From contig LCKG01000004.1 in the NCBI GenBank assembly GCA_001001285.1, positions 1,957 through 65,956 of the forward strand: a DNA stretch of 64,000 nt, in the 5' to 3' direction. Under the pieces are notes generated by a model. It was not told where the DNA came from. It made no database searches and saw only the letters and a list, made by a program, of their open reading frames with translations. Made by a program: the position numbers and the translations under genes. This DNA is from Parcubacteria group bacterium GW2011_GWC1_45_13. Its GTDB lineage: Bacteria; Patescibacteriota; Minisyncoccia; UBA11713; 2-01-FULL-45-33. The number at the start of each line of letters is the position of its first letter. Positions within the stretch are counted from its first letter, which is position 1. Shown in pieces: positions 1 through 64,000 of this stretch.

Positions 1-1244
1 ATCTTTCCATTTTCATCAATTGACCAGTTTCCGTTGGAGCTCCAAATGGCTGGCGCTTCAACCGCGTAAACTGCCTTTAATTTGCCGAGAGTTTGGTCGA
101 GCATCCAGCCATTACTTAATTCGCTTGACTCGCTTAATTTACTTAATTCGCTATCTAACTTCGCGTATCCCAAATTTACAAAAACGAGTATTTTTCCCTC
201 TGCTTGGGCTTCGCAAATATTATCTTGGCAAGAAATGCCGTCGAATGACTCCAAAGCAATGCCAATCGTCACTCCGGAAGTAGTCGCTTTCGTTCCCACG
301 CCAGCTTCTGAAGAAATAACGATTCTGTCCCCAACTTTGAGCGGCCCATTTTCCAAAGATATTTTCACCGGAACCCGCCCGGCCATTGCGACGGGATAGC
401 CGTTCGTGCTAGTCGCGTCAGGGCCGAATCCCAAAATGATTCCCGGATCGGTAGAAATAATTCCTATTACTTTATCCGTATTTTCTTTCATGGCCCTTTC
501 CACAAAATTTCCACCCGATGCCATTACTATTTCTCCTGCTTCCAGACTTTGTACGGAATTATATATTTCCGCCACGTCAGTCGCACCAATGGTTGATGTC
601 ACGGAACTTATCCGTCCGGTTGTTGAGGCGTTACAGCCGCCGTCGTTGTCCACACAAAGACCGCCGTTTGAAATTTCAACTCTGGAACCATTCCAGCCAA
701 CCACCAAAGAGCTTCTAGTGGGGCTGGTTGTGCCAATACCTACGCTTCCATATAATATGTTTCCGGCAGTTGTGGTTGTGCCGTAAATCGTCAGAATTGC
801 CGTGCTGTCTAGCATTGCCGAATAACTGTTTACAATACCGGCTGTTGTAGTTGAACTCGGCAAATCAATCCAGCTTAAAATTCCGGCATCCGTATCAAAG
901 GCCATGGGCCCGGTCTGAATTGAATCGGCGGAAATTATGCCGCTTGAGGAATCGTAATTAACAGCGCCAGAATCAACTACGAACCCGCCGTTGATTGAGG
1001 TCGTGGCGTAAGGCCCGTTGGTGTTGAAAGTAAAAAGAGGAGAAGCGGTGGTGGAGGTAGCGATAGACCAGGCGTAGACTTGATTTGAAGGAATTGTGGT
1101 AGTCGCGCTTGATAAATAATTAACAGTTAAAGTGGAGGCCGAAGAAGAAGCGATGTTTAGGATATTCGAGTTAAGCCAGGTGTTGCCGTTTATAGAGAGA
1201 GTAGAAAAAGGAGTTGTTGAAGCAATGCCGACGTTGCCCTTCAT
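1..1244 (-). CDS. 3'-partial Thr/Gly/Ser-rich repetitive beta-helix or tail-fibre-like protein (second segment; continues beyond window start)
   Basis: Hand translation of the minus strand from ATG at 1244 gives MKGNVGIASTTPFSTLSINGN...VYAWSIATSTTASPLFTFNT..., with no stop down to position 1. Composition and the GNVGIG motif match the upstream 683-aa ORF. It lies +1 out of frame with that ORF, so it is either a separate gene or a frameshifted continuation. Confidence 0.45.
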   Translation of the reverse strand, partial: MKGNVGIASTTPFSTLSINGNTWLNSNILNIASSSASTLTVNYLSSATTTIPSNQVYAWSIATSTTASPLFTFNTNGPYATTSINGGFVVDSGAVNYDSSSGIISADSIQTGPMAFDTDAGILSWIDLPSSTTTAGIVNSYSAMLDSTAILTIYGTTTTAGNILYGSVGIGTTSPTRSSLVVGWNGSRVEISNGGLCVDNDGGCNASTTGRISSVTSTIGATDVAEIYNSVQSLEAGEIVMASGGNFVERAMKENTDKVIGIISTDPGIILGFGPDATSTNGYPVAMAGRVPVKISLENGPLKVGDRIVISSEAGVGTKATTSGVTIGIALESFDGISCQDNICEAQAEGKILVFVNLGYAKLDSELSKLSESSELSNGWMLDQTLGKLKAVYAVEAPAIWSSNGNWSIDENGK

Positions 1245-1282
1245 ATATATTTGTCCATCGTTTCTTGCTTCAAAAGAACTCG

Positions 1283-3334
1283 CTAGGCCAGCACCAGCAA
1301 TAGCAAAGCCTTCGGTCGTACCGGAACCGGGGATAATCGTTGTTCCGCCGTCCCAATGCCGACGTTGCCGCTTCCTGCAACCACAAATGACGGCGTTGAT
1401 GTTCCTTCGTCTCCTACCCAAAACGGAAACTGTTGCGTGCCCATCTCTACTGACAAAAGTCCGGTTGGACTCGTCGTCCCGATGCCTAAAGCGCCTGTAA
1501 AGAAAGAAGCTGTTGAAGATGTGGCGTGCAGCCATCCGAAGGTGGGGGTAGTTGAGCCGTAGAAGTTGTGTACAGTGCCGGCGGCGGAAGAAACAATGCT
1601 GATTAAGTCGTTTGAAGCAAATGTTTGAGTTCCTCCTGTAAGCCCGTTAAGAGAAGAGATACCGCTTGCCGCGCCTATGCAAGTTCCGTTGGGCAAGCAA
1701 ACATTCCCTGTTCCTGTTACTTGAATTCCGCCAGCATAAGTTGAGGTGGCGGCGCCCAAAGCGGCAAAGACTCCTCCGGAGAGTATGAGTCCGGATGATT
1801 CAATGGCTCCGGCAGTTGTCGTGGCCATTCCTACTCCCAAGCCTCCGGAAGTTCCTCCGGCGGCTGAAGCTCCAATGAAAACATTCCCTCCTACCGATAA
1901 AAGTTGGGCTGGCGTGGTTGAAGAAATGCCAAGCCTGTTGTTAGCAGTGTTCCAGAAAAGATTGGAGTTGGTCAAAAAAGGTCCCGTGCCGTTTCCATAA
2001 AGTATTCCTCCGCTAATCAGAGTGGTTGTGCCTGTGCCTCCTATGTTAGTAGCAAGTGTTGAGGAAGAAGAAAGAATGCCGGTAGAGCCGAGCTCTGCTA
2101 TGCCCGCTCCCAAAGAACTGAATCTTACAGTACTTGTTGCAAAGAGCGTTCCGAAAAAAGGAGAAGAAGAGGCGTTGAAGTAGTGCACCGATCCTGCCGC
2201 TGGAGAAACGACATCTATGGGACCGCTGGCAGAGAAGGTCTGCGTTCCCCCTGTAAGCCCGTTAAGAGAGGTGATGCCTCCGCTTCCGGCTCCGGCGCAA
2301 GTGCCGTCAAGTAAAAGAAAACATCCTCCGGTAAGTTTTATCCCGTTGGCGAAAGTTGAAGTGGCCGAACCCGTCACCGCTAAATATCCGGTAGAAGTTG
2401 CATTTTGAAAAGTTAAATCTCCAACTACCGTTGAGGACGCCAGTGAAATAAATCCACCTGTTGTCAGAAGCCCAGACAAATTAAGTGTGGACGCGGAAAG
2501 AGAGTTTGTTGAAAGAGATGTAAATCCGGAAGCGGCTCCGGCAGAAGTAATTTTCCACGTATTGGAGGTGATTTCAGTGGATTTGGCCGAGTCGCCTAAA
2601 ATAATATTTCCAGTAGCAGTAAGATTTCCTCCTGTGGAAATTCCGTTGGAGAAATCTCCAAAAGAAGCTGAAACGCCCGAGCCGGTTTGCGGCGGAGAGT
2701 TGTAGGTTGGTCCGGGAATTGAGGCCGTTAAGAAAACAACCGGGTTTTGAACTTGATTGGAAGGAAGTCTTTTTTCCAAAGCCGCAAGAGAAAGCTGGAT
2801 TTGTGCAATAATGGAAGAGTTTATCTGGGCAAGGCGCTGGTCAATGTTTGAAGGAACAGAAAATTTGGACTCCAAAGAAGCCAACCTTGTTTGAAACGAG
2901 TCTAGACGGGCAAAGATTCCAGTCCAAGGCTGGTCCGTATTTGGTTGAGATGATGACTGGACTTTCGCAACAGACGGAGTTTCTGAAGTAGAAGTGCCGA
3001 AAGTCACAACTCTACTCCCCTCTGTGGGCAGCTCCAGAGTAGGAGCTTTCCCGGGCAACTCTTTGGCTATTTCAGTGGGTTCTGTGTATAGAAAATCTTC
3101 TACGACTAGCTTAAAGCCGCGCCCCAACGAAATCGTATAATCCCGCCAGGCGAAAAGATTACCCAAAAACCTGTCTTTAATATCGGAGAGAGAAAGTTTT
3201 ATATCTTCTAAAGTGAAAGGCGGTGCCGGTAAAGCGGCCAGAGATATCTCGGGAAGCGAGATATTACTCATTATATCTGGGAGTTCTGACAGCGATAGAA
3301 CGGTATAATCTTTCCAGGCAAAAAGATTGTTCAA
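1283..3334 (-). CDS. large Thr/Gly/Ser-rich repetitive surface or tail-fibre-like protein
   Basis: 683-aa ORF with low-complexity G/T/S repeats and duplicated modules (ISSLNGLTGGTQTF occurs twice; GNVGIGT / LGIGTTSP motifs typical of fibre or beta-helix proteins). N-terminal tandem repeat NLFAW(K/R)DYT. The C-terminal about 20 aa look out of frame. Confidence 0.6.
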   Translation of the reverse strand: MNNLFAWKDYTVLSLSELPDIMSNISLPEISLAALPAPPFTLEDIKLSLSDIKDRFLGNLFAWRDYTISLGRGFKLVVEDFLYTEPTEIAKELPGKAPTLELPTEGSRVVTFGTSTSETPSVAKVQSSSQPNTDQPWTGIFARLDSFQTRLASLESKFSVPSNIDQRLAQINSSIIAQIQLSLAALEKRLPSNQVQNPVVFLTASIPGPTYNSPPQTGSGVSASFGDFSNGISTGGNLTATGNIILGDSAKSTEITSNTWKITSAGAASGFTSLSTNSLSASTLNLSGLLTTGGFISLASSTVVGDLTFQNATSTGYLAVTGSATSTFANGIKLTGGCFLLLDGTCAGAGSGGITSLNGLTGGTQTFSASGPIDVVSPAAGSVHYFNASSSPFFGTLFATSTVRFSSLGAGIAELGSTGILSSSSTLATNIGGTGTTTLISGGILYGNGTGPFLTNSNLFWNTANNRLGISSTTPAQLLSVGGNVFIGASAAGGTSGGLGVGMATTTAGAIESSGLILSGGVFAALGAATSTYAGGIQVTGTGNVCLPNGTCIGAASGISSLNGLTGGTQTFASNDLISIVSSAAGTVHNFYGSTTPTFGWLHATSSTASFFTGALGIGTTSPTGLLSVEMGTQQFPFWVGDEGTSTPSFVVAGSGNVGIGTAEQRLSPVPVRPKALLLLVLA

Positions 3335-3350
3335 AAACCTGTTTTTAATA

Positions 3351-3842
3351 TTAAACAGAGATAGTTTTATATCTTCTAAAGTGAAAGGCAGTGCTTTTTT
3401 CTGACATTGCGCCGATTTTATTCATAACATCCAAAGAGCCGTCCGGATTCCAAAATATTAAGTTAAGCACGATCAGAGCGCTGGCAATCAGCGGAAATTT
3501 TTTTGATTTGAGCGCATCGGATAAGCTAAAAAATTTTTCTTCATAACCCAACAGGGCCTGGTCCCAATCGTCTAAACGAGATTTGCGAATAGAAAAAATT
3601 TGTCTTGTCAGTCCGTATAATTTATGAATCTCGCCAAAGCGAGCTGTTAAATTATTTTTTATACTTTTTAGTTGATTACCTTCGTTTCTATAATTTAAAA
3701 TTGATCTTTCCGAGACCATCCAATCTCGGCCGATGCGTCTACATTTCACTTTGCCAAGACGGCAAAGCTGGCCAACATAATCACTTGTGTAACCAGTTAT
3801 CTTTGCTACTTGTTTTGACGAGATATATTTCTCACCAGACAT
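3351..3842 (-). CDS. membrane-anchored HTH (MerR/excisionase-like HTH_17) protein
   Basis: N-terminal SKQVAKITGYTSDYVGQLCRLGKVKCRRIGRDWMV helix-turn-helix, followed by a hydrophobic segment FPLIASALIVLNLIFW. Confidence 0.45.
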   Translation of the reverse strand: MSGEKYISSKQVAKITGYTSDYVGQLCRLGKVKCRRIGRDWMVSERSILNYRNEGNQLKSIKNNLTARFGEIHKLYGLTRQIFSIRKSRLDDWDQALLGYEEKFFSLSDALKSKKFPLIASALIVLNLIFWNPDGSLDVMNKIGAMSEKSTAFHFRRYKTISV

Positions 3843-3985
3843 GATGTATAATAAAAGTATATCGTTCTACCGAGATAACATAAAATGTTTCTGTGGATAA
3901 ATAAGATAAAAAATTAAAAAGTGAAGGCAAAAACTGAAATTATCTAAAAAATAATTTTAATAAACATTATTAAACATTAATAACA

Positions 3986-4318
3986 ATGAATCCGAGAAAG
4001 CAGAAAAATGATATTAAGGCGTTTATTGATTTTTTTCATGACGCTTGTTTAAAAATAAGGAAAGAAAAACCAAAATTCGCCCGCGGGAAAGACGGTAAGT
4101 TGGCTAAATACGCTTTAGCAAAATTTTCACGCGTACAGCTTGAGATGCTGGCGGTATGGTTTTTGGCCAAAAAACCCAAGCTTGCTCCAAGCATGGGCGC
4201 TATGCTATCTTCAAATGTGCTTTTGGAGCTTGAACGAGAAATAAAGAAGCCAAGTTTCTGGAAGGACTTGGACTCAATTTTAGAATCAAGCAAATATGAT
4301 TTTACAAAAAGAAAATAA
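3986..4318 (+). CDS. hypothetical basic protein
   Basis: 110-aa ORF downstream of an AT-rich promoter region. No recognisable motif. Confidence 0.35.
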   Translation: MNPRKQKNDIKAFIDFFHDACLKIRKEKPKFARGKDGKLAKYALAKFSRVQLEMLAVWFLAKKPKLAPSMGAMLSSNVLLELEREIKKPSFWKDLDSILESSKYDFTKRK

Positions 4319-4829
4319 AATATTACGTAAAAGCGCCGAGGCAGTTGCCAGCCCGAACTCCGCGGACATTAAAACACTTATTAAAAAAATGGCCGAGGCA
4401 ATGTTCGCGGAGCCAGATGGCATTGGCATTGCCGCCCCGCAAATCGGAACGAATCTGCGGATTTTTTTAGTAGCTAAAGAAGCAGCTATAAAAAGCGCCG
4501 ATTGGCTTCACGAAAAAATCGGTGGTAAAAATAAAACAAGAAACGTGGAATATTTGGTTTTTATAAACCCCGTTGTCAAAAACTTTGCGTCTAAAACAAC
4601 AAAAGACATTGAAGGATGTCTTTCTGTGCGCGGATTTTATGGTGAGGTACCGAGGGCGGAGAAAATTACGATTGAGTATTTAGACGAATTTGGAAAAAAA
4701 CGCCAACGGGGGGCATCAGGGCTTTTTGCGAGAGTCATCCAGCACGAGCTGGATCACCTAAGCGGCGTTTTATTTATTGATAAAGCAAAAAAAATTAAAC
4801 ATTTTCCGCAAAATTTAAAAGATGCCTAA
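4296..4829 (+). CDS. def: peptide deformylase
   Basis: Three PDF motifs: GIGIAAPQIG, EGCLS and HELDHL. Confidence 0.9.
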   Translation: MILQKENKILRKSAEAVASPNSADIKTLIKKMAEAMFAEPDGIGIAAPQIGTNLRIFLVAKEAAIKSADWLHEKIGGKNKTRNVEYLVFINPVVKNFASKTTKDIEGCLSVRGFYGEVPRAEKITIEYLDEFGKKRQRGASGLFARVIQHELDHLSGVLFIDKAKKIKHFPQNLKDA

Positions 4830-5553
4830 AAAAATAATTTTCTTCGGCGGTTTTAAGGTGTTTTCTGAAATATATCTTAATGCTCTCAAAAGCGCCGGTT
4901 TTGAAATTGTCTTAGAAGCCAAAAACGCGGATCTGGGCATTATTGCTTACTACGGAAAAATTATACCGAAAGCTGTTTTGGAGCTACCTAAATATGGGTT
5001 TTTGAACGCCCACCCGTCGCTGCTCCCCCGCTGGCGGGGGCCGTCTCCAATCCAGGCGGCTATTTTGGCCGGAGACAAAACCACCGGTGTGACTATACAT
5101 ATGGCAACGGAGGAGCCTGACGCCGGGCCGATTTTAGCCCAGAAAGAAATTCCGATAGAGCCCGAGGATACCTGTTTTAGCTTAACCGGGAAGCTCGCTA
5201 ATGAAGGCGCGGCGCTTTTAATCCCGACTATTGAAAAATGGCTTTTGGGTAAAATTGCTCCAAAAGAGCAGGACCACTCCAAGGCCACTTTCACTAGATT
5301 GATTAAAAAAGAAGATGGGCTGATTGATTGGACCAAGGGCGCCGAATATATAGAAAGAATGGTGCGGGCGTATAACCAGTGGCCCGGGACATTCATAAAA
5401 ATGAAAAATGGGAAGATTTTAAAAATAAAAAAGGCAGCGGTAATAAATGGTGCTTTAAAACTTTTAATAGTCCAGCCGGAGGGGAAAAAAGAAATGGCGT
5501 ATGACGCTTTTGTGAGAGGACACAGGGAGATTATAGGAGAGCCGCTCCGATAG
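4822..5553 (+). CDS. fmt: methionyl-tRNA formyltransferase
   Basis: NAHPSLLPRWRGPSPIQAAILAGDKTTGVTIH formyltransferase core. Follows def as in the canonical def-fmt operon. Confidence 0.85.
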   Translation: MPKKIIFFGGFKVFSEIYLNALKSAGFEIVLEAKNADLGIIAYYGKIIPKAVLELPKYGFLNAHPSLLPRWRGPSPIQAAILAGDKTTGVTIHMATEEPDAGPILAQKEIPIEPEDTCFSLTGKLANEGAALLIPTIEKWLLGKIAPKEQDHSKATFTRLIKKEDGLIDWTKGAEYIERMVRAYNQWPGTFIKMKNGKILKIKKAAVINGALKLLIVQPEGKKEMAYDAFVRGHREIIGEPLR

Positions 5554-6226
5554 CAGCGGCGTTTTTGCCGAATTTCGATTTTCTTACAGGCAATTTTACC
5601 GCTTTTTGAAACTCAGCCACAAAATTTTGCCTTCCGGTTACTCCCCCGCCAACTATTATTAGTTTAGGGTTGTATTCTTTAAAGCGCCATTTCAAATGTT
5701 GGACTAAAAAAATGGCGAGGGCGTAGTTATTTTTTGAATCGCGTAATTTCTGATATTCTTTTTCCCAGCTCTCTGGGTACTCAAATTTTTTAATTTTTAA
5801 AATTTTGCCGGCTCTGCTGATCGCGCGCCCTATGCCCGTCCCCAGCGTAATAAATAAAACGGCCTGCCCGTCTAAATGCGTTAGCCCTGCCTTGCCAGTA
5901 GGCAGGTTTTGGTGGGCTCTCGCGAAACACCTAGCATCGTTATCAAGCCGCAACTTAGACGTCGGACGTCTAAGTTGCGAAATATCAAAATTTTTAAGAT
6001 ATTTAATGTTGGGGCAAAATAGAATTTTATTTCCTGAAACTGCGCCGGGCACTCCGATGCCGATTTTCTTTGCGCGGTAACTTTTTAAAATATTTTCCAA
6101 AAGCTTTTTAAAAGCGGCTAAATTTTTAGGCGTTTTAAACTCGCGAGCTTTTACGGCCCGCTTGCTGTCCCACAAAACCGCGCGTATTTTTGTGCCTCCA
6201 ATGTCTATACCTAACATAATATCCAT
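5531..6226 (-). CDS. ROK / BadF-type sugar kinase (putative glucokinase)
   Basis: N-terminal MLGIDIGGTKIR actin-fold ATPase phosphate-1 motif and GIGVPG. Carries in-frame palindromic insertions (see findings). Confidence 0.6.
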   Translation of the reverse strand: MDIMLGIDIGGTKIRAVLWDSKRAVKAREFKTPKNLAAFKKLLENILKSYRAKKIGIGVPGAVSGNKILFCPNIKYLKNFDISQLRRPTSKLRLDNDARCFARAHQNLPTGKAGLTHLDGQAVLFITLGTGIGRAISRAGKILKIKKFEYPESWEKEYQKLRDSKNNYALAIFLVQHLKWRFKEYNPKLIIVGGGVTGRQNFVAEFQKAVKLPVRKSKFGKNAAAIGAALL

Positions 6227-6231
6227 CCTTA

Positions 6232-6266
6232 GGCTTGTGTCCTACCGCTAGACGACCCCTCACAAC
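6232..6266 (-). pseudogene. truncated tRNA-like fragment (5' half: acceptor + D-arm), duplicate of adjacent tRNA-Gln
   Basis: tgtgtcctaccgCtagacgaCcccc matches the tRNA-Gln 5' half (tgtgtcctaccgTtagacgaTcccc). No anticodon or T-arm follows. Abuts the ROK start codon. Confidence 0.35.
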
Positions 6267-6271
6267 CATAA

Positions 6272-6342
6272 CTGGGGGACCTGGATTCGAACCAGGATAC
6301 CATCCTCCAAAGGGATGTGTCCTACCGTTAGACGATCCCCCA
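6272..6342 (-). tRNA. tRNA-Gln (anticodon UUG)
   Basis: Cloverleaf folds: acceptor UGGGGGA/UCCCCCA with U1-A72 and G73 (Gln identity), D-stem GUCU/GGAC, anticodon loop CUUUGGA, T-arm CCUGG-UUCGAAU-CCAGG. Confidence 0.8.
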
Positions 6343-6454
6343 GCTATGGTTGCGAATTTTCGATGCTTCTTATAATTTTTTCTTTATTGTATTATTTTAT
6401 CCACGTTTCCGTTTTTTGGCAATTGCGATTTATGATGTTCAGTTTCTTTGAAAC

Positions 6455-6483
6455 TTGACGTATTAACATGTTCGTGTTAGTAT
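6455..6483 (+). promoter_or_regulatory. sigma70-like promoter (TTGACG-17-TAGTAT)
   Basis: -35 TTGACG at 6455-6460, 17-nt spacer, -10 TAGTAT at 6478-6483, about 50 nt upstream of the 6534 gene. A small hairpin accgcc-acataa-ggcggtttt follows. Confidence 0.4.
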
Positions 6484-6533
6484 GTCAATACAACCTGATA
6501 CCGCCACATAAGGCGGTTTTATGTTGAAAATAC

Positions 6534-6899
6534 ATGAATTATCTCGTTTTAGCGGTAATTACAGCGCTTTTTTCTTTTCCGCAAAAAGCCCAAGAACAAG
6601 TTTTGCCGGAAACGCCGGCCAGCGTTACAGAAAACGCTACTCCGGAAATTTTGGAGAAAATCGCCATTTGTGAATCGCGAGGCAGACATTTTGACGAAAA
6701 CGGCAAAGTGCTTACCGGCGAAATTAATAAATATGACGTTGGCAAATATCAGATCAACGCTCTTTACTGGCGCGAGCTTGCGGAACGGCTCGGACACAAC
6801 ATTGATGACAAAGACGGCAATGAGGCAATGGCGATTGAGCTTTATCGACGGTATGGAACGGCACCGTGGAAATCATCAAAAAAATGCTGGGACAAATAA
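6534..6899 (+). CDS. secreted transglycosylase-like (Rpf / lysozyme-like) protein
   Basis: Signal peptide, then ICESRG...GKYQINALYW resembling the CESGG...YQF..W core of resuscitation-promoting-factor / transglycosylase-like domains. Confidence 0.5.
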   Translation: MNYLVLAVITALFSFPQKAQEQVLPETPASVTENATPEILEKIAICESRGRHFDENGKVLTGEINKYDVGKYQINALYWRELAERLGHNIDDKDGNEAMAIELYRRYGTAPWKSSKKCWDK

Positions 6900-6905
6900 A
6901 GCGGA

Positions 6906-8009
6906 TTATTTATACGTCGCGATTTTAATCAGCGCCAACTCCAGAGGCAGAGATGTGGAGTAATCGTCTGTGTGGGTGTCCAATGAATTCATTATTTGGT
7001 GAAGGGCATGCTCGGCACGTCCGGCTTCAGAAGGGACCATCTTTTTAAATTCCGTTATCTCATCTCCGGAAAATTCGCGCTCTAACATACGCTCCGTTTT
7101 AGGGTCAAGCGCCAAAAAATAAATCGCCCGCAAGCTCCGCAAAAGCAATTTTCCCAAAAGCGCTGGGTCTATTCCCTCTTCCAGAACTTTATCTAAAAGT
7201 TTTAAAACTTCTTCAACGTTTTTTTCAAACGCGATTTTTATTATTTTCTCTACGCTCTCCTCCTCCGGCGCCCCTAAAAGTGTGCGCACATCTGCCTCTT
7301 TGATATTTTTCTCTCCTAAACTTGCGATTTGAAACAAAATATTTTCGGCGTCCCGCAAAGAGCCGTCCGCGAAAAAAGCGATCAGTTTCAAAACATCGTC
7401 TTCCGTGGTAAGTTTTTCCTCTAAAGATATCTTTTCAAGTTCTTTGACTATATCCGGAATCGCAACCTTATTAAATTGAAAATGCTGTGTTCTAGAGATT
7501 ATCGTATCTGGAACTTTTGCAGGCTCAGTGGTGGCCAAAATAAAAATAGCATGCTCCGGCGGTTCCTCCAAGGTTTTTAAAAGTGCGTTGAAGGACTCTT
7601 TGGTCAACATATGCACTTCGTCAATAATGTAAGTTTTATATTTTGAGCGGAGCGGCACCGTGCGCACGGCTTCCCGTAAAGCTCTTGCTTCGTCTATCCC
7701 CCGGGATGAAGCCGCGTCAATTTCAATAACATCCTCTTCATAGGAACCTGTTTCTCTAGCCAAAATTCTGGCCACGGTCGTCTTTCCGGTTCCTCTCGGA
7801 CCCGAAAAAAGATAGGCGTGGGCGACACGTTTTTTTGAAACAGCGTTTTTTAAAATTTTGATAGTGTTCTCCTGTCCCACTACATCTTCAAAACGCTGCG
7901 GACGGTATTTTCTATAAAAAACCTGTGACATATTATTTTTTAAACACAAAAAACTTAAATCCGATAAAATTCCAGATAAGCACAGCAATATTGGCGATAA
8001 ATTTTGCAA
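6906..8009 (-). CDS. dnaX: DNA polymerase III subunit gamma/tau (short form)
   Basis: YRPQRFEDVVGQE...AYLFSGPRGTGKTT Walker A clamp-loader signature. Confidence 0.85.
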   Translation of the reverse strand: MQNLSPILLCLSGILSDLSFLCLKNNMSQVFYRKYRPQRFEDVVGQENTIKILKNAVSKKRVAHAYLFSGPRGTGKTTVARILARETGSYEEDVIEIDAASSRGIDEARALREAVRTVPLRSKYKTYIIDEVHMLTKESFNALLKTLEEPPEHAIFILATTEPAKVPDTIISRTQHFQFNKVAIPDIVKELEKISLEEKLTTEDDVLKLIAFFADGSLRDAENILFQIASLGEKNIKEADVRTLLGAPEEESVEKIIKIAFEKNVEEVLKLLDKVLEEGIDPALLGKLLLRSLRAIYFLALDPKTERMLEREFSGDEITEFKKMVPSEAGRAEHALHQIMNSLDTHTDDYSTSLPLELALIKIATYK

Positions 8010-8541
8010 CGTTCAGCCATTTTGACGGCCCTACAGCGGAAATTATTGAAACGGGCGCGTATGTTGTAAGTATTATAATAAGGACACTGTTAATGACAAG
8101 CCCACCAATGCCAACCGCGAAAAATTTCGGAAAATCTTGGAACAAATTATTTTCGTCGTAATCTTTAAAAACCCAGAGCTTGTTCCATAAATATCCATTT
8201 ATCACTGCAATTAAAAATCCTGGCGCATTGACCCAGCCGACAACGATGCCAGCGGTTACGCCAGTAATATAGCTTGTAAAGTTTAAAACTGTGAAGTCAA
8301 TCGCTGTTGAAAGAAATCCGGCGGCGGCATAGCGCCCAAATTGCGAAAAAAATGGCTTGACGTGTGCTCCAAGAAAATTGCCTAGCCAAACCCCCACCGC
8401 CCAAAGAATTGGAATAAAAACCAAGGCAACGAGATTTTGATATGGGAAAACAATATTTAAAAAACGCAAAATAACCAGCCCGAGCGCTCCCGTCAAAAAC
8501 CCCGCAACAGCACCGATCAAATAATCTTTTTTGGTGGTCAT
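7933..8541 (-). CDS. GtrA-family polysaccharide-synthesis membrane protein
   Basis: About 200 aa with 4 TM helices and the GtrA-like WNKLWVF motif. Confidence 0.65.
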   Translation of the reverse strand: MTTKKDYLIGAVAGFLTGALGLVILRFLNIVFPYQNLVALVFIPILWAVGVWLGNFLGAHVKPFFSQFGRYAAAGFLSTAIDFTVLNFTSYITGVTAGIVVGWVNAPGFLIAVINGYLWNKLWVFKDYDENNLFQDFPKFFAVGIGGLVINSVLIIILTTYAPVSIISAVGPSKWLNVAKFIANIAVLIWNFIGFKFFVFKK

Positions 8542-10952
8542 AATGCTTGAAGCCGTTTTCTGATTTCTTCCTCCACATCCTCGCGCGGACGGCCATATTT
8601 AGCGCGGGAAAGATTCTTTATATATGCGGCCGCGCTCGCCTCGCCAACTTCCTGTGGGATTGTTTTTATGTTAAACGCCTTGGAAGTCTGCCCGTCTATC
8701 AACAATTTAAGATAGGCGTTGAAATTATCAATGTTCAGCAAATCCTGCGCGGAAAACACTGGTTGAAACTGCTTTTCCATATATTCGGCGTCGTCCGAGC
8801 CGATGCGGAAAGATAAAATTGATCCGACATTTCCAAAAACCGCTTTTTTTATCTCTTCTTCCAATTGCCCGATAAATTGGTGCGCGATTATAAGATTGAG
8901 TTTGTATTTTCTCGCCTCTGACAGAATGGTAGCGATTGATTTTGTCGTAACGTTTTGGAATTCGTCTATATAAAGGTAAAAAGCTCCGCGCTCGGTCTGC
9001 GGCCTGTCTACGCGCGATAGCGCCGCCATTAAAATTTTCCCTACCATAATAAGGCCCAAAAGGCTGGAGTTGAGCTCGCCCAATTTACCCTTGGAAAGAT
9101 TTAAAAGCAAAATTTTCTTTCCGTCCATCACGTCGCGAATATTAAAGGCGGAGCGTTCTTGGGCGATAATTGGGCGCATGATTTCATTGGAAAGAAAAGT
9201 GTCAAATTTGGAGACAACATAAGGCACCATATTAGCGAGCGACTGCTCGCCACCGGCCTTTTCAGCGATTTGCCGCCAAAAAGTTTCCACCACAATATTC
9301 TTACTTCGTGAAAGCTTGTAGTCACGAAATGATTTGTCGGTCAAAACTCTCTCAATCTCTAAAAGCGTATTGCCGCTTTCCGGATCTTCCATTACAAGCA
9401 TCGTTGCGTTTCTAAAATACTGTTCAAACATGGGGCCTCCGGCGATGGACATATTAAAAAGTTTGTTAAAAATTTCAAGAAGTTCGTTGACAATAAGGCT
9501 TTTCTGCTCCGGATACCTAGGATCAAACTCCAGCATGTTTAATCCAATGGGGTGTTTGACGTCCCCTGGGTCGAAATAAATAACGTCTTCCGCGCGCTCC
9601 TTGGGTACCAGAGGCAATATAGACTCAATAAGATCTCCGTGCGGATCAATCACGGCAACACCTTCTCCCCATTGGATATCCTGAATAATCATGTTGTGCA
9701 TAAGACTGGATTTTCCAGTGCCGGTCTGCCCGATTATATAAAAATGGCGTTCTCTGTCCTCGCTTTTAATGCGCACAGTGCGCTCGTCGCCCCTGAAAGA
9801 ACTTATACCCAAAGACAAGCCATCCTTCGGCAAATTTACAGGTGGTGCCGCTTCTCTGGCTTTTAGCGTGCGCACCGTCGGTGCCGCCCTTTTGGAATAA
9901 GGCAGATGATAAATACTCACGATTTCTTCCACATTCAAATTTAAAACGCGGTTTTCGTCAAATAACCTAAATGAAAAATACTCAACCAATTTTCGCAGCG
10001 CCTTCCCGCCGAGCTCTTTTATTTTAAATTCACTGCCTTCCGGATTTGTAAATTGAAAAAAACTTGCTCCCAAATCTTTAAGCAAAGCGTCGGCTCGCTC
10101 CGTGGAAGCGGCGGATGTAAGAATGCGTACGTTGCATTCAAACATGGTTTTGCTTGCTTTCTCGTCCAAAAGCTTGGCAAACTCCTCATCATAAACTGAT
10201 TTTTGGTCTTTGGACTTTTTCTTGCCGAAAAAAATATCCCAAAACACGCTCCAAAACCCAGTTTCACCCAAAACTTCTTTACGGGAGACCCCCTCTTTTA
10301 ATTTTTGCGCAGCGAGATGTGCCCGTTTTTTCGTGTTCTCGCCGCCAAATCTTAAAACGATCTGTAAAGCCGCCCCCTCGCCATATTCTTTGATTTTAGA
10401 AAATGCGGAAGTTATTGTTTCCAAAGGGTCGGCCGCAAGCTTTTGGTAAGTTTTTATCGGTAAAATTTCGGATCCGGAGCGCAAAACCAAAGCGCCGGCA
10501 GTCGCACCCTCAACATTAAAAATATTGTAGTCCGGCGTCCTTTCTATTTTGGCTTCGGGAAAAGCGCCATGAAGCTGATTTTGAAGCAGAGATTCGTAAA
10601 TTTTTGGGAACGCAATGTAGAAAAAAATCTCATTCCCGCGGTTGTGCAATGCGATTTCCAAAGCGAAAGAAGGATTGCCCCATAATTTTTCTTTCAACCC
10701 CTTTCTTCGAAAAGTCGCCAGGCCGCTCAAAAATTGTTCCATCTGCATAATGAAATTTTTCAGAGCTTGGAATTCGTCGCCTTGCTGGGCCTTAGCGATT
10801 TCCGGCGAACTGATTAAATAAAGCGCAAGGCTTAGGCCAGAGCTTACGTCGCGCAGTTTTTTATTTTTTTGGTAAGAAGAAAAAAGTAAAAACCAAAAAA
10901 TCAAGGCGAGGACTATCGGTAAAACGATATAGAAAAAAGTGAAAGAATTCAT
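8538..10952 (-). CDS. membrane-anchored VirD4/TraG/TraD-like (AAA_10 / DUF87-type) coupling ATPase
   Basis: N-terminal TM helix; Walker A HFYIIGQTGTGKSS; Walker B YLYIDEFQN; C-terminal ARKYKLNLIIAHQ motif typical of the TraG/TraD C-terminal region. Confidence 0.55.
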   Translation of the reverse strand: MNSFTFFYIVLPIVLALIFWFLLFSSYQKNKKLRDVSSGLSLALYLISSPEIAKAQQGDEFQALKNFIMQMEQFLSGLATFRRKGLKEKLWGNPSFALEIALHNRGNEIFFYIAFPKIYESLLQNQLHGAFPEAKIERTPDYNIFNVEGATAGALVLRSGSEILPIKTYQKLAADPLETITSAFSKIKEYGEGAALQIVLRFGGENTKKRAHLAAQKLKEGVSRKEVLGETGFWSVFWDIFFGKKKSKDQKSVYDEEFAKLLDEKASKTMFECNVRILTSAASTERADALLKDLGASFFQFTNPEGSEFKIKELGGKALRKLVEYFSFRLFDENRVLNLNVEEIVSIYHLPYSKRAAPTVRTLKAREAAPPVNLPKDGLSLGISSFRGDERTVRIKSEDRERHFYIIGQTGTGKSSLMHNMIIQDIQWGEGVAVIDPHGDLIESILPLVPKERAEDVIYFDPGDVKHPIGLNMLEFDPRYPEQKSLIVNELLEIFNKLFNMSIAGGPMFEQYFRNATMLVMEDPESGNTLLEIERVLTDKSFRDYKLSRSKNIVVETFWRQIAEKAGGEQSLANMVPYVVSKFDTFLSNEIMRPIIAQERSAFNIRDVMDGKKILLLNLSKGKLGELNSSLLGLIMVGKILMAALSRVDRPQTERGAFYLYIDEFQNVTTKSIATILSEARKYKLNLIIAHQFIGQLEEEIKKAVFGNVGSILSFRIGSDDAEYMEKQFQPVFSAQDLLNIDNFNAYLKLLIDGQTSKAFNIKTIPQEVGEASAAAYIKNLSRAKYGRPREDVEEEIRKRLQAL

Positions 10953-11344
10953 GCTTTAAGTTTTCTAGCCGCAAGCAGTTTTTCGTAATATTTATCGGCC
11001 AGTGCATCGTGAAATTCATCCAATAGATGCGGATTTTTTAAGTGATTCGCGGCTTTAACGGCAATAGCCAGTCCTTGGGCAAACGCCAGACCTATCAACC
11101 TTTCTACAATTTGCTGGTGCTCTTTTTCTTTTAGAGCGTAAGCCGCCTTTTGGGCGGTGTCATCCGAAACAGCAAGGAGTCCGCCGATAGGCATAGACGT
11201 TTTTCCAAGAGAAACGTCTATTATGACTTCCCGCACCATTTCTTTTTCTGGCTTTTCCGCGCCACCAGTGGCCAGCTCTTTCTTTTTGGCCTCCAGCCGC
11301 TCTTCCAGCCATTTTATTTCTTCATGAACAGCTTCCTGAAGCAT
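10949..11344 (-). CDS. hypothetical coiled-coil protein (translationally coupled to the ATPase)
   Basis: 131-aa ORF; its stop overlaps the start of the 804-aa ATPase. Confidence 0.4.
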   Translation of the reverse strand: MLQEAVHEEIKWLEERLEAKKKELATGGAEKPEKEMVREVIIDVSLGKTSMPIGGLLAVSDDTAQKAAYALKEKEHQQIVERLIGLAFAQGLAIAVKAANHLKNPHLLDEFHDALADKYYEKLLAARKLKA

Positions 11345-11374
11345 GTATTTATAATAACATGCTATAATTAAATT

Positions 11375-12910
11375 ATGAAAAATTCTGCTTACTGGCTGAT
11401 TGTAATTATTTTAATTGCCGTTTTTTTGAGATTTTGGGATTTAAAAAATACTCCGCCCGGGTTTTGGTTGGATGAGGCTATGAACGGAACCAATGCTATC
11501 CAGGCTATAGAGATTAGTGGCTGGAAGGTGTTTTACCAGGAAAATTTCGGGAGAGAGGGATTATTTATAAATATCCAAGCGTTATTTGTAAAAACTTTTG
11601 GCCACGAGCCATGGGTTTTGCGCTTGCCTTCGGTGATTTTCGGCTTATTAACGGTCTTGGGACTTTATTTTTTGACAAAAGAACTGTTTTCTGGGCGTGT
11701 TTCGCTTTTCGCGTCTTTTTTTCTGGCAACTTCGTTCTGGCACATTAATTTTTCACGAATCGGGTTCCGCGCGATAATGGCTCCGTTTTTTTTGGTTTGG
11801 GCGTTTTATTTTTTATTTTTAGGAATGCGGAAGCAAAAAGAATGGATTTTCACCTCAGCCGGATTTACTTTCGGCCTCGGCTTTCACACTTATATTGCCT
11901 ATCGCGCCGCGCCCATAATCGCGTTTTTGCCTTTTTGGAGTTTTTATAAATCATGGCGAGAGGACACCGGACGTCCACTTGGACGTCCGGTGTCCAAGCA
12001 CTGCGCTCCATGCTTAATTGGCCTTTTTATTTTCATGGCGTTTTTAGCGGCATTGCCATTGCTCTGGTATTACGCCCAAAACCCTGCTGATTTCCTAGGC
12101 AGGACCTCGGCAATATCAGTATTTAAATCTTCAAATCCGCTTGGCCAATTTTCAGAAAATTTGGTAAAAACTTTGGGAATGTTTAATTTCGCCGGAGATT
12201 TCAATTGGCGGCACAATTTAGCAGGTTCGCCCCAGCTTTGGTGGCCCGTGGGAATTTTATTTTTGATAGGGATTTTTGGAGCATTGCGCTCGAGTGTTTT
12301 CCCGCGCAATGCTTATAATTTTATTTTGCTGTGGTTCATTGTCATGATTCTTCCCGTCGCGTTTTCAAATGAATCTCTGCCTCACGCGCTTCGCGCCATT
12401 GTTTTAATACCGCCAGCTATGATTTTCGCCGCTTTGGGGCTGGACTGGCTTTGGAGAAATGTCAGGCCGCGGCTTAGGATTTTTATTTATATTTTTTTAG
12501 TCACCGCCGCGATTCAGGCATACAGCCAGTATTTTCTCCGCTGGGCGCCAAACTTTAATGTTTATCAAGCCTTCCATACTGACATTACGGAAAAGGCGCG
12601 TTGGCTCAACAAACAACCAAATGATATTAAAAAATACGTCATAACTGACGCGGTTGATCGGGTAGACACAACCGGAACGCCCATGTCATTTCAGCCAATA
12701 ATTTTTATTACTGATACTGCCACGCCGGCAAAACAGACAAGGAAAAACATCTATTATGCTTCTCTGCAAAATATTTCTTCAGCAAATTGTTCCCAAAAAT
12801 GCCTTTTCGTGCCCGTTGAATACCAACCTTCCATTTTTAAAATTATCAAACAAAAAATCCCGGGTTTGCGTCTAGACGCCTCTTCGGGATTTGTGGTTTT
12901 GAAAAAATGA
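11375..12910 (+). CDS. GT39-family (ArnT/PMT-like) membrane glycosyltransferase
   Basis: 511 aa with more than 10 TM helices and dolichyl-phosphate-mannose / ArnT-like N-terminal architecture. TATAAT at 11362 just upstream. Contains an in-frame palindromic element encoding EDTGRPLGRPVSK. Confidence 0.65.
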   Translation: MKNSAYWLIVIILIAVFLRFWDLKNTPPGFWLDEAMNGTNAIQAIEISGWKVFYQENFGREGLFINIQALFVKTFGHEPWVLRLPSVIFGLLTVLGLYFLTKELFSGRVSLFASFFLATSFWHINFSRIGFRAIMAPFFLVWAFYFLFLGMRKQKEWIFTSAGFTFGLGFHTYIAYRAAPIIAFLPFWSFYKSWREDTGRPLGRPVSKHCAPCLIGLFIFMAFLAALPLLWYYAQNPADFLGRTSAISVFKSSNPLGQFSENLVKTLGMFNFAGDFNWRHNLAGSPQLWWPVGILFLIGIFGALRSSVFPRNAYNFILLWFIVMILPVAFSNESLPHALRAIVLIPPAMIFAALGLDWLWRNVRPRLRIFIYIFLVTAAIQAYSQYFLRWAPNFNVYQAFHTDITEKARWLNKQPNDIKKYVITDAVDRVDTTGTPMSFQPIIFITDTATPAKQTRKNIYYASLQNISSANCSQKCLFVPVEYQPSIFKIIKQKIPGLRLDASSGFVVLKK

Positions 12911-12918
12911 TAAAATAA

Positions 12919-14610
12919 ATGGATAAATATGCAAATATTTTAGCAATTTTGATGCTCGTAGCCATGTTCGGGCTGATGCTTGGGTCAAGCCGGAATGATT
13001 CGGCGATTTTTGATGAAGTGGCACATATTGGGGCCGGATACACGTATTTGAAATATTGGGACGGACGGCTAAATCCGGAGCACCCGCCGTTTTTGAAAAG
13101 TTTGGCCGCGTTGCCGCTCTTATTTTTGAATTTGAAAGGAGATGCCACATTGCAGCCATTCTGGACAATAGAAAACGTGAACGACCGCCAATGGCTTGCC
13201 GGTAACTACCTTCTCTATGAGGCTGGCAACGACGCAGACCAAATTCTTTTCTGGTCGCGGCTGCCCATAATTTTGCTAACGATGCTTTTTGGATGGATTT
13301 TGTTTTTGTGGGTGAAAAGGCGCTATGGCGTGGGAGTGGGGTTGCTTACCTTATTTTTCTTTACCGTCTCCCCTACTTTTTTGGCGCACGGAAGATACGT
13401 AACAACTGATGTCGGCGCCGCATTCGGATTTTTTATCGGAATCGTTTTTTTTCTAAAGTTTCTAGAAAGGTTGGATTTTAAATCAGTGATTTGGCTTGGT
13501 ATAGTTTTGGGGATTGTCTTGCTTCTTAAATTTTCGCTTATTTTATTGCTTCCGGTTTATTTGATTTCTGGAGTGTTTTGGTTGTTTTTTGGCAGAGTGA
13601 AAGTTGGGAAGGTGGTGGGGTTACTCTCCTTCTTGGGGACACTTGCTTTCTCCGGTCTCATCGCTCTCGCAGTCATCTATGCCGCTTACATACCACAAAT
13701 CTGGAATTACCCGCGCGAGCAACAAATAAAAGACGCGCGCTATATTCTTGCCGGCTATAAATATCCTTCTTTGGAAAAATTGGATTTTTGGCTTACGGAG
13801 CACGAGTCAACGCGACCATTGGGTCTCTACGCTCAAGGGTTTTTGATGGTTGCGCGGCGCACCGCCGGCGGGAATACGGCTTACTTTATGGGCGAGGTTT
13901 CATCAAAAGGCTGGCGGTTGTATTTCCCAACTCTTGCGTTATTCAAAGAACAGCTTGGTTTTTATATTTTGGCGCTTCTGGCACTTTTATGGGCGCTTAA
14001 AAATAGGGCGAGGTTAGATTTTACCGGTTTATCCGCGATAATTTTTATAGTTTTTTATTGGGTTAGCTCAATTTTAAACCCATTAAATATAGGTGTCCGG
14101 CATGTTTTGCCGACTTTCCCGTTTCTTTATTTGCTTGTTGCGCTGGTAGTTGTGAGCTTTAAACGGCGTATTTTTACGACTCTCATAATTATTTGGATGA
14201 TTGCGGAAATTATTTTTGCCTTTCCATTTTATCTGTCTTATTACAACAAGCTGGGCGGAGGATCGCAAACTGGATATAAAATCGCCACAGACTCAAATTA
14301 CGACTGGGGGCAAGATTTGAAACGGCTTCGCGATTGGGTTTCCGAAAACAGCGTCCAAAAAATTTATCTGGATTATTTCGGCGGAGGCTCTCCAAAATAT
14401 TATTTAGGAGAGAAATATGAAAGCTGGTGGTCCGCAAAAGGCGCTCCGCCGGCCGGTTCCTATTTTGCCGTATCGCTTAATTCTCTAGCTGGCAACCAAG
14501 CAAAAGCAATTGGCGACATAGTTATCAAACCGGAAGATTCCTACTCTTGGCTCAAAGGCAAAACTTCCTTTGCACGCTCCGGAAGTTCAATTTTAATTTA
14601 TCGCTTTTAA
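12919..14610 (+). CDS. GT39-family (ArnT/PMT_2-like) membrane glycosyltransferase, paralog
   Basis: 563-aa polytopic membrane protein. N-terminus (ILAILMLVAMFG...FDEVAHIGAGYTY) resembles PMT_2 glycosyltransferases. Confidence 0.6.
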   Translation: MDKYANILAILMLVAMFGLMLGSSRNDSAIFDEVAHIGAGYTYLKYWDGRLNPEHPPFLKSLAALPLLFLNLKGDATLQPFWTIENVNDRQWLAGNYLLYEAGNDADQILFWSRLPIILLTMLFGWILFLWVKRRYGVGVGLLTLFFFTVSPTFLAHGRYVTTDVGAAFGFFIGIVFFLKFLERLDFKSVIWLGIVLGIVLLLKFSLILLLPVYLISGVFWLFFGRVKVGKVVGLLSFLGTLAFSGLIALAVIYAAYIPQIWNYPREQQIKDARYILAGYKYPSLEKLDFWLTEHESTRPLGLYAQGFLMVARRTAGGNTAYFMGEVSSKGWRLYFPTLALFKEQLGFYILALLALLWALKNRARLDFTGLSAIIFIVFYWVSSILNPLNIGVRHVLPTFPFLYLLVALVVVSFKRRIFTTLIIIWMIAEIIFAFPFYLSYYNKLGGGSQTGYKIATDSNYDWGQDLKRLRDWVSENSVQKIYLDYFGGGSPKYYLGEKYESWWSAKGAPPAGSYFAVSLNSLAGNQAKAIGDIVIKPEDSYSWLKGKTSFARSGSSILIYRF

Positions 14611-15375
14611 TTTATAGAACGCTTTATCGGGGAAGCGCAAATCTATATATTCCAGCCGCGGTCGGTAGTCGGCTATTTTTTGCGAAAGAAGCAATTGCAA
14701 ATCTTTAGAAACGCTGTCGGCAGACAAATCCGATGAGGTTAAAATATACCATCCTTCTTTTGTAAATATTTTAACATCTTTGTTCCCAAAAACATCTATT
14801 TGGAACGGTGCGATATTTAAATTTTTTAAAGAAACTAGGAACTTTCCCAAAAACTGGGTTTGCGGTTCCGAAAGAATTTGGTCGCCTATTTTTGCGGAGT
14901 TTTGTCCGGAAACCGCCAACTCCGGCAACGGGCTTTCGCTGAAACGCGGGGCGCGTCCGCCCAAAACGCCGGCGGCGTTAACGTAAAAGCAAGTGCTTTT
15001 ATCTTGGCAGAAAATAAAAAGCGAAGGCGTTGAAATAAAACGGATTAAGAGCGCGTTGGGGATTTGCTTGTTTACTTCCGGCAAATCAAAACCTTTCTCT
15101 TTCAAAATTTGCTCGATATTATCGATATTCAGTAGGAAAAAATTATTTCGCGGTAAAAAAAATTTATTCAAAGAAGATAAATAATCGGCTAAAGCGATTT
15201 TTACGTTACTTGCATCAGCGTAGCCTTCTATTTTCATATTTACCACTCGCAAATACGGTATCCAAAAAAAAACCCATGCAATAATCAAAATTAACAGCAA
15301 CCCACCGCCAAGAATAACAGCTTTGCCAATCAATTGCCGCCTCCTTCTTTTTTTATAATAATCCGCGAGCTCCAT
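14593..15375 (-). CDS. cell-division protein FtsQ/DivIB-like (putative)
   Basis: Basic N-terminus, single TM helix, periplasmic POTRA-like body. Position at the end of the dcw cluster. Confidence 0.4.
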   Translation of the reverse strand: MELADYYKKRRRRQLIGKAVILGGGLLLILIIAWVFFWIPYLRVVNMKIEGYADASNVKIALADYLSSLNKFFLPRNNFFLLNIDNIEQILKEKGFDLPEVNKQIPNALLIRFISTPSLFIFCQDKSTCFYVNAAGVLGGRAPRFSESPLPELAVSGQNSAKIGDQILSEPQTQFLGKFLVSLKNLNIAPFQIDVFGNKDVKIFTKEGWYILTSSDLSADSVSKDLQLLLSQKIADYRPRLEYIDLRFPDKAFYKLKAIN

Positions 15376-15378
15376 TTT

Positions 15379-16623
15379 TCATATTAACTCTTTTCCCAAA
15401 TACTTTTGGAGCGCTACGGGGATTTTTATGGAGCCGTTGGGCTCTTGGTGATTTTCCAAAAGCGCTTCCAAAATTCTGGGAGTAGCAATGGCTGTGTTGT
15501 TTAATGAGTGCACGAAACGGAGCTTTCCATCAACATCGCGGTATTTAATATTTAACCGCCTTGTCTGAAAATCATGAAAATAAGAAGCCGAATGCGTTTC
15601 GCGGTATCTTTTTTCCGAAGGAATCCACGCCTCTAGGTCATATTTTTTTACTTGCCCCAAGCCGAGGTCACCTCCGCAATTTACTACAATACGGTAAGGA
15701 ATTCCCAAAGCTTGCATGATTTCTTCCGAATTTTTCGTAAGCTCTTCGTGCCATTTTACAGATTCTTGATGATCTGCTCTGCATAAAACAATTTGCTCAA
15801 CTTTAAAAAATTCATGCACCCTAAAAATCCCTTTTTGGTCCTTGCCGTAACTTCCAGCTTCGCGCCTGAAGCAGGAAGAAAACGCAACATATTTTTTGGG
15901 CAGCTCTTCTTCTTTTAAAATTTCGTCTCTATGATAACCCATCATAGGGATTTCGGCTGTGCCCGAAAGATAAATGTCGTCTCGCGTTTTTTCGTCGGAT
16001 GCCGATCCGCCTTTGGCGGAATAAACATCCTCTTCCGCTTGCGGAAACCATCCAGTTCCTACTAAGTTTTCTCTTCTTACAAGGGCGGGGGACAAAAAAG
16101 ACGTGAACCCTTTTTTAGCCACGAAATCCAGCGCAAATTGCCAAAGCGCTACGGATAAGAGCGCGGCGTCTCCTTTTAAAAAATATCCCCGGAAACCTGA
16201 GACTTTCGCTCCGCGCTCGAGATCCAGCATATCGCTGGACTGCATCAGATTTAAATAATTTTTCCCGTGCTCAACTTTTATCTTCCCCCACTTTCTTATT
16301 TCTTGATTCTCCACGTCTGATTCCCCTTCCGGAACTGACGGATCGGGGACGTTCGGCACTTGAAGCATCAACTCTTCAAATTCTTTTTCCACGGCGGAGA
16401 GTTCAAATTCTTTTTGCGAAAGCGCGTTTTTTGACACCCTAGCTTCTTCGGAAGCGTCGGTGAATTTTTTATGCTCTTGACGCAGCTTATCAACTTCATG
16501 GGTCAACGCGCGCCGTTTTTCATCAATTGCCAAAAGCCGGTCAATATCAACTTTCACGCATTTTTTTCTCGCGGCCTCTTTTATTAAATCCTTATTTTCC
16601 CTTATGAATTTTATGTCCAGCAT
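15379..16623 (-). CDS. serS: seryl-tRNA synthetase
   Basis: Class II aaRS motifs plus N-terminal coiled-coil arm; FRREAGSYGKD and GLGQVKKYDLEAW are typical of SerRS. Confidence 0.9.
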   Translation of the reverse strand: MLDIKFIRENKDLIKEAARKKCVKVDIDRLLAIDEKRRALTHEVDKLRQEHKKFTDASEEARVSKNALSQKEFELSAVEKEFEELMLQVPNVPDPSVPEGESDVENQEIRKWGKIKVEHGKNYLNLMQSSDMLDLERGAKVSGFRGYFLKGDAALLSVALWQFALDFVAKKGFTSFLSPALVRRENLVGTGWFPQAEEDVYSAKGGSASDEKTRDDIYLSGTAEIPMMGYHRDEILKEEELPKKYVAFSSCFRREAGSYGKDQKGIFRVHEFFKVEQIVLCRADHQESVKWHEELTKNSEEIMQALGIPYRIVVNCGGDLGLGQVKKYDLEAWIPSEKRYRETHSASYFHDFQTRRLNIKYRDVDGKLRFVHSLNNTAIATPRILEALLENHQEPNGSIKIPVALQKYLGKELI

Positions 16624-16645
16624 AAATTGATTTTAACATATTATT

Positions 16646-16720
16646 TGCCCCCGCCGGGATTTGAACCCGGGTTACATGGATGAGAACCATGCGTCCTAGA
16701 CCAGACTAGACGACAGGGGC
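16646..16720 (-). tRNA. tRNA-Glu (anticodon CUC)
   Basis: Acceptor GCCCCUG/CGGGGGC, anticodon loop UUCUCAU, T-arm CCGGG-UUCAAAU-CCCGG. Confidence 0.75.
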
Positions 16721-16738
16721 CTGTCTGCGCAGGCAGGC

Positions 16739-18016
16739 CTATTTTTTATTCTTCCAATATTCGTCCTGTCTGGCAAGTATATTTTGGGCTTCTTCAGGAT
16801 GAGCCATAAGTTCTTCTGTAATCAGCTCCATGCGCATGGACTGCGATCCTTTAACCAAAATTAGGTCGCCTTCTCGAATGATTGATTTTAAATGAGACGC
16901 AGCTTCTTGGGAAGTTGAAAAATTTATTACTTTAGACTTATTCATTTCTTGAGCGATAGCTTCTTCTGCGGCGAAGCGCGAGCGCGGACCGACTGCGACA
17001 AAATAATCCGCGATTTTAGCGATTTTTTTCCCTGCTGCTTGATGGGCCAAGATAGTAAATTTACCGATTTCAAGCATATCGCCGAAAGCGACAATTTTTC
17101 TCTCCGCATCTAATTCTTTTAACGTATCCAGAGCTGCCTCCGTGGCCAAGGGAGAGGCGTTATATGAATCGTCAAGAATCAGACTATTTTTAATTCCCGG
17201 AAGTAGTCTCAATCTGCCGGGAGGCGCGTGATACCTTGAAAGTGCCTCTGAAATTTCTATAAGGTTCATCTCAAAAATTATTCCTACCGCCGTCGCGGAC
17301 AACGCGGCGTACACAAAATGTTTTCCAAAAACATTTTTTAAGCGCACAGGCACCGAAGAGCCCTTATAGTCCATTTTAAAAGAAATGCCTTCTTTGGAAA
17401 TTTTATAATTGGAAGCCAAAATATCCGCGCCGTTTCCGAAACCGAAACCAATCACACTTGCGTTGGTTTTTAATTTTTCTCCCAAAGCAGACATGCTCCA
17501 AACTGTTTCATCGTCAAAATTCAAAATAGCCCAGTTGTCGGATGATAGATTTTTTACAAGCTTGGATTTTTCGCGTGTTACTTCCTCCGGCCCAGAAAAA
17601 AATTCAACATGCACTGGAATCTCTCCCACAGCCGTAACTATTCCGATGTCCGGACGCACAATTTTAAGTAATTTATCAAAATCGCGCGGCCGGTCAACCC
17701 CCATCTCCAAAACCAGTATTTTTGGGAAGTTCTTATTAAAAATTTCTTCAAACCCATAAATTATATTTTTAATCCATCCTATCGGACTATTCCAAGCGGT
17801 TTTTAGACCTAAAACGGCCAAAGCCATGCCCAATTCGCTGTTGTAGCTTTTAATACTTTCTCTGATATTAAACCTGCTTTCCAAGACCGCGGCCACAGCT
17901 TCTTTAGCGGACGATTTGCCAACGGACCCGGTTATGCCTATGATTCGAGGCTGGTAGCGTCTTAGCGCAATTTTAGCTTCTAAAGCGAGAATTTTTGTTA
18001 CAATTGTTTTTATCAT
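16739..18016 (-). CDS. murF: UDP-N-acetylmuramoyl-tripeptide--D-alanyl-D-alanine ligase
   Basis: Mur-ligase P-loop GITGSVGKSS. Position between ftsI and the end of the dcw cluster. Confidence 0.8.
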   Translation of the reverse strand: MIKTIVTKILALEAKIALRRYQPRIIGITGSVGKSSAKEAVAAVLESRFNIRESIKSYNSELGMALAVLGLKTAWNSPIGWIKNIIYGFEEIFNKNFPKILVLEMGVDRPRDFDKLLKIVRPDIGIVTAVGEIPVHVEFFSGPEEVTREKSKLVKNLSSDNWAILNFDDETVWSMSALGEKLKTNASVIGFGFGNGADILASNYKISKEGISFKMDYKGSSVPVRLKNVFGKHFVYAALSATAVGIIFEMNLIEISEALSRYHAPPGRLRLLPGIKNSLILDDSYNASPLATEAALDTLKELDAERKIVAFGDMLEIGKFTILAHQAAGKKIAKIADYFVAVGPRSRFAAEEAIAQEMNKSKVINFSTSQEAASHLKSIIREGDLILVKGSQSMRMELITEELMAHPEEAQNILARQDEYWKNKK

Positions 18017-19776
18017 CGGTCTGGTGGAATTGTATAATAATTTATTAAAAAATCAACCACAGATCTGAAAGTGTCGGTTATGGATTGCGAAGCGTATTTC
18101 ACGCCTTGAGGCTTTTCTAAAAATATCAGAATTAAAAATTTTGGGTCATAGGCCGGGAAATAACCAAAAAAGGAGTGTAAAAACTGGTCGTCAGAATAGC
18201 CCCTGCCGCCGATGTTAACTACTTGCGCCGTTCCGGTTTTGGCTGCGATGCTCATCTGTGGTATCTTGGCCTTCCCGCCAGCCAAAGACATATCCACGAC
18301 GTCAACCAGCATTTTTGTAATGGTTTCGGAAGTTTGCGGTTTAATCACGTCGCGGATAATTTGCGGAGCGGTGCCATCTTTTATAAAAGGCTTCATTAAA
18401 TGTCCGCCATTGGCGAGAGCCGAAAGCGCCATGGCCAACTCCAGAGGCGTCACGGCCACGCCTTGACCGAAAGCTGCGGTCGCAAACTCAACTTCCCTGC
18501 CGGATTCCAAATTGCTAAGATTCCCTTTTAATTCGCCGGGCAAATCTATGCCGGTTTTGTCGGCTAAGCCGAATTTATGAAAATATTCTTTCAATTTTTC
18601 TCCGCCTACGCGCTGCATGGCAAATACCGCGCCGGTATTTAAAGATTCTTCCAAAACTTGCGTCATAGTGCGCGTTCCGTGCGCTTTGCCGTCAAAATTT
18701 TTAATAATACGGTCCCCGATTTTAATCTGGCCCATATCCACGTAAGTAGTGTATGGAGTAACAGCCCCTTGATCCAAGGCCGCGGACATTGTGAGAGGTT
18801 TGAAAACCGAGCCCAGTTCAAAAATTTTTTCCACATAGGGATTCAAAAAAACGCCCAGATTGTTTTCGGCCTGATATTTGTTAGGGTCAAAATCCGGAGA
18901 ACCGGCCAAGGCTTTTATAGCGCCGGTTTTTGGATCAATAATTAAAATTCCTCCGGCCGCGGCGCGCCACTTTTCCCTTAATTTTTTTAATTCTTCTTCC
19001 GCAGTGCGCTGGACCGTCGGTTCTATGGTTAAAACCAAATCCTGCCCTTCGGCCGGCTCGGCGCGCAAATCTTCGCCTAAAGCGATTAATATGCCCTTGG
19101 CGTCTTTGTCGCCCGAAACGCTTCCCTTGGCGCCCCTTAAAGAATCGTCGTAATATTTTTCCGCGCCGTATCTGCCGACAGGCTCCTCCTCCGCCGACAG
19201 CGACGACACAAATCCCAAAATTTGGCTGCCGGTATCGCCCATCGGATATGCTCGCCATCGTTCTTTGGCCAGCCCAACGCCAGGAAGATTTAAAACGGAG
19301 ATTTTATCGGCTTCTTCCTGATTCAAGCGATGCTTAAGAATTTCATAAGGATCATTTGTTTTATTCGCTATTTTATCGAATAAAACGCGGTCTATCGGCG
19401 TAATAGCGTTTAATTTATTAAATATGTTTTCCGGGTCTTTTAAAAGTTTGGTATTCAAATACAAAAGAGCTCCTATTTTTGTAGTAGCCGCTTTAACAAG
19501 TTCTCCGTTTTTATTTTTGTAGTAAATATCTCCGCGTTTCGGCTCCAAAATTTCGCTGAACCTTTGCTGTTTTTTAGCCAGGTCGCGATAAACCGGATAA
19601 CGGACGATTTGAATAAAAAAAAGACGGCCGGCTACGGCCGTACTGATTAAAACGATAATGGCAAGAGTGAGCCCCAGGCGGTTATTGCTAGTAAAAATTT
19701 TGTTTTTCCGCATCTTTAACAGCGACGTTGCCTGCGGTTCTGATAATCTCCAGATTTTTAGGCTCCTCATAGCCAT
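18013..19776 (-). CDS. ftsI: penicillin-binding protein (FtsI/PBP3-type transpeptidase)
   Basis: SXXK (GSVFKP), SXN and KTG (AAKTGTAQV) transpeptidase motifs. dcw context. Confidence 0.85.
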   Translation of the reverse strand: MAMRSLKIWRLSEPQATSLLKMRKNKIFTSNNRLGLTLAIIVLISTAVAGRLFFIQIVRYPVYRDLAKKQQRFSEILEPKRGDIYYKNKNGELVKAATTKIGALLYLNTKLLKDPENIFNKLNAITPIDRVLFDKIANKTNDPYEILKHRLNQEEADKISVLNLPGVGLAKERWRAYPMGDTGSQILGFVSSLSAEEEPVGRYGAEKYYDDSLRGAKGSVSGDKDAKGILIALGEDLRAEPAEGQDLVLTIEPTVQRTAEEELKKLREKWRAAAGGILIIDPKTGAIKALAGSPDFDPNKYQAENNLGVFLNPYVEKIFELGSVFKPLTMSAALDQGAVTPYTTYVDMGQIKIGDRIIKNFDGKAHGTRTMTQVLEESLNTGAVFAMQRVGGEKLKEYFHKFGLADKTGIDLPGELKGNLSNLESGREVEFATAAFGQGVAVTPLELAMALSALANGGHLMKPFIKDGTAPQIIRDVIKPQTSETITKMLVDVVDMSLAGGKAKIPQMSIAAKTGTAQVVNIGGRGYSDDQFLHSFFGYFPAYDPKFLILIFLEKPQGVKYASQSITDTFRSVVDFLINYYTIPPDR

Positions 19777-20068
19777 GTTCCTTAAAATATTCTACGCTCT
19801 TACCGTAGCTCTCGCTAATAAACATGCTTTCAGCCCCGGCACTTTCCAGAGTGCTTTTATTTAACGCCTCCGCCAGATCGCTTCGCTTGAGATTTTGAGT
19901 TACAATAGAGCCCGTTAAATAAACGTACAAAGCGACTAAGGCGATAAAGCTAAACGAAAGAGTTTTTAAAAGATTTTTTTTCTTTCGGAAATTCAAATCT
20001 TCCAACGCCCCACTGGCTTGGGAAATATAAGGTCTGACGTATGAAAATGTTAAATTAAGCACGCTCAT
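19688..20068 (-). CDS. FtsL-like cell-division membrane protein (putative)
   Basis: Small bitopic protein between rsmH and ftsI. Overlaps the annotated ftsI start by about 90 nt, so one of the two starts is probably mis-set. Confidence 0.35.
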   Translation of the reverse strand: MSVLNLTFSYVRPYISQASGALEDLNFRKKKNLLKTLSFSFIALVALYVYLTGSIVTQNLKRSDLAEALNKSTLESAGAESMFISESYGKSVEYFKEHGYEEPKNLEIIRTAGNVAVKDAEKQNFY

Positions 20069-20069
20069 A

Positions 20070-20954
20070 TTAAATTTTTTCTAAAACTCTTAATTTGGCC
20101 GACCTGGAACTAGGATTTTTAATAATTTCTTCCTGGGATGCGGTTTTTGGTTTTTTAGTCAGAATGATTGCCTTTTTTCCGACAACGGCGGAAAAAAAGT
20201 TTTTTACGATTCTGTCTTCCAGAGAATGATAGGAAATAATCGCCAGCCTCCCGCCGGCATCCAACGCGTCAAACGATTTAGGCAGAGCTTCTGTTAAAGC
20301 TTCCAACTCGTTGTTTACCGCTATCCGCAAAGCTTGGAATATCCGCGCCAGTATCTTCTCTCGGCCATCCGGCTTTTGCGCGCCCAGAGCATTGAGCAAA
20401 TCTTTTACTGAAATGATGCGCCTGCCTTGCCGGTAGGCAGGCTGTTTTTTTCTGAACTCCATGATTTTTTTGGCAAACAGCCTTGCTTTTGGTTCTTGTC
20501 CGAAATTTTTAAATATTTCTGCGAGCCTGTCTTCGGGATATCCATTTAATATTTCGGCAGCCGTGTTCGCGGATTTTTTATTTAAATTCATAAATAACGC
20601 CTCCTCCGGCTTTTGAAAAGAAAATCCTCTTCCGCTTTGTTCAAGATGCCACCGCGACATGCCGAGATCGAATAATACGGCTTTTATTTTGTTAAACCCA
20701 AGTTTTTTGATAATTTCATCAATATCTTTGAAATTTCCCCAAATAGCTGTAATATTTTTGTCTCCCTCCATCCGTTCAATCATGCTTTTATCCTGGTCTA
20801 TCCCCAGCACTTTGCCGCCTGGTTTTATAAGCTCCAGCATCATTCGCGCGTGCCCGCCGCCGTTCAAGGTGGCGTCCACCGCGTTATCCCCCGGCTTAAG
20901 ATTTAAAAGTACTTTCAATTCTTCAGTTAAAACCGGCGTGTGGATCTCTTGCAT
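20070..20954 (-). CDS. rsmH: 16S rRNA (cytosine1402-N4)-methyltransferase
   Basis: N-terminal HTPVL...DATLGGGGH signature (here VDATLNGGGHA). Follows mraZ. Confidence 0.9.
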   Translation of the reverse strand: MQEIHTPVLTEELKVLLNLKPGDNAVDATLNGGGHARMMLELIKPGGKVLGIDQDKSMIERMEGDKNITAIWGNFKDIDEIIKKLGFNKIKAVLFDLGMSRWHLEQSGRGFSFQKPEEALFMNLNKKSANTAAEILNGYPEDRLAEIFKNFGQEPKARLFAKKIMEFRKKQPAYRQGRRIISVKDLLNALGAQKPDGREKILARIFQALRIAVNNELEALTEALPKSFDALDAGGRLAIISYHSLEDRIVKNFFSAVVGKKAIILTKKPKTASQEEIIKNPSSRSAKLRVLEKI

Positions 20955-21388
20955 CAGTAAAGTCCCAGCTCTCCTAATTTTTCGGCAATCATTTCAATAT
21001 TATCTTTCGTGACTTCGCTGTAACGCGCCCAAAGTTCCGGATTCCAAATTTCTACACGATTGTAAAGCCCGACAATCTGCGCTGTGTCCGACAATCTCGC
21101 GTAAACTTTCAGATAATCCGGCAAAAGTATCCGCCCAAGCGAATCAACTTCTATGTCGGTTGCTCCGGCAATCATCGCGCGGATGAAACTGCGATGTTCG
21201 GCTTTGCCCCAAGGCAGTTTGGCTAGCTTTTCCGCAAGCTCTTTCCAATGGGCTAAAGGATAAAGAAAAAGGCATTTATCCAATCCGCGGGTAAGCACAA
21301 CGATCTTTCCCAAGTCTTTGCGAAATTTTGAAGGTACTGAAACACGGTTTTTCTGGTCTATAGTATGTAAATATTCGCCTATTAACAT
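20954..21388 (-). CDS. mraZ: transcriptional regulator MraZ
   Basis: Two DXXXR repeats (DQKNRVSVP, DSLGRILLP). The ORF track extends to 21475; the Met at 21388 gives the canonical 144 aa. Confidence 0.8.
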   Translation of the reverse strand: MLIGEYLHTIDQKNRVSVPSKFRKDLGKIVVLTRGLDKCLFLYPLAHWKELAEKLAKLPWGKAEHRSFIRAMIAGATDIEVDSLGRILLPDYLKVYARLSDTAQIVGLYNRVEIWNPELWARYSEVTKDNIEMIAEKLGELGLY

Positions 21389-21552
21389 ATATTTAAAGTT
21401 ATCCACACTATCCACAGGTTTATCCACATTTTCCCACTTCATATACATTGTAATCCACAGGCCGCTCGCGCGCAAATAAAAACGTCCCGCCGATGGCTGG
21501 ACAAAATAAAGCTAAATCAGCTTATTTACTCACAGCTTATTCACATTTATTT

Positions 21553-23025
21553 TTATTTCGGCTTCATTGTGGGGAAAAGGATGACTTCTTTGATGTTGTC
21601 CGTATCGGTGAAAAGCATGACCAATCTGTCCAGGCCTATTCCTAATCCGGCCGCCAGAGGCATGCCGTACTCCAAAGCCTCAATAAACTCTTCGTCCAAA
21701 GGTTGTGCTTCGATATCTCCTTCCGCGCCAACCATTGCTTCTTTTTTGAGCCTCTCCTGCTGGTCTAGTGGGTCGTTTAATTCGTTAAAAGCTTTCACTA
21801 TTTCAATTCCTCCGGCGACAACCTGAAAAGACAAAACCGCTTCCGGATTTTTAGGCGAGCGCTTTGCCAAAGGAAGAATGCTTGCCGGATAATCGGTAAC
21901 AAATGTCGGTTGGATAAATTTCGGCCGGCAAACTTTGGCGAATATTTTCTCCGCTATTTTATCTTTGGATTCGTGGCTCTCCAGATTAACTCCGAAGCGC
22001 ATGGCGATGGTCACCAGATCTCCCCGCGATTTTTTACGGTATTCGGTGATTAAAGCGTGTCGTTCTAAAGCCTCAATAAAAGTTATTTTTTTAAACGGAG
22101 CCTTGAAAGAAATTTTTTGTCCGCCGAAGGTGATGCTTTTATCCTTGGCGACTAAAGCGGCTAGGTCGCCGAGAAGTTTTTCAATAAATTTCATTAAATT
22201 TTCGTGGTCGGAGTAGGTAATGTAAAGTTCCGCGGTGGTAAATTCCGGATTATGGGTCGCGTCTATGCCTTCGTTTCTAAAAACGCGGCCGATTTCATAA
22301 ACTTTATTGAACCCGCCGATCAGTAGATATTTCAGATGAATTTCCGTGGCTATTCTCAACCAAAGATCAATATCCAAAGCGTTGTGGTGTGTTTTGAATG
22401 GGCGCGCTGACGCGCCGCCCGCCATGGTTTGAAGCACCGGAGTTTCAACTTCCATAAACCCATCTTTATTTAAAAGCGCGCGCAATTTATAAATAAGCCG
22501 GCTTCGGAATAAAAACCTGTCTTTGATGTTGCTATTCATCAATAAATCCAAATAACGTTTGCGGAAGCGCTCTTCCACATCCTGAAGGCCATGCCATTTT
22601 TCAGGCAAAGGCAAAAGAGATTTTGCAAGCATTTCCCATCGCGCGACTTCCAGCGTCTGTTCATTTCGCTTGGTAAAAAACAGTCTTCCTTGAACCGCGA
22701 TAAAATCCCCTATGTCGCTTGTTTCCGAAAATAATTTGTAAGCACTCTTGCCAACCTTGTTCTCTCCAAAAAAAACTTGAAGCTTCTCGGTTCCGTCAAA
22801 AATATCCAAAAATACCGAACCGCCATGCTCCCTTTTGGCTAAAATCCTGCCAGCAACGCCGAGCGTTTTTTTAGATCCGGTATATTTTTTAAAATTCTTT
22901 TTTATATCCTCTGCCGCTAAAACTACAAAGGAAATTTTGCTGGGATAAGGAGCTATCCCTGCTTTTTGCAGTATCTCTAATTTCTTTATGCGGTGGCGCC
23001 TAATTTCTTCTCCAGATGAAGCCAT
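21553..23025 (-). CDS. lysS: lysyl-tRNA synthetase (class II)
   Basis: OB-fold N-terminus and class II motifs (GRVFRNEGIDATHNPEFTTAELY). Confidence 0.9.
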   Translation of the reverse strand: MASSGEEIRRHRIKKLEILQKAGIAPYPSKISFVVLAAEDIKKNFKKYTGSKKTLGVAGRILAKREHGGSVFLDIFDGTEKLQVFFGENKVGKSAYKLFSETSDIGDFIAVQGRLFFTKRNEQTLEVARWEMLAKSLLPLPEKWHGLQDVEERFRKRYLDLLMNSNIKDRFLFRSRLIYKLRALLNKDGFMEVETPVLQTMAGGASARPFKTHHNALDIDLWLRIATEIHLKYLLIGGFNKVYEIGRVFRNEGIDATHNPEFTTAELYITYSDHENLMKFIEKLLGDLAALVAKDKSITFGGQKISFKAPFKKITFIEALERHALITEYRKKSRGDLVTIAMRFGVNLESHESKDKIAEKIFAKVCRPKFIQPTFVTDYPASILPLAKRSPKNPEAVLSFQVVAGGIEIVKAFNELNDPLDQQERLKKEAMVGAEGDIEAQPLDEEFIEALEYGMPLAAGLGIGLDRLVMLFTDTDNIKEVILFPTMKPK

Positions 23026-23030
23026 TATTT

Positions 23031-23501
23031 TTATATTATATCAATGATTTTATATTCAAGTACGCCCTTGGGAGTGTGAACGGAAACGGCGTCAAATTTT
23101 TTGTGATTTAAGAGAGCCTTGCCCAAAGGAGACTCGTTTGAAATTTTGTTTTCCGCGGGAGACGCTTCGTTCGCGCCGACAATAGTGAAATTCAATCTCT
23201 TCCCCAGAGCATCCTCCACCGTCACCTGCGAACCGATGTCCACTTGGCCGAGGGACGCGGAATGCTCCACCACAACCGCCCGGCGGAGCATATCTTCCAA
23301 TTCTGCTATTTTAGCTTCATTTAATATTTGAGATTCTTTAGCTTCCTGATATTCAGAGTTTTCCGAAAGATCTCCTAAGCTTTTGGCGTACTCTAAACGA
23401 TTGGCAATTTCCTTGCGCTTTTTGGTTTTAAGGCTTTCAAGCTCACTTTTAAGCTTGGTTAGCCCGACTTTTGAAAAATATGTTGAATCTAATTCAGCCA
23501 T
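23031..23501 (-). CDS. greA: transcription elongation factor GreA
   Basis: Coiled-coil N-terminus plus FKBP-like C-terminus; typical 156 aa. Confidence 0.85.
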   Translation of the reverse strand: MAELDSTYFSKVGLTKLKSELESLKTKKRKEIANRLEYAKSLGDLSENSEYQEAKESQILNEAKIAELEDMLRRAVVVEHSASLGQVDIGSQVTVEDALGKRLNFTIVGANEASPAENKISNESPLGKALLNHKKFDAVSVHTPKGVLEYKIIDII

Positions 23502-23513
23502 AATTTAATTTAT

Positions 23514-25193
23514 CTATTTGGGGAGTATATCATTATCCAGCTTAGAAAGAAAACCGGTATCCGCGATCCAGCGAATAACCTGGGTGGCGACGTAAGTGGC
23601 GCCCACGGTGTTCTGCCTCGGGCCGCTTTCCATTAAAACAGCGAAAGCCACCCGCGGATTTTCATAGGGGAAAAACCCGATTGACCAAGAATGCACCGTG
23701 TTTGTTCCGCCGACTTCTGCCGTTCCGGTTTTAGCGGCTATTTCAATTGGCAGATTAAACAACCCCTGGGCTGTGCCGAATTTAACGGAATCTCGCATGC
23801 CTTCTTTAATTATTTTAAAAATGTCCGGCGATATCGGCAAAACGCGCTTGGGAGGATAAGAAAAAATCTGCAGAGGTTTTTTATCCCTATCAACTACGGC
23901 ACGAACCAAGTGAGGATACCGCAAAACGCCGTCGGAAGCGATTGCGGCCGCGTAAGAAACTATCTCAATCGGTGTGACCGTTACGTCGCCTTGGCCGATG
24001 GCCATATGATAGGTATCACCTATGGTCCAATTGCGGCCGCCTTGTTTTTCCGAAGGGTCCGGCAAATGCCCCGATTGTTCTCCCGGAAGATCAATCCCGC
24101 TTTTGTCTCCAAGTCCAAACATGGAAAAATATTTTTTAATGTTCCACGGCCCCAGACCTTTTTGATCTTGATACCCCCCGCCAACTTCATAAAAATAAAC
24201 ATCGCTGGAAACCGCCAAAGCTTGCCTTATATCCACCCAGCCATGTGCCTTCCAATCTAAAAAAACATTTGGATGCGCGAGGTCATAGGGATTGGGCAAG
24301 CTAATTGAGCCGGTGCTCAATATTTTTTTATCAGGTGTAATGATATTTTCCAAAAGAGCGCCTGCGGCCAAAGCCGGCTTCACTATAGACCCAGGCGCGT
24401 AAAGGCCAGCGATAGCTCTGTTCAAAAAAGGCTTGCCTTCGTTGTGGATTAACTTATTGATTTCTTCCGAAGTGTTTTTTTTGGAAAGTAAATTCGGATC
24501 GAATTCCGGCGCGCTGACCAAAGCCAGAATTTCTCCGCTTTTTATATCCATAAAAACACCAGCGCCTCCTGTGAATCCTCTTTCTTCTTTGGTGTCATTG
24601 ATAGCCTCGGCAAGTTTTATATTAAGGCCCATGGAAATACCTGTTAAAATATTTTTGCCTTCTTGACCTTTTTCTAAAATGCCCTGTTCAATAACGTTTC
24701 CTTTGGCATCAACTTCTTCTATATTTTTATCGGGAGCGCCACGTAATATATCGTCGTAAGTAGCTTCCAAACCGCTGGCTCCTCTAGGCGCGTCGCCTTC
24801 TTTTTCCGGTGCCGTTAAAAATCCCGAAACGTGCAAAAATCCGACAGGAGGATATTTTCTTAAATTTTCCGCTTCAACCATGTCGTTATAAGCCAGCAGA
24901 TTGCCGTCTTTATCGTAAATAATACCGCGCTGGGTTTCTAAGTTTACAACTCTTAAATAATTTTTTTCGGAGCGTTCTTTTAATTCTCCCCCTTTCGCCA
25001 GTTGGAGATAGCCCACGCGCAAACCAAAAACAGTAAGCGCTAAAATCAAAAAAACGCCCAGAAACCAAAAAATCTTGTTTTGTATAGGATTTTCCAGCAT
25101 ACCTTCCATACTTTCCTGGTGGAATCCCGGGGCGTTTTTTTGGTCCGGAAATATCTCGTCAACTTCTATCTCTTTGTTATTTTTTCTCCGCAT
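23514..25193 (-). CDS. mrdA: penicillin-binding protein 2 (elongasome transpeptidase)
   Basis: SXXK (GSIVKP), SXN-type (SSD) and KTG (AAKTGTAEV) motifs. Adjacent to mreBCD. Confidence 0.85.
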   Translation of the reverse strand: MRRKNNKEIEVDEIFPDQKNAPGFHQESMEGMLENPIQNKIFWFLGVFLILALTVFGLRVGYLQLAKGGELKERSEKNYLRVVNLETQRGIIYDKDGNLLAYNDMVEAENLRKYPPVGFLHVSGFLTAPEKEGDAPRGASGLEATYDDILRGAPDKNIEEVDAKGNVIEQGILEKGQEGKNILTGISMGLNIKLAEAINDTKEERGFTGGAGVFMDIKSGEILALVSAPEFDPNLLSKKNTSEEINKLIHNEGKPFLNRAIAGLYAPGSIVKPALAAGALLENIITPDKKILSTGSISLPNPYDLAHPNVFLDWKAHGWVDIRQALAVSSDVYFYEVGGGYQDQKGLGPWNIKKYFSMFGLGDKSGIDLPGEQSGHLPDPSEKQGGRNWTIGDTYHMAIGQGDVTVTPIEIVSYAAAIASDGVLRYPHLVRAVVDRDKKPLQIFSYPPKRVLPISPDIFKIIKEGMRDSVKFGTAQGLFNLPIEIAAKTGTAEVGGTNTVHSWSIGFFPYENPRVAFAVLMESGPRQNTVGATYVATQVIRWIADTGFLSKLDNDILPK

Positions 25194-25488
25194 AGCTGAA
25201 GATGTAAAGCAAAATTAAAAGTAAAAAAACGTACATGAAAATATGCGAAGTAAATTTTAATGAAGGCGTTTCCCAACCGTTTGTGGCGAACGCCCAGAAT
25301 ATCATTAAAAACAATCCGGAAACAAAAGCCAAAACGGCATTAACAGCTTTGAGCATAAAAAGGAATTTAAAATACAAAAATGCCGCCACCATCGCCGGCA
25401 ATAAATAAAAACCTGGAGCCTCCGCCCCGAGACTTTCGAATATCAGGCCATAAAAAAAACCGGCTATCAAAACTTTTTGCTTAATCAT
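25177..25488 (-). CDS. mreD: rod-shape protein MreD-like membrane protein
   Basis: Small polytopic membrane protein between mreC and mrdA. Confidence 0.5.
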   Translation of the reverse strand: MIKQKVLIAGFFYGLIFESLGAEAPGFYLLPAMVAAFLYFKFLFMLKAVNAVLAFVSGLFLMIFWAFATNGWETPSLKFTSHIFMYVFLLLILLYIFSYAEKK

Positions 25489-26191
25489 TTTTTGAAATTA
25501 TATCCACTTCGTCAAGCAAAACTGGCGATACCGGAGAAATTACGCTGATTTCTTTAAATGGTTCGTCGAACTCAGAAGAAATTCTATCAACTACTCCCGC
25601 GATATATTCGGGGTTCTCGGCTGAACGGAAAATATCCCCTATTTTTAAATTCGTCTCCGCAGGCATCTCCATTTGAAACTCTCCACCGCCGCGGCCCGTA
25701 GCCTCCATGGGAACGAATTGAATATTTTCTAAAGCATCTTGGCGCAACGTAATTTTATCTCCAACGTGCCCCAAAAGAGCCGCCTTGCTCCAGTCTGCGC
25801 CGACCTCCGTGATCCGCCCGATGAGAATTTTATTTTGATAAGTAACCAGATCGCCAATTTTTATTCCTGCGTTCTCGCCTTGATTTATAAAAAGAATGTC
25901 AGAAAAAAGATAACCTCCTCCGAAAACGATATTAGCCGGTATCAGTCTATTTTTGCCGTTTACTCCCAGAGCTTTTTTTAGTTTAAGATTTTCTCTTTCA
26001 AGATCCCTGATTTTAATAAGCAACGCCAAAGCTTGGTTACTGGCCTGCCGGGATTCGCGTTCGGGGACCAAAAAAAGTGAAGCTTTGATAATTAAATTTT
26101 TGATGAAGCCTCGGCTACCGCCAAAAAAAACCAGCACTAGAAGCACCGCCCAAAAAACCTTACTTTGGAGGGAGATCATAATCATCTTCAA
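25481..26191 (-). CDS. mreC: rod-shape protein MreC
   Basis: N-terminal TM helix, coiled coil, beta-rich C-terminus. Follows mreB. Confidence 0.65.
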   Translation of the reverse strand: MKMIMISLQSKVFWAVLLVLVFFGGSRGFIKNLIIKASLFLVPERESRQASNQALALLIKIRDLERENLKLKKALGVNGKNRLIPANIVFGGGYLFSDILFINQGENAGIKIGDLVTYQNKILIGRITEVGADWSKAALLGHVGDKITLRQDALENIQFVPMEATGRGGGEFQMEMPAETNLKIGDIFRSAENPEYIAGVVDRISSEFDEPFKEISVISPVSPVLLDEVDIISKND

Positions 26192-27212
26192 TAAAAACTT
26201 CGCGAAAACTGTCTATATCCTCCAGAATTATTCCGGTTCCCCGCACCACAGCCGTCAAAGGATCTTCCGCCAAATAAACCGGCATTTTTGTTTCGCGCTC
26301 CAAGAGCTTGTCCAAACCCCGAATCAAGCTCCCTCCGCCCACCAATAATATTCCGCGATGCATGATATCAGCCACCAGCTCCGGCGGAGTATCTTCTATG
26401 GTGCCCTTTACTCCGTCCGCGATTAAGCGGATAGATTTGGCTAAAGCAGCCCGCACATCGCTGTCCGTTACCAAGACTTCCCTCGGCAGTCCAGTTACCA
26501 AATCCCTTCCGCGCAAGGTTCCCTCAAAAATTTCGTTCGTTTTCCAAACCGACCCGATTGAAATTTTTATATCTTCTGCGGTGCGCTCGCCTATCAAAAG
26601 TTTAAATTCGTCTCTGGCGTAATTGGCAATGTCCTCGTTGAATTTGTCGCCAGCAACCCGTAAATTGCGGGACGCAACGATGCCGCCTAAAGAAATCACA
26701 GCAATATCCGTCGTTCCGCCGCCTGCGTCTATCACCATACTCCCTACCGCTTCCTGAATCGGGAGCCTCACGCCGATAGCCGCGGCCATCGGCTCCTCCA
26801 CCAAATAAACCTCTCTGGCTCCGGCGTTGTGAGCCGCATCCCGCACGGCTCGACGCTCAACTTCCGTGATGCTGGAGGGAATGCCAATCACCACGCGCGG
26901 GCGAGCGAAAAGCTGGGCGGAAGAGCTATGCACTTTTTTTATGAAATAATTGAGCATCTCCGCCGTAACCTCAAAATCCGAGATCACTCCCTCAACCAAG
27001 GGGCGCAAAGCAATAATATGACCTGGCGTCCGCCCCAGCATTTTTTTGGCATCATGGCCAATGGCCACCACCTGCCCGGTTTTTTGATTAATGGCCACTA
27101 CCGAAGGCTCATTGATTAAAATGCCCTCGCCGCGCACGTAAACAAGTGTATTGGCGGTGCCCAAATCAATCCCCAGATCTTTTGAAAAGATGCCAAAAAT
27201 TTTATTTATCAT
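26160..27212 (-). CDS. mreB: rod-shape actin homolog MreB
   Basis: LGIDLGTANTLVYV phosphate-1 motif and MreB-length actin fold. Confidence 0.9.
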   Translation of the reverse strand: MINKIFGIFSKDLGIDLGTANTLVYVRGEGILINEPSVVAINQKTGQVVAIGHDAKKMLGRTPGHIIALRPLVEGVISDFEVTAEMLNYFIKKVHSSSAQLFARPRVVIGIPSSITEVERRAVRDAAHNAGAREVYLVEEPMAAAIGVRLPIQEAVGSMVIDAGGGTTDIAVISLGGIVASRNLRVAGDKFNEDIANYARDEFKLLIGERTAEDIKISIGSVWKTNEIFEGTLRGRDLVTGLPREVLVTDSDVRAALAKSIRLIADGVKGTIEDTPPELVADIMHRGILLVGGGSLIRGLDKLLERETKMPVYLAEDPLTAVVRGTGIILEDIDSFREVFIEDDYDLPPK

Positions 27213-28449
27213 ATTTTTCTAAAAATGTTTTTATGGTTTCCAGCCGAATCGTTTCGGAATTTCTTTCCTTTAGTTCCACACTGTCTTTTTCCAAAGTCTT
27301 CTCGCTCACGACCATCCTTAGTGGAATCCCCAAAAGATCGGCGTCGGCAAACTTTTCTCCGGCCATCTTTTCTGCGCGATCATCGTATAACACTTCCCTG
27401 CTTCTTGCAGTAAGGTCGACATAAAGTTTTTCACCGGCTTTTTTTACTTTGGGAGATTCGCCGACCGCTATTAAATGAATAGTAAAAGGCGCAACCCCCT
27501 TCGGCCAAATAAGCCCTTTTTCATCGCTCATAACTTCGGCAATGATTCCCATAACTCGGGATGTTCCCAAACCATAACATCCTGCTGAAACCAGTTTCTC
27601 TTTTCCGGCTTCATCTTTAAAATTTAGATTAAAATCATTAGCGTATTTTTCTTTCAACGGGAAAATATTCCCCGCCTCTATAGCTTTGATTTCTTTAGTA
27701 ATCCCGCTGCAATTTGAGCATTTGTCGGATTTGGCGTCTGCCTTGCTTGCTACTTCCTTATTTACCGCCAAATCGCATTTTTCGCAAAGAAAAATAATGT
27801 CCTCGCCGGCATCGGAAACAACTTGAAATTCCATAGAAAGTTCCGAAAAAGTTCCGCCGGAAGCGATAGTGGGGATGACGTTTAAACCTAATTTTTTAAA
27901 TACAGTGATATAGGTTTCTTTCATCACTTCATAATATTTATCGCGGTCTTTATCATTCGCATGGAAACTATAAAGGTCTTTCATACGGAATTCTCGCGCG
28001 CGAAGAAGTCCGGCCTTGGGTCTTTTTTCGTCCCTAAATTTTGTTTGAATTTGATAAATATAAACCGGCAGGTCGCGGTATGAACTGATGTGTTTTTTAA
28101 GAAGCGCGTAAAGAATTTCTTCGTGGGTCGGGCCCAAGGCGTATTCCCCACCGAAGTTGCTTTTAGTTTTAAAAAGCGCGTCAAACGCTTGCCATCTGCC
28201 GGTAATCTCCCAATTTTCTTTAGGATGAAGGCTAGGCATTAAAATTTCAACACCGCCAGCGCCGTTCATCTCTTCTCGGACAATGTTTTCTATCTTATTT
28301 AAAACCCGGAGGCCCAAAGGCAAAAAAGTGTAAACTCCGGCCGAGAGCTTCTGAATAAAACCTGCCTGCTCCAAAAGTTTGGCGTTTTTTGACTCTTCGT
28401 CTTTGGGCGGGGTTCGTTGGGTTTTGGCGAATAATTCCGAAAGCCGCAT
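27202..28449 (-). CDS. proS: prolyl-tRNA synthetase (short form lacking the INS editing domain)
   Basis: N-terminus MRLSELFAKTQRTPPKD...AGFIQKLSAGVYTFLPLG is canonical ProRS. 415 aa. Carries a Cys cluster CEKCD...CSNCSG. Confidence 0.85.
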   Translation of the reverse strand: MRLSELFAKTQRTPPKDEESKNAKLLEQAGFIQKLSAGVYTFLPLGLRVLNKIENIVREEMNGAGGVEILMPSLHPKENWEITGRWQAFDALFKTKSNFGGEYALGPTHEEILYALLKKHISSYRDLPVYIYQIQTKFRDEKRPKAGLLRAREFRMKDLYSFHANDKDRDKYYEVMKETYITVFKKLGLNVIPTIASGGTFSELSMEFQVVSDAGEDIIFLCEKCDLAVNKEVASKADAKSDKCSNCSGITKEIKAIEAGNIFPLKEKYANDFNLNFKDEAGKEKLVSAGCYGLGTSRVMGIIAEVMSDEKGLIWPKGVAPFTIHLIAVGESPKVKKAGEKLYVDLTARSREVLYDDRAEKMAGEKFADADLLGIPLRMVVSEKTLEKDSVELKERNSETIRLETIKTFLEKYDK

Positions 28450-28513
28450 AGGAATATGTTAACTTAATTAACGCAAAAAGAAAACCCGTCTTTAGGCGAC
28501 GGGCTCAAAGGAA

Positions 28514-28849
28514 TTAATGAATATTTGATTGACGAAGACGGCTTGCTTTTTCCGGATCAATGCCGAGAATTTGATATTTTTCCCTTGCCTTTGATTCAGT
28601 TATGTCCCCTTTCTCTAAAACCTTTCTATCCAACGCTCCTAAAATAGCTATGCGTGCTTTTAAAAAATCGCCATCGTCAAGATAAATAGCTACATTATCT
28701 TGCCCCTCATCGGTCATTAATTCCGTCGCTAGTTTTAGAAGTTGTTGCTTATATTCTTCATCCCTCCTCAAATCCGTCCCTTCTTTCATATTTATCTCCT
28801 CCTTCATGTATTTATTATAAAAACTAGCATGTCTAAAAAACTTTGGCAA
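28514..28849 (-). CDS. hypothetical acidic protein
   Basis: 111-aa ORF with no recognisable motif. Confidence 0.35.
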   Translation of the reverse strand: MPKFFRHASFYNKYMKEEINMKEGTDLRRDEEYKQQLLKLATELMTDEGQDNVAIYLDDGDFLKARIAILGALDRKVLEKGDITESKAREKYQILGIDPEKASRLRQSNIH

Positions 28850-28866
28850 TTTGGTGATTGATTACC

Positions 28867-29578
28867 CCACTTGGACGTCCGACGTCCAAGTGGCTATTAA
28901 TTTTCTAAAGATAACAGAACCTCTAGCTCTTTTAATAATTCTTTTCTTTGTAAAATATTTTTTAATGACTCTTCTCCAAATGTCTTATATTCTTTTTTGT
29001 TTTTAAATTGCTTAAGAATAATATTTTTATTACAAAGGTTTTCTTCACTTGAACTAATAAATTCTTCCCAACTAGAATAGGCGCCCCCCTCTTTTAATCT
29101 ATGTGCGCGGTTATTTAAATTTACATAAACGCTTGCATGCAATAAATATTCATTGGAATCAATATGACTAGATTTAAATTTGCCCTGAAAAAGTACGCCG
29201 CTCCTTTTATATTTATTATTAAAATACTTTGTATAGCCACCATTTAATCTTTTCATAAACTCGCTTAATCCACCGTCTGTTTTTGGCTCCAAAATCATAT
29301 GATAATGATTTGGATTAAGGCAATAGCAAATGATATTCACCAACTTGGACGTCTGACGTCCAAGTCGGGGTTTATCGAATGAATTTTCGTAAATACTGCC
29401 TATTGGTTCTAGAGAATTAAATTCCTTCATACTTTGAAGAAACCTCTTGAAATCATAATCGTTGTTAAATACAATACGCTTATCAGTGCCGCGGTTATAG
29501 ATATGATAAAATTCACCAATCATGAAAGCGGTTTTTCTCATGATACTATATTAGCACTTGGACGTCCGACGTCCAAGT
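28867..29578 (-). mobile_element. REP-RAYT unit: IS200-like HuH tyrosine transposase flanked by REP palindromes
   Basis: Palindromes ccacttggacgtccgacgtccaagtgg (28867-28893) and acttggacgtccgacgtccaagt (29556-29578) flank the transposase ORF. A third copy (29343-29365) lies inside it. Confidence 0.65.
28897..29541 (-). CDS. IS200/IS605-family Y1 HuH transposase (REP-associated tyrosine transposase-like)
   Basis: N-terminal YHIYNRG..R..IF strand, HuH motif NPNHYHMIL, downstream LFQGKF..SHID...EYLLHASVYVNLN resembling the RAYT WQ..F.DH signature. Confidence 0.7.
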   Translation of the reverse strand: MRKTAFMIGEFYHIYNRGTDKRIVFNNDYDFKRFLQSMKEFNSLEPIGSIYENSFDKPRLGRQTSKLVNIICYCLNPNHYHMILEPKTDGGLSEFMKRLNGGYTKYFNNKYKRSGVLFQGKFKSSHIDSNEYLLHASVYVNLNNRAHRLKEGGAYSSWEEFISSSEENLCNKNIILKQFKNKKEYKTFGEESLKNILQRKELLKELEVLLSLEN

Positions 29579-29595
29579 TGGGAAGTGGGTATAGA

Positions 29596-30657
29596 CTAAA
29601 AAACTTTGGCAATGTCGTGGTAAGTTACTACCAACATAAGAATAATTAAAATCGCGAGGCCTAAACTGTGCACCAGGGCGCTGGCCTTGGGAGAAATCCT
29701 GCGGCCAAGCAAACTTTCAATCAAAAGAAAAAATAATCTCCCACCATCCAAGCCTGGGAACGGTAAAATATTGATTAAAGAAAGATTAATGGATAAAACG
29801 GCAATTAATATAAGAAGGGCGCCAAAGCCAAGATTGATAGCCGAAGAAGTGATGTTAAAAATTCCCACAGGACCAGCGACTTCAATCGGTGGGGTTTCTC
29901 TTTCAAACAAGCTTTGTACAAGATTCCAAAATCCCAAAACCGTTCCTTTTAAAATTTCCCAAGTGAACCGGGCGCCGTCTATCGGAGCCAGATACCACGA
30001 AGTTTTTTTTACGCGCGTAAGACCGAGAGCAATCCCCAACGGCCCCTCCCCTTCCGGCGGATTTTGGCGAGAAAGCGCGCTGATCTCAATAGAATTTTTA
30101 CCTCGGATCATTGTGATTGAGATTGTTTTCCCTTGGTTTTGTTTAATAAGATTTTGCACGTCTTTTATTGTTTGAAAACCCGGAATCTGGTCTCCTGGCA
30201 TAATGCCGGCGCGGGACGCAGGCGAATTCGGCACCACATCCATAATGGTTATTTTAGCGTCGGGATAAATATTGCTTTCCTCTTCGGAGACGACTTGCGG
30301 AACGCCCAAACTGCTTACCAAAGTAAGCGCAAGAAAAGCTAAAATAATATTCGCTAATACGCCGCTGGCCAGTATCACGGCCCTTTTCGGGACAGGTTTT
30401 GACCCAAAACTTTCCGGCTGAGAAACTTCGTCACCCTCTTCGCCAAAAATTTTCACAAATCCGCCAAAAGGCAGAAGATTTAAAGAATAAAGAGTATCAT
30501 GCTTATCGCGCCATAAACTCAAAATCCGAGGAGGGATGCCGAATCCAAATTCTTCAACTTTAACGCCAAAGAACCGCGCCGTAAAAAAATGTCCGGCCTC
30601 GTGGGAGAGTACTAGGATTATAAGAATAGTCAGAAAAATTAAAAAAGTTAAAAGCAC
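29596..30657 (-). CDS. rseP: site-2 protease RseP (M50 zinc metalloprotease with PDZ)
   Basis: HEAGHFFTARFFGV HExxH in the first TM helix; PDZ segment; LDGG motif (PGLDGGRLF). Confidence 0.85.
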   Translation of the reverse strand: MLLTFLIFLTILIILVLSHEAGHFFTARFFGVKVEEFGFGIPPRILSLWRDKHDTLYSLNLLPFGGFVKIFGEEGDEVSQPESFGSKPVPKRAVILASGVLANIILAFLALTLVSSLGVPQVVSEEESNIYPDAKITIMDVVPNSPASRAGIMPGDQIPGFQTIKDVQNLIKQNQGKTISITMIRGKNSIEISALSRQNPPEGEGPLGIALGLTRVKKTSWYLAPIDGARFTWEILKGTVLGFWNLVQSLFERETPPIEVAGPVGIFNITSSAINLGFGALLILIAVLSINLSLINILPFPGLDGGRLFFLLIESLLGRRISPKASALVHSLGLAILIILMLVVTYHDIAKVF

Positions 30658-30661
30658 GGGT

Positions 30662-31213
30662 TTATATTTCCATTAATTCTTTTTCTTTTTTTGCGGCGAG
30701 TTCCGCGATTTTTTTATTTGTTTCTTCGGCAATTTTTTCCATTTTTTCTTTTTGGGAAAATTTTTGATTTTCCGATATGATTTTGGTGCGCTCTTCTTCC
30801 TGAATCGTTTTCCAAATTTCATCCCGGCGCTTTCTTGCCGATATCCGCGCCTCCTCCGCTTTTTGGCCTACAATTTTGGCAAATTGTTTCCTGCGCTCCT
30901 CTGTAAGCGCCGGAAAAATCGCTCTGACCTGATCCGTTTCAGAAATTATAGAAAGCCCCAGATTGGCTCTGGCCAGCGCCTGTTCAATGGCCGGAAGCAG
31001 ATTTTTGTCCCAGGGGCGGATAAGCACGCTTTTGGGGTCGGGCGAAGACAAAGCCGCCGCGTGCGCCAAAGGGGTGAGAACGCCGTAGGATTCAACCATA
31101 ATCCCCTCCAAAACAGAGGAAGTTGCCCGTCCGGTGCGAATTTTTTTAAGATCTTCCGCGAACCATAAAATTATTTTTTGGAATTCTTTTTCTTCTTTTG
31201 AAAAATCTATCAT
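30662..31213 (-). CDS. frr: ribosome recycling factor
   Basis: 183 aa; RRF arm and coiled-coil pattern. Confidence 0.85.
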   Translation of the reverse strand: MIDFSKEEKEFQKIILWFAEDLKKIRTGRATSSVLEGIMVESYGVLTPLAHAAALSSPDPKSVLIRPWDKNLLPAIEQALARANLGLSIISETDQVRAIFPALTEERRKQFAKIVGQKAEEARISARKRRDEIWKTIQEEERTKIISENQKFSQKEKMEKIAEETNKKIAELAAKKEKELMEI

Positions 31214-31848
31214 GATATTAAATTTAAATACTCTCCCAAAAGCCTTTTGTTGACGGTCGGATCGTTTATAATTTTATGAATTTCCAGTATTTTTTCGAAT
31301 TTTAAAATATTGGCATGATTCGGATTCTTTCTTGCGGAAATTTCAGCTCCCGCAAGCGATTTAATTAATTTTGTTTTTAGCTCATCTTCTGACTTTACCG
31401 TCTCCGGCTCCGTAGTCCAGAATCTAAAAACGGAAAAACGCGATTTTATCGTGCTAAGCAAAAAAGATTTATTTTTAGTTGTCGCTATAATAATACTATT
31501 TATTGAAGGCTCCTCCAAGAGCTTAAGCATGGCGGGAGACGCTTCGCGGCTCAAGTTTTCAATATTTTTTATCAAAAAAACATTTTTTCTGCCGGAAACG
31601 GCGCTCTGCGAACTTTTTATTTTAAGCATCCTCACTTCTTCTATAGTTATCGGGTCTTCTTCAGTTTTAAAAAAATCTGGGCTGTGCGCGTAATTTTCCC
31701 CCAAAAAATAAGTCGCAAGCAAATGAACCGCCTCATCCTTCGCTTTTTCATCGTTCCCGGAAAATAAATACGCCTGCGGCAACATTCCACACTCAATTTG
31801 GCGTTTTAATAGTGATAGTGCTGAATTTTGTTGCAATTTTTCGCTCAT
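31210..31848 (-). CDS. holB: DNA polymerase III delta'-like clamp-loader subunit
   Basis: LPQAYLFSGNDEKAKDEAVHLLATYFLG (AAA+ P-loop-degenerate delta' signature). Confidence 0.55.
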   Translation of the reverse strand: MSEKLQQNSALSLLKRQIECGMLPQAYLFSGNDEKAKDEAVHLLATYFLGENYAHSPDFFKTEEDPITIEEVRMLKIKSSQSAVSGRKNVFLIKNIENLSREASPAMLKLLEEPSINSIIIATTKNKSFLLSTIKSRFSVFRFWTTEPETVKSEDELKTKLIKSLAGAEISARKNPNHANILKFEKILEIHKIINDPTVNKRLLGEYLNLIS

Positions 31849-31951
31849 TCTATTTATTCACAGATGGCTATTGACATTAATAATGGGCTTGCTACGCTTA
31901 AATTACATATGGCTTCGGCCTCGCTTCGCTCAATTGCGGAGCAAATTATTT

Positions 31952-32344
31952 TCAGCCAAACAATACTTCAATTAAAGCTAATTTAAGCCTTTCAAATTGG
32001 GCTTCGTCCAGTGTTCCTATTTTACGCACCAACCTTTTTGTATCCAATAAGCGAACTTGCGAAAGCACGGCTGTCGCATCTTGCCCTATGATTTTCCCCA
32101 AGTAAAAATAATGTTTTCCGACCTTTTTTCTACCAGTTAATCCTACTCCAAAAAATGTATTTTTATTAAAGCCGCGCACTACGATTACCGGCCTGTCAAA
32201 ATTCTTGCCTGTTCCATCTTGTTCAAAACCAATATTGACGCCTAACGAACACCACCATATCTCGCGCTCATGATAAAAGTGTAAAACATTCTGGCTGTGC
32301 AGTCTTTTCTTGTTTATGTTCCATCTATCAAAATCCTTTTCCAT
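31952..32344 (-). CDS. MazF/PemK/EndoA-family endoribonuclease toxin
   Basis: REIWWCSLGVNIGFEQDG...RPVIVV...AVLSQVRLLDTKRLVRKIGTLDEAQFERL aligns with the MazF / B. subtilis EndoA fold. The ORF track starts at 32380; the Met at 32344 gives 130 aa. Confidence 0.65.
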   Translation of the reverse strand: MEKDFDRWNINKKRLHSQNVLHFYHEREIWWCSLGVNIGFEQDGTGKNFDRPVIVVRGFNKNTFFGVGLTGRKKVGKHYFYLGKIIGQDATAVLSQVRLLDTKRLVRKIGTLDEAQFERLKLALIEVLFG

Positions 32345-32348
32345 AATC

Positions 32349-33146
32349 TTATTCTTTATTCTTATCCCTCTCCTCCACAAATTTTTTAACTTCCTCGTAG
32401 CTCATCTTCTTTGGCCAATATAAGTTGCCATATACATCGTAAATTGGTAATAACAAATTCCCTTTTTCTTTATAAACTTGTTCAGATAATATTCCGATTT
32501 CTGCAGCTAATTGGTCATATTGGTAATTATCCTGTAGTTTTAACAAAATGCCATTGAAAAAACGTGGTGGTACTCGGTGAGACAAATTAAAACCATAAGC
32601 TGTGGTAAATTTTCTTGTACTTCGCTTATAATATGTTTCATAGTACTTACGACTCATTTTATTCGTATCGTCATCATATGTGAATTTAGACAGGTCAAAT
32701 ATGAAAGCTAGTGCGTTTTTCTTTGAACTTCCTGCAGATTTACTTATCCATGTTTCTCCTGACTGCGTATTCGGCGTTTCCTCTTCATGCGCCATACCTG
32801 TTACATTAAAATAAACGTTAGATCTTCCTCCTTTTCTAAGCGAAACCTGAGCTTCTTTTGCCCACTGTTCCTTTGTCGGCGGCACTCCCTCCAAATAAAA
32901 TTTTTCTGGGGTGCCTAGTAATCCTTCTTTCAAAATCCGCACGAGTTTTGTTTTTTGTAAGTTATCCTGTTCAAATATGGACCCTGCAGAGTACGGCCCT
33001 CCGCTCACAAAAGAATAAGCTACCCCTGCTTCATTAATATCCTGCACCTTGTTCATCACTTTCTCTAAAACTTCCGGAGAAAGTTCGGATTCTGGAGATT
33101 TAGTACTTTCTTTAAAGCTTTCTATTGCTGGCGGTTTTTCGGGCAT
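32349..33146 (-). CDS. hypothetical protein, upstream partner of the MazF-like gene
   Basis: About 265-aa ORF (the track ORF extends to 33194 and overlaps mreB2). Sits 4 nt upstream of the MazF-like gene. No known antitoxin motif. Confidence 0.4.
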   Translation of the reverse strand: MPEKPPAIESFKESTKSPESELSPEVLEKVMNKVQDINEAGVAYSFVSGGPYSAGSIFEQDNLQKTKLVRILKEGLLGTPEKFYLEGVPPTKEQWAKEAQVSLRKGGRSNVYFNVTGMAHEEETPNTQSGETWISKSAGSSKKNALAFIFDLSKFTYDDDTNKMSRKYYETYYKRSTRKFTTAYGFNLSHRVPPRFFNGILLKLQDNYQYDQLAAEIGILSEQVYKEKGNLLLPIYDVYGNLYWPKKMSYEEVKKFVEERDKNKE

Positions 33147-33147
33147 A

Positions 33148-34161
33148 TTATCTTTTCGCCACGATGCTTTTTTTGTAGGAATCCAAATGCTCAAGAGCAG
33201 TGCCAGTGCCTTTAGCCACGCAATAAAGCGCGTCTTTAGCCACGGTCGCTGGCACGCCCGTAGAGCGCGTGACCAAAACGTTTAAATTTCGGAGAAGCGA
33301 TCCGCCCCCAGTCATCACAATCCCGTTTTCTATAATATCGGACGCCAGCTCCGGCGGAGTATTATGCAGAACCTGCTTGATGGCTTTTATAATATCTCGC
33401 AGTTCGCCGTCTATTGCTTTCACCACTTCGTTGGTACGGATGTCTATGGATCTGGGAAGTCCAGTCAAAAAATCGCGTCCCTTGATTGTAGTAGTCAATT
33501 CTTCTTCCAGAGGAATTGCGGATCCTATGCCTATTTTTATCTGTTCCGCAGTTGTGTCGCCGATCGCCAAATTAAACTGTTTTTTAATATAATCAGCAAT
33601 GGCTTGGTCAATTTTACCCCCGGCAACTTTTACTGAAATGGAACTCACTATCCCGCCCAAAGAAATCACGGCGGCGTCCATCGTTCCTCCACCGATGTCC
33701 ACCACCATATGCCCTCTGGGTTCGTGGATCGGAATCCCCGCGCCAATTGCCGCCAACACCGGCTCTTTTACCACATAAGCGGATTTGGCTCCGGCTTTTA
33801 TCGCCGCTTCCACCACCGATCTTCTTTCGGTGGAAGTGACCCCGGCCGGAACCGAAATCAAAACTTCCGGCTTTATCAAATTCCACCTGCCTACTGTTTT
33901 TGAAATAAAATAGCGTAGCATCGCTTCCGTCACACGATAATCCGCAATCACGCCGTCCTTCATTGGACGGTAAGCAATGATGCTTTCAGGCGTGCGCCCG
34001 ATCATGACTTTTGCTTCCACGCCCACCGCCAGTATCCGATTTTCCGGAAGAGAGACGGCTACCACCGACGGTTCGTTGAGAACTATTCCTTGCCCAGGCA
34101 CGTAAACTAAAGTGTTGGCTGTTCCCAAATCTATTCCGATTTTTTTTATAAATAAATTCAT
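33148..34161 (-). CDS. mreB: MreB-like actin homolog, second paralog
   Basis: IGIDLGTANTLVYV motif again. About 45% identical to the first copy by eye. Confidence 0.85.
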   Translation of the reverse strand: MNLFIKKIGIDLGTANTLVYVPGQGIVLNEPSVVAVSLPENRILAVGVEAKVMIGRTPESIIAYRPMKDGVIADYRVTEAMLRYFISKTVGRWNLIKPEVLISVPAGVTSTERRSVVEAAIKAGAKSAYVVKEPVLAAIGAGIPIHEPRGHMVVDIGGGTMDAAVISLGGIVSSISVKVAGGKIDQAIADYIKKQFNLAIGDTTAEQIKIGIGSAIPLEEELTTTIKGRDFLTGLPRSIDIRTNEVVKAIDGELRDIIKAIKQVLHNTPPELASDIIENGIVMTGGGSLLRNLNVLVTRSTGVPATVAKDALYCVAKGTGTALEHLDSYKKSIVAKR

Positions 34162-35418
34162 TTATATCTGTTTTATATCTGCGCCTATGGAGCGAAGCCT
34201 ATAATCTATATTTTCGTATCCTCTCTCAATTTGATAAATATTTCCAATACTTGTTTCTCCGCTAGCTATAAGTCCGGCGATTATAAACGCCAAACCTGCA
34301 CGAATATCAGGGCTTTCCAGAGCTCTCCCGGACAATTTAGTAGGCCCGTAGACTATGGCCCTATGCGGATCGCACAGCGTTATCCGTGAACCCATTTTAT
34401 TCAAATCCTGAATATAATTCAACCTCCCTTCAAAAACAGTCTCATGCACCAAACTCTGTCCTTCAGCCTGGGTAAGCAAAATAGTAAAAGGAGCTTGAAG
34501 ATCCGTTGGAAAACCGGGGAATTCTTTGGTGGTGACATTGCTCGCGCGCAAAGTTTTTTTATAAGCATCTTTTCCGCCAAAGGCGGACCAACCTTTGGCT
34601 GGAAAAATAATAGAATTATTTTCCAAAACATACTCCACGCCTACATTGAAAAGCAAAACCAGAAAAGTCGACAGTTCTCCCGCAACGAAATTCTTTATTC
34701 TTAAATTTTTTCCGAGAAGCGCTCCCAAGATAGCGAAACTCCCAGCTTCAATTCTATCTGGCGGTACGATAAATCGCGTGCTATAATTAAGAAGTTTCCC
34801 TGATCGTCCTTCTATTTTTATAGTTGTGGTGCCGGCGCCCGCGATTTGAGCGCCATTGGCATTAAGAAAATCGGCTAAATATTTAATCTCGGGTTCAAGC
34901 ACAGCATTTCGTAAAATAGTAGTTCCTTTTGCTAAAACAGCGGTCATAATCAAAGCTTCCGTTCCAGTCACCGAAGGGATTTTAAACGTGTAATCAACTC
35001 CGAAAAGTCCTTCCGGAGCAGTGATTTCATAATCTGCCGGAGCGCTCTTCGACAATTTAGTTTTTGCTCCCATGATTTTCCAGCCATCCAAAAATACATC
35101 AATTGGGCGCTCTCCAATGACACATCCACCTGGATGAGGAAAAGCGACTTTGCCAAAACGCGCGAGAGCCGCACCAACCGGTAAAATCGATGCGCGAAAT
35201 TTTTTTGCTATTTCGTAATCAATCCTCCCGTCCGCATCCAATTTATCAAGAAGCTCCTGCATTCTTTTTACGTCTTCAATATTTGGTAAATTTTCAATTT
35301 CAATCTTTTCTTTAAATAAAACAGAAGAGGCTAAAACAGGCAGCGCCGCATTTTTACTGCCGTTGATTTCTATCTCGCCTTCCAGTGCCCTGCCTCCCTT
35401 TATTAAAAATTTTGTCAT
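34162..35418 (-). CDS. murA: UDP-N-acetylglucosamine 1-carboxyvinyltransferase
   Basis: MurA/EPSP-synthase-fold N-terminus (GSKNAALP) and length. Confidence 0.9.
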   Translation of the reverse strand: MTKFLIKGGRALEGEIEINGSKNAALPVLASSVLFKEKIEIENLPNIEDVKRMQELLDKLDADGRIDYEIAKKFRASILPVGAALARFGKVAFPHPGGCVIGERPIDVFLDGWKIMGAKTKLSKSAPADYEITAPEGLFGVDYTFKIPSVTGTEALIMTAVLAKGTTILRNAVLEPEIKYLADFLNANGAQIAGAGTTTIKIEGRSGKLLNYSTRFIVPPDRIEAGSFAILGALLGKNLRIKNFVAGELSTFLVLLFNVGVEYVLENNSIIFPAKGWSAFGGKDAYKKTLRASNVTTKEFPGFPTDLQAPFTILLTQAEGQSLVHETVFEGRLNYIQDLNKMGSRITLCDPHRAIVYGPTKLSGRALESPDIRAGLAFIIAGLIASGETSIGNIYQIERGYENIDYRLRSIGADIKQI

Positions 35419-35463
35419 TGGCTTAAATTTATGCTATTTTAAACGATAAATCAAATTAATTCT

Positions 35464-36369
35464 ATGCTTACCAAAACTAAACGGCGGGTTTTGTTTTATC
35501 TTGCCACACTCATATTTGTGCTGCTGTCGGCTCCGGTTATTTTGTATAGCTTAGGATACGGCATCGGAAGCGATTTTAAACTTCATAAAACCGGAGGCAT
35601 ATTCATAAAAGCCTCAGGAGCTGGCGCCAATGTGACTGTTGATAAAAAAAACAAAAGCACCTCGCTCTTGGCGAATTCCGCTTTGATAAAAAATCTGCTT
35701 CCGGGCGAACATCAAGTTGCCGTGGAAAAAGACGGCTTTTGGAAATGGTCAAAAACATTTGCGGTTCTGCCAGAGATAGTTGCGGAGAGATTTGTGCTTT
35801 TGGTGCCCAAAAATACCGAAATAAAAATTTTAGGAACTACGACTCCAACCTTGGAAACAAAAAAACCGAAATTTCCCGGCGTAAAAAAATTCTGGGCTAT
35901 TCCGAAAACTGACAATTTTTTGATTTTGGGAGATGATGGCAGTTTTTATAGAGACAAAGATCTTTTTGACATCATCGGCCAATGGGGTACCACGACCTTT
36001 AATATTTTAAAAAGCAACAAAAACAGCTTCTTTGATGAAACTTTTTCAAGGGTTATTTATTGGGGCGAAGAAAATATAGATTCCTACTGGATTTCCGATT
36101 TAGACAAAATGCCAGAATGGGAAAAAGAAAGAGGCCTTCATATTTTATCGGCTTCGCCCATAAATGATGTGAGATTTTATCCCGGCTGGCCGGATTATTT
36201 GATGGTCACGAGCGGAGATTCAATTTACGTGGTGGAAATGGAGCAAGCTGGCGGGCAAAACATTTTCCCGATACATAAAGGCAAACAGCCAAAAATTATT
36301 CAGATTGATGCCGGCAAATTAATCTTATTGGACGAAACAAATTATATAGAAGTCACATTGCCTAAATAG
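35464..36369 (+). CDS. membrane-anchored PEGA-domain protein
   Basis: Signal-anchor then GANVTVD...PGEHQVAVEKDGF PEGA-like beta-sandwich. Confidence 0.45.
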   Translation: MLTKTKRRVLFYLATLIFVLLSAPVILYSLGYGIGSDFKLHKTGGIFIKASGAGANVTVDKKNKSTSLLANSALIKNLLPGEHQVAVEKDGFWKWSKTFAVLPEIVAERFVLLVPKNTEIKILGTTTPTLETKKPKFPGVKKFWAIPKTDNFLILGDDGSFYRDKDLFDIIGQWGTTTFNILKSNKNSFFDETFSRVIYWGEENIDSYWISDLDKMPEWEKERGLHILSASPINDVRFYPGWPDYLMVTSGDSIYVVEMEQAGGQNIFPIHKGKQPKIIQIDAGKLILLDETNYIEVTLPK

Positions 36370-36390
36370 GCTTAACTCGTCTATCCGAGA

Positions 36391-36654
36391 TTGACGACTT
36401 TTTATGTGTTTAGTAAACTTATAGTGATGGATTTAATACAAAAGAAATATCTCACCATTCATCAAGCCGCCAAATTAATAGGCGTTACCGCGCTTACGCT
36501 TAGAAATTGGGACAATCTGCGCAAATTTCAAGCAGCCAGGCACCCCATAAACAATTATCGGGTCTATACTTTAGAACAAATTGAATCATTGCTTAAAAAA
36601 TTAGGACTGCCTAAGCCTGCCAAGAAATTGGTTATAAAGATTTTAGAGGATTAG
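36391..36654 (+). CDS. MerR-family / excisionase-like HTH DNA-binding protein
   Basis: LTIHQAAKLIGVTALTLRNWDNLRKF HTH. Located immediately 5' of the IR-bounded cassette. Confidence 0.55.
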   Translation: MTTFYVFSKLIVMDLIQKKYLTIHQAAKLIGVTALTLRNWDNLRKFQAARHPINNYRVYTLEQIESLLKKLGLPKPAKKLVIKILED

Positions 36655-36701
36655 TAAGGTTTATTAATATTTTGGACATTATACGACAAAATCAGAACCT
36701 T

Positions 36702-36959
36702 TTTTGAGCAAAATCCCAACTGATTTACCCCTTCATTCACCCCTTCATCGGCTCTGCCTCGGAATGAAGGGGTAGCTCTGTTGATTTGCCTTATGTTTAC
36801 TGGACTTTCTAACCTTCGCTCTTCAAAATCCCAAACCCGACTTCACTCCGCTACGCCCCATTCCACGCTTGTGCTGTTTTCCACGAAAGTCCTCCTGTGG
36901 AGGACTGGCTCGCCGCCCAGCTGGGCGGCTCGCAGGTCGCCGGAATTCCTCCCCTCAAA
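36702..36959 (+). repeat. IR-L: about 260-nt structured repeat, inverted partner of IR-R (39880-40139)
   Basis: By-eye alignment to the reverse complement of 39880-40139 gives about 80% identity. Contains hairpins ccccttcattc/gaatgaagggg, gtcctcc-tgt-ggaggac and gccgccc-agct-gggcggc. Confidence 0.7.
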
Positions 36960-37018
36960 CCCCTCCTTTCGGCTGGTCCTTAGATGAGGTAGATAAGCAG
37001 TTATCCACAGGTGAGTAC

Positions 37019-37047
37019 TTTACAAGAATGTGATATTGGTATAGGAT
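37019..37047 (+). promoter_or_regulatory. putative promoter for the cassette (TTTACA-17-TAGGAT)
   Basis: -35-like TTTACA, 17-nt spacer, TAGGAT, about 40 nt upstream of the GHKL ATPase ATG. Weak. Confidence 0.25.
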
Positions 37048-37087
37048 CATACTATCACTTAATAAACTATCAATTAGTATACAAAAT

Positions 37088-38740
37088 ATGGAAAAAAACC
37101 AAAAAACTGAGACCATAGATATCACACCGGATAAGAGTATTTATCACAAAATTGGGGAAGCTAATTATTCGATCTCTGATGCACTTGCAGAATTAGTAGA
37201 CAACTCAATTGATGCTGCGAATGAAGATGGCGTCGAGATATTTATTGTCTTAGATAAGAAGGGAGAAAAAATCATTGTCGAAGACAACGGGCAAGGGATG
37301 AGCAAAGAGATAGCTTCGAAGAGTCTAGTACTTGCCTATTCTAAAAAACATGATGCACTAGGCGAGTTTGGCTTGGGTTTAAAATCAGCTTGCACAAGTC
37401 TCGGAACAATTTTTGTTATAACAAGTACTCCAAAAGGCTCTGAAGAAAAATATACTCTCGAATATAATAAGGAGCAATTTTTACAATCAAGTGATTGGCA
37501 TAAGTATCCTCTTACAATCATAAAGGCTCCGAAGAATGAACACGGAACAAAAATAGAAATTAGTAGTTTGAAGATCAAATTATATGATGCACTTGTTACG
37601 CGTCTCAAGGAGGACTTAGCAAAAAGATACGGCCCATATATTGAGCATAACAATGTTGTCATTAAAGTCGGCTTGAGGAGAGAGACGGCTAAACCGTGCG
37701 TACCTAGCGAAAATAAACTAGTTCCTGACTCGAAGAAAGATTTCTCATATATGCTTTCAAAAGGAAGCACTATTACGGGTTGGTATGGTCTTTTAGAGGT
37801 TGGATCACAAAAACAAAGCGGTTTCAACCTATTCCGAAGAGGACGATTAATAAGAGCGTCTGAGAAACTTGGTTATAACTATCACCCACACCTTATGAGT
37901 GTTGCGGGGGAAATAAATTTGGATTCCGTACCAGTAACACACAATAAACGAGAATTCATTATTGAATCTAGCGAATTTAAAGAATTTATTGAAAAATTTT
38001 GGGGCGATCAAACTGAAAAATATTTGGGGTACAAAGTTAAGGGTAAAATCGATGAGATAACAAAAACCGCCAGAGATCGATCAAGCCAAGAAAAAGCGGA
38101 TAGTATGCCAGTTGAAAGAAAAGAAACAATAAAAAATAACTTATTGAATGCCCTTAACCGCCTCGATGAATTCAAAGAATTAGCTTACCCAGATCTATAT
38201 CAACCTAAAAAGAGGTCTGCAACTGGGAAGGAAGATTTTAAGGAAACCAGAGAAACTGATTTGCGAGTAGCTAAAGAAGAGGAAGTGCCGCTTACAAAGG
38301 AAGAAAGGGATCAAAGAACACCCAAAAAGACACAGCCCAAAACAGCCAAGTTTATAATGGTTGGGGGGAAAAAATTCAAATTTGATTTCTTTCTAAGAAA
38401 TCTGGGGAACGATACTATCGATAAGGAAACTATTATTAATCAAGAAAATGTTATCGAAATATATATTAACACGGGATTCAAGGGTTATGGTTTAACAAAG
38501 GATACTGATTTTTATTCTACCTTCCATATAGCGGAGGCTATTGCCGAACTTTATGTTAAAGAAGCTAATCAAAAGGTAGAAAGGATTTTTGAGCTAAGAA
38601 ATAGTCTCATATACGAAGTTGCATCTTTAATATACGAGGAAGAGGAATATAAAAGGCTTGAAAAAACTGAAAAAGAGTTGGCTGCAGTTACTGACAAAAA
38701 AAGAGAGCTTGAAGAAAAGAGAGCAAGAACGAGTTTATGA
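37088..38740 (+). CDS. MORC/MutL-type GHKL ATPase (HATPase_c_3) with C-terminal coiled coil
   Basis: Bergerat-fold motifs: N-box ALAELVDNSIDA, G1 box VEDNGQGM, G2 box GEFGLGLKSA; K/E-rich C-terminal coiled coil. Codon usage is AT-richer than the flanking genes. Confidence 0.75.
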   Translation: MEKNQKTETIDITPDKSIYHKIGEANYSISDALAELVDNSIDAANEDGVEIFIVLDKKGEKIIVEDNGQGMSKEIASKSLVLAYSKKHDALGEFGLGLKSACTSLGTIFVITSTPKGSEEKYTLEYNKEQFLQSSDWHKYPLTIIKAPKNEHGTKIEISSLKIKLYDALVTRLKEDLAKRYGPYIEHNNVVIKVGLRRETAKPCVPSENKLVPDSKKDFSYMLSKGSTITGWYGLLEVGSQKQSGFNLFRRGRLIRASEKLGYNYHPHLMSVAGEINLDSVPVTHNKREFIIESSEFKEFIEKFWGDQTEKYLGYKVKGKIDEITKTARDRSSQEKADSMPVERKETIKNNLLNALNRLDEFKELAYPDLYQPKKRSATGKEDFKETRETDLRVAKEEEVPLTKEERDQRTPKKTQPKTAKFIMVGGKKFKFDFFLRNLGNDTIDKETIINQENVIEIYINTGFKGYGLTKDTDFYSTFHIAEAIAELYVKEANQKVERIFELRNSLIYEVASLIYEEEEYKRLEKTEKELAAVTDKKRELEEKRARTSL

Positions 38741-38810
38741 GACCCAAAGATATAGGAAAGACAAACATAAAGGTCGATACGATAATAATAAATTATAATT
38801 TAATACCACA

Positions 38811-39233
38811 ATGAAGAAAAAAGTTTTTGTTAGCTTCGATTATGATAATGATAAGCACTACAAATATCTTCTTGAGGCATGGGACGCGAATCCTCAATTT
38901 AATTTTGTCTTCAATGACGCGACACCAGAGGAAATCGATAGCTACAATATCGGTAGAATCAAAGCGGCCTTAACCTTAAAAGTTAAGGAGGCAGACTACA
39001 CACTAGTTCTTGTAGGTAAGGAAGCGAATAAGACCCATAGACACAGTCGACTTATTGGCTTTAAAAACTGGATCAACTTTGAGGTTGCTAAGAGTAAAGA
39101 GCTTGGAAACAAAATCGTTGCCGTCAAATTAGATAGAGAGAATGAATCTCCAGAGGAGCTGCTCGACTCAGGTGCTTCTTGGGCTATGAGTTTTTCTCAA
39201 GCCGCAATTATCAAGGCATTGAATGATGCCTAA
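38811..39233 (+). CDS. TIR-like domain protein (DUF1863 / ThsB-like)
   Basis: N-terminal KKVFVSFDYDNDKHYKYLLEAW matches the beta-A strand and start of TIR-like MTH538/DUF1863 domains. 140 aa. Confidence 0.55.
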   Translation: MKKKVFVSFDYDNDKHYKYLLEAWDANPQFNFVFNDATPEEIDSYNIGRIKAALTLKVKEADYTLVLVGKEANKTHRHSRLIGFKNWINFEVAKSKELGNKIVAVKLDRENESPEELLDSGASWAMSFSQAAIIKALNDA

Positions 39234-39243
39234 GTGAATATCT

Positions 39244-39849
39244 ATGAGCATAAGCGACGATAAAAAACTAGAGACGCTTAACGATCACTACAAAGATACA
39301 TTCGCTCAAATACGTGATTATATCTCACTGCGTGATAAGTTGTTGATCTGGATTCTCTTGGTAGCTGCAGTGATGTTATTCGAAGTTTTTTCTCCGAGTG
39401 AGGCCGGCTTAGCTATCGCACAATTTGCGTCCGAAAAGGTCGGCCTTAATGGAGCCTTAATTAACACCTCATTCATCGGAAGCGTCATTTGGTTTTTGAT
39501 GCTCGTTTTGACAATGAAATATTTTCAAACAGTGGGGTTAATTGAGAAACATTATGATTATATTGAAAAAGTAGAGGACGCTATAAGAAAAAACTACGAT
39601 GGAGCTACGGGAATCTTTTCTAGAGAGGGACGACACTATCTCGAAAACTATCCTCTCTTTTCTGATTGGTCGTGGCTCTTATATACGATAATTTTCCCGA
39701 TACTATTAGTCGCCGTTTTGTTATATAAAATATATAATGAGGTTTTTATTTCAGGTTGCAGCGTGATTTTCTATATAAATCTTTTAATATTTATTTGCAT
39801 AGTTACGTCAACGATTCTTTATTTAAGGATGTTGCATTTTAAAAAATAG
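39244..39849 (+). CDS. four-TM membrane protein (candidate effector of the cassette)
   Basis: 201 aa; hydrophobic helices at about 33-52, 85-105, 141-161 and 172-194. Tightly linked (10-nt gap) to the TIR-like gene. Confidence 0.5.
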   Translation: MSISDDKKLETLNDHYKDTFAQIRDYISLRDKLLIWILLVAAVMLFEVFSPSEAGLAIAQFASEKVGLNGALINTSFIGSVIWFLMLVLTMKYFQTVGLIEKHYDYIEKVEDAIRKNYDGATGIFSREGRHYLENYPLFSDWSWLLYTIIFPILLVAVLLYKIYNEVFISGCSVIFYINLLIFICIVTSTILYLRMLHFKK

Positions 39850-39879
39850 TTCTCGGCCATGCGACCTTGAGCTATGAAT

Positions 39880-40139
39880 TTTGAGGGGAGGAATTTCGGC
39901 GACCAAGCGAGCCGACCAGCAGGGCGGCGAGCCAATCCGCCGGAGGCGGATATTGTGGGAAACAGCACAAGCGTGGAATGGGGGCGTAGCGGAGTGAAGT
40001 CGGGTTTGGAATTTGAGGGAGGCGAAGTCAGAATAGCGAGTAATGACAGGCGGATTTGAGAACGGAGGGTAGTCATTCCGAGGTAGGGCGAATGACTACC
40101 TGAATGACTAGGTAAATCAGTCAGGATTTTGCTCAAAAT
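39880..40139 (-). repeat. IR-R: inverted copy of the IR-L structured element
   Basis: Reverse complement aligns with 36702-36959, including the conserved core caaacccgacttcactccgctacgcccc.attccacgcttgtgctgttt. Hairpins retained through compensatory changes (ggtagtcattc/gaatgactacc; atccgcc-tcc-ggcggat). Confidence 0.7.
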
Positions 40140-40178
40140 GAGTCCGAACAGTATCATAAAGACACCACCAAATTTGAT

Positions 40179-40226
40179 TTGCATCAGAATTGACCGAGCC
40201 CGCGCCAAAGGCGCGGGCGAGGTCAA
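40179..40226 (+). terminator. putative intrinsic terminator after the cassette
   Basis: GC-rich hairpin gcccgcgcc-aaa-ggcgcgggc, then T-rich tctttctt. Confidence 0.3.
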
Positions 40227-40248
40227 TCTTTCTTCAAATTCGGAATTG

Positions 40249-40319
40249 TGGACCCGAGGGGAATCGAACCCCTATTTTCCGGATGCAAACCGGATGCTCT
40301 ACCACTAAGCTACGGGCCC
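40249..40319 (-). tRNA. tRNA-Ala (anticodon UGC)
   Basis: Acceptor GGGCCCG/CGGGUCC with the G3:U70 Ala identity pair and A73; D-arm GCUU-AGUGGUA-GAGC; anticodon loop UUUGCAU; T-arm GGGGUUCGAUUCCCC. Confidence 0.85.
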
Positions 40320-40447
40320 CGGGCACGATTTATTTCTTGCCCATGATCCTTTCCTTTCATTGTCACCTCTTTGGGATTCACCATCGTTCTTTTTTCACGG
40401 CATTTTACACAGTAGGCAATTATTTTTTCGTCTTTATCATTTGCCAT
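40310..40447 (-). CDS. small zinc-ribbon-like protein, possibly truncated (CxxC...VTMK family)
   Basis: 45-aa ORF MANDKDEKIIAYCVKCREKRTMVNPKEVTMKGKDHGQEINRARGP; its last 4 codons read into the tRNA-Ala 5' end. Only one CxxC pair, although a second would be expected. Confidence 0.3.
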   Translation of the reverse strand: MANDKDEKIIAYCVKCREKRTMVNPKEVTMKGKDHGQEINRARGP

Positions 40448-40579
40448 ATATTTAATATAAAAAAACGCTTATAAAACAAGTTTCGACCCTAACCTGCCGG
40501 CAGCACAGGCTTTAAAGCTGATTCTAGCACAAATACGCACAATTACTAGTCATGGACAAATAGTTATTCACAAGATGGT

Positions 40580-42016
40580 TTATCTAAGAAAACCGAGATA
40601 AGACCACCAAGGATACTTCACGTTTTTTATGTTGCCGCCCTCATCTTTTGTTGTTGTTACTTTAACGTCAACTGGGATCAGAAAAAGAAATTTTAAACGA
40701 ACGTACTCAACAATTTGAAACTCTTTTTTTATTGTGGTTTTTGCGTCGGTTGGTGGTATATATGCATGAGGCGCATCTACTTTCGGCCTCGGCGCGGGCG
40801 CGGTCTGCGGCTGCGCCGATTGATTCTGCGAGGATTGGGGTACCACCGATTTTGGAACGTTTGGGGGCAATAGCTGCGGCACTTTCGGCGCAGCGACTGA
40901 CGCTCTGGCCGAATTTTTCGGCCGGACTTCTACGCTTAATGTCCTGTTTTTTGTGGCATCGTATCCGGTTTTTGCTTTAAAGGCAGGAGTTAGATTTATA
41001 CTGACAACGTTTAACAAACTCCCGCTATTTTGAAAAGAAAGATTGAGATCCCCACTTGGAGGGAGAAGGTCGTTATCCGCGAATGCGTAATTACCGCAAG
41101 GCAGCGCCAAGGATGGATTTTTAGAAGATGTTGCGGTTATGCCATCCGCGCAGGAAATTTTCAGATTTACGCCTTTTGTGTTTTGCGTTGACCAGGAAAT
41201 TGGCAAAACTTGGCCGGGATAAGCAGGTGCAGAAACCGAAGTAGTAAAATAATTCACGACCGGATCCGGTACTATATCCGAAGCGATCGTTAAAATAAGA
41301 GTGGAGGGGTAGATGGCGTTATAAACCCCCGGCGCCATAGCGGGAATCAGGGTTAGAGTGAAAGGCAAAGGATCTACGGAAGAGTTGGTAAAATTAAGTT
41401 TTAGTGAGCCGGATTTGGCTAGATCCGGCTGAAAAATCGGCTTACCGCATGGGAGGTAAAGCCCCGCTGTATAGCTCTGTGACAATACTTTTATTTCCGG
41501 TTTGCATTCAATTGACAGGTTTACATTATCTAAATCAGTTGAGCTCCATGAAATTGTAACCGGGTCGCCGGAAACGGTAGTTGTGGTTGAAGTTGTGAAT
41601 TTTTCTATGGGCTGCTGGTTTACGCCTACCGAAATATACAAAGTCTGCCCGCCAGCGTCATAATCTTTACCAGAAGAATCTTTTGGAATCACGCGCGCGG
41701 CAACGCTGACCTGATTGCCGCTTATATTGATTACCTTGACCCCTAAGCCGTTGTTTGTCGCGACTTGAGATGTGATGCGCGTTCCGCAAGCGAGCGCGCT
41801 GTCATTTAAATATTTTAATTTAATGCCTTGGATGCACGGGATTAAAAAAGAAGAACCGAACGCATTCTCTAAAGACCATACAAAAGCAAATGGATAACCG
41901 GATGGACCCGATGCCGGAGAAACCGTAAACGACGCAACCGCCGGATTTTGAGCCAGTGAAATTAAAGGAGAAAAAACCGTTGCGACAAAAACAATCGCCG
42001 AGAACAACTTCTTCAT
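40580..42016 (-). CDS. secreted Thr/Ser/Pro-rich surface protein
   Basis: Signal peptide MKKLFSAIVFVATVFSPLISLA, beta-rich repeats, Pro/Gln-rich linker near the C-terminus. Confidence 0.5.
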   Translation of the reverse strand: MKKLFSAIVFVATVFSPLISLAQNPAVASFTVSPASGPSGYPFAFVWSLENAFGSSFLIPCIQGIKLKYLNDSALACGTRITSQVATNNGLGVKVINISGNQVSVAARVIPKDSSGKDYDAGGQTLYISVGVNQQPIEKFTTSTTTTVSGDPVTISWSSTDLDNVNLSIECKPEIKVLSQSYTAGLYLPCGKPIFQPDLAKSGSLKLNFTNSSVDPLPFTLTLIPAMAPGVYNAIYPSTLILTIASDIVPDPVVNYFTTSVSAPAYPGQVLPISWSTQNTKGVNLKISCADGITATSSKNPSLALPCGNYAFADNDLLPPSGDLNLSFQNSGSLLNVVSINLTPAFKAKTGYDATKNRTLSVEVRPKNSARASVAAPKVPQLLPPNVPKSVVPQSSQNQSAQPQTAPAPRPKVDAPHAYIPPTDAKTTIKKEFQIVEYVRLKFLFLIPVDVKVTTTKDEGGNIKNVKYPWWSYLGFLR

Positions 42017-42053
42017 GATTGTATTATATCACGCGTTCTATTCCAACCCCCGC

Positions 42054-42126
42054 TCCGCCCACCAGGAATCGAACCTGGAACCTTCTCCTTAAAAGGGAGC
42101 TGCTCTACCAATTGAGCTATGGGCGG
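42054..42126 (-). tRNA. tRNA-Lys (anticodon UUU)
   Basis: Acceptor CCGCCCA/UGGGCGG + A73, D-arm GCUC-AAUUGGUA-GAGC, anticodon loop CUUUUAA, T-arm CCAGG-UUCGAUU-CCUGG. Flanking sequence extends the acceptor helix to about 14 bp (ccccgctccgccca / tgggcggagcgggg). Confidence 0.75.
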
Positions 42127-42237
42127 AGCGGGGTTTTGAATTTATCCGCAATAAAATTTTTATAGCTATAGACGGTTTTTGTATTTTACTCCATTTTTGG
42201 CCTTATTGCAATATAACCTTGGCTTTATATTTGCTAC

Positions 42238-42266
42238 TTGACTTCTTACAGGTTATTTGCTAGACT
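42238..42266 (+). promoter_or_regulatory. sigma70-like promoter (TTGACT-17-TAGACT)
   Basis: -35 TTGACT, 17-nt spacer, -10 TAGACT, about 80 nt upstream of the 42348 ATG, which has a strong SD (aaggaaggagag). Confidence 0.4.
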
Positions 42267-42347
42267 CCGAAACAGAGTCCGAAACCAACAAAATAAGGCT
42301 AAAAACAAAGGATTTTAACTTAAACGAAGGAAAGGAAGGAGAGAGCG

Positions 42348-43589
42348 ATGAAGAAGAGAATACTAGCCGCTGTGTTCCTGTTTTTGGGATTGGGAGTCGT
42401 AGTCCCGGAAAGTCATGCCTTTCGGGTCTGGGCAACCAAACCCGAAGTGACGGTGGCAATCGAGGACGGCGACATGCTTGAAAGAGTGTGTGCCGAATTA
42501 TTGTCCAGAGGGTTCGTCCCCATCGGCATAAAAAATGCCGGCCAGTGTGGGGTTAGAACGGCTATAAACGCCTTCGGACCCCCGAAGGAAAAGTCGCTGG
42601 CTATGGCCAGGACTATAAGGGCTGGAGAGTTGTATACAATGCCCCTCCAGTCGCCGGAGCCTGTAGGCAAAGAAACCCAAAGTACCAAAACAGAGGCCGG
42701 AAAAGAGATTGGGAAAGTGGCAAAAGAGGAGAAAGAGGTCTCCCGGGTAGCGGCGTCGGCAAAAACAACTGGGCAAAAGACGGAAACATCTCAAACTGCA
42801 ATTGTCCAGAAAGAACCGGCCCAAAAATCTGCCCCGCAACCGCAAATGGTCGCTCCGGCACCGGTAGCTCCAGCGGTGGCTCCGCAAGCGACTACTAAGA
42901 CAGAAAAACCGGCGAGAAAGGACGATGCCATGGCGACAGCAGCAACAGCAAAGGTAGGAAACAATGAATTTTGGACAATAACTTGGATAACGGGCGCGTT
43001 CGGAATCTTTATCGCATTAGTGACCGGAATAGTGGTTTATCTTTTCCCTAAGCTAACTGCGAGAAAGAGGACGCAGCCAGCGAATTGGTCTGGCAATAGA
43101 CCTGACGCAGAATTTGAGCTTGGCGATGTCGGCAATACAGAACCCTCACACCCGCAAGCCACTGAAAGGCACCGGCGGGGCTCAAAAGTTATAAACCTGG
43201 TGCAGGGTTGGGTCGTGAAGAAAAAAGCCCTTGTAAAACACTTCGATGATGAGCTTAAGCAAAAAACGCTTGAGCTTGAGCAAGCTGAGTTAAAACTATA
43301 TGGCGAAACCAGAGCGGTCAAAGAGCTCCAAGAAAAACTGAGATATTTGGAGCCATTTTCCCCGGGGGTATTCACTCTCAAGTTTGACGGGAAGGAATAC
43401 CAATGCGAGCGCGCAGGATTTGCGCGCGATGAAAAGAAAGTGCCCCGTCCGCTTGTTATGTGTCCTTGGCCGAATGGGTGCAAACGACCAATCTTCGCCA
43501 AACACATAATGCGGCACCTCGCCCGCGAGCTCAAGGGCGAAAAGAGCCTTGAAGAGAGCCCCGAGGAGCCCGAGGAGAATGTAGCATAG
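42348..43589 (+). CDS. membrane protein with Ala/Pro/Gln-rich ectodomain and C-terminal Cys/His cluster
   Basis: Signal peptide; low-complexity APAPVAPAVAPQ; TM helix FWTITWITGAFGIFIALVTGIVVYLF; C-terminal C..C..C..H motif. Noticeably GC-richer than the surrounding genes. Confidence 0.45.
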   Translation: MKKRILAAVFLFLGLGVVVPESHAFRVWATKPEVTVAIEDGDMLERVCAELLSRGFVPIGIKNAGQCGVRTAINAFGPPKEKSLAMARTIRAGELYTMPLQSPEPVGKETQSTKTEAGKEIGKVAKEEKEVSRVAASAKTTGQKTETSQTAIVQKEPAQKSAPQPQMVAPAPVAPAVAPQATTKTEKPARKDDAMATAATAKVGNNEFWTITWITGAFGIFIALVTGIVVYLFPKLTARKRTQPANWSGNRPDAEFELGDVGNTEPSHPQATERHRRGSKVINLVQGWVVKKKALVKHFDDELKQKTLELEQAELKLYGETRAVKELQEKLRYLEPFSPGVFTLKFDGKEYQCERAGFARDEKKVPRPLVMCPWPNGCKRPIFAKHIMRHLARELKGEKSLEESPEEPEENVA

Positions 43590-43792
43590 ACCTTTTTCCT
43601 GTTTTCCATTTTTGCTTAACCTGACGATGTCATTCGACATGCTGAAGGGGCGCATTTTCATTGTCGAGAATTTCATTGCCGAGAATTGAGGTAAAACTCA
43701 ATGTCGAAAGCGATGGAGAAAATGGATAAAGCGGATAAAAAAGCCTTAACGCGATGCCCTTCTGGATAAAACCGGCGGGGCATTTTTTTATT

Positions 43793-44284
43793 TTATAGAA
43801 AAATTACTCCGAAAATAGGGAGGATTGTCCACCATCTGGCGGTAGCGGCGTCAGAAAAAAACTTCAAGGTAAGCGGGGAAAGATTCAGTAAATTATTTTT
43901 TATTAGTACCGCCGGAGCCAAACTTAATAAAGAAACCATCAAAAATCCCGCCGTCAAAATCGCGAGTATCAAAACTTCCCACCAAATGCCACTTATATAC
44001 GCCGCACCATGCAAAGCGCGCAGTAAAAAAAGAGTAAGCAAAATCAAAAGCGCCAGAAAAATTCCGGCTCTCCACATAAAAATTTCCGTCTCCGCCCTGC
44101 CTGCGGTCAATTTATCAACTGGCAAGAATGGGAATAGCGCGAGTAAAACGTAAACGGCTAAAATCATAAAAGCCATTTTTTTCTTGCCCCCCGAAATCCC
44201 CCAAAAAAATCCCCCCGCGGCTAAAAACAGCATCAGCACCATGTCCCACTGCGGATTTTTCAATAAATATAAAATTGACTGCAT
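43793..44284 (-). CDS. hypothetical polytopic membrane protein
   Basis: 163 aa with about 4 TM helices, downstream of dnaJ. Confidence 0.4.
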   Translation of the reverse strand: MQSILYLLKNPQWDMVLMLFLAAGGFFWGISGGKKKMAFMILAVYVLLALFPFLPVDKLTAGRAETEIFMWRAGIFLALLILLTLFLLRALHGAAYISGIWWEVLILAILTAGFLMVSLLSLAPAVLIKNNLLNLSPLTLKFFSDAATARWWTILPIFGVIFL

Positions 44285-44315
44285 GAGACTATTTTAACAC
44301 AAGAGAGAGGGGTTA

Positions 44316-45401
44316 TCATAATCCCTCTTTCTCTAAATCCAAAAGTAATTTTTTTGCTTCATATGAAAGTTTTTTGGGAAGCTTGTGGTGGAGAATTATC
44401 AAAAGGTCGCCCCGGTTTCCGCGCGCCTTCGGCACGCCTTTTTGGCGAAGGCGTAAAATGTCGCTTGTTTTGGAAAGCTCCTGAATACGCACAGAAAGTT
44501 TCCCGTCCAGCGTTTCAACAATTTCCTCTCCGCCTAAAAGCATTTTTGTGAGAGGCAAATATAAGTCCATCAGAATATCAAAACCTTCTCTGCGCAAAGC
44601 GTGGTGCGGTAAAACGCGAATCCGGACATAAAGATCTCCCGCCTGCCCATTGGCAATCTCTTCCCCTGCTCCGGTAAATTTTATTGCTTCGCCGTCGCGG
44701 ATGCCCGCGGGGATATTTATATCAATGGTTTCCGATTTTTTAAAAATACCGGAGCCGCGGCAGTGCCTGCAGATTTTCTCCGGCACTTCCCCTCGCCCGC
44801 GGCAATGCGAGCACTCCGAAAGCGCGGTAAATGAGCCGAAAAGCGAACGGCGCGTCTCGCGCACTGTTCCTGTGCCGCCGCAGGTCTGGCATTTTTTGAG
44901 CGAGCTCTCCGGCTCCGCGCCGGAACCTTTGCAAATTTCGCATTTTTTTGATTTCTCAATAACCACGCTTCTCCGTCCGCCAAAAACTGATTCCTTAAAC
45001 GAAACATCAATGCCTAAAGAAATATCGCTGCCGCGCGATTGTTTTCTTCTGCCGCCACGCTCAAATCCTCCGAAACCGCCTAAAATATCTTCAAAAATAT
45101 CGCCCAAGTCCGCGCCGAATCCGCCTTGGCCGGAGAAACCTTCAAAACCAGAAAAATCAAAACCTTCAAACCCGCTTTGCGTGCCCTGTCCGGAAAAAGT
45201 CTTACCGAACTGATCGTACTGTTGGCGTTTTTGCTCGTCCCCCAAAATTTGATAGGCTTCGTTGATTTCTTTGAACTTTTTTTCGTCCCCGCTTTTTTTG
45301 TCAGGATGATGCTGATGCGCCAATTTTCGGTACGCCCTTTTTACTTCTTCTTGAGAAGCATTCTTTCGCACCCCCAAAATTTCATAATAGTCTTTAGACA
45401 T
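44316..45401 (-). CDS. dnaJ: chaperone DnaJ
   Basis: J-domain with HPD ([13 protein letters not shown]); four CxxCxGxG zinc-finger repeats. Confidence 0.9.
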
Positions 45402-45403
45402 TT

Positions 45404-47308
45404 TTATTTCTTATCCTCTCCCTCTTCTTTAAAATCGGCGTCTTTGATGTCAGGGCCCGATTTATCTCCGCCACTGCCATCTTCCGGTTTTTTATACATC
45501 GCTTCGCCGATTTTGGAGAGAGATTGGGCGAGCTCCGTTTCAGCGGAGCGGATTCCAGCGACATCGTCTCCGTCTTTAACTTTTTTAAGTGCCTCTATTT
45601 TTTGGCTAACTTCGTCTTTTATCCCCTGTTCAATTTTGCCTGCCTTGCCGTCAGGCAGGTCACCCGCATCGCGCAACGACTTTTCTGCGGTGTAAACCAA
45701 AGCGTCCGCGCGGTTTTTGGCTTCAACCAATTCTTTTTTCTTTTTATCGTCTTCGGCGTGGAGTTCCGCGTCCTTTTTCATTTTTTCAATTTCATCTTTA
45801 GAAAGCCCCGTGGAAGCTTCAATCCTGATGGATTGCTCTTTATTCGTCGCCTTGTCCTTGGCTTTTACGGATAAAATTCCGTTTGCGTCAATATCAAAGC
45901 TGACTTCCACCTGCGGCATGCCGCGAGGCGATGGAGGAATCCCATCCAAAATAAATCTGCCGAGGGTTTTGTTATCTCCCGCCATCTCGCGCTCGCCCTG
46001 CAAAACGTGAATTTCCACGGAAGTTTGGTTGTCTGCGGCGGTCGAGAAAACCTGTGAACGCGCTACTGGCACCGTAGTATTTTTTTCAATAATTTTGGTC
46101 ATCACTCCCCCCAAGGTCTCAATACCCAAAGAAAGCGGGGTGACGTCCAAAAGCAAAACGTCCTTCACGTCGCCCTGCAAAATTCCGCCCTGCACCGCCG
46201 CGCCTACTGCCACAACTTCGTCCGGATTTATGGAAAGATTAGCTTCTTTCCCAAAAAGTTTTTTAATGCCCGCTTGAATCGCTGGCATTCTCGTTTGGCC
46301 CCCGACCAAAACTATTTCGTCAATTTCCTGCATTTTAAAACCCGATTCATCCACCACTTTCTTAGTAATCTCAAAAGACCTATTTAAATAATCTCCTACC
46401 AGCTCTTCCAGTTTGGCACGGGTGAATTTCATCAAAAGATGCCGCGGGCCGGAGGCGTCGGATGTGATGAAAGGAATATTTATTTCCGTCTCAACCGTGG
46501 TGGAAAGCTCGTGCTTGGCTTTCTCCGCAGCTTCTTTCAGGCGCTGAAGAGCCAAAACATCCTTGGTGACATCAATGCCCGATTCTTTTTTAAATTCCAC
46601 AGCGATATATTGGATAATTTTTTGATCAAAATCGTCCCCTCCCAAATGCGTGTCGCCTCCCGTGGCACGGACTTCAATGGTATCATCCCCAATTTCCAAA
46701 ACGGAAAGGTCGAATGTGCCTCCACCGTAATCGTAAACCACTATTTTTTCATTTTTCTTTTTATTTAATCCGTAGGCTAAAGCCGCGGCTGTGGGTTCGT
46801 TTAAAATCCGGCGAACTTGCAAACCAGCAATCTCGCCGGCCGCTTTGGTTGCTTGTCTTTGGGCATCGTCAAAATAAGCAGGCACGGTAATGATGGCTTC
46901 TTCAATTTTTTCTCCCAGCTTGGCTTCGGCGTCGGTTCTTAATTTCGCTAAAATCATCGCCGAAATTTCTTCCGGCCGGTACCATTTTTCATTTATTTTT
47001 ACGTCCACTCCGCCGTTGGCCGATTCTTTGATTTCATAAGGCAACAAGGTTTTATCGCGTTTAACTTCCGTATCGCCGAATTTCCTGCCAATCAATCGTT
47101 TTACCGAAAAAATGGTGTTTTTGGGGTTGGTCACTGCCTGTCTTTTTGCCAAAAGGCCGACCAGGCGCTCGCCTGTTTTTGAAAACGCGACCATTGAGGG
47201 CGTGGTGCGCGCGCCCTCCGCGTTTTCCAATATTTTCGGGACTCCCCCTTCCACGACCGCCATCGCGGAGTTGGTCGTTCCCAAGTCTATTCCTAAAATT
47301 TTTGCCAT
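45404..47308 (-). CDS. dnaK: chaperone DnaK (Hsp70)
   Basis: [19 protein letters not shown] and related Hsp70 motifs; 634 aa. Confidence 0.95.
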
Positions 47309-47331
47309 AATATTTTATTATATTTTAACTT

Positions 47332-47874
47332 TTAATTTTGAGATTTATAAACCCCGACTTTTACTTTGGAGGGTCGCAAGACCCGATCATAAATCATATA
47401 TCCTTTCTGTAATTCTTCCACCACCGCATTATCTTCTGTTTCGTCTAAAACTTCTTTTTTCTCCAGCGCTTCATGCTCCAACGGATTAAATTGTTTCCCC
47501 AGCGCCTCAATCGGCAGAACTCCTTCTTTTTTTAATATATCAACTAATTGATTATGGATGGGATCCTCCCCGTCTTTGCCAAAGCTTCGGCGAGCAAGCA
47601 ACGAATCAGCCACCGCCAGCATTTCTCTTAAAACTTTCTCTGCGGCAAATTTGGCAAATTCAGCCCTGGCTTTTTCTTCATCCTTCCTCGCGTTTATAAA
47701 ATCTGCTTTCGCTCTCTGCCAGCCAGCCAGATAATTGTCCCGCTCGTTTTTCACCGCCTTCAGCTCTTCTTTTAGTTTCGTCAGCTTGTCTTTGGCCGTT
47801 TCCTCATCTCCCTCATTAATAATTTCCACGTCATCATCCATATTATTTCCTTCTTTTATTTTTCCCCGACGCAC
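47332..47874 (-). CDS. grpE: nucleotide exchange factor GrpE
   Basis: Coiled-coil N-terminus plus GrpE beta-domain. True start probably the Met at 47841, since the track ORF overlaps the hrcA 3' end. Confidence 0.85.
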   Translation of the reverse strand: MRRGKIKEGNNMDDDVEIINEGDEETAKDKLTKLKEELKAVKNERDNYLAGWQRAKADFINARKDEEKARAEFAKFAAEKVLREMLAVADSLLARRSFGKDGEDPIHNQLVDILKKEGVLPIEALGKQFNPLEHEALEKKEVLDETEDNAVVEELQKGYMIYDRVLRPSKVKVGVYKSQN

Positions 47875-48598
47875 TAATAATATTTTTTAATAACGAAGTC
47901 GGGGTCCCGACTTTACGTCGGGAAACATCCCCCTTTGCATATTTTAAAACCGACCCAGCTTTTTCATAATTCATCCTGCGGGGGCCCAAAGATATCATGG
48001 CAAACCTCCCCCAATTTTCATCTTCAAAAAGCATTCCGGCCATTCCGAATTCACCAATCGTGAATTCTGGCTCCTCCGATTTTTTGTTCTGTCCGCCGAA
48101 GATTTCCGACACGACTTTTTCCAAATGCTCGGTCAAATTAACAAAATCAACCGCGCGGTTTTGTTCCATAAATTCAGGCTCTTTCAAAACTTCCGACAAG
48201 CCGTGCTTAAAAAATCTGTTTTCGTCTTCCAAAAAAATCGCCGAAAAAAGCCCGAGGTGTCCGGAGATGGCGCTATTTAATTCCTCAAATATTTCGCCAG
48301 GCTGCACAAAAATTTTATCCATTGAGCGCCGGATATAGGCCTCTGGCTCCTTAAGACGCATTAGATTTTGAATAAAATAACGATAACCTTTATCCGTAGG
48401 GGTCCGGCCGGCGGAGGTGTGGGGCTGTTCCAAAAAACCGCCGTTATCCAGCTCCAGCATGGTATTTCTGATAGTTGCCGGGCTCACGCCCAAGCTCACT
48501 TTTTTATTGACACGCTCGGAAGACACGGGGCTGGCCGTCCGGACATAATCCCGCACGATAAAATCCAAAATATTTTCTTTTCTGCTGTCTAAACGCAT
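47843..48598 (-). CDS. hrcA: heat-inducible transcription repressor HrcA (short form)
   Basis: N-terminal winged helix ILDFIVRDYVRTASPVSSERV. Heads the hrcA-grpE-dnaK-dnaJ operon behind CIRCE. Confidence 0.8.
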   Translation of the reverse strand: MRLDSRKENILDFIVRDYVRTASPVSSERVNKKVSLGVSPATIRNTMLELDNGGFLEQPHTSAGRTPTDKGYRYFIQNLMRLKEPEAYIRRSMDKIFVQPGEIFEELNSAISGHLGLFSAIFLEDENRFFKHGLSEVLKEPEFMEQNRAVDFVNLTEHLEKVVSEIFGGQNKKSEEPEFTIGEFGMAGMLFEDENWGRFAMISLGPRRMNYEKAGSVLKYAKGDVSRRKVGTPTSLLKNIISASGKNKRRK

Positions 48599-48617
48599 AA
48601 TAAAAAATTATAGCAAA

Positions 48618-48644
48618 TTAGCACTCTCTATACAAGAGTGCTAA
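48618..48644 (-). promoter_or_regulatory. CIRCE operator (TTAGCACTC-N9-GAGTGCTAA)
   Basis: Perfect match to the CIRCE consensus: ttagcactc tctatacaa gagtgctaa, about 20 nt upstream of hrcA. Confidence 0.85.
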
Positions 48645-48760
48645 CGCAAAATCAGGCCGTTGGTTTCTCCGCCTGCCTGCCGGTAGGCAGGCTTGACTTT
48701 TTTAATTTTTCTGCATAAGCTGAAATCAGAGGAGCTTTAAGCTCCAAAAAGGAGGGCCAT

Positions 48761-48997
48761 ATGCATATATGCATAGAAGAGCTTAACACAAAAGAAGTTG
48801 CTGTCGTCATAGGGGAGAAGCCAAGTTGCTTTTCCCTTAGAGGATTATGGAAACGGTTACTATTTTTGAGGAAAGCTCGAGAAACAGTGGATAAAGAAAA
48901 ACTCGCATGGATGATTGACAGTGCCATTGAAAATCTCCGGCGAGCCAAGCGGAACCTAGAGGATCGAAAAGCAGGAATGAAATTAATCTATACCTAG
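48761..48997 (+). CDS. hypothetical small protein
   Basis: SD ggaggg 5 nt upstream of the ATG; 78 aa. Confidence 0.4.
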   Translation: MHICIEELNTKEVAVVIGEKPSCFSLRGLWKRLLFLRKARETVDKEKLAWMIDSAIENLRRAKRNLEDRKAGMKLIYT

Positions 48998-49004
48998 AAG
49001 GAGG

Positions 49005-49334
49005 ATGAATATGAAAGTAATGGTGTACCCGAAAGGAGAGATTGCAATCAAACTGGATGGTGATTTTACCATGCAGGAGATGGTTGCAATCAAGAAGCGG
49101 ATTAGAGAAGACAACGGCTTCCGATTGTTTCTTGTGCACACAACTGAAGAGCAACAATTTGTTGTGCCCATTGACACAATCAGGGAGCTCGGGGTAGATA
49201 TCGGCACTTTCCTGCGACGGGTTGTCGCAACTGTTCTCGATATTGGGGATGAAACCAAGGAATCAATAAGAAACATTAGCCAAATCCCTGACATCGTGCA
49301 TCAGGCAGTCGCGATAGTATTTCGTTCCGCTTGA
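49005..49334 (+). CDS. hypothetical small protein
   Basis: Strong SD gaaggagga upstream; 109 aa. Confidence 0.45.
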   Translation: MNMKVMVYPKGEIAIKLDGDFTMQEMVAIKKRIREDNGFRLFLVHTTEEQQFVVPIDTIRELGVDIGTFLRRVVATVLDIGDETKESIRNISQIPDIVHQAVAIVFRSA

Positions 49335-49396
49335 CCTAAGAGCGAATTCTTGTTTTAAGGGCTGGTAATCCTACCACCCTTTTTTATTTTGCAATC

Positions 49397-49426
49397 ATTG
49401 ACAAGCCACTCTTTATCTGCTTATAA
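49397..49426 (+). promoter_or_regulatory. sigma70 promoter (TTGACA-17-TATAAT)
   Basis: Consensus -35 TTGACA and -10 TATAAT with 17-nt spacing, followed by SD gaagggaggg and an ATG. Confidence 0.55.
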
Positions 49427-49448
49427 TAGAAGCGGAAGGGAGGGCTCT

Positions 49449-49655
49449 ATGGCTAAAAAAGCACAAATAGAACCCGCTCAAAATTGCGAAGAAACTCTGA
49501 ATATTGAAGGCGTTATTTTCGTTTGTGATAGCAAAGACAAGAGACATATTAATCCACACTGCTCGCAACGTAGGGTTAAATCGCCAGAGGGGTATGATTC
49601 CGTCTACATCATAACCTGGCGACGGGTTCCGGACTTCATATCTTCGCAAAATTGA
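49449..49655 (+). CDS. hypothetical small Cys-containing protein
   Basis: MAKKAQIEPAQNCEE...; start set at the Met downstream of the consensus promoter (the track ORF begins inside the promoter). Followed by a terminator. Confidence 0.4.
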   Translation: MAKKAQIEPAQNCEETLNIEGVIFVCDSKDKRHINPHCSQRRVKSPEGYDSVYIITWRRVPDFISSQN

Positions 49656-49659
49656 GCAG

Positions 49660-49692
49660 GCCCCGCCATCCGCGACGGGGCTTTTTATTTTT
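49660..49692 (+). terminator. rho-independent terminator (probably bidirectional, also serving rpsI)
   Basis: ggccccgcc-atccgc-gacggggc hairpin followed by tttttattttt. Confidence 0.6.
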
Positions 49693-49700
49693 ATTTACCC

Positions 49701-50117
49701 TTACCTCTTCGCCCACTGGGGGGCTTTGCGGGCTTTTTTGAGGCCGAATTTGCGGCGTTCTTTCATCCGCGGGTCGCGTTTTAGGAAGCCCGCGGATTTT
49801 AAGAGTTTGCGGTGATTTTGGTCAACCAGAAGCAAAGCGCGCGAGACGCCGTGTCTTAGAGCTTCTGCTTGAGAATGAATTCCTCCGCCTGATATCTTTG
49901 CCACAACTTTGTATTCTTTCTCCGCGCGCGCTATTTTGAAGCCGTCTTCGGCGATTCTTTTAAGCTCCGCAGTTGGAAAATAAACTGCGTATGGCTTTTG
50001 ATTTACAGAAATATTCGGCGAAGAATTTTTCTCACTAAAAAGGCGCACGCGGGCAACCGAAGTTTTTCGGCGCCCTACCGCTTCAAAATATTTATTATCT
50101 TTATTTATCTTCGCCAT
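49701..50117 (-). CDS. rpsI: 30S ribosomal protein S9
   Basis: C-terminal ...RKAPQWAKR and GGG..QA.A..HG core. Confidence 0.9.
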   Translation of the reverse strand: MAKINKDNKYFEAVGRRKTSVARVRLFSEKNSSPNISVNQKPYAVYFPTAELKRIAEDGFKIARAEKEYKVVAKISGGGIHSQAEALRHGVSRALLLVDQNHRKLLKSAGFLKRDPRMKERRKFGLKKARKAPQWAKR

Positions 50118-50478
50118 GGTAGATTATTAAATTCTTAATCATAATTTTTCTCAAGCGATTATGCGGAAGCATGCCCAAAACAGCGTGCCGGAAAACCAGG
50201 CGCTTGTCCTTTTTGGCCACCTCCCAAGCACTGGAAACTTTCCTGCCGCCCGGGTATCCCGAGTAGCGCGCGTGTTCTGTCTCTTTTAATTTTTTTTCTG
50301 AAATATCAACCAAATCCACATTTTTTACTATTATTTTCGGCAAAACCGTCCGGTTTGGCAAAAAATCCGCTTCGGTTTTTCCGCGGAGCGCTTTGGCAAC
50401 CTCCGACGCAATTCTTCCCAGCCGTTTATTTTTAGCGTTTATGATTATCTCTTTTTTCATAATTTTATATAAATTCAA
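50101..50478 (-). CDS. rplM: 50S ribosomal protein L13
   Basis: L13-type sequence upstream of rpsI, the canonical pair. Confidence 0.9.
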   Translation of the reverse strand: MNLYKIMKKEIIINAKNKRLGRIASEVAKALRGKTEADFLPNRTVLPKIIVKNVDLVDISEKKLKETEHARYSGYPGGRKVSSAWEVAKKDKRLVFRHAVLGMLPHNRLRKIMIKNLIIYHGEDK

Positions 50479-50809
50479 TAAAGGCCATTTTAGCGGCGTC
50501 CCCTTTTCTGGGAGGAAGTTTAATAATTCTGGTGTACCCGCCGTTTCTTTCTTTGTATTTCGGCGCGATATCTTTAACTAGTTTCTGGGCGGCAGCTTTC
50601 GGCAAATTTTTTCTCAACTCGCGGTATTCGGCAGAATGCGCTTGGTGCCTTTTGGCGCGCGTTACCAGCCTCTCGGCGACACTTCTTAATTCTTTGGCGC
50701 GCGCTATGGTTGTTTTTATTTTCCCTTTCATTATCAAAGCAACCGCCAGGCTTTTTAAAAACGCCCGCCTTTGGTTCCGCTCCCTATTGAATTTCCGTTT
50801 CTTTTTCAT
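50465..50809 (-). CDS. rplQ: 50S ribosomal protein L17
   Basis: GGYTRIIKL.PRKGDAAKMAFIE motif; follows rpoA. Confidence 0.9.
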   Translation of the reverse strand: MKKKRKFNRERNQRRAFLKSLAVALIMKGKIKTTIARAKELRSVAERLVTRAKRHQAHSAEYRELRKNLPKAAAQKLVKDIAPKYKERNGGYTRIIKLPPRKGDAAKMAFIEFI

Positions 50810-51733
50810 TTATTCGCGTAATGATAATCCCAACTTAGCCAGAGCTTTTTTGATTTCGGATACAGCTTTATTTCCTACGCCGTCAAAATCTTTCAATTCC
50901 GCCTCCGATTTTTCCGCGAGCTCCCGCGGAGACCCGAGACCGGAGGCTATGAGCGCGTTTTTTGTTCTGGCGGATAATTTCATTTCAGAAAAAGAATCTT
51001 CGCCGGCTTTTTCTTTAACCGACGTTTCTGCCTGACCGTTTTCATTTTCAAAAATATCCATCTCAGTAAGCTGCTTCCTCATGATGGCTATGGCTTCTTT
51101 TAAGGCATCCCTCGCGGAGATGGTGCCGTCCGTTTCAATAAAAAGTCGCAAACGGTTGTAATCAGTCCTGTCGCCTACTCGCATGTTTTCAACTTCATAT
51201 GTCACGCGCCTGATGGGGGTAAAAATGGCGTCTAAAACAATCACGCCCACAGCCACTTTATCTTTTACCAATTCTTCGGAAGGCACGAAACCGACTCCCC
51301 TTTCCACGGTAAATTCGGCGGAAAATTGTGCGTTTTTTGCGGTGAGCGTGGCAATATGTAAATCCTTGTTCATCACCTCAAGCTGGGTAGGGCATTTTAT
51401 GTCTTTGCCTCTTATCTCTCTAGCCCCTTTAATTTCCACAGTCGCGGTTTCCGGTTCATTGCCGTGAAGCTTGAAACGAAGCTGTTTGATATTCAGCAAA
51501 ATCATAACCATGTCCTCCAAAACTCCTGGCAGAGTCGCGAATTCGTGGTTAGCTCCTTCAATCTTTATTTTAGTAACAGCTGCGCCCGGCAAAGAAGAAA
51601 GCATGATGCGGCGGAGAGCATTGCCTAAAGTGTGCCCGTAACCCGGATAGAGACCGTCTATTTCGTACGTCCCTTTAGTGTCTTCTTCGGAAACAATTCT
51701 GGTGTGCGCCGATAAAACAATATTGTGGTCCAT
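50810..51733 (-). CDS. rpoA: DNA-directed RNA polymerase alpha subunit
   Basis: N-terminal dimerisation domain and C-terminal alpha-CTD; operon position. Confidence 0.9.
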   Translation of the reverse strand: MDHNIVLSAHTRIVSEEDTKGTYEIDGLYPGYGHTLGNALRRIMLSSLPGAAVTKIKIEGANHEFATLPGVLEDMVMILLNIKQLRFKLHGNEPETATVEIKGAREIRGKDIKCPTQLEVMNKDLHIATLTAKNAQFSAEFTVERGVGFVPSEELVKDKVAVGVIVLDAIFTPIRRVTYEVENMRVGDRTDYNRLRLFIETDGTISARDALKEAIAIMRKQLTEMDIFENENGQAETSVKEKAGEDSFSEMKLSARTKNALIASGLGSPRELAEKSEAELKDFDGVGNKAVSEIKKALAKLGLSLRE

Positions 51734-51766
51734 AAAAAATTATTTAAATATTATTAATAATAATGA

Positions 51767-52375
51767 TTAACGCGAATAATATTCGACGATTGAACTTAAA
51801 TTGTAAGATCTTATTAAATCATCTGCGGGAGGGTAAGCAATTACTTTGCCGGTGTAATTTGTTTTATCCAATTCCAGCCATCCCGGCGGAGCATACTTTT
51901 TGAGAGCCATAGCCAAATTCATAAAAACGCCCTTTTGCAAGCTTCCCAGCCGAATATTCACAGCGTCTCCTACTTTCAATTGATAAGAAGGAATATTCAC
52001 GCGCTTGCCATTTACCATAATATGCCCGTGGTTTACCATCTGTCTGGCGCCAGCTCTAGTCGGCGCGAGCCCCAAACGGTAAATAACGTTGTCCAAACGC
52101 ATTTCCAAATTTCTGATAATCGCTTCCCCTGACGGAGTAGCGCGCTGGGCCACGGCTTTGTCAATATAATTTCTAAACTGCGTCTCACGAAGGCCGTAAA
52201 GAAATTTCACTTTCTGCTTCTCCTTAAGCTGCTGGCCAAATTCCGAAAGGCCTCTTCGAAAACTTTTGCCATGCACTCCGGGCGGATAAGGTTTTCTTTT
52301 TAAGGCGCACTTTTCGCGTCCGCACACTGACATTCCCAAGCGCCGGCACATTTTACAAGTAATCGTGGTTCTCAT
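51767..52375 (-). CDS. rpsD: 30S ribosomal protein S4
   Basis: N-terminal Cys cluster and S4 domain (RLDNVIYRLGLA.TRAGARQMVNHGHI). Confidence 0.9.
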   Translation of the reverse strand: MRTTITCKMCRRLGMSVCGREKCALKRKPYPPGVHGKSFRRGLSEFGQQLKEKQKVKFLYGLRETQFRNYIDKAVAQRATPSGEAIIRNLEMRLDNVIYRLGLAPTRAGARQMVNHGHIMVNGKRVNIPSYQLKVGDAVNIRLGSLQKGVFMNLAMALKKYAPPGWLELDKTNYTGKVIAYPPADDLIRSYNLSSIVEYYSR

Positions 52376-52386
52376 TGTTTTTATTT

Positions 52387-52821
52387 TTAAACTCTCCTCG
52401 GCTTTGGCGCCCGCGGGCCGTTATGCGGTATGGGGGTAATATCGCGGATAGCGTAAATTTCAAAGCCCTGGGCGGCGAAAGAGCGCAAAGCCGCGTCACG
52501 GCCCGAACCCACGCCTTTTACCAATATTCCTAGATTTCTAATGCCGGCCGCTTTGGATTTTTCTCCCAAAAACTCGGCGACTTTTGTGGAAGCGTAAGGC
52601 GTCCCCTTTTTGGCGCCAGAAAATCCCAAAGCTCCGGAGCTGGAAGATAAAATTATATCGCCTTTCGGGTCAGTTATGGAAATAATCGTATTATTGTAGG
52701 TTGAAAGAATGTGAACCACGCCATCGGAGAATTTCTTTTTCAATTGCGTGGATTTAATCGCTGAAGCTCTACCATCATCGGTAGTCAAATCAATTTTTTG
52801 AATGATTCTTTTTTTGCCCAT
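52387..52821 (-). CDS. rpsK: 30S ribosomal protein S11
   Basis: S11 signature and operon position. Confidence 0.9.
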   Translation of the reverse strand: MGKKRIIQKIDLTTDDGRASAIKSTQLKKKFSDGVVHILSTYNNTIISITDPKGDIILSSSSGALGFSGAKKGTPYASTKVAEFLGEKSKAAGIRNLGILVKGVGSGRDAALRSFAAQGFEIYAIRDITPIPHNGPRAPKPRRV

Positions 52822-52822
52822 T

Positions 52823-53209
52823 TTATTTCTTTTCCATTTTACGCTTACCGGACATCATGGTTTTTCTGATATTACCTCGGCGCGTTCTGGAATTGGTTTT
52901 GGTCCTTTGGCCTCGCGACGGCAAGCCCCGCATGTGGCGTGTCCCACGGTAGGATTTGATGTCTTTTAATCTTTTAATATTCAAAATGAGCTCGCGTCTC
53001 AATTCTCCCTCAACTTTATAACTTTTTTCAATAATGTCGCGGAGTTTCCCGACTTCTTGCGGAGTCAAGTCTTTGGCCCGCTTACTTTTGTCAACTTTGG
53101 CAGAGGTTAAAATTTTCCCGGCCAAAGGATGCCCAATACCATAAATGTAGGTCAAGGATATTGGAATTTTTTTGCTGTCCGGAATATTTACTCCCGCGAT
53201 TCTTACCAT
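52823..53209 (-). CDS. rpsM: 30S ribosomal protein S13
   Basis: [10 protein letters not shown]... N-terminus. Confidence 0.9.
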
Positions 53210-53218
53210 AAAATAAAT

Positions 53219-53332
53219 TTAACCTTGCCTTTGCTTATGCTTCGGATTTTTGCAAGTAATAAAGATGCGGCCACCCCGACGGATGACTTTACAATTAGCG
53301 CATCTTGGTTTTACGGAAGCTCTTACTCTCAC
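53219..53332 (-). CDS. rpmJ: 50S ribosomal protein L36 (GTG start)
   Basis: Hand translation (V/M)[36 protein letters not shown] matches the L36 consensus. 37 aa, so missing from the ORF track. Confidence 0.7.
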
Positions 53333-53451
53333 CCCGTTAGAAATAGGACGCAGACGCAAAAAGCGCGTCGCGTACTGGATTATTGCCTATAAATTTTGAC
53401 CTTTTGTTATATATCATGCTTTTATTTTTGCGTCCGCGATTTCTAACGGGG
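53332..53451 (-). promoter_or_regulatory. large hairpin in the infA-rpmJ intergenic region
   Basis: Inverted arms ccccgttagaaataggacgcagacgcaaaaa and tttttgcgtccgcgatttctaacgggg give an about 27-bp stem around an about 60-nt loop, directly upstream of the rpmJ start. Confidence 0.35.
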
Positions 53452-53458
53452 CGCGTAC

Positions 53459-53680
53459 TTATAATCTTTTAATAATTCGCCCGCGGGAGTCATCGTACCG
53501 GCTGAATTCAACCAGCACTTTGTCGCCTACCAGCACTTTTATATAATTGACACGCATCTTGCCGGAAAGATAGCCCGAAACCTCGCGGCCATCCGTGAGC
53601 AAAATACGGAAAGTTGCCGAAGGCAACGCCTCGATTACCTGCCCTTCTTTGACCTCTGTGTCTTTTGACGAAGCTGGCAT
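53459..53680 (-). CDS. infA: translation initiation factor IF-1
   Basis: S1-like OB fold: VIEALPSATFRILLTDGREVSGYLSGKMR...GDKVLVE.S.YD..RGRI. Confidence 0.9.
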   Translation of the reverse strand: MPASSKDTEVKEGQVIEALPSATFRILLTDGREVSGYLSGKMRVNYIKVLVGDKVLVEFSRYDDSRGRIIKRL

Positions 53681-53756
53681 TAAAAATCACCCTTTAGGCG
53701 CCCGCCTGCCGGCGGACAAGAATGTTCTCCCATACTAGCTCTCCTTTAAAACAATG

Positions 53757-54011
53757 TCAATATGTGTTGCTAGTACGGCGTTTGATTTCAAAAACATATA
53801 TAAGCAATCTCTTTTCATGTATTTCGTAAAAAATTCGATAATTACCAACACGTCTCCGCCAAGCATCTCGACCCTCCATTTTTTCGATATCCCCAGCATA
53901 AGGATTGTAGATTAGCTCTTGAAGCGCGGCACGAACCCGTTCCACATCGTGCCGAGGCATTCGCTTAAGAAATTTTTTCGCATAACTATCAACTATTACG
54001 ATCCAGTTCAT
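53757..54011 (-). CDS. RelE/ParE-family toxin (type II TA)
   Basis: 84 aa: ...ALQELIYNPYAGDIEKMEGRD.WRRRVGNYRIFYEI...LIYVFEIKRR, typical RelE/ParE. Confidence 0.65.
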   Translation of the reverse strand: MNWIVIVDSYAKKFLKRMPRHDVERVRAALQELIYNPYAGDIEKMEGRDAWRRRVGNYRIFYEIHEKRLLIYVFEIKRRTSNTY

Positions 54012-54219
54012 TATCCAATTGATTCAGAGTAACGTAATTTCCATTAGCAAAATTTTTTCTGCCGCGCGCTAATGCTTTCAATTCTGCTTTAGTTGGCTTG
54101 AAAGTCCTTGCTGATTTTATTTTTTTAAGCCATGTCAAAAACTCGCCGTAGGTATTGCGCGGTACAGCTATTAAATCTTTATTTTGCGCCAGTTCTTTTG
54201 GAATAGTAATTGTTGCCAT
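53989..54219 (-). CDS. putative antitoxin paired with the RelE/ParE toxin
   Basis: 76-aa ORF overlapping the toxin start by 23 nt. Confidence 0.45.
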   Translation of the reverse strand: MATITIPKELAQNKDLIAVPRNTYGEFLTWLKKIKSARTFKPTKAELKALARGRKNFANGNYVTLNQLDNELDRNS

Positions 54220-54404
54220 ATATCCAAAATAGCATGATGCCTAAAAAGCTGTCAATATAAAAAAATTGACTATCCTGGATAGTCAATTAAACTTGTTCGG
54301 ACTATATAATCATAAGAAAAAATGGTGGGCTACTAAAGTTTAAACTTGTTCGCCCATTATTTAATTTATGTTCAACGTATAGTCTCTGAGGATTCTTCAA
54401 AATT

Positions 54405-54578
54405 TTACCAATGATCGTATTCTGGACAGCGTACATAACCACCCTTTGGGTCCTTTAGCGGCCTTAGGGCTTTGAGTATGGAATCCCAAGATTGAAAAGT
54501 GATTTGATGTCTATTTTCAAAACTGACATTTTGTTTTTTGCTCTTTTTTATTCCAGATTGCTTCCTTTTCTTTTTCAT
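54405..54578 (-). CDS. hypothetical small basic protein (57 aa)
   Basis: Hand-translated; strong SD taggagga 5 nt upstream of the ATG. Below the ORF-track size cutoff. Confidence 0.3.
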   Translation of the reverse strand: MKKKRKQSGIKKSKKQNVSFENRHQITFQSWDSILKALRPLKDPKGGYVRCPEYDHW

Positions 54579-54639
54579 CAATCCTCCTATCGAATTTTAA
54601 TTTTGAAGTTTCCTGCTGATTGTCCGCACCAAAACATTT

Positions 54640-54810
54640 TTACTTCGTTGGTTCTACCTCTCGAAACAGTCTTCTTTCTTGGATATGCGGATGTTGCTCT
54701 TTGACAATTTTCCACGCATCGTCTTCATCTTCCGCTGGAAAATTAATTTCTGTAGTAGTTTTCCAGCCCAAAGCCAGGCATGGATTCCATCCCTTAAGTA
54801 GAAAGTTCAT
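54640..54810 (-). CDS. hypothetical small protein (56 aa)
   Basis: Hand-translated MNFLLKGWNPCLALGWKTTTEINFPAEDEDDAWKIVKEQHPHIQERRLFREVEPTK; precedes the 57-aa ORF. Confidence 0.25.
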   Translation of the reverse strand: MNFLLKGWNPCLALGWKTTTEINFPAEDEDDAWKIVKEQHPHIQERRLFREVEPTK

Positions 54811-54867
54811 ATATCCTCCTTGAAGTAGTTTTGGATACTAACGAGTATATCTATCGCAACCTTAGCA

Positions 54868-56211
54868 TTACCTTAAAATAATGTCAATGCGGCTGGGGTC
54901 TTTAGGAGGTTTTTTGTAAAATAGGCCTATCCAGAAGGGTTTAAAATTTATTTCCGCCCGCGAAATATAGGGGTATTCGCCCAGAAGCGTGCTGGCCGAT
55001 GAAATGTCTTTTTCTATTATTTTATTTTTAACGGCTACTTGGTCCAGCACAACCTCCACCTCGGCCATGCCAAAAACCTGAATGGTAAAGCTGGGAACAT
55101 CAAATTTATAATTGATTAATTTAATATTTAAATTTTCTAAATTTTTAATTCGTACCGTCGCGCCGTTAAAACCAGCCAATCGCGGATTATCTTTCAGTAA
55201 ATCCGTTTCAAGTTCGCTTCTGGACATAGTCGCAGCCCTAATTTCGCCTTCCATATCGAAAGTGAAATTGTCGGCCACAGCGCCGGCGACCGGATTACTT
55301 TCTTCTTTTAACGCGATGTATTCAACGGATGCCGGAAGCAAAAATTCTTCTTGGGGAATCTTTTTCAAAATTATAGAAACTGCTTCTTTTTGGGCTTCAT
55401 TTACTAAACCGGCTAGCGCCGCGTCCCGGTCGTTTTTTCCGACAACGACTTGTTCTCCCTCGGAACCACCCTGGATTTCTGTTTTTGATCTGCCAAAAAT
55501 CAGTTCGTATTTAAGAGTTCCTTTTAGCCCTGGCAAAGTAAAATCCGCAAGGCCTAAATTGTAAAGAGCGCCAGGCTTGTCCGCCAAAACAGCGATTTCT
55601 TTGGAACCAGGTGTCAGCTTCCCGCTTTCTGATTTGGCCGCCGGCACCACTATGGTTTTGGGAATCCGGTAAATATTTCCGTTGGGAGCCTCCATGCGCG
55701 TGGAAGCGATCAAGACTTGCGCGTCTCTTGATTTATTAAAAATAACCACAACTCCTCCGGCTTTAGCGTCCTCGGTTCTTTTTTCCGTCGCTTTAAACAA
55801 ACCGCTTCTGATATCCGGCAAAGTAAGAGTCCTAAAAACCGGGGGGGCCTGATCCTGGTATCTCTTTAAAATTAAAGTTTTTTCTATTTGCCAAGAAGCG
55901 GTTTTAGGCGTCAGCGTCACCTCCATTTCGGCAAAAAACATACTGCCTAAAATAAAAACCGTTAAAACTACCAAGATAATAAAAGTCACCCAGCCTCTTT
56001 TTCCCCGGCGCCCGCGCTGTTTTAAAACCTTGATGGTTGGTGATGGCTCTTTAAAAAACTGAGAAGTTATTTCTTTTTTTGGCGCCGACACGATATCTGA
56101 AATAACGCGTTTGCCGCTCGCGGGAACTATGTCTATAAAATTTTCTTTAGATTTTTTTTGCATCCGCGAAAAGAATAAGGGCTGATAAAATAATATCTCC
56201 TCCTCCCACAA
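54868..56211 (-). CDS. hypothetical membrane-anchored protein downstream of the PilM/FtsA-like gene
   Basis: 447 aa with a single N-proximal TM helix (WVTFIILVVLTVFILGSMFF); overlaps the upstream gene end. Confidence 0.4.
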   Translation of the reverse strand: MWEEEILFYQPLFFSRMQKKSKENFIDIVPASGKRVISDIVSAPKKEITSQFFKEPSPTIKVLKQRGRRGKRGWVTFIILVVLTVFILGSMFFAEMEVTLTPKTASWQIEKTLILKRYQDQAPPVFRTLTLPDIRSGLFKATEKRTEDAKAGGVVVIFNKSRDAQVLIASTRMEAPNGNIYRIPKTIVVPAAKSESGKLTPGSKEIAVLADKPGALYNLGLADFTLPGLKGTLKYELIFGRSKTEIQGGSEGEQVVVGKNDRDAALAGLVNEAQKEAVSIILKKIPQEEFLLPASVEYIALKEESNPVAGAVADNFTFDMEGEIRAATMSRSELETDLLKDNPRLAGFNGATVRIKNLENLNIKLINYKFDVPSFTIQVFGMAEVEVVLDQVAVKNKIIEKDISSASTLLGEYPYISRAEINFKPFWIGLFYKKPPKDPSRIDIILR

Positions 56212-57352
56212 GCTGGTCTGATGGGTAAAGCATGTCTTGAAAAGCTTCGGCTCGCAAAATTTGGGGCTCGATATCAGCGCCGAAATCTTTCTTAAAACTA
56301 TCTTTCAAAAAACTGGAAAATAAAGTGAAATCCGCCCCGCCCCCGGAAATTATAATTCTTTTAGGAACAATCCCAGCCGAAATCGACGTAAAAGTATTTT
56401 TAAGAACGTTTTTCAAGCTTGCCCACCAATCGGCAAGCGCCGGAGAAAGCGCCCGCTCCAATTTCGTTCTTAAAGTTTCGTCCAAAGTTCCTGAAGTGTA
56501 TTTTCTAAAAATTGCCTCCACATCTTTCTGATCTATTTTCAAAGAAGTGGAAATTCTTCTGGATAAAGTGCGAATGCCGAAAGCCGAGGCCCCCGCGTGC
56601 TCAATATTATTTTTGTCAGCCCAGAAAATTTCCGTAACCTCCCCGCCGATATCTGCAACTAAAACCGGGTCCGTAAAATTCTCCGTCGCCTTAAGCAACC
56701 GCCAGAGAGCCCTTGAGTCCGAATAATAGCGCGTTGCTGCTTTCGGAAAAAATTTTTCTCTGGCATTTTCAATATAATCTTTTAAAGTTCTACTGATTAA
56801 AGTAAAAATCATTTCAGTCTCCAACACGCGTCCTTTATAACTTGCGGCGTTTTCAATACTATAGCCGTTAATTTTGACGCTCAAAACTTCACGCCCCACA
56901 ACAAAAAGATTTTTGGTCGCAACGTCCGTTCCAATTGATTTTACCATAGCGTCAATTTCGCTTTCGGAAATAATTTTATCAGGATTGGCTCTTTCAATCT
57001 TTTGTTGCGCTTTTTTATACGCAAAGAACGGATCAGAGAGAGCGATTAAGACAGCGTCAACATGATGCGAAGCGCCGTAAGCATCCTTGAATATTTTTAA
57101 AAAACCGTCTTTTAAAATATAGGGAAGTTTTTGTTCGTCGCCATTTATTTTGTAACCGAATAAATCAATAGGATACCTTAAAACTTTCAAAATTTCGCAG
57201 GGGTCAACAATGGATTTAGGATAATTTTTTTCATACCGAACAGCGACAACAGCCGAAATGGAGGCTGTCCCCAAGTCAATCGCCAAGATATGCGTTTTTC
57301 CTCTTTCTCTCCCAAAAAGCCATGAGAGCATGAAGGTATTATAACACGCCAT
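56147..57352 (-). CDS. actin-fold ATPase of the PilM/FtsA family
   Basis: ILAIDLGTASISAVVA phosphate-1 motif and IIISGGGA adenosine motif. Confidence 0.5.
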   Translation of the reverse strand: MACYNTFMLSWLFGRERGKTHILAIDLGTASISAVVAVRYEKNYPKSIVDPCEILKVLRYPIDLFGYKINGDEQKLPYILKDGFLKIFKDAYGASHHVDAVLIALSDPFFAYKKAQQKIERANPDKIISESEIDAMVKSIGTDVATKNLFVVGREVLSVKINGYSIENAASYKGRVLETEMIFTLISRTLKDYIENAREKFFPKAATRYYSDSRALWRLLKATENFTDPVLVADIGGEVTEIFWADKNNIEHAGASAFGIRTLSRRISTSLKIDQKDVEAIFRKYTSGTLDETLRTKLERALSPALADWWASLKNVLKNTFTSISAGIVPKRIIISGGGADFTLFSSFLKDSFKKDFGADIEPQILRAEAFQDMLYPSDQLVGGGDIILSALILFADAKKI

Positions 57353-57406
57353 TTACAAATTTTAAGCAATTGCTATGATGCTGGGCAGGGAAGGAGGACA
57401 AAAACC

Positions 57407-57649
57407 ATGCCGGTAGACAATGTGCTTAGCGATTTTTGGAGTCGCCCTTGGAAATGCGGAGTATACTATAATCGCCATCACAGGCGCCGAGGGTTTATAA
57501 CTTGGCTAAAAATGGGCGGGTGGACGCGTGAAGGGATAAAACAAGAGGCTGAAAACAGAAAGGTCCCGCTCGAGCGTGTCTATAAAGAGCATCTTCGGCG
57601 ACACAGATACAATCCGGAGTGTTTCTTAAGCCGCGCTGAATCCGTCTAA
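57407..57649 (+). CDS. hypothetical small basic protein
   Basis: SD gaaggagga upstream; 80 aa; followed by a terminator. Confidence 0.4.
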   Translation: MPVDNVLSDFWSRPWKCGVYYNRHHRRRGFITWLKMGGWTREGIKQEAENRKVPLERVYKEHLRRHRYNPECFLSRAESV

Positions 57650-57663
57650 GATTCCGGTCAATC

Positions 57664-57692
57664 GGCCCCGACTTCACGGGGCTTTTTATTTT
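57664..57692 (+). terminator. rho-independent terminator
   Basis: ggccccg-acttca-cggggc followed by tttttatttt. Confidence 0.6.
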
Positions 57693-57781
57693 ACTCAATT
57701 TCATTTAATTTCACTCAATTACTAATTTTACTTTCTTTTGCGATAGCAAAAGAAATGCAAATCTTGAAATTAGAAAATTTC

Positions 57782-59551
57782 TTATTCCACAGTTGCACGG
57801 ATGCGGCGAATGCCGGAGCCGACGGCTTCCTGCTTCAATATTTTAAACCGGCCGATTTCGGAAGTGTTTTTGACGTGCGGGCCACTGCAGAGCTCTCTTG
57901 AGAAAATTTCCGGCGGGTCGACCTTAAAATCCCCCACTAAATAAACTTTAACTCTTGCTGGATATTTTTCCTTAAAAAAATGCTGCGCGCCCAATTTTAA
58001 GGCGTCTTCATAAGCCATCTCTTTCATCTCAACATGATATTTTTTACCAACCGCAAAATTTACTAGATCTTCAACTTTTTTAACTTCTTCATCCGTAAGT
58101 TTTCTGTCAAACGAAAAATCAAATCTTGTCCGCTCGGCCGTGATGTCAGAACCGGCCTGTTTTACTCCTTCTCCCAAAACTTTTCTCAAAGCTGCCTGCA
58201 AAAGATGCGTCACCGTGTGCAATCTTGTTACTTTTTTCAACTCTGCTTCGTCCGCGGCTTTCAATTCTCCCGTATCCAGCAGCAACCCATGCCCTCCGAA
58301 TTTTTTCTCAATGCCAGCGCGGGATATTTCCTGATGTTTTTGAAATTCTTTATTAAAACTCTCCTCATCTACAGAATGCCCGCCTTGCCGAACTAAATCT
58401 TTTATAATATCAATTGTTAACCCGTAAGTTTGATGAAAATAAAAAGCATCTTTACCAGAAATAACTTTTAAGTCATGAGATTTGTAAGTCCCTCTTTCTT
58501 TCGGGGCATTAATTTGAGCTTCAATTTCCGGATATTTTTTTAAAAACTCATTCAGTCCATTTTCTAAAGTTTTATTAAATTTGTTAATTTCCGCATTGAT
58601 TTCTTTAATGATTTTTTCTTTGTTTATCATTAACTCTTTGTAGAAATCGTAATAATTTATTACTCCTTCAATTTCTGGAATAAACAACTCAAATGATTTA
58701 TGACCAATTGTCCTCCATCTTACCGCAATACGTCGAATCAATCTTCTTAAAATATAACCAGCCTCCTTATTGGATGGGCTGACTCCATCAGCTATTAAAA
58801 AGACACTACCTTTTAAATGGTCTGCGAGAACTCTGCCATCAATACCATAAGCAGGAAGGAGTTTAAATGGTTTTTGAAATAAATCAGTTTCAAAAATAGT
58901 TTTTTTGCCCTGCGAGACCATCGCGAGGCGCTCCAGCCCCATGCCGGTGTCCACGCCTAGCGTTTTCAGTTTTTCAAAAGTACTATCAGGTTTTTTGTAA
59001 TATTCATTAAAAACAATGTTCCACATCTCCACGCCGTTTATGTAAATTTCTGTCGTTGGACCGCAAGGCCCCTCCGTGCCGGTCGGCCCCCAAAAGTTAT
59101 CCTCGCGGCCGGCTTTTCGGATGTCTTTCACGCCGAGCGATTGCCAGATTTTATAAGATTCCTCGTCAAACGGCGTCTTTTCATCACCCGCGAAAACCGT
59201 GACGTATTCAATTTTAAGCCCGAGTGATTCCAAAAATTTTTTAGCGTACTTTATCGCCTCTTCCTTAAAATATCCTCCGAAACTGAAATTCCCCAACATC
59301 TCAAAAAAAGTAAGGTGCGATTCGTCCCCTACTTCATCAATGTCGGAAGTGCGGAAGCATTTTTGAATTGAAACAACATTAGGCGCGGGCGCAAGCGACG
59401 GCTCGGTATAATATTTCTTAAACTGCTGCATTCCTGCGGTGGTCAAAAGCACCGATAGGTCGTCTGGAATTAAAGAAGAAGATGGTACAATTTTGTGCCC
59501 GCGTTCTTTAAAAAATTCCAGAAACTTTTCTCGAAGCTCTGCGGAAGACAT
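57782..59551 (-). CDS. alaS: alanyl-tRNA synthetase, short form (catalytic + editing, no C-Ala domain)
   Basis: N-terminus MSSAELREKFLEFFKERGHKIVPSSSLIP; editing-domain HxxxH (HTVTHLL) and CSGPHV zinc motif; 589 aa. Confidence 0.85.
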   Translation of the reverse strand: MSSAELREKFLEFFKERGHKIVPSSSLIPDDLSVLLTTAGMQQFKKYYTEPSLAPAPNVVSIQKCFRTSDIDEVGDESHLTFFEMLGNFSFGGYFKEEAIKYAKKFLESLGLKIEYVTVFAGDEKTPFDEESYKIWQSLGVKDIRKAGREDNFWGPTGTEGPCGPTTEIYINGVEMWNIVFNEYYKKPDSTFEKLKTLGVDTGMGLERLAMVSQGKKTIFETDLFQKPFKLLPAYGIDGRVLADHLKGSVFLIADGVSPSNKEAGYILRRLIRRIAVRWRTIGHKSFELFIPEIEGVINYYDFYKELMINKEKIIKEINAEINKFNKTLENGLNEFLKKYPEIEAQINAPKERGTYKSHDLKVISGKDAFYFHQTYGLTIDIIKDLVRQGGHSVDEESFNKEFQKHQEISRAGIEKKFGGHGLLLDTGELKAADEAELKKVTRLHTVTHLLQAALRKVLGEGVKQAGSDITAERTRFDFSFDRKLTDEEVKKVEDLVNFAVGKKYHVEMKEMAYEDALKLGAQHFFKEKYPARVKVYLVGDFKVDPPEIFSRELCSGPHVKNTSEIGRFKILKQEAVGSGIRRIRATVE

Positions 59552-59626
59552 AGGGCTATTTTAGCATTAAAATCATTGCTTTAGCAATGATCCCGACGTA
59601 CGTCGGGATGAAAGCTAAAGCTTTCA

Positions 59627-59676
59627 AAATAAAAAAGCGGCAGACGCTTATGCCACTCTAATTTTGCGTCTGCCGC
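59627..59676 (-). terminator. rho-independent terminator of the 59682-60059 gene
   Basis: On the minus strand: gcggcagacgc-N18-gcgtctgccgc hairpin followed by ttttttatttt. Confidence 0.55.
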
Positions 59677-59681
59677 CAAAG

Positions 59682-60059
59682 TTACCTGCGCGAATGCTTC
59701 AATCTAGCGGTGTTTTTCCCCGCCAGCCGCTCCTCTTTCCAACGCACCAGCCCCTTGCGAATATATTGGGGGTCAAACCCCAAAGCACCGCAGATGTTAT
59801 TGAAGGAAAAAAGCCAATCCTTTTCCTCTTCCAAAACCCACTCCTCCGCGTCGCGAAACATCCTCTTTCTTTTGCCGATGCGGGCGGCGACATATTTCTG
59901 GAAGCAAGTCACCGCATCCTTCAGCACTGCCAGCATGAGGTCCTTTTCCGGCTCTAATTGGGCCTTACTGCGCAAGGTCTCAAAATATTGAGCCGGAATA
60001 AGGGTATCCGACTGAAATAAAGACCCTACTTTTTCATCTACCGAGAGACCATTTTCCAT
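59682..60059 (-). CDS. hypothetical protein
   Basis: 125-aa ORF with its own terminator. Confidence 0.4.
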   Translation of the reverse strand: MENGLSVDEKVGSLFQSDTLIPAQYFETLRSKAQLEPEKDLMLAVLKDAVTCFQKYVAARIGKRKRMFRDAEEWVLEEEKDWLFSFNNICGALGFDPQYIRKGLVRWKEERLAGKNTARLKHSRR

Positions 60060-60127
60060 GTTTACGTCCTCCTTCTTTCTTTTTTAACCATAGCACAAGC
60101 TAAGAAAAAAATCAAGAGGCAGGATAA

Positions 60128-61228
60128 TTATACGACTATGACGCCTCCCCCGAGCATTTCTTCATCCTTGCCCGGCTTGCCGTCGGGCAGGTAAAAAACA
60201 GCCGACTGTCCAGGGGCTACAGCGCGCTGGGGAAAATCAAAAACGACTCGCCCATCGCCGAAGAGAGAGCATGCCTGAAGCGGCTGACGGTGGCGAATAC
60301 GAACTTGGCATGGAAAAGGCATTTCTGGTCCGCCAGCCGGCGGATTACCAATCCAATTAAAATTTTCCGCGAACAATTCTCTTTTATAAAGTGCTGAATC
60401 TTGTTTTTGAGATACCATTATAGTATTCGTTGCCAAATCTTTTTTTGCTACATAAACTGGCTCCGCTTGCCCGCCCAGCGCTAAACCGTGCCTTTGGCCA
60501 ATGGTATAAAAATGTGCGCCATCATGCTCGCCAATTTTCTTGCCATCGGACGTCATAATCACGCCTGATTTTTGAGGCAATGTTTCCCTTATGAAATCCG
60601 CAAAATTAACTTTGCCGACAAAACAAAGTCCTTGCGAATCTTTTTTATTGGCCACCGGCAAACCAAAACCGCGCGCGAGATCTCGTGCTTCGCTTTTTAA
60701 ATAATTCCCGATCGGGAACAAGCAATGTTTAAGCTGGTCTTGCGTCAAAGTCCACAAGAAATAGGATTGGTCCTTATTTTTGTCTTTGGCCGCAAACAAT
60801 TTGCTTCCAAACTTTCTTACATAATGTCCTGTCGCCATAAAGTCAGCTCCCGCCTCCAGTGCGCGCTTCAAAAAAATACCGAACTTTATTTCTTTATTGC
60901 ACATAACGTCCGGATTGGGTGTGCGGCCAGCCATATATTCGCAAATCATATAATCGTAAACGGCTTTTTTATATTCTTTTTTAAAATCCCAAACCAAAAA
61001 CGGAATGCCTAAAACCGCCGCAACGCGCATCGCGTCTTGTTTATCTTCGTTATTTTCACATCCTTCCCAACAAATCATATGCGCCCCGGTCACGTCATAA
61101 CCTTGTTTTTGCAACAACAAAGCCGCCACGGACGAATCCACTCCGCCTGACATTGCCACGAAGACCTTTTTATTCAAAACTTTGCGCATAAACAACACTA
61201 TATTATACCTTTGCAAGCATTTTGTCAT
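60128..61228 (-). CDS. mnmA: tRNA-specific 2-thiouridylase
   Basis: PP-loop VFVAMSGGVDSSVAA and MnmA length and architecture. Confidence 0.9.
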   Translation of the reverse strand: MTKCLQRYNIVLFMRKVLNKKVFVAMSGGVDSSVAALLLQKQGYDVTGAHMICWEGCENNEDKQDAMRVAAVLGIPFLVWDFKKEYKKAVYDYMICEYMAGRTPNPDVMCNKEIKFGIFLKRALEAGADFMATGHYVRKFGSKLFAAKDKNKDQSYFLWTLTQDQLKHCLFPIGNYLKSEARDLARGFGLPVANKKDSQGLCFVGKVNFADFIRETLPQKSGVIMTSDGKKIGEHDGAHFYTIGQRHGLALGGQAEPVYVAKKDLATNTIMVSQKQDSALYKRELFAENFNWIGNPPAGGPEMPFPCQVRIRHRQPLQACSLFGDGRVVFDFPQRAVAPGQSAVFYLPDGKPGKDEEMLGGGVIVV

Positions 61229-61620
61229 ATGCTACACTCAAATTAATCATGAAATCGGCTTTCGCTACCTTTTTAATATTCAGTCTGCTAGGCGTGGCTG
61301 TTTTGGGATTTTTAGCGATGAACCATGGCGAGGGGCACAGCGGATGTATCGCCGCCGCGGCTAACGGCGTTGATTGCGCGCGTGAAACCGGCCGCGCCGG
61401 ACTGTTCAGTTTTCATTCCGACGCTTTCAGAAATTTTTCTTTGGCCGTGTTATTCGGTTTCGCGCTATTCGTTTTGGCCCTGCTCTTTAGTTTTGATTTT
61501 AAAATGCCGTTTCCGGCGCTATACCTAAAATGGTATAATCCCCCAGTTTTATCTCTGCCTCAAAAAAGCCTGCTCATCAGCTGGCTCGCACTTCACGAAA
61601 ATAGTCCGAGTTTTTCATAA
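61222..61620 (+). CDS. hypothetical membrane protein
   Basis: 132 aa with two predicted TM helices. Confidence 0.35.
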   Translation: MSYATLKLIMKSAFATFLIFSLLGVAVLGFLAMNHGEGHSGCIAAAANGVDCARETGRAGLFSFHSDAFRNFSLAVLFGFALFVLALLFSFDFKMPFPALYLKWYNPPVLSLPQKSLLISWLALHENSPSFS

Positions 61621-61668
61621 GACGTAAATATAAACTCTGCAGTTTTTATTCTTATTATTTTAATTCTT

Positions 61669-62172
61669 ATGAAAAAAAACCAAAATCAATTCATCTGGGC
61701 CGGAGTAATTCTGGCGGTGCTTATCGGCTTCATCTGGCTGGCCCGCCCGGCTTCGCAATCAACTCCCGCCTCGCCCGTTTTGGGAAAAAACGGCGCGTTA
61801 ACCGCCCAAGAAAATAATTATGATTTCGGCTCCATTTCCATGGCCGCCGGAAAAGTGTCAAAAACATTCGCGATAAAAAATACGGGCTCCGACCCTCTTG
61901 CCGTAAATCAGCTTTACACTTCCTGCATGTGCACCGAAGCAACGCTTAAAATCGGCAGCCGCGCCGCGGGGCCCTTCGGCATGCCGGGGCACGGCTTCGC
62001 CCAACGCATTAGTGAAACGATAAGGCCAAACGAAGAAGCGGCAGTTGAGGTGGTATTTGACCCGGCCGCGCACGGGCCCGCTGGAGTCGGCCGGATAGAA
62101 CGGGCTGTGTATCTGGAAAATAGCGCCAGCGAAGCGCTTCAACTTAAATTTTCGGCGACGGTAACTCCTTAA
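61669..62172 (+). CDS. secreted DUF1573-like protein
   Basis: Signal anchor, then YDFGSISMAAGKVSKTFAIKNTGSDPLAVNQLYTSCMCT, matching the DUF1573 pattern (fdfG...h.f...NtG..PL.i.....SCgCT). Confidence 0.55.
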   Translation: MKKNQNQFIWAGVILAVLIGFIWLARPASQSTPASPVLGKNGALTAQENNYDFGSISMAAGKVSKTFAIKNTGSDPLAVNQLYTSCMCTEATLKIGSRAAGPFGMPGHGFAQRISETIRPNEEAAVEVVFDPAAHGPAGVGRIERAVYLENSASEALQLKFSATVTP

Positions 62173-62176
62173 CACC

Positions 62177-62959
62177 ATGAGCAAAAATTTAATTATTTTC
62201 GCGGGCATCGCCGTCCTGCTCTTGGCTTTGGTATTTTTCCTAAAAACAGACAGCGCTGGAACAACTTTCGTCTGGAATTTGAGCAATGGCGGAAAATGGC
62301 TTTTACCGCTCGTAATAGTTTCTGCGCTAATTGACAGCATTAACCCCTGCGCTTTTTCTATCCTGCTTCTGACCATCGCTTTTCTCTTCAGCATCGGGAA
62401 ACTCCGCTCCGGCATTCTTAAAATCGGAGGCGCGTACATTTTCGGCATTTTTCTTGTTTACCTCCTCATAGGATTGGGGCTTCTGCAAACCCTGCATCTC
62501 TTTTCAACACCTCATTTTATGGCCAAGCTCGGCGCAGGGCTTTTGGTCGCGCTTGGATTCATCAACGTGATAAATGAATTTTTCCCGGCCTTTCCAATCA
62601 AGCTCCGCATTCCGCACGCGGCTCACCACAAAATGGCTGAACTTATGGAAAAAGCATCGTTGCCGACGGCGTTTCTTTTGGGCGGGCTTGTCGGCCTCTG
62701 CGAATTTCCATGCACCGGTGGGCCGTATCTCATGGTTTTGGGATTGCTACACGACCAAGCGACTTATCTTAAAGGCGTGGGTTATCTGATTTTCTACAAT
62801 GTCGTCTTCGTTTTGCCGCTGGCAATCATCTTGCTTATGGCCAGCGACGGAGCATTGCTTGAAAAAGTCCGCGCCTGGCAGCAAAAAGAAAATCGCCTGA
62901 TGCGCTTTGGCGGAGGGGTTGCGATGATTATTTTGGGCGCGATTATTTTCCTTATCTAA
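62177..62959 (+). CDS. ccdA: cytochrome c-type biogenesis / thiol-disulfide transporter CcdA (DsbD-family membrane domain)
   Basis: Conserved Cys in TM1 (NPCAF) and TM4 (EFPCTGGP) of the DsbD_2 family. Confidence 0.7.
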   Translation: MSKNLIIFAGIAVLLLALVFFLKTDSAGTTFVWNLSNGGKWLLPLVIVSALIDSINPCAFSILLLTIAFLFSIGKLRSGILKIGGAYIFGIFLVYLLIGLGLLQTLHLFSTPHFMAKLGAGLLVALGFINVINEFFPAFPIKLRIPHAAHHKMAELMEKASLPTAFLLGGLVGLCEFPCTGGPYLMVLGLLHDQATYLKGVGYLIFYNVVFVLPLAIILLMASDGALLEKVRAWQQKENRLMRFGGGVAMIILGAIIFLI

Positions 62960-62963
62960 AAAT

Positions 62964-63335
62964 ATGCGCCTGGAAATTTGCCCAATTTGCGCGGCGGTCG
63001 CGGGAACATGGCTTCTCCTGACTGCGCTGGTTTTATCCGGGTATTTAAATCCCGAAATTTTTCTGCCACTTATTACGCTCCTCATGGGAGGGACAGTTGT
63101 GGGCGTCGCTTACCAAATCGGCAAAAGAAAACCGGTCGTAATCAGCGTTGGCATGCTGCTCGCTTTCTGGGCAGTGCGCATTTTAAGCTTTAAAGTGTTT
63201 ATTTTGGAGATTGCTGTTCTTGCAATGCTTGCTTATTTATTATTCGTTAAACGAAACGGTGGGGATAAGCCGGCTCTGCCTCAAGACTCGAAAACCCGCG
63301 AATTATTGGAAGAAAAAATGAAAAATTGCTGTTAA
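62964..63335 (+). CDS. small membrane protein with N-terminal CxxC (possible thiol-redox partner of CcdA)
   Basis: MRLEICPICAAVAG... CPIC motif at the start of TM1; 3 TM helices. Confidence 0.35.
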   Translation: MRLEICPICAAVAGTWLLLTALVLSGYLNPEIFLPLITLLMGGTVVGVAYQIGKRKPVVISVGMLLAFWAVRILSFKVFILEIAVLAMLAYLLFVKRNGGDKPALPQDSKTRELLEEKMKNCC

Positions 63336-63352
63336 TTAAAATTAATAAATTT

Positions 63353-64000
63353 ATGGAAAACGAAATAAAACAAAAAGATTCTTTGCTGCCGGCAAGCATT
63401 CTTGCTTCAACGATCATCCTCGCGATGGTATGGCTTTATACAAGCGGCGCTCAAGATCGCCAAAATCAGCCGCAGACTCAACCGCAGCAAAAAACATCGG
63501 AGGGGATCGTTTTGCCGGTCCGCTGGGGGGATTTGGGCAAGAAGATGATAAACGCTGGCGTGATTGACGCGAAAAGATTTGAAGAGATTTACGCAAACCG
63601 AGGCGGATTGACTAAAGAAACTAAGGAATTACTTTACGGAGAAAACAACGGCAACCTTAAAGTTACTTCGGAAAATTCTGGAATAATTTTAAATCTACTC
63701 TGGGCGTTGGGACTCGGCGCGAAAAATGATATTTTAGAAGCGGGACCAATGACGCAATACGGTGACATTGGAAATTTTGCTTCTACCGGCGGCTGGACCA
63801 TTACCAAAGGCGGCGCGATGGATCATTACAGCAAGCACGTTTTTTTTGAGCTGACTCCGGAGCAACAAGCGCTGGTGGAAAACGTAAGTAAAAATATTTA
63901 CCGGCCGTGCTGTAATAATCCAACCCATTTTCCGGACTGCAACCACGGCATGGCAATGCTAGGGCTTCTGGAGCTTCTTGCCTCCCGAGGCGCTAACGAA
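63353..64000 (+). CDS. hypothetical secreted protein (3'-partial, runs off the window)
   Basis: Hand translation MENEIKQKDSLLPASILASTIILAMVWLYTSG... with no stop to the window end; ends with a CCNNPTHFPDCNHG Cys/His cluster. Confidence 0.4.
   Translation, partial: MENEIKQKDSLLPASILASTIILAMVWLYTSGAQDRQNQPQTQPQQKTSEGIVLPVRWGDLGKKMINAGVIDAKRFEEIYANRGGLTKETKELLYGENNGNLKVTSENSGIILNLLWALGLGAKNDILEAGPMTQYGDIGNFASTGGWTITKGGAMDHYSKHVFFELTPEQQALVENVSKNIYRPCCNNPTHFPDCNHGMAMLGLLELLASRGANE

Follow-up and report, generated by a model that had tools for sequence, protein, structure and literature searches.

In the window (the whole 64-kb stretch of DNA that was analysed, from a tiny groundwater bacterium), we read three adjacent genes, with a probability of about 0.6, as a horizontally acquired defence cassette that consists of two separable modules packed between recurrent inverted-repeat arms. 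The first module would be a Thoeris-type signalling system made of a TIR protein and a four-helix membrane protein (TIR+4TM). The second would be a MORC-family GHKL ATPase with a promoter-like site of its own, mobile and associated with defence, and not an obligate partner of the TIR+4TM pair. Both modules would be cargo of a cassette bounded by convergent inverted arms of approximately 290 nt.

Gene content, composition and flanks

The open reading frames proposed by an earlier sequence-only reading were confirmed. They comprise a GHKL ATPase gene (37088-38740, 550 aa), a ThsB-type TIR gene (38811-39233, 140 aa) and a 4TM membrane-protein gene (39244-39849, 201 aa), all on the plus strand and together spanning 37088-39849. 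The cassette was also correctly described as AT-richer. Its GC content is 0.362 versus 0.432 +/- 0.023, the lowest among all equal-sized windows of the stretch, and its tetranucleotide distance of 0.404 is the most deviant, compared with a maximum of 0.309 elsewhere in the window. The cassette is horizontally acquired; two earlier suggestions are supported, namely its defence-island character and its arrival near a tRNA gene between long inverted repeats.

The left arm (36673-36961, plus strand) is immediately preceded by a small MerR/Xis-like HTH gene (36391-36654, plus strand; Pfam MerR 1.2e-6 and MerR_1 2.3e-6, PADLOC mad1 4e-10), and a tRNA-Ala(tgc) gene (40248-40319, minus strand) abuts the element on the other side, as anticipated. 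In the other loci fetched, neither the arms nor the GHKL genes had a homologue of the MerR-like gene beside them; we regard this gene as a neighbour, and its membership in the element is doubtful. A GC-rich palindrome without strand assignment (40177-40239) occupies the gap between the right arm (39877-40173, minus strand) and the tRNA. It is conserved in L059, beside recombinase fragments, and is either a leftover of the element or the terminator of the tRNA.

Outside the element, a disrupted zinc-ribbon ORF (40310-40447, minus strand; DUF5679, 1.2e-6) is present and truncated as predicted, but the tRNA is not the cause. A population variant (L121) carries an intact 59-aa zinc-ribbon gene that stops 10 nt short of this tRNA-Ala, and in comparison the ORF of the window has a 62-nt internal deletion.

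The MORC-family ATPase and its variable downstream slot

The GHKL protein is a true MORC-family ATPase. The N-box, G1 and G2 motifs quoted in the sequence-only reading are present, and Pfam (HATPase_c_3 at 1.6e-20, plus a weak Morc6_S5 match), PDB profiles (MORC3/4/2 at 3e-17) and Foldseek (MORC2/MORC3/SMCHD1/Hsp90, about 1e-13) agree. A GHKL + S5 module is followed by a helical/beta C-terminal region and a terminal coiled coil; this tail, likewise foreseen, forms a long C-terminal helix (residues 498-549) in the AF2 model. The MORC-specific S5 motif GFNLFRRGRLI (residues 245-255) identifies the protein as a MORC proper rather than a paraMORC.

Across CPR bacteria and DPANN archaea, the GHKL gene is found directly upstream of a variable slot. 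Partners include CBASS cyclases, SduA (Shedu), Abi_2, PDC-M50A/B, TIR+8xMP and Trypsin_2, as well as SDH/ClpP proteases, RelA_SpoT, Hypoth_Ymh and PDC-M36A; TIR+TM pairs make up 4 of the approximately 45 partners. The stretch conserved among GHKL orthologues begins at about 36997 and includes the promoter-like site before the GHKL gene (37019-37047, plus strand, TTTACA-17-TAGGAT, a consensus match only).

These loci could also represent a modular MORC system, with the GHKL protein as a conserved sensor or switch and an interchangeable second part, here the whole TIR+4TM pair. A MORC clamp dimerising in an ATP-dependent manner on foreign DNA would then activate the downstream module or license its expression. 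A link between the GHKL gene and its neighbour is favoured by the near-constant presence of a co-directional defence gene within tens of bases 3' (about 33 of 45 loci have a tight partner, and most spacings fall between -34 and +45 nt), by an in-frame fusion of GHKL to an SDH-type protease in L009, and by several loci in which inverted repeats enclose exactly GHKL and partner (the window, L009, L043, L046 and L011). Known GHKL-effector proteins point in the same direction, namely the GHKL-DUF4263 Shedu defence protein VcSduA (PMC12137116) and paraMORC4-TIR, with paraMORC3-nuclease as a further precedent (Iyer, Abhiman & Aravind 2008; PMC2292703), as do the HTH/sigma-70 region 4 domains of longer family members. 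However, the partners are autonomous and widespread without GHKL (TIR+4TM; PADLOC-defined CBASS cyclases, SduA and PDC-M50), and compact genomes often have closely spaced co-directional genes in any case. GHKL orthologues with 75-94% identity are followed by different partners and show no trace of co-adaptation, DNA homology among them ends at the GHKL stop codon, and the TIR gene is preceded by a promoter-like site as well (again a consensus match). On balance, we consider a modular system possible, but unlikely. A looser functional link between the MORC ATPase and whichever defence module comes next survives, because TIR+TM pairs that are not orthologous to the pair in the window lie downstream of GHKL in three other loci (L029, L043, L038). 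As part of the two-module cassette, the MORC ATPase would most likely act independently, or serve as an ATP-driven DNA clamp with a generic sensing or regulatory role.

Like VcSduA and the paraMORCs, the window protein is a GHKL+S5 ATPase coupled, physically or genomically, to defence effectors that include TIR, and its family is patchily distributed and laterally mobile. Unlike these fusions, the family has many different self-sufficient partners, not a single fused effector. The window protein also lacks the SFII helicase/R-M context that has been reported for about 70% of prokaryotic MORCs (PMC2292703).

Inverted-repeat arms and their family

The diverged inverted repeats described in the sequence-only reading do flank the cassette. 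Each arm is about 290 nt long; the two match in five collinear segments and share 83% mean column identity in a pairwise alignment (263 nt by profile), and conservation reaches to about 36673 on the left and 40173 on the right. A 29-mer from the arm occurs in only two places in the window, one in each arm (chance expectation 0). The left arm (GC 0.54) has two invariant blocks, ACTTCACTCCGCTA and AAATTCCTCCCC, and a 6-9-nt motif that is present twice in direct and once in inverted orientation, and its inner end faces towards the cargo. As its dyad is of the CCCCTTC type and that of the right arm of the GGTAGTC type, the arm pair is heterotypic. The motifs are repeated and co-vary, which counts towards the two-module reading, and they look like recombinase-binding sites; alternatively, they may work as structures in RNA or single-stranded DNA.

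The arm core was present in 61 further metagenome loci, none of which contained a GHKL, TIR or TM gene. Convergent pairs in these loci enclose 2-4.6 kb, in which methylases, restriction nucleases, GmrSD, Z1, Panacea antitoxins and HTH controllers predominate. At least 13 of the 61 loci have a Ccr/XisF-like large serine recombinase outside one of the arms; among named families CcrB matches it best (6.8e-36), though the match falls far short of that family's cutoff. tRNA genes often adjoin the arms, and in L076 and L071 an arm has the same tRNA-Ala next to it.

The arms might alternatively be structured non-coding RNAs or cis-regulatory, terminator or insulator elements that control the enclosed genes, and not recombination sites. 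Hairpin covariation is strong (double changes in 7 of 9 dyad pairs; none of 500 shuffles attains the score observed), a second hairpin shows compensatory changes in the left arm of the window and in L097, and folding energy is modestly better than that of shuffles (z = -2.4 to -3.3). In 50 of 56 arms the third, direct motif copy co-varies as well, and three co-varying copies could permit alternative pairings. Against this, the arms match no Rfam family, and G-U pairs offer little evidence for one strand. Moreover, the promoter-like GHKL site lies within the left arm's inner boundary, arms always occur as convergent pairs around swappable cargo, contigs break within them, composite or nested arms are known, and the large serine recombinase abuts them. 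Structured RNAs or control elements of this kind appear improbable.

Similarities to known mobile elements are partial. SCC-type elements, such as SCCmec with its defence cargo, are mobilised by Ccr large serine recombinases (PMC11470126), and share with the arm family the type of recombinase, a variable, defence-rich cargo and insertion into chromosomal sites of one fixed kind. In contrast to SCC, convergent inverted repeats take the place of short direct ones as boundaries, the insertion sites are close to tRNA genes and not at rlmH, the cassettes are just 2-4.6 kb in size, and the recombinase is located outside the segment between the repeats, within an invertible segment of its own. Integrons (IntI + attI + attC; some chromosomal and defence-carrying) resemble the arm elements in their small promoter-poor or self-contained cassettes, in structured co-varying imperfect palindromes as bounds, in a nearby site-specific recombinase and in defence-enriched cargo. 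The arm elements, however, have a serine recombinase and no tyrosine integrase, attC or attI, and an inverted repeat pair surrounds each cassette, whereas integrons have one repeat per cassette in a head-to-tail array. Serine recombinases are statistically associated with diverse anti-phage systems and mark defence loci, for which mobilisation or inversion has been proposed as the reason (PMC13552941). That study differs in its subject, small Hin/Gin-like recombinases from Bacillota and Bacteroidota, and long inverted-repeat arms do not feature in it.

For the window copy, we infer mobility from the family. No recombinase gene was found within the 64 kb, nor was a target-site duplication, an empty site or an inverted variant found for this copy. 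Its arms are the most diverged that we have seen, which together with the missing recombinase suggests that the copy is probably fixed and no longer mobile.

The TIR and 4TM genes as a conserved pair

Matches to ThsB_TIR in Pfam (3.2e-11) and to ThsB in PADLOC (3e-15) bear out the earlier assignment of the 140-aa protein as TIR-like. A check for a catalytic glutamate, proposed at the same time, yielded Glu91 in NWINFE as a candidate by alignment with the Glu of RWVRYE in Bacillus cereus ThsB, and the protein is predicted to be a signal-producing enzyme. The 201-aa protein gave an all-helical AF2 model (pLDDT 86), in line with the four-helix membrane protein expected. Its family (926 representatives) shares the motifs DHYKDT, RYFQ, ERQY..H.LE and REG..Y..YPLF and had no match in Pfam, PADLOC, NCBIfam or PDB; a Thoeris-type effector is predicted.

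The TIR+4TM combination is already listed as a putative, predicted '4TM' Thoeris configuration (Yirmiya et al. 2025, bioRxiv 10.64898/2025.12.03.692087). The link to this class was made through the TIR sequences: that of the window shows 57-68% identity to five '4TM'-labelled TIRs of cluster 2727267812 (Table S1 of that study) and 39-40% to TIRs from verified Type VII systems in this cluster. Type VII Thoeris is a verified system of TIR + SLATT with canonical cADPR (same study). The window pair resembles both in its ThsB-type TIR, in a two-gene operon where the TIR gene is directly followed by that of a small multi-pass membrane protein, and in a predicted abortive-infection logic. It differs in that its effector contains none of the SLATT, Macro, SLOG and DUF2270 domains and lacks any relative of solved structure, that its host is a CPR bacterium, and that it shares an inverted-repeat cassette with a MORC ATPase.

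In all five independent TM-family loci fetched (L001-L005, Thermincola potens included), the TM gene follows an orthologous TIR gene by 0-90 nt (TIR identity about 55-60%, judged by eye from the alignment), and a GHKL gene is absent from all five. Conversely, the orthologous TIR+4TM pair occurs in 0 of about 49 related GHKL loci. TIR+4TM, found in other phyla as well, is a conserved two-gene unit that occurs without the GHKL gene.

The same data bear on the idea, put forward in the sequence-only reading, of one novel system with an obligate GHKL sensor, TIR signal generator and TM effector. The genes are adjacent, co-directional and jointly enclosed by the arms, and the three GHKL loci with non-orthologous TIR+TM pairs offer an analogy, but the orthologous trio is limited to this genome lineage, and each sub-unit was found independently many times. 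Lack of conserved co-occurrence across genomes had been named in advance as grounds for refutation, and none was conserved; an obligate trio is thus largely refuted and very unlikely. A housekeeping MutL/MORC paralogue with unrelated neighbours and no defence role, raised earlier as a caveat since GHKL ATPases include repair and chaperone proteins, is hardly credible given the foreign composition, the consistent defence neighbours, the location within a mobile cassette and the patchy spread over CPR, DPANN, Acidobacteriota and Actinomycetes.

In the two-module cassette, phage infection would cause the ThsB-like TIR, possibly through Glu91, to convert NAD+ into an ADP-ribose-derived signal; the 4TM protein would bind this signal and oligomerise or open, leading to membrane collapse and aborted infection. 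The component parts belong to known kinds, and Thoeris logic and membrane effectors are on record in the literature. The pattern of a MORC ATPase with a variable partner, and the packaging by repeats and recombinase, both appear to be undescribed.

Composition and boundaries of the cassette

ORF calling confirmed the three co-directional genes claimed by the sequence-only reading, all on the plus strand. The first (37088-38740) encodes a GHKL ATPase of 550 aa (Pfam HATPase_c_3, 1.6e-20, and a sub-threshold match to Morc6_S5), the second (38811-39233) a TIR protein of 140 aa (Pfam ThsB_TIR, PF08937, 3.2e-11, above the gathering score) and the third (39244-39849) a membrane protein of 201 aa, here called the TM protein. 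The Pfam searches thus back the earlier domain calls for the ATPase and the 140-aa protein. The cassette is compositionally foreign. In agreement with its reported AT-richness, its GC content of 0.362 is the lowest among all equal-sized windows (mean 0.432, sd 0.023), and in the k-mer comparison its tetranucleotide distance of 0.404 exceeds that of all others (maximum 0.309).

The inverted repeat reported around the three genes is real. The left arm (36673-36961, plus strand) and the right arm (39877-40173, minus strand) share five collinear segments, and their pairwise alignment gave a mean column identity of 83%. The arms are GC-rich (0.53-0.54), and an arm 29-mer is absent from the rest of the window. 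The tRNA-Ala(tgc) on the right side was found where expected (40248-40319, minus strand).

The MerR-like ORF at 36391-36654 exists (Pfam MerR, 1.2e-6), but was rejected as a member of the element, as in none of the other loci fetched does a homologue of it lie next to an arm or a GHKL gene. The zinc-ribbon ORF was wrongly described as cut by the tRNA: this DUF5679 ORF (45 aa, 40310-40447) overlaps tRNA-Ala because an internal deletion of 62 nt shifts its frame into the tRNA. In the variant L121 (L-numbers denote comparison loci fetched from other genomes or metagenomes), the gene is intact at 11835-12014, encodes 59 aa with both CxxC pairs, and stops 10 nt before the same tRNA-Ala. The deletion is a population polymorphism relative to L121, a sequence from another sample that is otherwise identical. 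Genes for an IS200/IS605-type Y1 transposase and a PemK-family toxin, also seen in L120 (434-1060 and 3489-3917), are located at ~29.6-32.4 kb of the window, within a stretch of housekeeping genes that precedes the cassette by a few kb.

A TIR and membrane protein pair of predicted Thoeris type

In PADLOC, the TIR protein is matched by ThsB models, the best at 3e-15, and by PDC-M50B. Its Glu91, in the motif NWINFE, aligns with the glutamate of RWVRYE in ThsB of B. cereus MSX-D12 and is kept in all aligned 4TM-class and Type VII TIRs. A search for the catalytic glutamate expected of a TIR domain therefore yields a candidate, conserved by alignment, which we take to be the catalytic residue of the active site.

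The TM gene was found directly 3' of an orthologous TIR gene in all five independent loci fetched. These contexts include Thermincola potens, L003 and L004/L005, have no GHKL gene nearby, and contain TIRs that are ~55-60% identical (by eye in the alignment). TIRs with the motifs NWINFE and SWAMSF are found in cluster 2727267812 of Table S1 in Yirmiya et al. (bioRxiv 10.64898/2025.12.03.692087), where their putative effector is labelled '4TM' and the column 'selected for experimental verification' is left blank. The window TIR carries both motifs and is 57-68% identical to five of these '4TM' TIRs; its identity to that cluster's verified Type VII (SLATT) TIRs is 39-40%. Canonical cADPR was shown to be the product of three SLATT-associated TIRs (Yirmiya et al., bioRxiv 10.64898/2025.12.03.692087).

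The TM protein is confidently modelled as all-helical (pLDDT 86, pTM 0.81), with four hydrophobic helices. It belongs to no Pfam, PADLOC or NCBIfam family, and the solved structures include nothing related to it in sequence or in fold (nothing below E = 0.1 in a Foldseek search of the PDB). An identity as 8xMP (PF24838) was considered and dropped, as there was no Pfam match; a literature search for 8xMP returned nothing relevant. The family itself is large: a word-indexed search gave 55 clusters, and an exhaustive profile search identified 926 representatives, of which the best-scoring 150 are nearly all ~200 aa long. In the family alignment, residues Y93, Q95, Y106, E111, R127, E128 and Y132 are invariant and an N-terminal DHYKDT motif is found; the conserved polar motifs sit in a loop and at the N-terminus. 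The invariant residues and DHYKDT are candidate parts of a signal-binding site.

Because the TIR/TM pairing is conserved, because the TIR is similar to those of Table S1, and because Glu91 is retained, we assign the pair as a new member of a predicted Thoeris configuration, with putative orthology of the effector. Like Thoeris systems, it combines a ThsB-type TIR, a conserved active-site glutamate and a putative effector gene that stays adjacent across unrelated genomes; like the '4TM' class of Yirmiya et al., it joins a TIR of cluster 2727267812 to a partner with four hydrophobic helices. Pfam, PADLOC, NCBIfam and PDB searches recognised in the TM protein no signal-binding domain of the kinds known from Thoeris effectors, such as SLOG, Macro or SLATT.

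A MORC-family ATPase with a variable downstream slot

The GHKL protein is a MORC-family ATPase. The Bergerat-fold motifs N-box, G1 and G2 (E35/D38/N39, D66/G70 and G92/G95/G97) are invariant in the family alignment. Among solved structures, the family profile best matches the eukaryotic proteins MORC3, MORC4 and MORC2 (3e-17, in two stretches), and Foldseek matched the AF2 model (pLDDT 80) to the ATPase modules of MORC2, MORC3, SMCHD1 and Hsp90 at ~1e-13. The S5 motif GhXhhpXXRhl, which is MORC-specific (Iyer et al., 2008; PMC2292703), is present as G245-F-N-L-F-R-R-G-R-L-I255, with G245, R250 and R253 invariant in the GHKL family. Typical prokaryotic MORC genes lie in R-M-like operons with an SFII helicase, nuclease or methylase (Iyer et al., 2008), whereas no helicase was found among the immediate downstream partners catalogued in ~45 GHKL loci; this operon criterion concerns genomic context and not membership of the protein family. 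An identity as MzaB was rejected, as only the 90 residues of the ATP-binding N-terminus match (PADLOC 5.6e-7; NCBIfam 36 bits against a cutoff of 850), and the ORF listing of the window contains no MzaA, C, D or E gene. As neither the GHKL nor the TM protein has relatives on viral contigs, there is no sign of a phage-borne module.

We sampled 46 GHKL loci from species-representative genomes and 3 from metagenomes. They span CPR (Patescibacteria) phyla, DPANN archaea, Acidobacteriota, Dormibacterota, Actinomycetes and others. The slot 3' of the GHKL gene is occupied by a highly variable gene or gene pair, usually on the same strand and at a distance of -34 to +45 nt. Found there are CBASS cyclases (L010 and L012, PADLOC 1e-126 and 1e-112), Shedu SduA (L041), Abi_2 (L017), the TM and TIR pair PDC-M50A+B (L038), and a ThsB-TIR with an 8xMP membrane protein (L029; also L043, there disrupted by an IS3-type element). 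The slot also holds a Trypsin_2 protease (L027 by Pfam, L030 by membership of the same BLAST cluster), a trypsin-like protein (L026, a singleton cluster called from sequence motifs only), SDH/ClpP proteases (L046, L016, L031 and, as an in-frame fusion, L009), RelA_SpoT (L054), Hypoth_Ymh (L013), PDC-M36A (L011) and, in further loci, assorted TM proteins. In L043 (7647-9387), a ThsB-like TIR ORF is split by the IS3-type insertion (HTH and rve ORFs) and followed by an 8xMP-like TM segment, and the region looks like a decayed TIR-TM module.

Different partners follow GHKL proteins that are 75-94% identical to the one in the window, and nucleotide homology with the window GHKL gene begins ~50-90 nt before its start codon and ends at its stop codon. 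With variable partners and homology limited in this way, we therefore conclude that the GHKL gene and its promoter form a discrete module and that the trio of the window is one among many combinations, not a conserved system. The novel three-gene system of the sequence-only reading is thus not supported: the orthologous TIR+4TM pair was found in 0 of the 46 + 3 GHKL loci, and none of the five TM-family loci fetched has a GHKL gene nearby.

Whether the ATPase works with the gene behind it is a separate question. We rank an independent or generic role ahead of a modular MORC system, in which the ATPase would be functionally linked to its downstream partner, though not by much. The linkage is favoured by the tight arrangement, by several loci in which inverted repeats enclose just the GHKL gene and its partner, and by a fusion in L009. 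This locus has the nearest relative of the window ATPase (93% identity across the GHKL portion), and its ORF at 6001-8724 continues in frame into an SDH/ClpP-type serine protease domain (Pfam 8.5e-16) to give a protein of 907 aa. Published fusions of GHKL domains to effectors point the same way (the GHKL-DUF4263 Shedu protein VcSduA, PMC12137116; paraMORC3-nuclease and paraMORC4-TIR, PMC2292703). However, the partners are self-sufficient and widespread without GHKL, and recent swaps have given almost identical GHKL proteins different partners, without any trace of co-adaptation. Closely packed genes are also nothing unusual in compact genomes, and a promoter-like site (a weak consensus match) lies 5' of the TIR gene.

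Some GHKL proteins (P0053-P0062 in our numbering of the family) are longer, at 670-724 aa, and carry HTH domains (Sigma70_r4, Bac_DnaA_C, GerE). Their loci are L019, L022, L026, L032, L037, L051 and L054, several of them without an obvious downstream partner, and the subgroup hints that the family may act in regulation or in a DNA-sequence-specific manner.

Inverted-repeat arms and the neighbouring recombinase

Arms homologous to those of the window flank the cassette of L009. They are ~280 nt long and near-perfect (two blocks, of 222 and 46 nt, are 100% identical, and the gapped alignment of 283 nt is 95% identical), and enclose an AT-rich cassette within a much GC-richer locus and genome. 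Other long inverted repeats surround the GHKL cassettes of L043 and L046. Scanning metagenomes with the invariant core of the arm identified 61 loci, none of which contains GHKL, TIR or 4TM genes. According to profile searches, the arms form convergent pairs around 2-4.6 kb, always with the AAATTCCTCCCC end inward, and contig breaks often fall inside them. tRNA genes are common beside arms. In L071 and L076 the arm adjoins a tRNA-Ala(tgc), just as the window arm does, and L076 and the window are 94% identical across the junction of arm and tRNA.

The cargo was analyzed as 76 ORFs within 19 arm pairs, matching 44 Pfam families in all. It consists mostly of defence genes, including 8 DNA methylases, Mrr, MvaI/BcnI and PD-(D/E)xK nucleases, GmrSD_N, Z1, three other HATPase_c_3 proteins, SocA/Panacea antitoxins, GIY-YIG and ten small XRE-type HTH proteins. 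An XRE/HTH_3 ORF of 70-73 aa is the first inside the arm in L059, L060, L073, L076, L098, L100 and L109; these ORFs resemble R-M controller (C) proteins or CapH, and none lies inside the window arms.

Composite arms, with an outer partial module adjoining a full arm, are common (L055, 4425-4785 and 8259-8619; also L060, L067, L072, L076, L082, L090, L096, L108, L111 and L115). The outer part covers model positions ~12-161 and is usually of the GGTAGTC type, the full inner arm being of the CCCCTTC type, as if cassettes or sites had repeatedly nested or recombined. CCCCTTC and GGTAGTC are the two main arm types, and pairs are often heterotypic: the window has the C type on the left and the G type on the right, and L109 and L100 the reverse.

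Within the arms we found a strongly conserved dyad, ACCCCTTCA-N17-TGAAGGGGT, with 95% of cells paired and double-sided changes in 7 of 9 pairs. Its covariation score is 0.21 versus 0.07 in shuffles (0 of 500 reach the observed value), and slid controls collapse. Immediately upstream of the dyad, the motif occurs a third time, as a direct copy that varies together with the other two. This copy matches in 52 of 56 arms (shuffles: mean 22, maximum 31), and 50 of 56 arms have the same 6-mer in all three copies. Such three-way covariation, between two direct copies and one inverted copy, is not predicted by a simple RNA hairpin. It fits repeated candidate sites for a dimeric DNA-binding protein, for example the neighbouring recombinase. 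Alternative RNA or ssDNA pairings may also produce it. RNAalifold on 56 arms, both strands, returned one robust hairpin and no extended RNA architecture, and single-sequence folding gave modest z-scores only. A third proposed helix was dropped (69% of cells paired). Rfam detected only tRNAs, both at gathering thresholds in the whole window and at E <= 5 in the region, and nothing in the arms.

Outside the arm, at least 13 of the 61 arm loci, and L009 too, encode a large serine recombinase belonging to one family. It directly adjoins the arm in L068, L078, L108 and L057. Among named families it scores best against CcrB (6.8e-36) and XisF, in both cases under the family cutoff. The recombinase gene is itself bracketed by inverted repeats of 73-168 nt, often 100% identical and derived from its own 3' coding end (L068, 1966-2077 / 3511-3622; L094, 3809-3939 / 6165-6295; L069, 1416-1559 / 3889-4023; L067, 2949-3115 / 11299-11455; L009, 9031-9123 / 10678-10770; L043, 9617-9689 / 11141-11213). 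The 3' end points toward the arm in L068, L078, L108 and L057 and toward the tRNA in L009, L043 and L069, which suggests that the recombinase segment is self-inverting.

Among known element types, an SCC-like cassette mobilised by a large serine recombinase would have short att-derived direct repeats at its ends, whereas the arms are long convergent inverted repeats and no flanking direct repeat was seen by inspection at the window element. An integron would combine an IntI tyrosine integrase with attI and attC; the arms are paired and inverted rather than single attC sites, and no integrase was found among the cargo or flanks examined. A transposon or MITE pair would bring a transposase and a target-site duplication, but neither a transposase nor an integrase is among the 25 commonest of the 44 Pfam families matched by the cargo ORFs, and no duplication was seen by eye at the ends of the window arms.

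The window copy looks fixed, because the 64-kb window contains no recombinase gene, because no other pair of arms seen is as diverged as its own (77-83% identity versus 90-100% elsewhere), and because no empty site or inverted form was found among 23 contigs with the identical GHKL protein and 24 with an identical flanking protein in a public collection, the arrangement being the same at all displayed places. For this copy we infer mobility from the arm family, the foreign composition and the comparison with L009. Between the right arm and tRNA-Ala lies a GC-rich palindrome of 63 nt (40177-40239). It is 91% identical to L059 2233-2290, a segment in the vicinity of fragments of a recombinase gene, and could serve as terminator of the tRNA or be what remains of a recombinase segment since lost.

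The boldest reading, to which we give a probability of about 0.3, is that arms and the Ccr/XisF-like recombinase may constitute an undescribed integron-like, serine-recombinase-driven platform at tRNA-proximal sites in CPR, capturing, swapping or inverting small defence modules. The triple motif would be the recombinase-binding site, and the MORC ATPase a recurrent passenger, acting as a generic upstream sensor or regulator of the module recombined behind it. Links between defence loci and serine recombinases have been published for small recombinases (PMC13552941) and for Ccr-mobilised SCC elements (PMC11470126). In a literature search of partial coverage, in which absence is not proof, we found no description of ~290-nt convergent-arm cassettes beside a large serine recombinase, nor of this MORC subfamily and its variable downstream defence slot. 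TIR+4TM is a predicted Thoeris class, and coupling of GHKL to effectors has precedents. The main interest lies in the packaging element and the MORC pattern, not in the proposed three-gene 'system'.

The genomes of CPR bacteria and DPANN archaea are tiny, and the immunity of these organisms and their exchange of defence genes are poorly understood. The locus provides a concrete CPR example of a predicted Thoeris type, with an effector family of 926 representative clusters and no known fold relative. The MORC family is also behind eukaryotic MORC silencing and plant immunity proteins, and the occurrence of a MORC ATPase upstream of more than 12 different defence modules hints at a generic role in prokaryotic immunity. 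Packaging by inverted repeats and a large serine recombinase could explain the mobility of defence genes in CPR and DPANN lineages, and could act as bait for new defence systems.

Follow-up and report, generated by a model that had tools for sequence, protein, structure and literature searches.

We regard as probable an evolutionary scenario in which two long inverted repeats in the window (the whole stretch of 64,000 nucleotides analyzed) are the boundary elements of a small integrative defense island of the large serine recombinase (LSR) type, with the inner part of each repeat perhaps serving as a portable homology arm. We name the non-coding element E; its two copies form the left (IRL) and right (IRR) arms found in the window. 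In related Patescibacteria, a wide variety of defense cassettes is bracketed by these same end-pieces.

A precise insertion at the 3' end of tRNA-Ala

The window carries a precise insertion at the 3' end of a tRNA-Ala gene, at positions 36673 to 40248. In a near-identical and otherwise collinear contig (L064) the whole block is absent and the empty site reads ...CCCCTCGGGTCCA/AAATATTAATAAACC..., while the same flanks lie 3.58 kb apart in the window, which is occupied, as is L063. The comparison therefore delimits an island of 3,576 bp that comprises the left E arm, three cargo genes, the right E arm, and an LSR-scar palindrome. Its junctions are nucleotide-exact, with the 5-bp repeat TGGAC on both borders: comparison of the occupied and empty sites places one copy at 36673 to 36677 (plus strand), where the host flank meets the outer end of E, and the other at 40249 to 40253 (plus strand), antisense to the last bases, GTCCA, of the tRNA. 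That tRNA-Ala(TGC), the integration target, lies on the minus strand at 40248 to 40319 (ARAGORN; Rfam, 72.9 bits), and its 3' end abuts the island. The original prediction had proposed a search for target-site duplications, but the bordering repeat is not one: since TGGAC is the tRNA's own 3' end and recurs as the fixed junction of LSR 3' ends, it is better read as a crossover core. The breakpoints, ...TGGTG/, are likewise constant in tRNA-Val and tRNA-Lys islands.

All three cargo genes are on the plus strand. The first (37088 to 38740) encodes a GHKL/MORC-like ATPase of 550 amino acids (Pfam HATPase_c_3, 1.6e-20), with a sub-threshold match to Morc6_S5 (22.5 bits, cutoff 26.2) and a weak PADLOC match to MzaB. 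The second (38811 to 39233) encodes a ThsB-like TIR-domain protein of 140 amino acids (Pfam ThsB_TIR, 3.2e-11; PADLOC ThsB, 3.2e-15). The third (39244 to 39849) encodes a putative membrane protein of 201 amino acids, judged by hydrophobic stretches in its translation, with no family match in Pfam or PADLOC. The ThsA effector (SIR2 or Macro/SLOG), the Thoeris partner of ThsB, is absent, and the neighbors of ThsB are the GHKL ATPase and the uncharacterized putative membrane protein. Between the right arm and the tRNA, at 40171 to 40248, lies an imperfect palindrome of 78 nt, AATTTGATTTGCATCAGAATTGACCGAGCCCGCGCC-AAA-GGCGCGGGCGAGGTCAATCTTTCTTCAAATTCGGAATTG (inverted repeat I6), which is also shaped like a hairpin terminator. 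The earlier view that the arms are not decayed insertion-sequence ends, and that the cassette is the cargo of a non-autonomous mobile element, agrees with these results.

Architecture and distribution of E

The arms had been described as inverted repeats of roughly 80% identity, at 36702 to 36959 and 39880 to 40139, and they do align: a blastn search of the window with 36690 to 36990 recovers the reverse complement of 39880 to 40138 (266 nt aligned, 77.4% identity, E = 1.1e-48). The mean column identity of padded 300-nt stretches of both arms, gapped flanks included, is 85% (MAFFT), and a repeat search of the window links the arms through five collinear inverted blocks, I1 to I5. The near-perfect core that was claimed is equally real, with CCGACTTCACTCCGCTACG present once per arm, at 36837(+) and 39985(-), and nowhere else in the 64 kb, where 0.01 copies would be expected by chance. 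The proposed unit length of about 260 nt, however, was too short, as conservation continues beyond it in both arms, reaching 36673 (left) and 40170 (right), some 30 nt farther out in each case; optional closing hairpins stretch E inward to about 36976 (left) and 39852 (right).

E is laid out as an outer leader, 1 to 3 tandem modules of ~128 nt, and a core of ~125 nt, and the distance from leader to core is constant across all E copies. In the left arm (plus strand throughout), the leader TGGACATTATACGACAAAATCAGAACCTTTTTTGAGCAAAATCCCAACTGA at 36673 to 36723, marked by its fixed distance to the core, is the putative P' arm of an LSR attachment site; it holds a perfect TATAAT on the reverse strand, facing outward. 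An allele-B module follows at 36724 to 36835, starting with TTTACC and recognized by its motif copies and their allele-specific triple covariation: two copies are direct (ACCCCTTCATTC, 36727 to 36738; ACCCCTTCATCG, 36739 to 36750) and one is inverted (GAATGAAGGGGT, 36762 to 36773), after which the sequence is variable. The left core, CCCGACTTCACTCCG to GCCGGAATTCCTCCCC, spans 36836 to 36976 and contains the hairpins P3 (36889 to 36905) and P2 (36907 to 36933) and a closing hairpin that reaches 36973; an alignment of 34 distinct copies, with pair counts, defines it and shows that, among the copies of a core that otherwise hardly varies, this one has diverged the most. The right arm (39852 to 40170, minus strand) carries an outer leader whose end, TGGTGGTGT, is at 40162 to 40170, an allele-A module (GGTAGTCATTC / GAATGACTACC) inward of the leader, a type-1 core at 39880 to 40005, and an alternative inner hairpin, CTCAAGGTCGCATGGCCGAG, at 39852 to 39871.

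Both compensatory hairpins cited in the original prediction are found in the arm sequences, the first as CCCCTTCATTC...GAATGAAGGGG on the left and GGTAGTCATTC...GAATGACTACC on the right, the second as GTCCTCC-TGT-GGAGGAC in one arm versus ATCCGCC-TCC-GGCGGAT in the other. The conclusion drawn from them, that covariation places the fold under selection, survives in part. The changes are compensatory, and the module hairpin exists in at least six alleles; between these two copies, however, the covariation amounts to an allele swap and one diverged hairpin. The difference in the first hairpin does not reflect local drift: it is an exchange between module alleles A and B, both of them widespread, which at other loci stand alone or in tandem. 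Each module bears an 11-nt motif in two direct copies and one inverted copy, and all three copies switch together among the alleles. That the third, unpaired copy switches with the hairpin is evidence against a simple hairpin; a set of repeated binding sites, or alternative pairing, would explain this co-switching at least as well.

Together, the E copies make up a non-coding element family of Patescibacteria. A survey of copy number, suggested by the original prediction, shows that the unit is not unique to this locus but is present at about 50 others in the group, with the core at 8 loci from genomes and 40 from metagenomes; numerous contigs end within E, a sign that it is a repeat. At all 19 of the 19 paired loci, the copies converge on 2 to 5 kb of variable, unrelated defense cargo, which among loci includes restriction-modification systems, Shedu, a kinase/phosphatase pair, a Panacea toxin-antitoxin, a ubiquitin-like system, Z1, PIN, and ThsB. 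An island with a single E also exists (L055). At an orthologous tRNA-Val site (L052 versus L058), the housekeeping flanks are 71 to 75% identical and the E arms about 90 to 94% identical, while the cargo is unrelated; L013 and L050 share an E at 96.6% identity and differ in cargo. Homology in the compared islands ends at the inner edge of E, and the inner part of E marks the place of cargo replacement.

The core is 95 to 100% identical among islands whose LSRs share only 21 to 47% amino-acid identity, a near-invariance that could reflect recent spread rather than function. Other LSR lineages have different core sequences, of at least three types; no one of them is indispensable. Across LSR lineages, conservation is widest for the module (nhmmer matches, model positions 2 to 130). 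The inner flanks of E fall into at least three unrelated classes.

Large serine recombinases at the E junctions

All E copies with informative flanks lie at tRNA or LSR junctions. In relatives of the window island, an LSR gene stands between the tRNA and one E. The LSRs beside E in L014, L024, L025, and L056 have the Pfam domain Resolvase in 4/4 cases and Recombinase and Zn_ribbon_recom in most; tblastn reveals further LSRs near E in L013, L022, and L053, and the gene is also inside the element in L067 to L074. The last 115 to 170 nt of the LSR gene are present twice, in inverted orientation, with one copy fused to the antisense tRNA 3' end and the other to the outer end of E. Both copies match up to the same nucleotide, breaking at ...TCTTGGTG/ before continuing into tRNA or E, and their identity is 100% across 112 nt in L024 and 93% across 144 nt in L025. 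In L031, L055, and L030/L059, the outer end of the distal E is joined to the former tRNA-Val trailer. Among independently fetched LSR homologues, 7/8 have a 3' end that overlaps a convergent tRNA (Val, Glu, Gly, Gln, Ser, Leu) or lies within about 30 nt of one (Leu), and 7/8 have an inverted copy of that 3' end 0.4 to 9 kb upstream. At 7 loci, E or an E-like leader follows the inverted copy or the LSR's own 3' end (L068).

Because the duplicated LSR 3' end is fused to the tRNA and to the outer end of E, the outer ~45 nt of the arms reads as an LSR attachment arm. The suggestion that the arms are recombination sites thus holds for this outer stretch, which behaves as a recombination arm, and not for the rest. 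In the mechanism that we propose, the outer ~45 nt of E would be the P' arm of the LSR's attP, an assignment made from junction logic alone, and no clear dyad symmetry surrounds the crossover. The LSR would recombine attP with attB at these junctions, integrating a circle of the order LSR - cargo2 - attP/E - cargo1 - E into the tRNA 3' end; the model takes the inverted duplication of attP and E as given. The window island would be a derivative without the LSR gene that keeps the 78-nt palindrome of the gene's two 3' ends. Comparable LSR-less palindromes in L031, L058, and L035 are built of recognizable LSR 3' ends, and the tRNA-side arm of the window palindrome has its counterpart in L019, L020, and L053, where the matching arm is joined to E. 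As tblastn finds no LSR gene in the island or in the whole 64-kb window, with only the palindromic remnant at 40171 to 40248, we classify the island as a recombinase-less derivative; its mobilization would have occurred in trans, or its insertion would be older than the loss of the gene. The same type-1 modules and core stand behind lineage-specific leaders, which indicates that E moves between islands with different LSRs.

SCCmec, a cargo island mobilized by LSRs (CcrAB), is similar in being a small, non-replicative island moved site-specifically by an LSR into the 3' end of a conserved gene, with a few bases shared by both junctions, in its highly variable cargo, and in its frequent recombinase-less derivatives that stay in place. 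The present islands differ in that they integrate at the 3' end of a tRNA, one attachment arm is supplied by the recombinase's own 3' end, a structured element of 260 to 400 nt is duplicated together with the attachment site in inverted orientation within the island, the cargo is bracketed by arms rather than free, and the hosts are Patescibacteria. Tycheposons of Prochlorococcus reportedly also occupy tRNA genes, in streamlined genomes that lack conjugation. According to the parts of the published account on which we draw (bioRxiv 10.1101/2020.12.28.424599), they too are small integrative elements with adaptive or defense cargo, most with tyrosine recombinases and a minority with a large serine recombinase; many carry replication genes, whereas none were seen here, and those parts describe no structured inverted arms such as ours. 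The inferred free circle also resembles the yeast 2-micron circle, with two long inverted repeats that each hold a recombinase target, two unique arcs of which one encodes the recombinase, and both flip isomers observed, as the LSR body is found in both orientations (L025 versus L024). Flp, however, is a tyrosine recombinase, no replication origin or gene is found here, and the flipping between L024 and L025 could be no more than homologous recombination.

The inner part of E

LSRs need only ~50-bp sites, and we know of no LSR property that requires an arm of 260 to 400 nt. The role that we favor, tentatively, for the inner part of E is that of paired, portable homology arms through which cassettes are exchanged. 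A double crossover, for instance following DNA uptake, would let any E-flanked cassette take the place of any other, and the inverted orientation of the arms would block deletion by arm-arm recombination and permit either cargo polarity. Homology arms, however, need no hairpins, triple-motif covariation, or strand asymmetry, so part of the conservation of E falls outside this role.

It is possible, if somewhat doubtful, that E is instead a gene or cis-element for a structured RNA that is read away from the cargo on the G-rich strand and regulates something at the edge of the island, be it as an antisense RNA to the LSR 3' end, as a leader, as an insulator, or as an RNA that brings transcription to genes downstream of the interrupted tRNA. 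This reading is compatible with the island model and competes with homology arms only over the inner part. On the G-rich strand, a predicted multi-helix junction and module hairpin has 98.8% paired cells, better than slid controls, and the ~125-nt core stays nearly invariant among LSR lineages that differ greatly. The inner part of E appears, in these structure models, to fold on the G-rich, outward-reading strand, and its hairpins are likely to be under structural constraint there. Rfam 15 gives only tRNAs in the window at the gathering threshold, however, and the Rfam check proposed earlier matched neither arm to any family even at E <= 10, so a described RNA family was rejected. The core also hardly varies, which leaves almost no covariation to back its helices, and it differs in sequence between lineages. 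Non-consensus cells of the predicted helices favor G.U over A.C by 31 to 4 on the G-rich strand, a count that depends on the structure predicted for that strand; in helices predicted on both strands the excess is about 11 to 1, much of it in one column. Folding of the G-rich strand is stronger than in shuffles for the left arm (z = -3.7) but no better than shuffles for the right arm (z = -1.2). Promoter-like sites do face the inner end of E: a TTGATA-N16-TATGAT at 37046 to 37073 (minus strand), a consensus match only, could drive transcription of the G-rich strand, although such sites are no more numerous in the region than shuffles predict, and one cargo-flank class has a TATAAT about 20 nt from E. 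At the outer end, an outward TATAAT lies 9 nt before the tRNA-Ala 5' end in L014 and L027. Against this, no promoter or terminator is conserved as part of E among the copies compared, the inner flanks being of unrelated classes, and the genes on either side of E are directed toward it, so that transcripts leaving E would run into those genes.

Rather unlikely is a reading in which the modules are accessory or primary recombination sites (res-subsite or folded attC-like), at which the LSR, host Xer, or another enzyme, not homologous recombination, swaps or inverts cassettes site-specifically. The three motif copies that switch together are as expected of binding or folded sites, the module's wide conservation and the identical type-1 inner parts that move between islands are in keeping with such a role, and strand asymmetry also fits a folded single strand of DNA. 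Besides the LSR, however, there is no conserved protein to read allele-specific motifs; the A and B alleles coexist in one arm and accompany the same LSR lineages; neither a tyrosine recombinase nor an HUH enzyme occurs in any locus examined; and cargo homology stops at the inner edge of E, not at the modules. Integron attC sites are 57 to 141 nt long, stand in direct orientation in arrays, and need the IntI tyrosine recombinase and an attI site. E recalls them in that its hairpin arms stay complementary as sequence changes, a hint of one folded, functional strand; none of those attC features is present here, and an integron cassette was rejected on the constantly inverted arms and the missing tyrosine recombinase. 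A serine-invertase switch of the hix/gix type was also rejected, as there is no invertase in the window and the arms are 260 to 320 nt long and 77% identical, versus short identical sites of ~26 bp. The pdif modules of Acinetobacter plasmids and engineered recombinase-mediated cassette exchange use sites of 28 to 50 bp, read by Xer or an integrase. They likewise hold cassettes between paired inverted recombination sites, in modules interchangeable between replicons; in E, only the outer ~45 nt is recombinase-arm-like, of attL and attP types, a pairing that to our knowledge no LSR performs, and the long inner part is without counterpart.

Highly improbable, finally, is the leading candidate of the original prediction, a MITE-like non-autonomous DDE transposon with the arms as terminal inverted repeats and its transposase elsewhere: inverted arms around cargo, a 5-bp direct repeat at the borders, no transposase or integrase between the arms among loci scanned, and a multi-copy family in metagenomes all resemble one, but the repeat is a crossover core, the insertion is site-specific at the tRNA-Ala 3' end in a family mobilized by LSRs, only two copies occur in 64 kb, a single E (which can make up an island's complement, as in L055) has no terminal inverted repeats of its own in the copies compared, and about 350 kb of loci, scanned as cargo and flank proteins and recurrent protein clusters, contain no transposase. 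E does share with MITE and BOX-type mosaic repeats a non-coding, modular build, a variable number of internal units, and a tendency to break assemblies; it is not scattered among intergenic regions, however, but is located at tRNA or recombinase junctions and is invariably oriented toward cargo.

An inserted island with inverted arms

We are highly confident that the block at 36673 to 40248 of the window is a tRNA-Ala insertion belonging to a family of large serine recombinase (LSR) islands. The inverted match that had been claimed between 36702 to 36959 and the reverse complement of 39880 to 40139 is real: blastn aligns the two at 77.4% identity over 266 nt (E value, 1e-48). Its near-perfect core likewise stands, since the window holds two exact occurrences of the word CCGACTTCACTCCGCTACG and no more, where chance predicts 0.01. 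A MAFFT alignment of the two arms recovers long identical blocks, and a repeat search of the window finds five collinear inverted blocks. The arms are 48 to 58% G+C against a background of ~35 to 40%, with a strong skew of C over G on the strand pointing into the cassette. A protein-coding repeat can be dismissed, as single-base indels between the copies break every reading frame, and an Rfam scan matched the arms to no family, whether at the gathering threshold across the whole window or at E values up to 10 across 36500 to 40400.

Comparison with related contigs, retrieved via a 478-aa flanking protein, delimits the insertion. One locus, L063, and 17 similar places are identical to the window. 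At another, L064, the site is empty and the tRNA-Ala 3' end joins the MerR-side flank directly (...CCCCTCGGGTCCA|AAATATTAATAAACC...), so that the window carries a 3,576-bp insertion at 36673 to 40248. The insertion is bordered by the 5-bp repeat TGGAC, the right-hand copy of which is the antisense of the last bases of the tRNA gene (40248 to 40319, reverse strand). An 87-aa MerR/excisionase-type helix-turn-helix (HTH) protein (36391 to 36654, forward strand) ends 20 nt before the left junction; the empty site has it too, which makes it a gene of the host rather than a directionality factor encoded by the island. Upstream of the tRNA gene, a small open reading frame (ORF; 40310 to 40447, reverse strand) is 72 nt shorter than in L063 to L066 (compared around 9640 to 9740), four contigs otherwise near-identical to the window. 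The difference is an in-frame deletion polymorphism, and the longer version has Cys-x-x-Cys pairs and the look of a zinc ribbon.

A modular element flanking defense cargo

Both arms (left, 36673 to 36976, forward strand; right, 39852 to 40170, reverse strand) belong to a family of noncoding elements, here called E, and copies beyond this locus, on which the original prediction depended, do exist: scans for exact words place the core in 8 genome and 40 metagenome contigs, after 4 genome and 10 metagenome loci that had only the search word in common with the core were left out as chance. The genome records are labeled Candidatus Taylorbacteria, Giovannonibacteria, or "Patescibacteria group," and a few odd bin labels fall on short contigs. 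Three E-bearing loci are binned as "uncultured archaeon" (L008), "Gammaproteobacteria" (L012), and "Saccharibacteria" (L004, which is identical to locus L052 over E); these are probably mis-binned contigs, transfer of E outside the Parcubacteria being the other possible reading. Many contigs end inside E, as expected for a repeat. A run of N at ~1970 to 1992 of L001, a Taylorbacteria scaffold, lies exactly inside the conserved core; it reflects either masked sequence or a gap that the repeat caused in scaffolding.

Aligned copies of E have four parts, which we describe from the outside in on the C-rich strand. A leader of about 45 nt, starting (T)TGGTGGnnATTATAC or TGGACATTATAC, is followed by one to three tandem modules of about 128 nt each, which start with TTTACC and end at the junction CCGACTTCACTCCG. 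Each module holds an 11-nt motif in two direct copies and one inverted copy, and then a variable stretch. The core, about 125 nt long, is 95 to 100% identical in nearly all copies, and the inner end (...GCCGGAATTCCTCCCC) carries either of two optional closing hairpins. A homopolymer run at the inner end differs in length between copies, from 4 to 7 nt in type-1 copies (CCTCCCC / CCTCCCCCC) to 12 G in L071 (~560 to 600, reverse strand); homopolymer tracts like this one can act as slipped-strand switches.

This anatomy bears on the two compensatory hairpins that had been proposed from the arms. Both quoted pairs of hairpin arms are present in the sequence. The first reflects a difference between module alleles, allele A (GGTAGTCATTC) in the right arm and allele B (CCCCTTCATTC) in the left, which at other loci occur singly or as a tandem of A and B. 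The second, the core hairpin P3 (36889 to 36905 in the left arm), is truly a double compensatory change and is confined to the left arm of the window, the most diverged type-1 copy of E seen.

Paired copies of E lie 2 to 5 kb apart in 19 loci, all 19 of them convergent, with the C-rich strand pointing inward. Most apparently solo copies in our 8-kb loci are not solo, their partner lying beyond the stored stretch; L001, for instance, has the same cargo as L029, L039, and L062, and L055 is a genuine single-E island. The genes between the copies differ by locus and are overwhelmingly anti-phage. They include C5 and N4/N6 methylases with Mrr, MvaI/BcnI, TdeIII, or CfrBI nucleases, GmrSD, Shedu, a kinase/PP2C pair, SocA/Panacea, an E1-E2-multiubiquitin set, Z1 with a PD-(D/E)XK nuclease, PIN, and Schlafen-AlbA. 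In the window, the cargo genes encode a GHKL/MORC-like ATPase, a ThsB-like TIR protein, and a protein of 201 aa whose sequence suggests that it is embedded in a membrane. At no locus do the arms enclose a transposase or an integrase. A small XRE regulator is often found at the inner edge of E. In eight loci (L016, L017, L020, L024, L044, L045, L051, and L061), the first ~70 nt inside the inner end form a recurrent region, TATGGTATTATAAATCCATA, an imperfect palindrome with -10-like boxes on both strands and a conserved 70-aa XRE regulator downstream, an arrangement like the controller-protein operators of restriction-modification systems.

The recombinase and its proposed attachment sites

When all the ORFs of the loci were clustered, a protein of ~520 aa emerged, encoded just outside the outer end of E. 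Pfam identifies it as an LSR, with Resolvase, Recombinase, and Zn_ribbon_recom domains in L024, L025, and L056 and with Resolvase and Zn_ribbon_recom matches only in L014; tblastn located further LSR genes near E in L013, L022, and L053. The last 115 to 145 nt of the gene occur twice, inverted, and the copies are identical up to ...TCTTGGTG. Past that point, one copy runs into the antisense 3' end of a tRNA gene (Val in L025, Lys in L024, Ala in L014) and the other into the E leader. At the far side of tRNA-Val islands, the outer end of E is joined to a sequence common to three independent islands, which reads as the former trailer of the tRNA. Recombination of attP with attB predicts four combinations, and these are represented by the three junction types (LSR end/tRNA, LSR end/E, and trailer/E) plus the empty tRNA/trailer site. 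The attP site would then be [LSR 3' end]-core-[E leader], and the LSR would move the E island family with the outer end of E as one of its attachment arms. That the leader serves as an attP arm is a reading of these junctions that we hold with moderate confidence.

The LSR gene sits between inverted copies of its own 3' end (112 to 170 nt, up to 100% identical) in L024 (segment 1921 to 3622), L025 (1416 to 4062), and L067 to L074. Its body occurs in both orientations between the two copies (L025 versus L024). The copies are 76 to 93% identical in some loci, and where they differ a flip would swap the C-terminal ~40 to 55 residues of the recombinase. Three loci that lack the LSR (L031, L058, and L035) keep the 3'-end copies as a palindrome with 22- to 41-nt arms between the tRNA and E. 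A palindrome of the same kind lies in the window at 40171 to 40248, and L019, L020, and L053 have a match to its tRNA-side arm (...TTCTTCAAATTCGGAAT-TGTGGAC) in the arm that they carry fused to E, which argues that the window's island is a recombinase-less derivative. A tblastn search found no LSR gene anywhere in the 64-kb window.

The LSR family has 5,289 homologues at E values of ≤1e-20, from Patescibacteria, Parcubacteria, Adlerbacteria, Kaiserbacteria, and Paceibacterota where the source is named. Eight homologues (59 to 77% identity) were picked regardless of E. Seven of the eight have a convergent tRNA gene at the LSR 3' end, either overlapping it (Val, Glu, Gly, Gln, Ser, and Leu) or within ~30 nt (Leu), and an inverted copy of the 3' end is found 0.4 to 9 kb upstream in 7/8 (129 to 170 nt and 91 to 100% identical in five, shorter or more diverged in two), with further defense genes in between. 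E lies beyond the inverted copy in four of these loci; three others have an E-like leader and then a shorter GC-hairpin region, following either the inverted copy or the 3' end of the LSR gene itself. Further module alleles (CCCCATCATTC, CCCCTACGTTC, CCCCTACATTC, and CCCCTTCAATC) come from these diverged copies; in them the direct motif copies always match each other, and the inverted copy is complementary in all but the last, CCCCTTCAATC of L071, where it is degenerate. The diverged copies have at least three core types, and no other part of E is as widely conserved as the module.

The island works like other LSR-mobilized cargo islands and like the tRNA-targeting elements of streamlined genomes; it differs from both in its inverted internal attachment-site copy and its long structured arms, of which full-text searches of the literature found no description. 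E is probably a new noncoding element, carried by a variant of the LSR-mobilized kind of island. Patescibacteria have tiny genomes, are not known to conjugate, and have few mobile elements described; little is known of how they gain and replace their anti-phage genes. Our data expose an abundant island family, its recombinases alone numbering more than 5,000 homologues, with a stereotyped architecture (tRNA / recombinase + cargo / inverted attachment site / structured arm / cargo / structured arm). A 19-mer from the arms is a simple handle for harvesting new defense cassettes from metagenomes of Patescibacteria.

Candidate roles of the modules and core

Any specific role for the modules and core is assigned with low to moderate confidence. 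We tentatively prefer to see the arms as portable homology that lets cassettes be replaced by double crossover. Type-1 modules and core are 90 to 100% identical behind leaders that vary with the LSR lineage, and the LSRs beside them share only 21 to 47% amino acid identity, which argues that E spreads between islands. At the same tRNA-Val site, L052 and L058 have housekeeping flanks that are 71 to 75% identical, E arms that are about 90 to 94% identical, and unrelated cargo; L013 and L050 share E at 96.6% identity around different cargo. Homology ends at the inner edge of E, and L031 and L052 have the same two E types with their positions swapped. The inverted orientation would stop loss of the cassette by recombination between the arms and would permit either cargo polarity. 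Homology arms account neither for the existence of hairpin alleles nor for the co-varying third copy of the motif or the strand asymmetry.

Two rivals are compatible with homology arms. The inner part of E may be a structured RNA, a possibility that we rate somewhat below homology arms. The core is predicted to form a five-helix junction on the G-rich, outward-reading strand, and one-sided changes in the helices predicted on that strand give 31 G.U against 4 A.C pairs. The structure was itself predicted on the G-rich strand, however, and with only the helices predicted on both strands the count shrinks to about 11 against 1. Covariation is confined to the module hairpin and the window's P3 hairpin because the core varies so little. 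Module-level site-specific exchange is a quite improbable second rival. A broader reading, which we consider unlikely, makes inner E, with its hairpin modules of three co-varying motif copies and its near-invariant multi-helix core, a new class of folded element, either RNA or a single DNA strand, actively mediating or controlling the exchange of defense cassettes between recombinase islands; it would amount to a plug-and-play adapter, a functional analogue of integron attC sites, unrelated to them, working alongside LSRs. If the arms are universal exchange adapters or a new structured RNA, they would represent a new cassette-shuffling mechanism and could become a tool alongside LSRs, which are already in use for genome engineering.

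Other readings fared worse. A Rho-loading (rut) insulator on the C-rich strand is weakly supported, with a C/G ratio of only 1.1 to 1.9, 18 to 28% G, and stable GC hairpins. A tmRNA- or tRNA-like RNA is hinted at by GGGGGCGTAGCGG in the core and CCACCA at the outer end, yet E is without a T-arm, acceptor pairing, or ARAGORN or Rfam support, and the CCACCA follows from the crossover at the tRNA end. DnaA-like TTTTCCACA occurs in some cores and a perfect DnaA box at 37001; a replication origin is rejected, as the boxes are inconsistent across copies and no island has a replication gene. A consensus scan found no more intrinsic terminators or sigma-70 promoters inside E than in shuffles. E also failed tests for a MITE or DDE transposon, an integron cassette, an invertase switch, and a known RNA family, and three core 19- to 20-mers had zero exact matches in 2.9 million viral contigs, which dismisses a phage packaging-site or satellite mimic.

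In L014 and L027 the outward TATAAT of the leader lies 9 nt upstream of tRNA-Ala, and it may serve to reinstate the transcription of genes that the insertion has cut off. The perfect DnaA box TTATCCACA is present, and matches to the pattern TT[AT]TCCACA fall in the window at 18827, 21399, 21420, and 37001 (forward strand) and at 3892 (reverse strand), with 19 matches in all sequence examined against about 5 expected. The matches at 21399 and 21420 are 21 nt apart, and this pair near 21.4 kb might mark the chromosomal replication origin.
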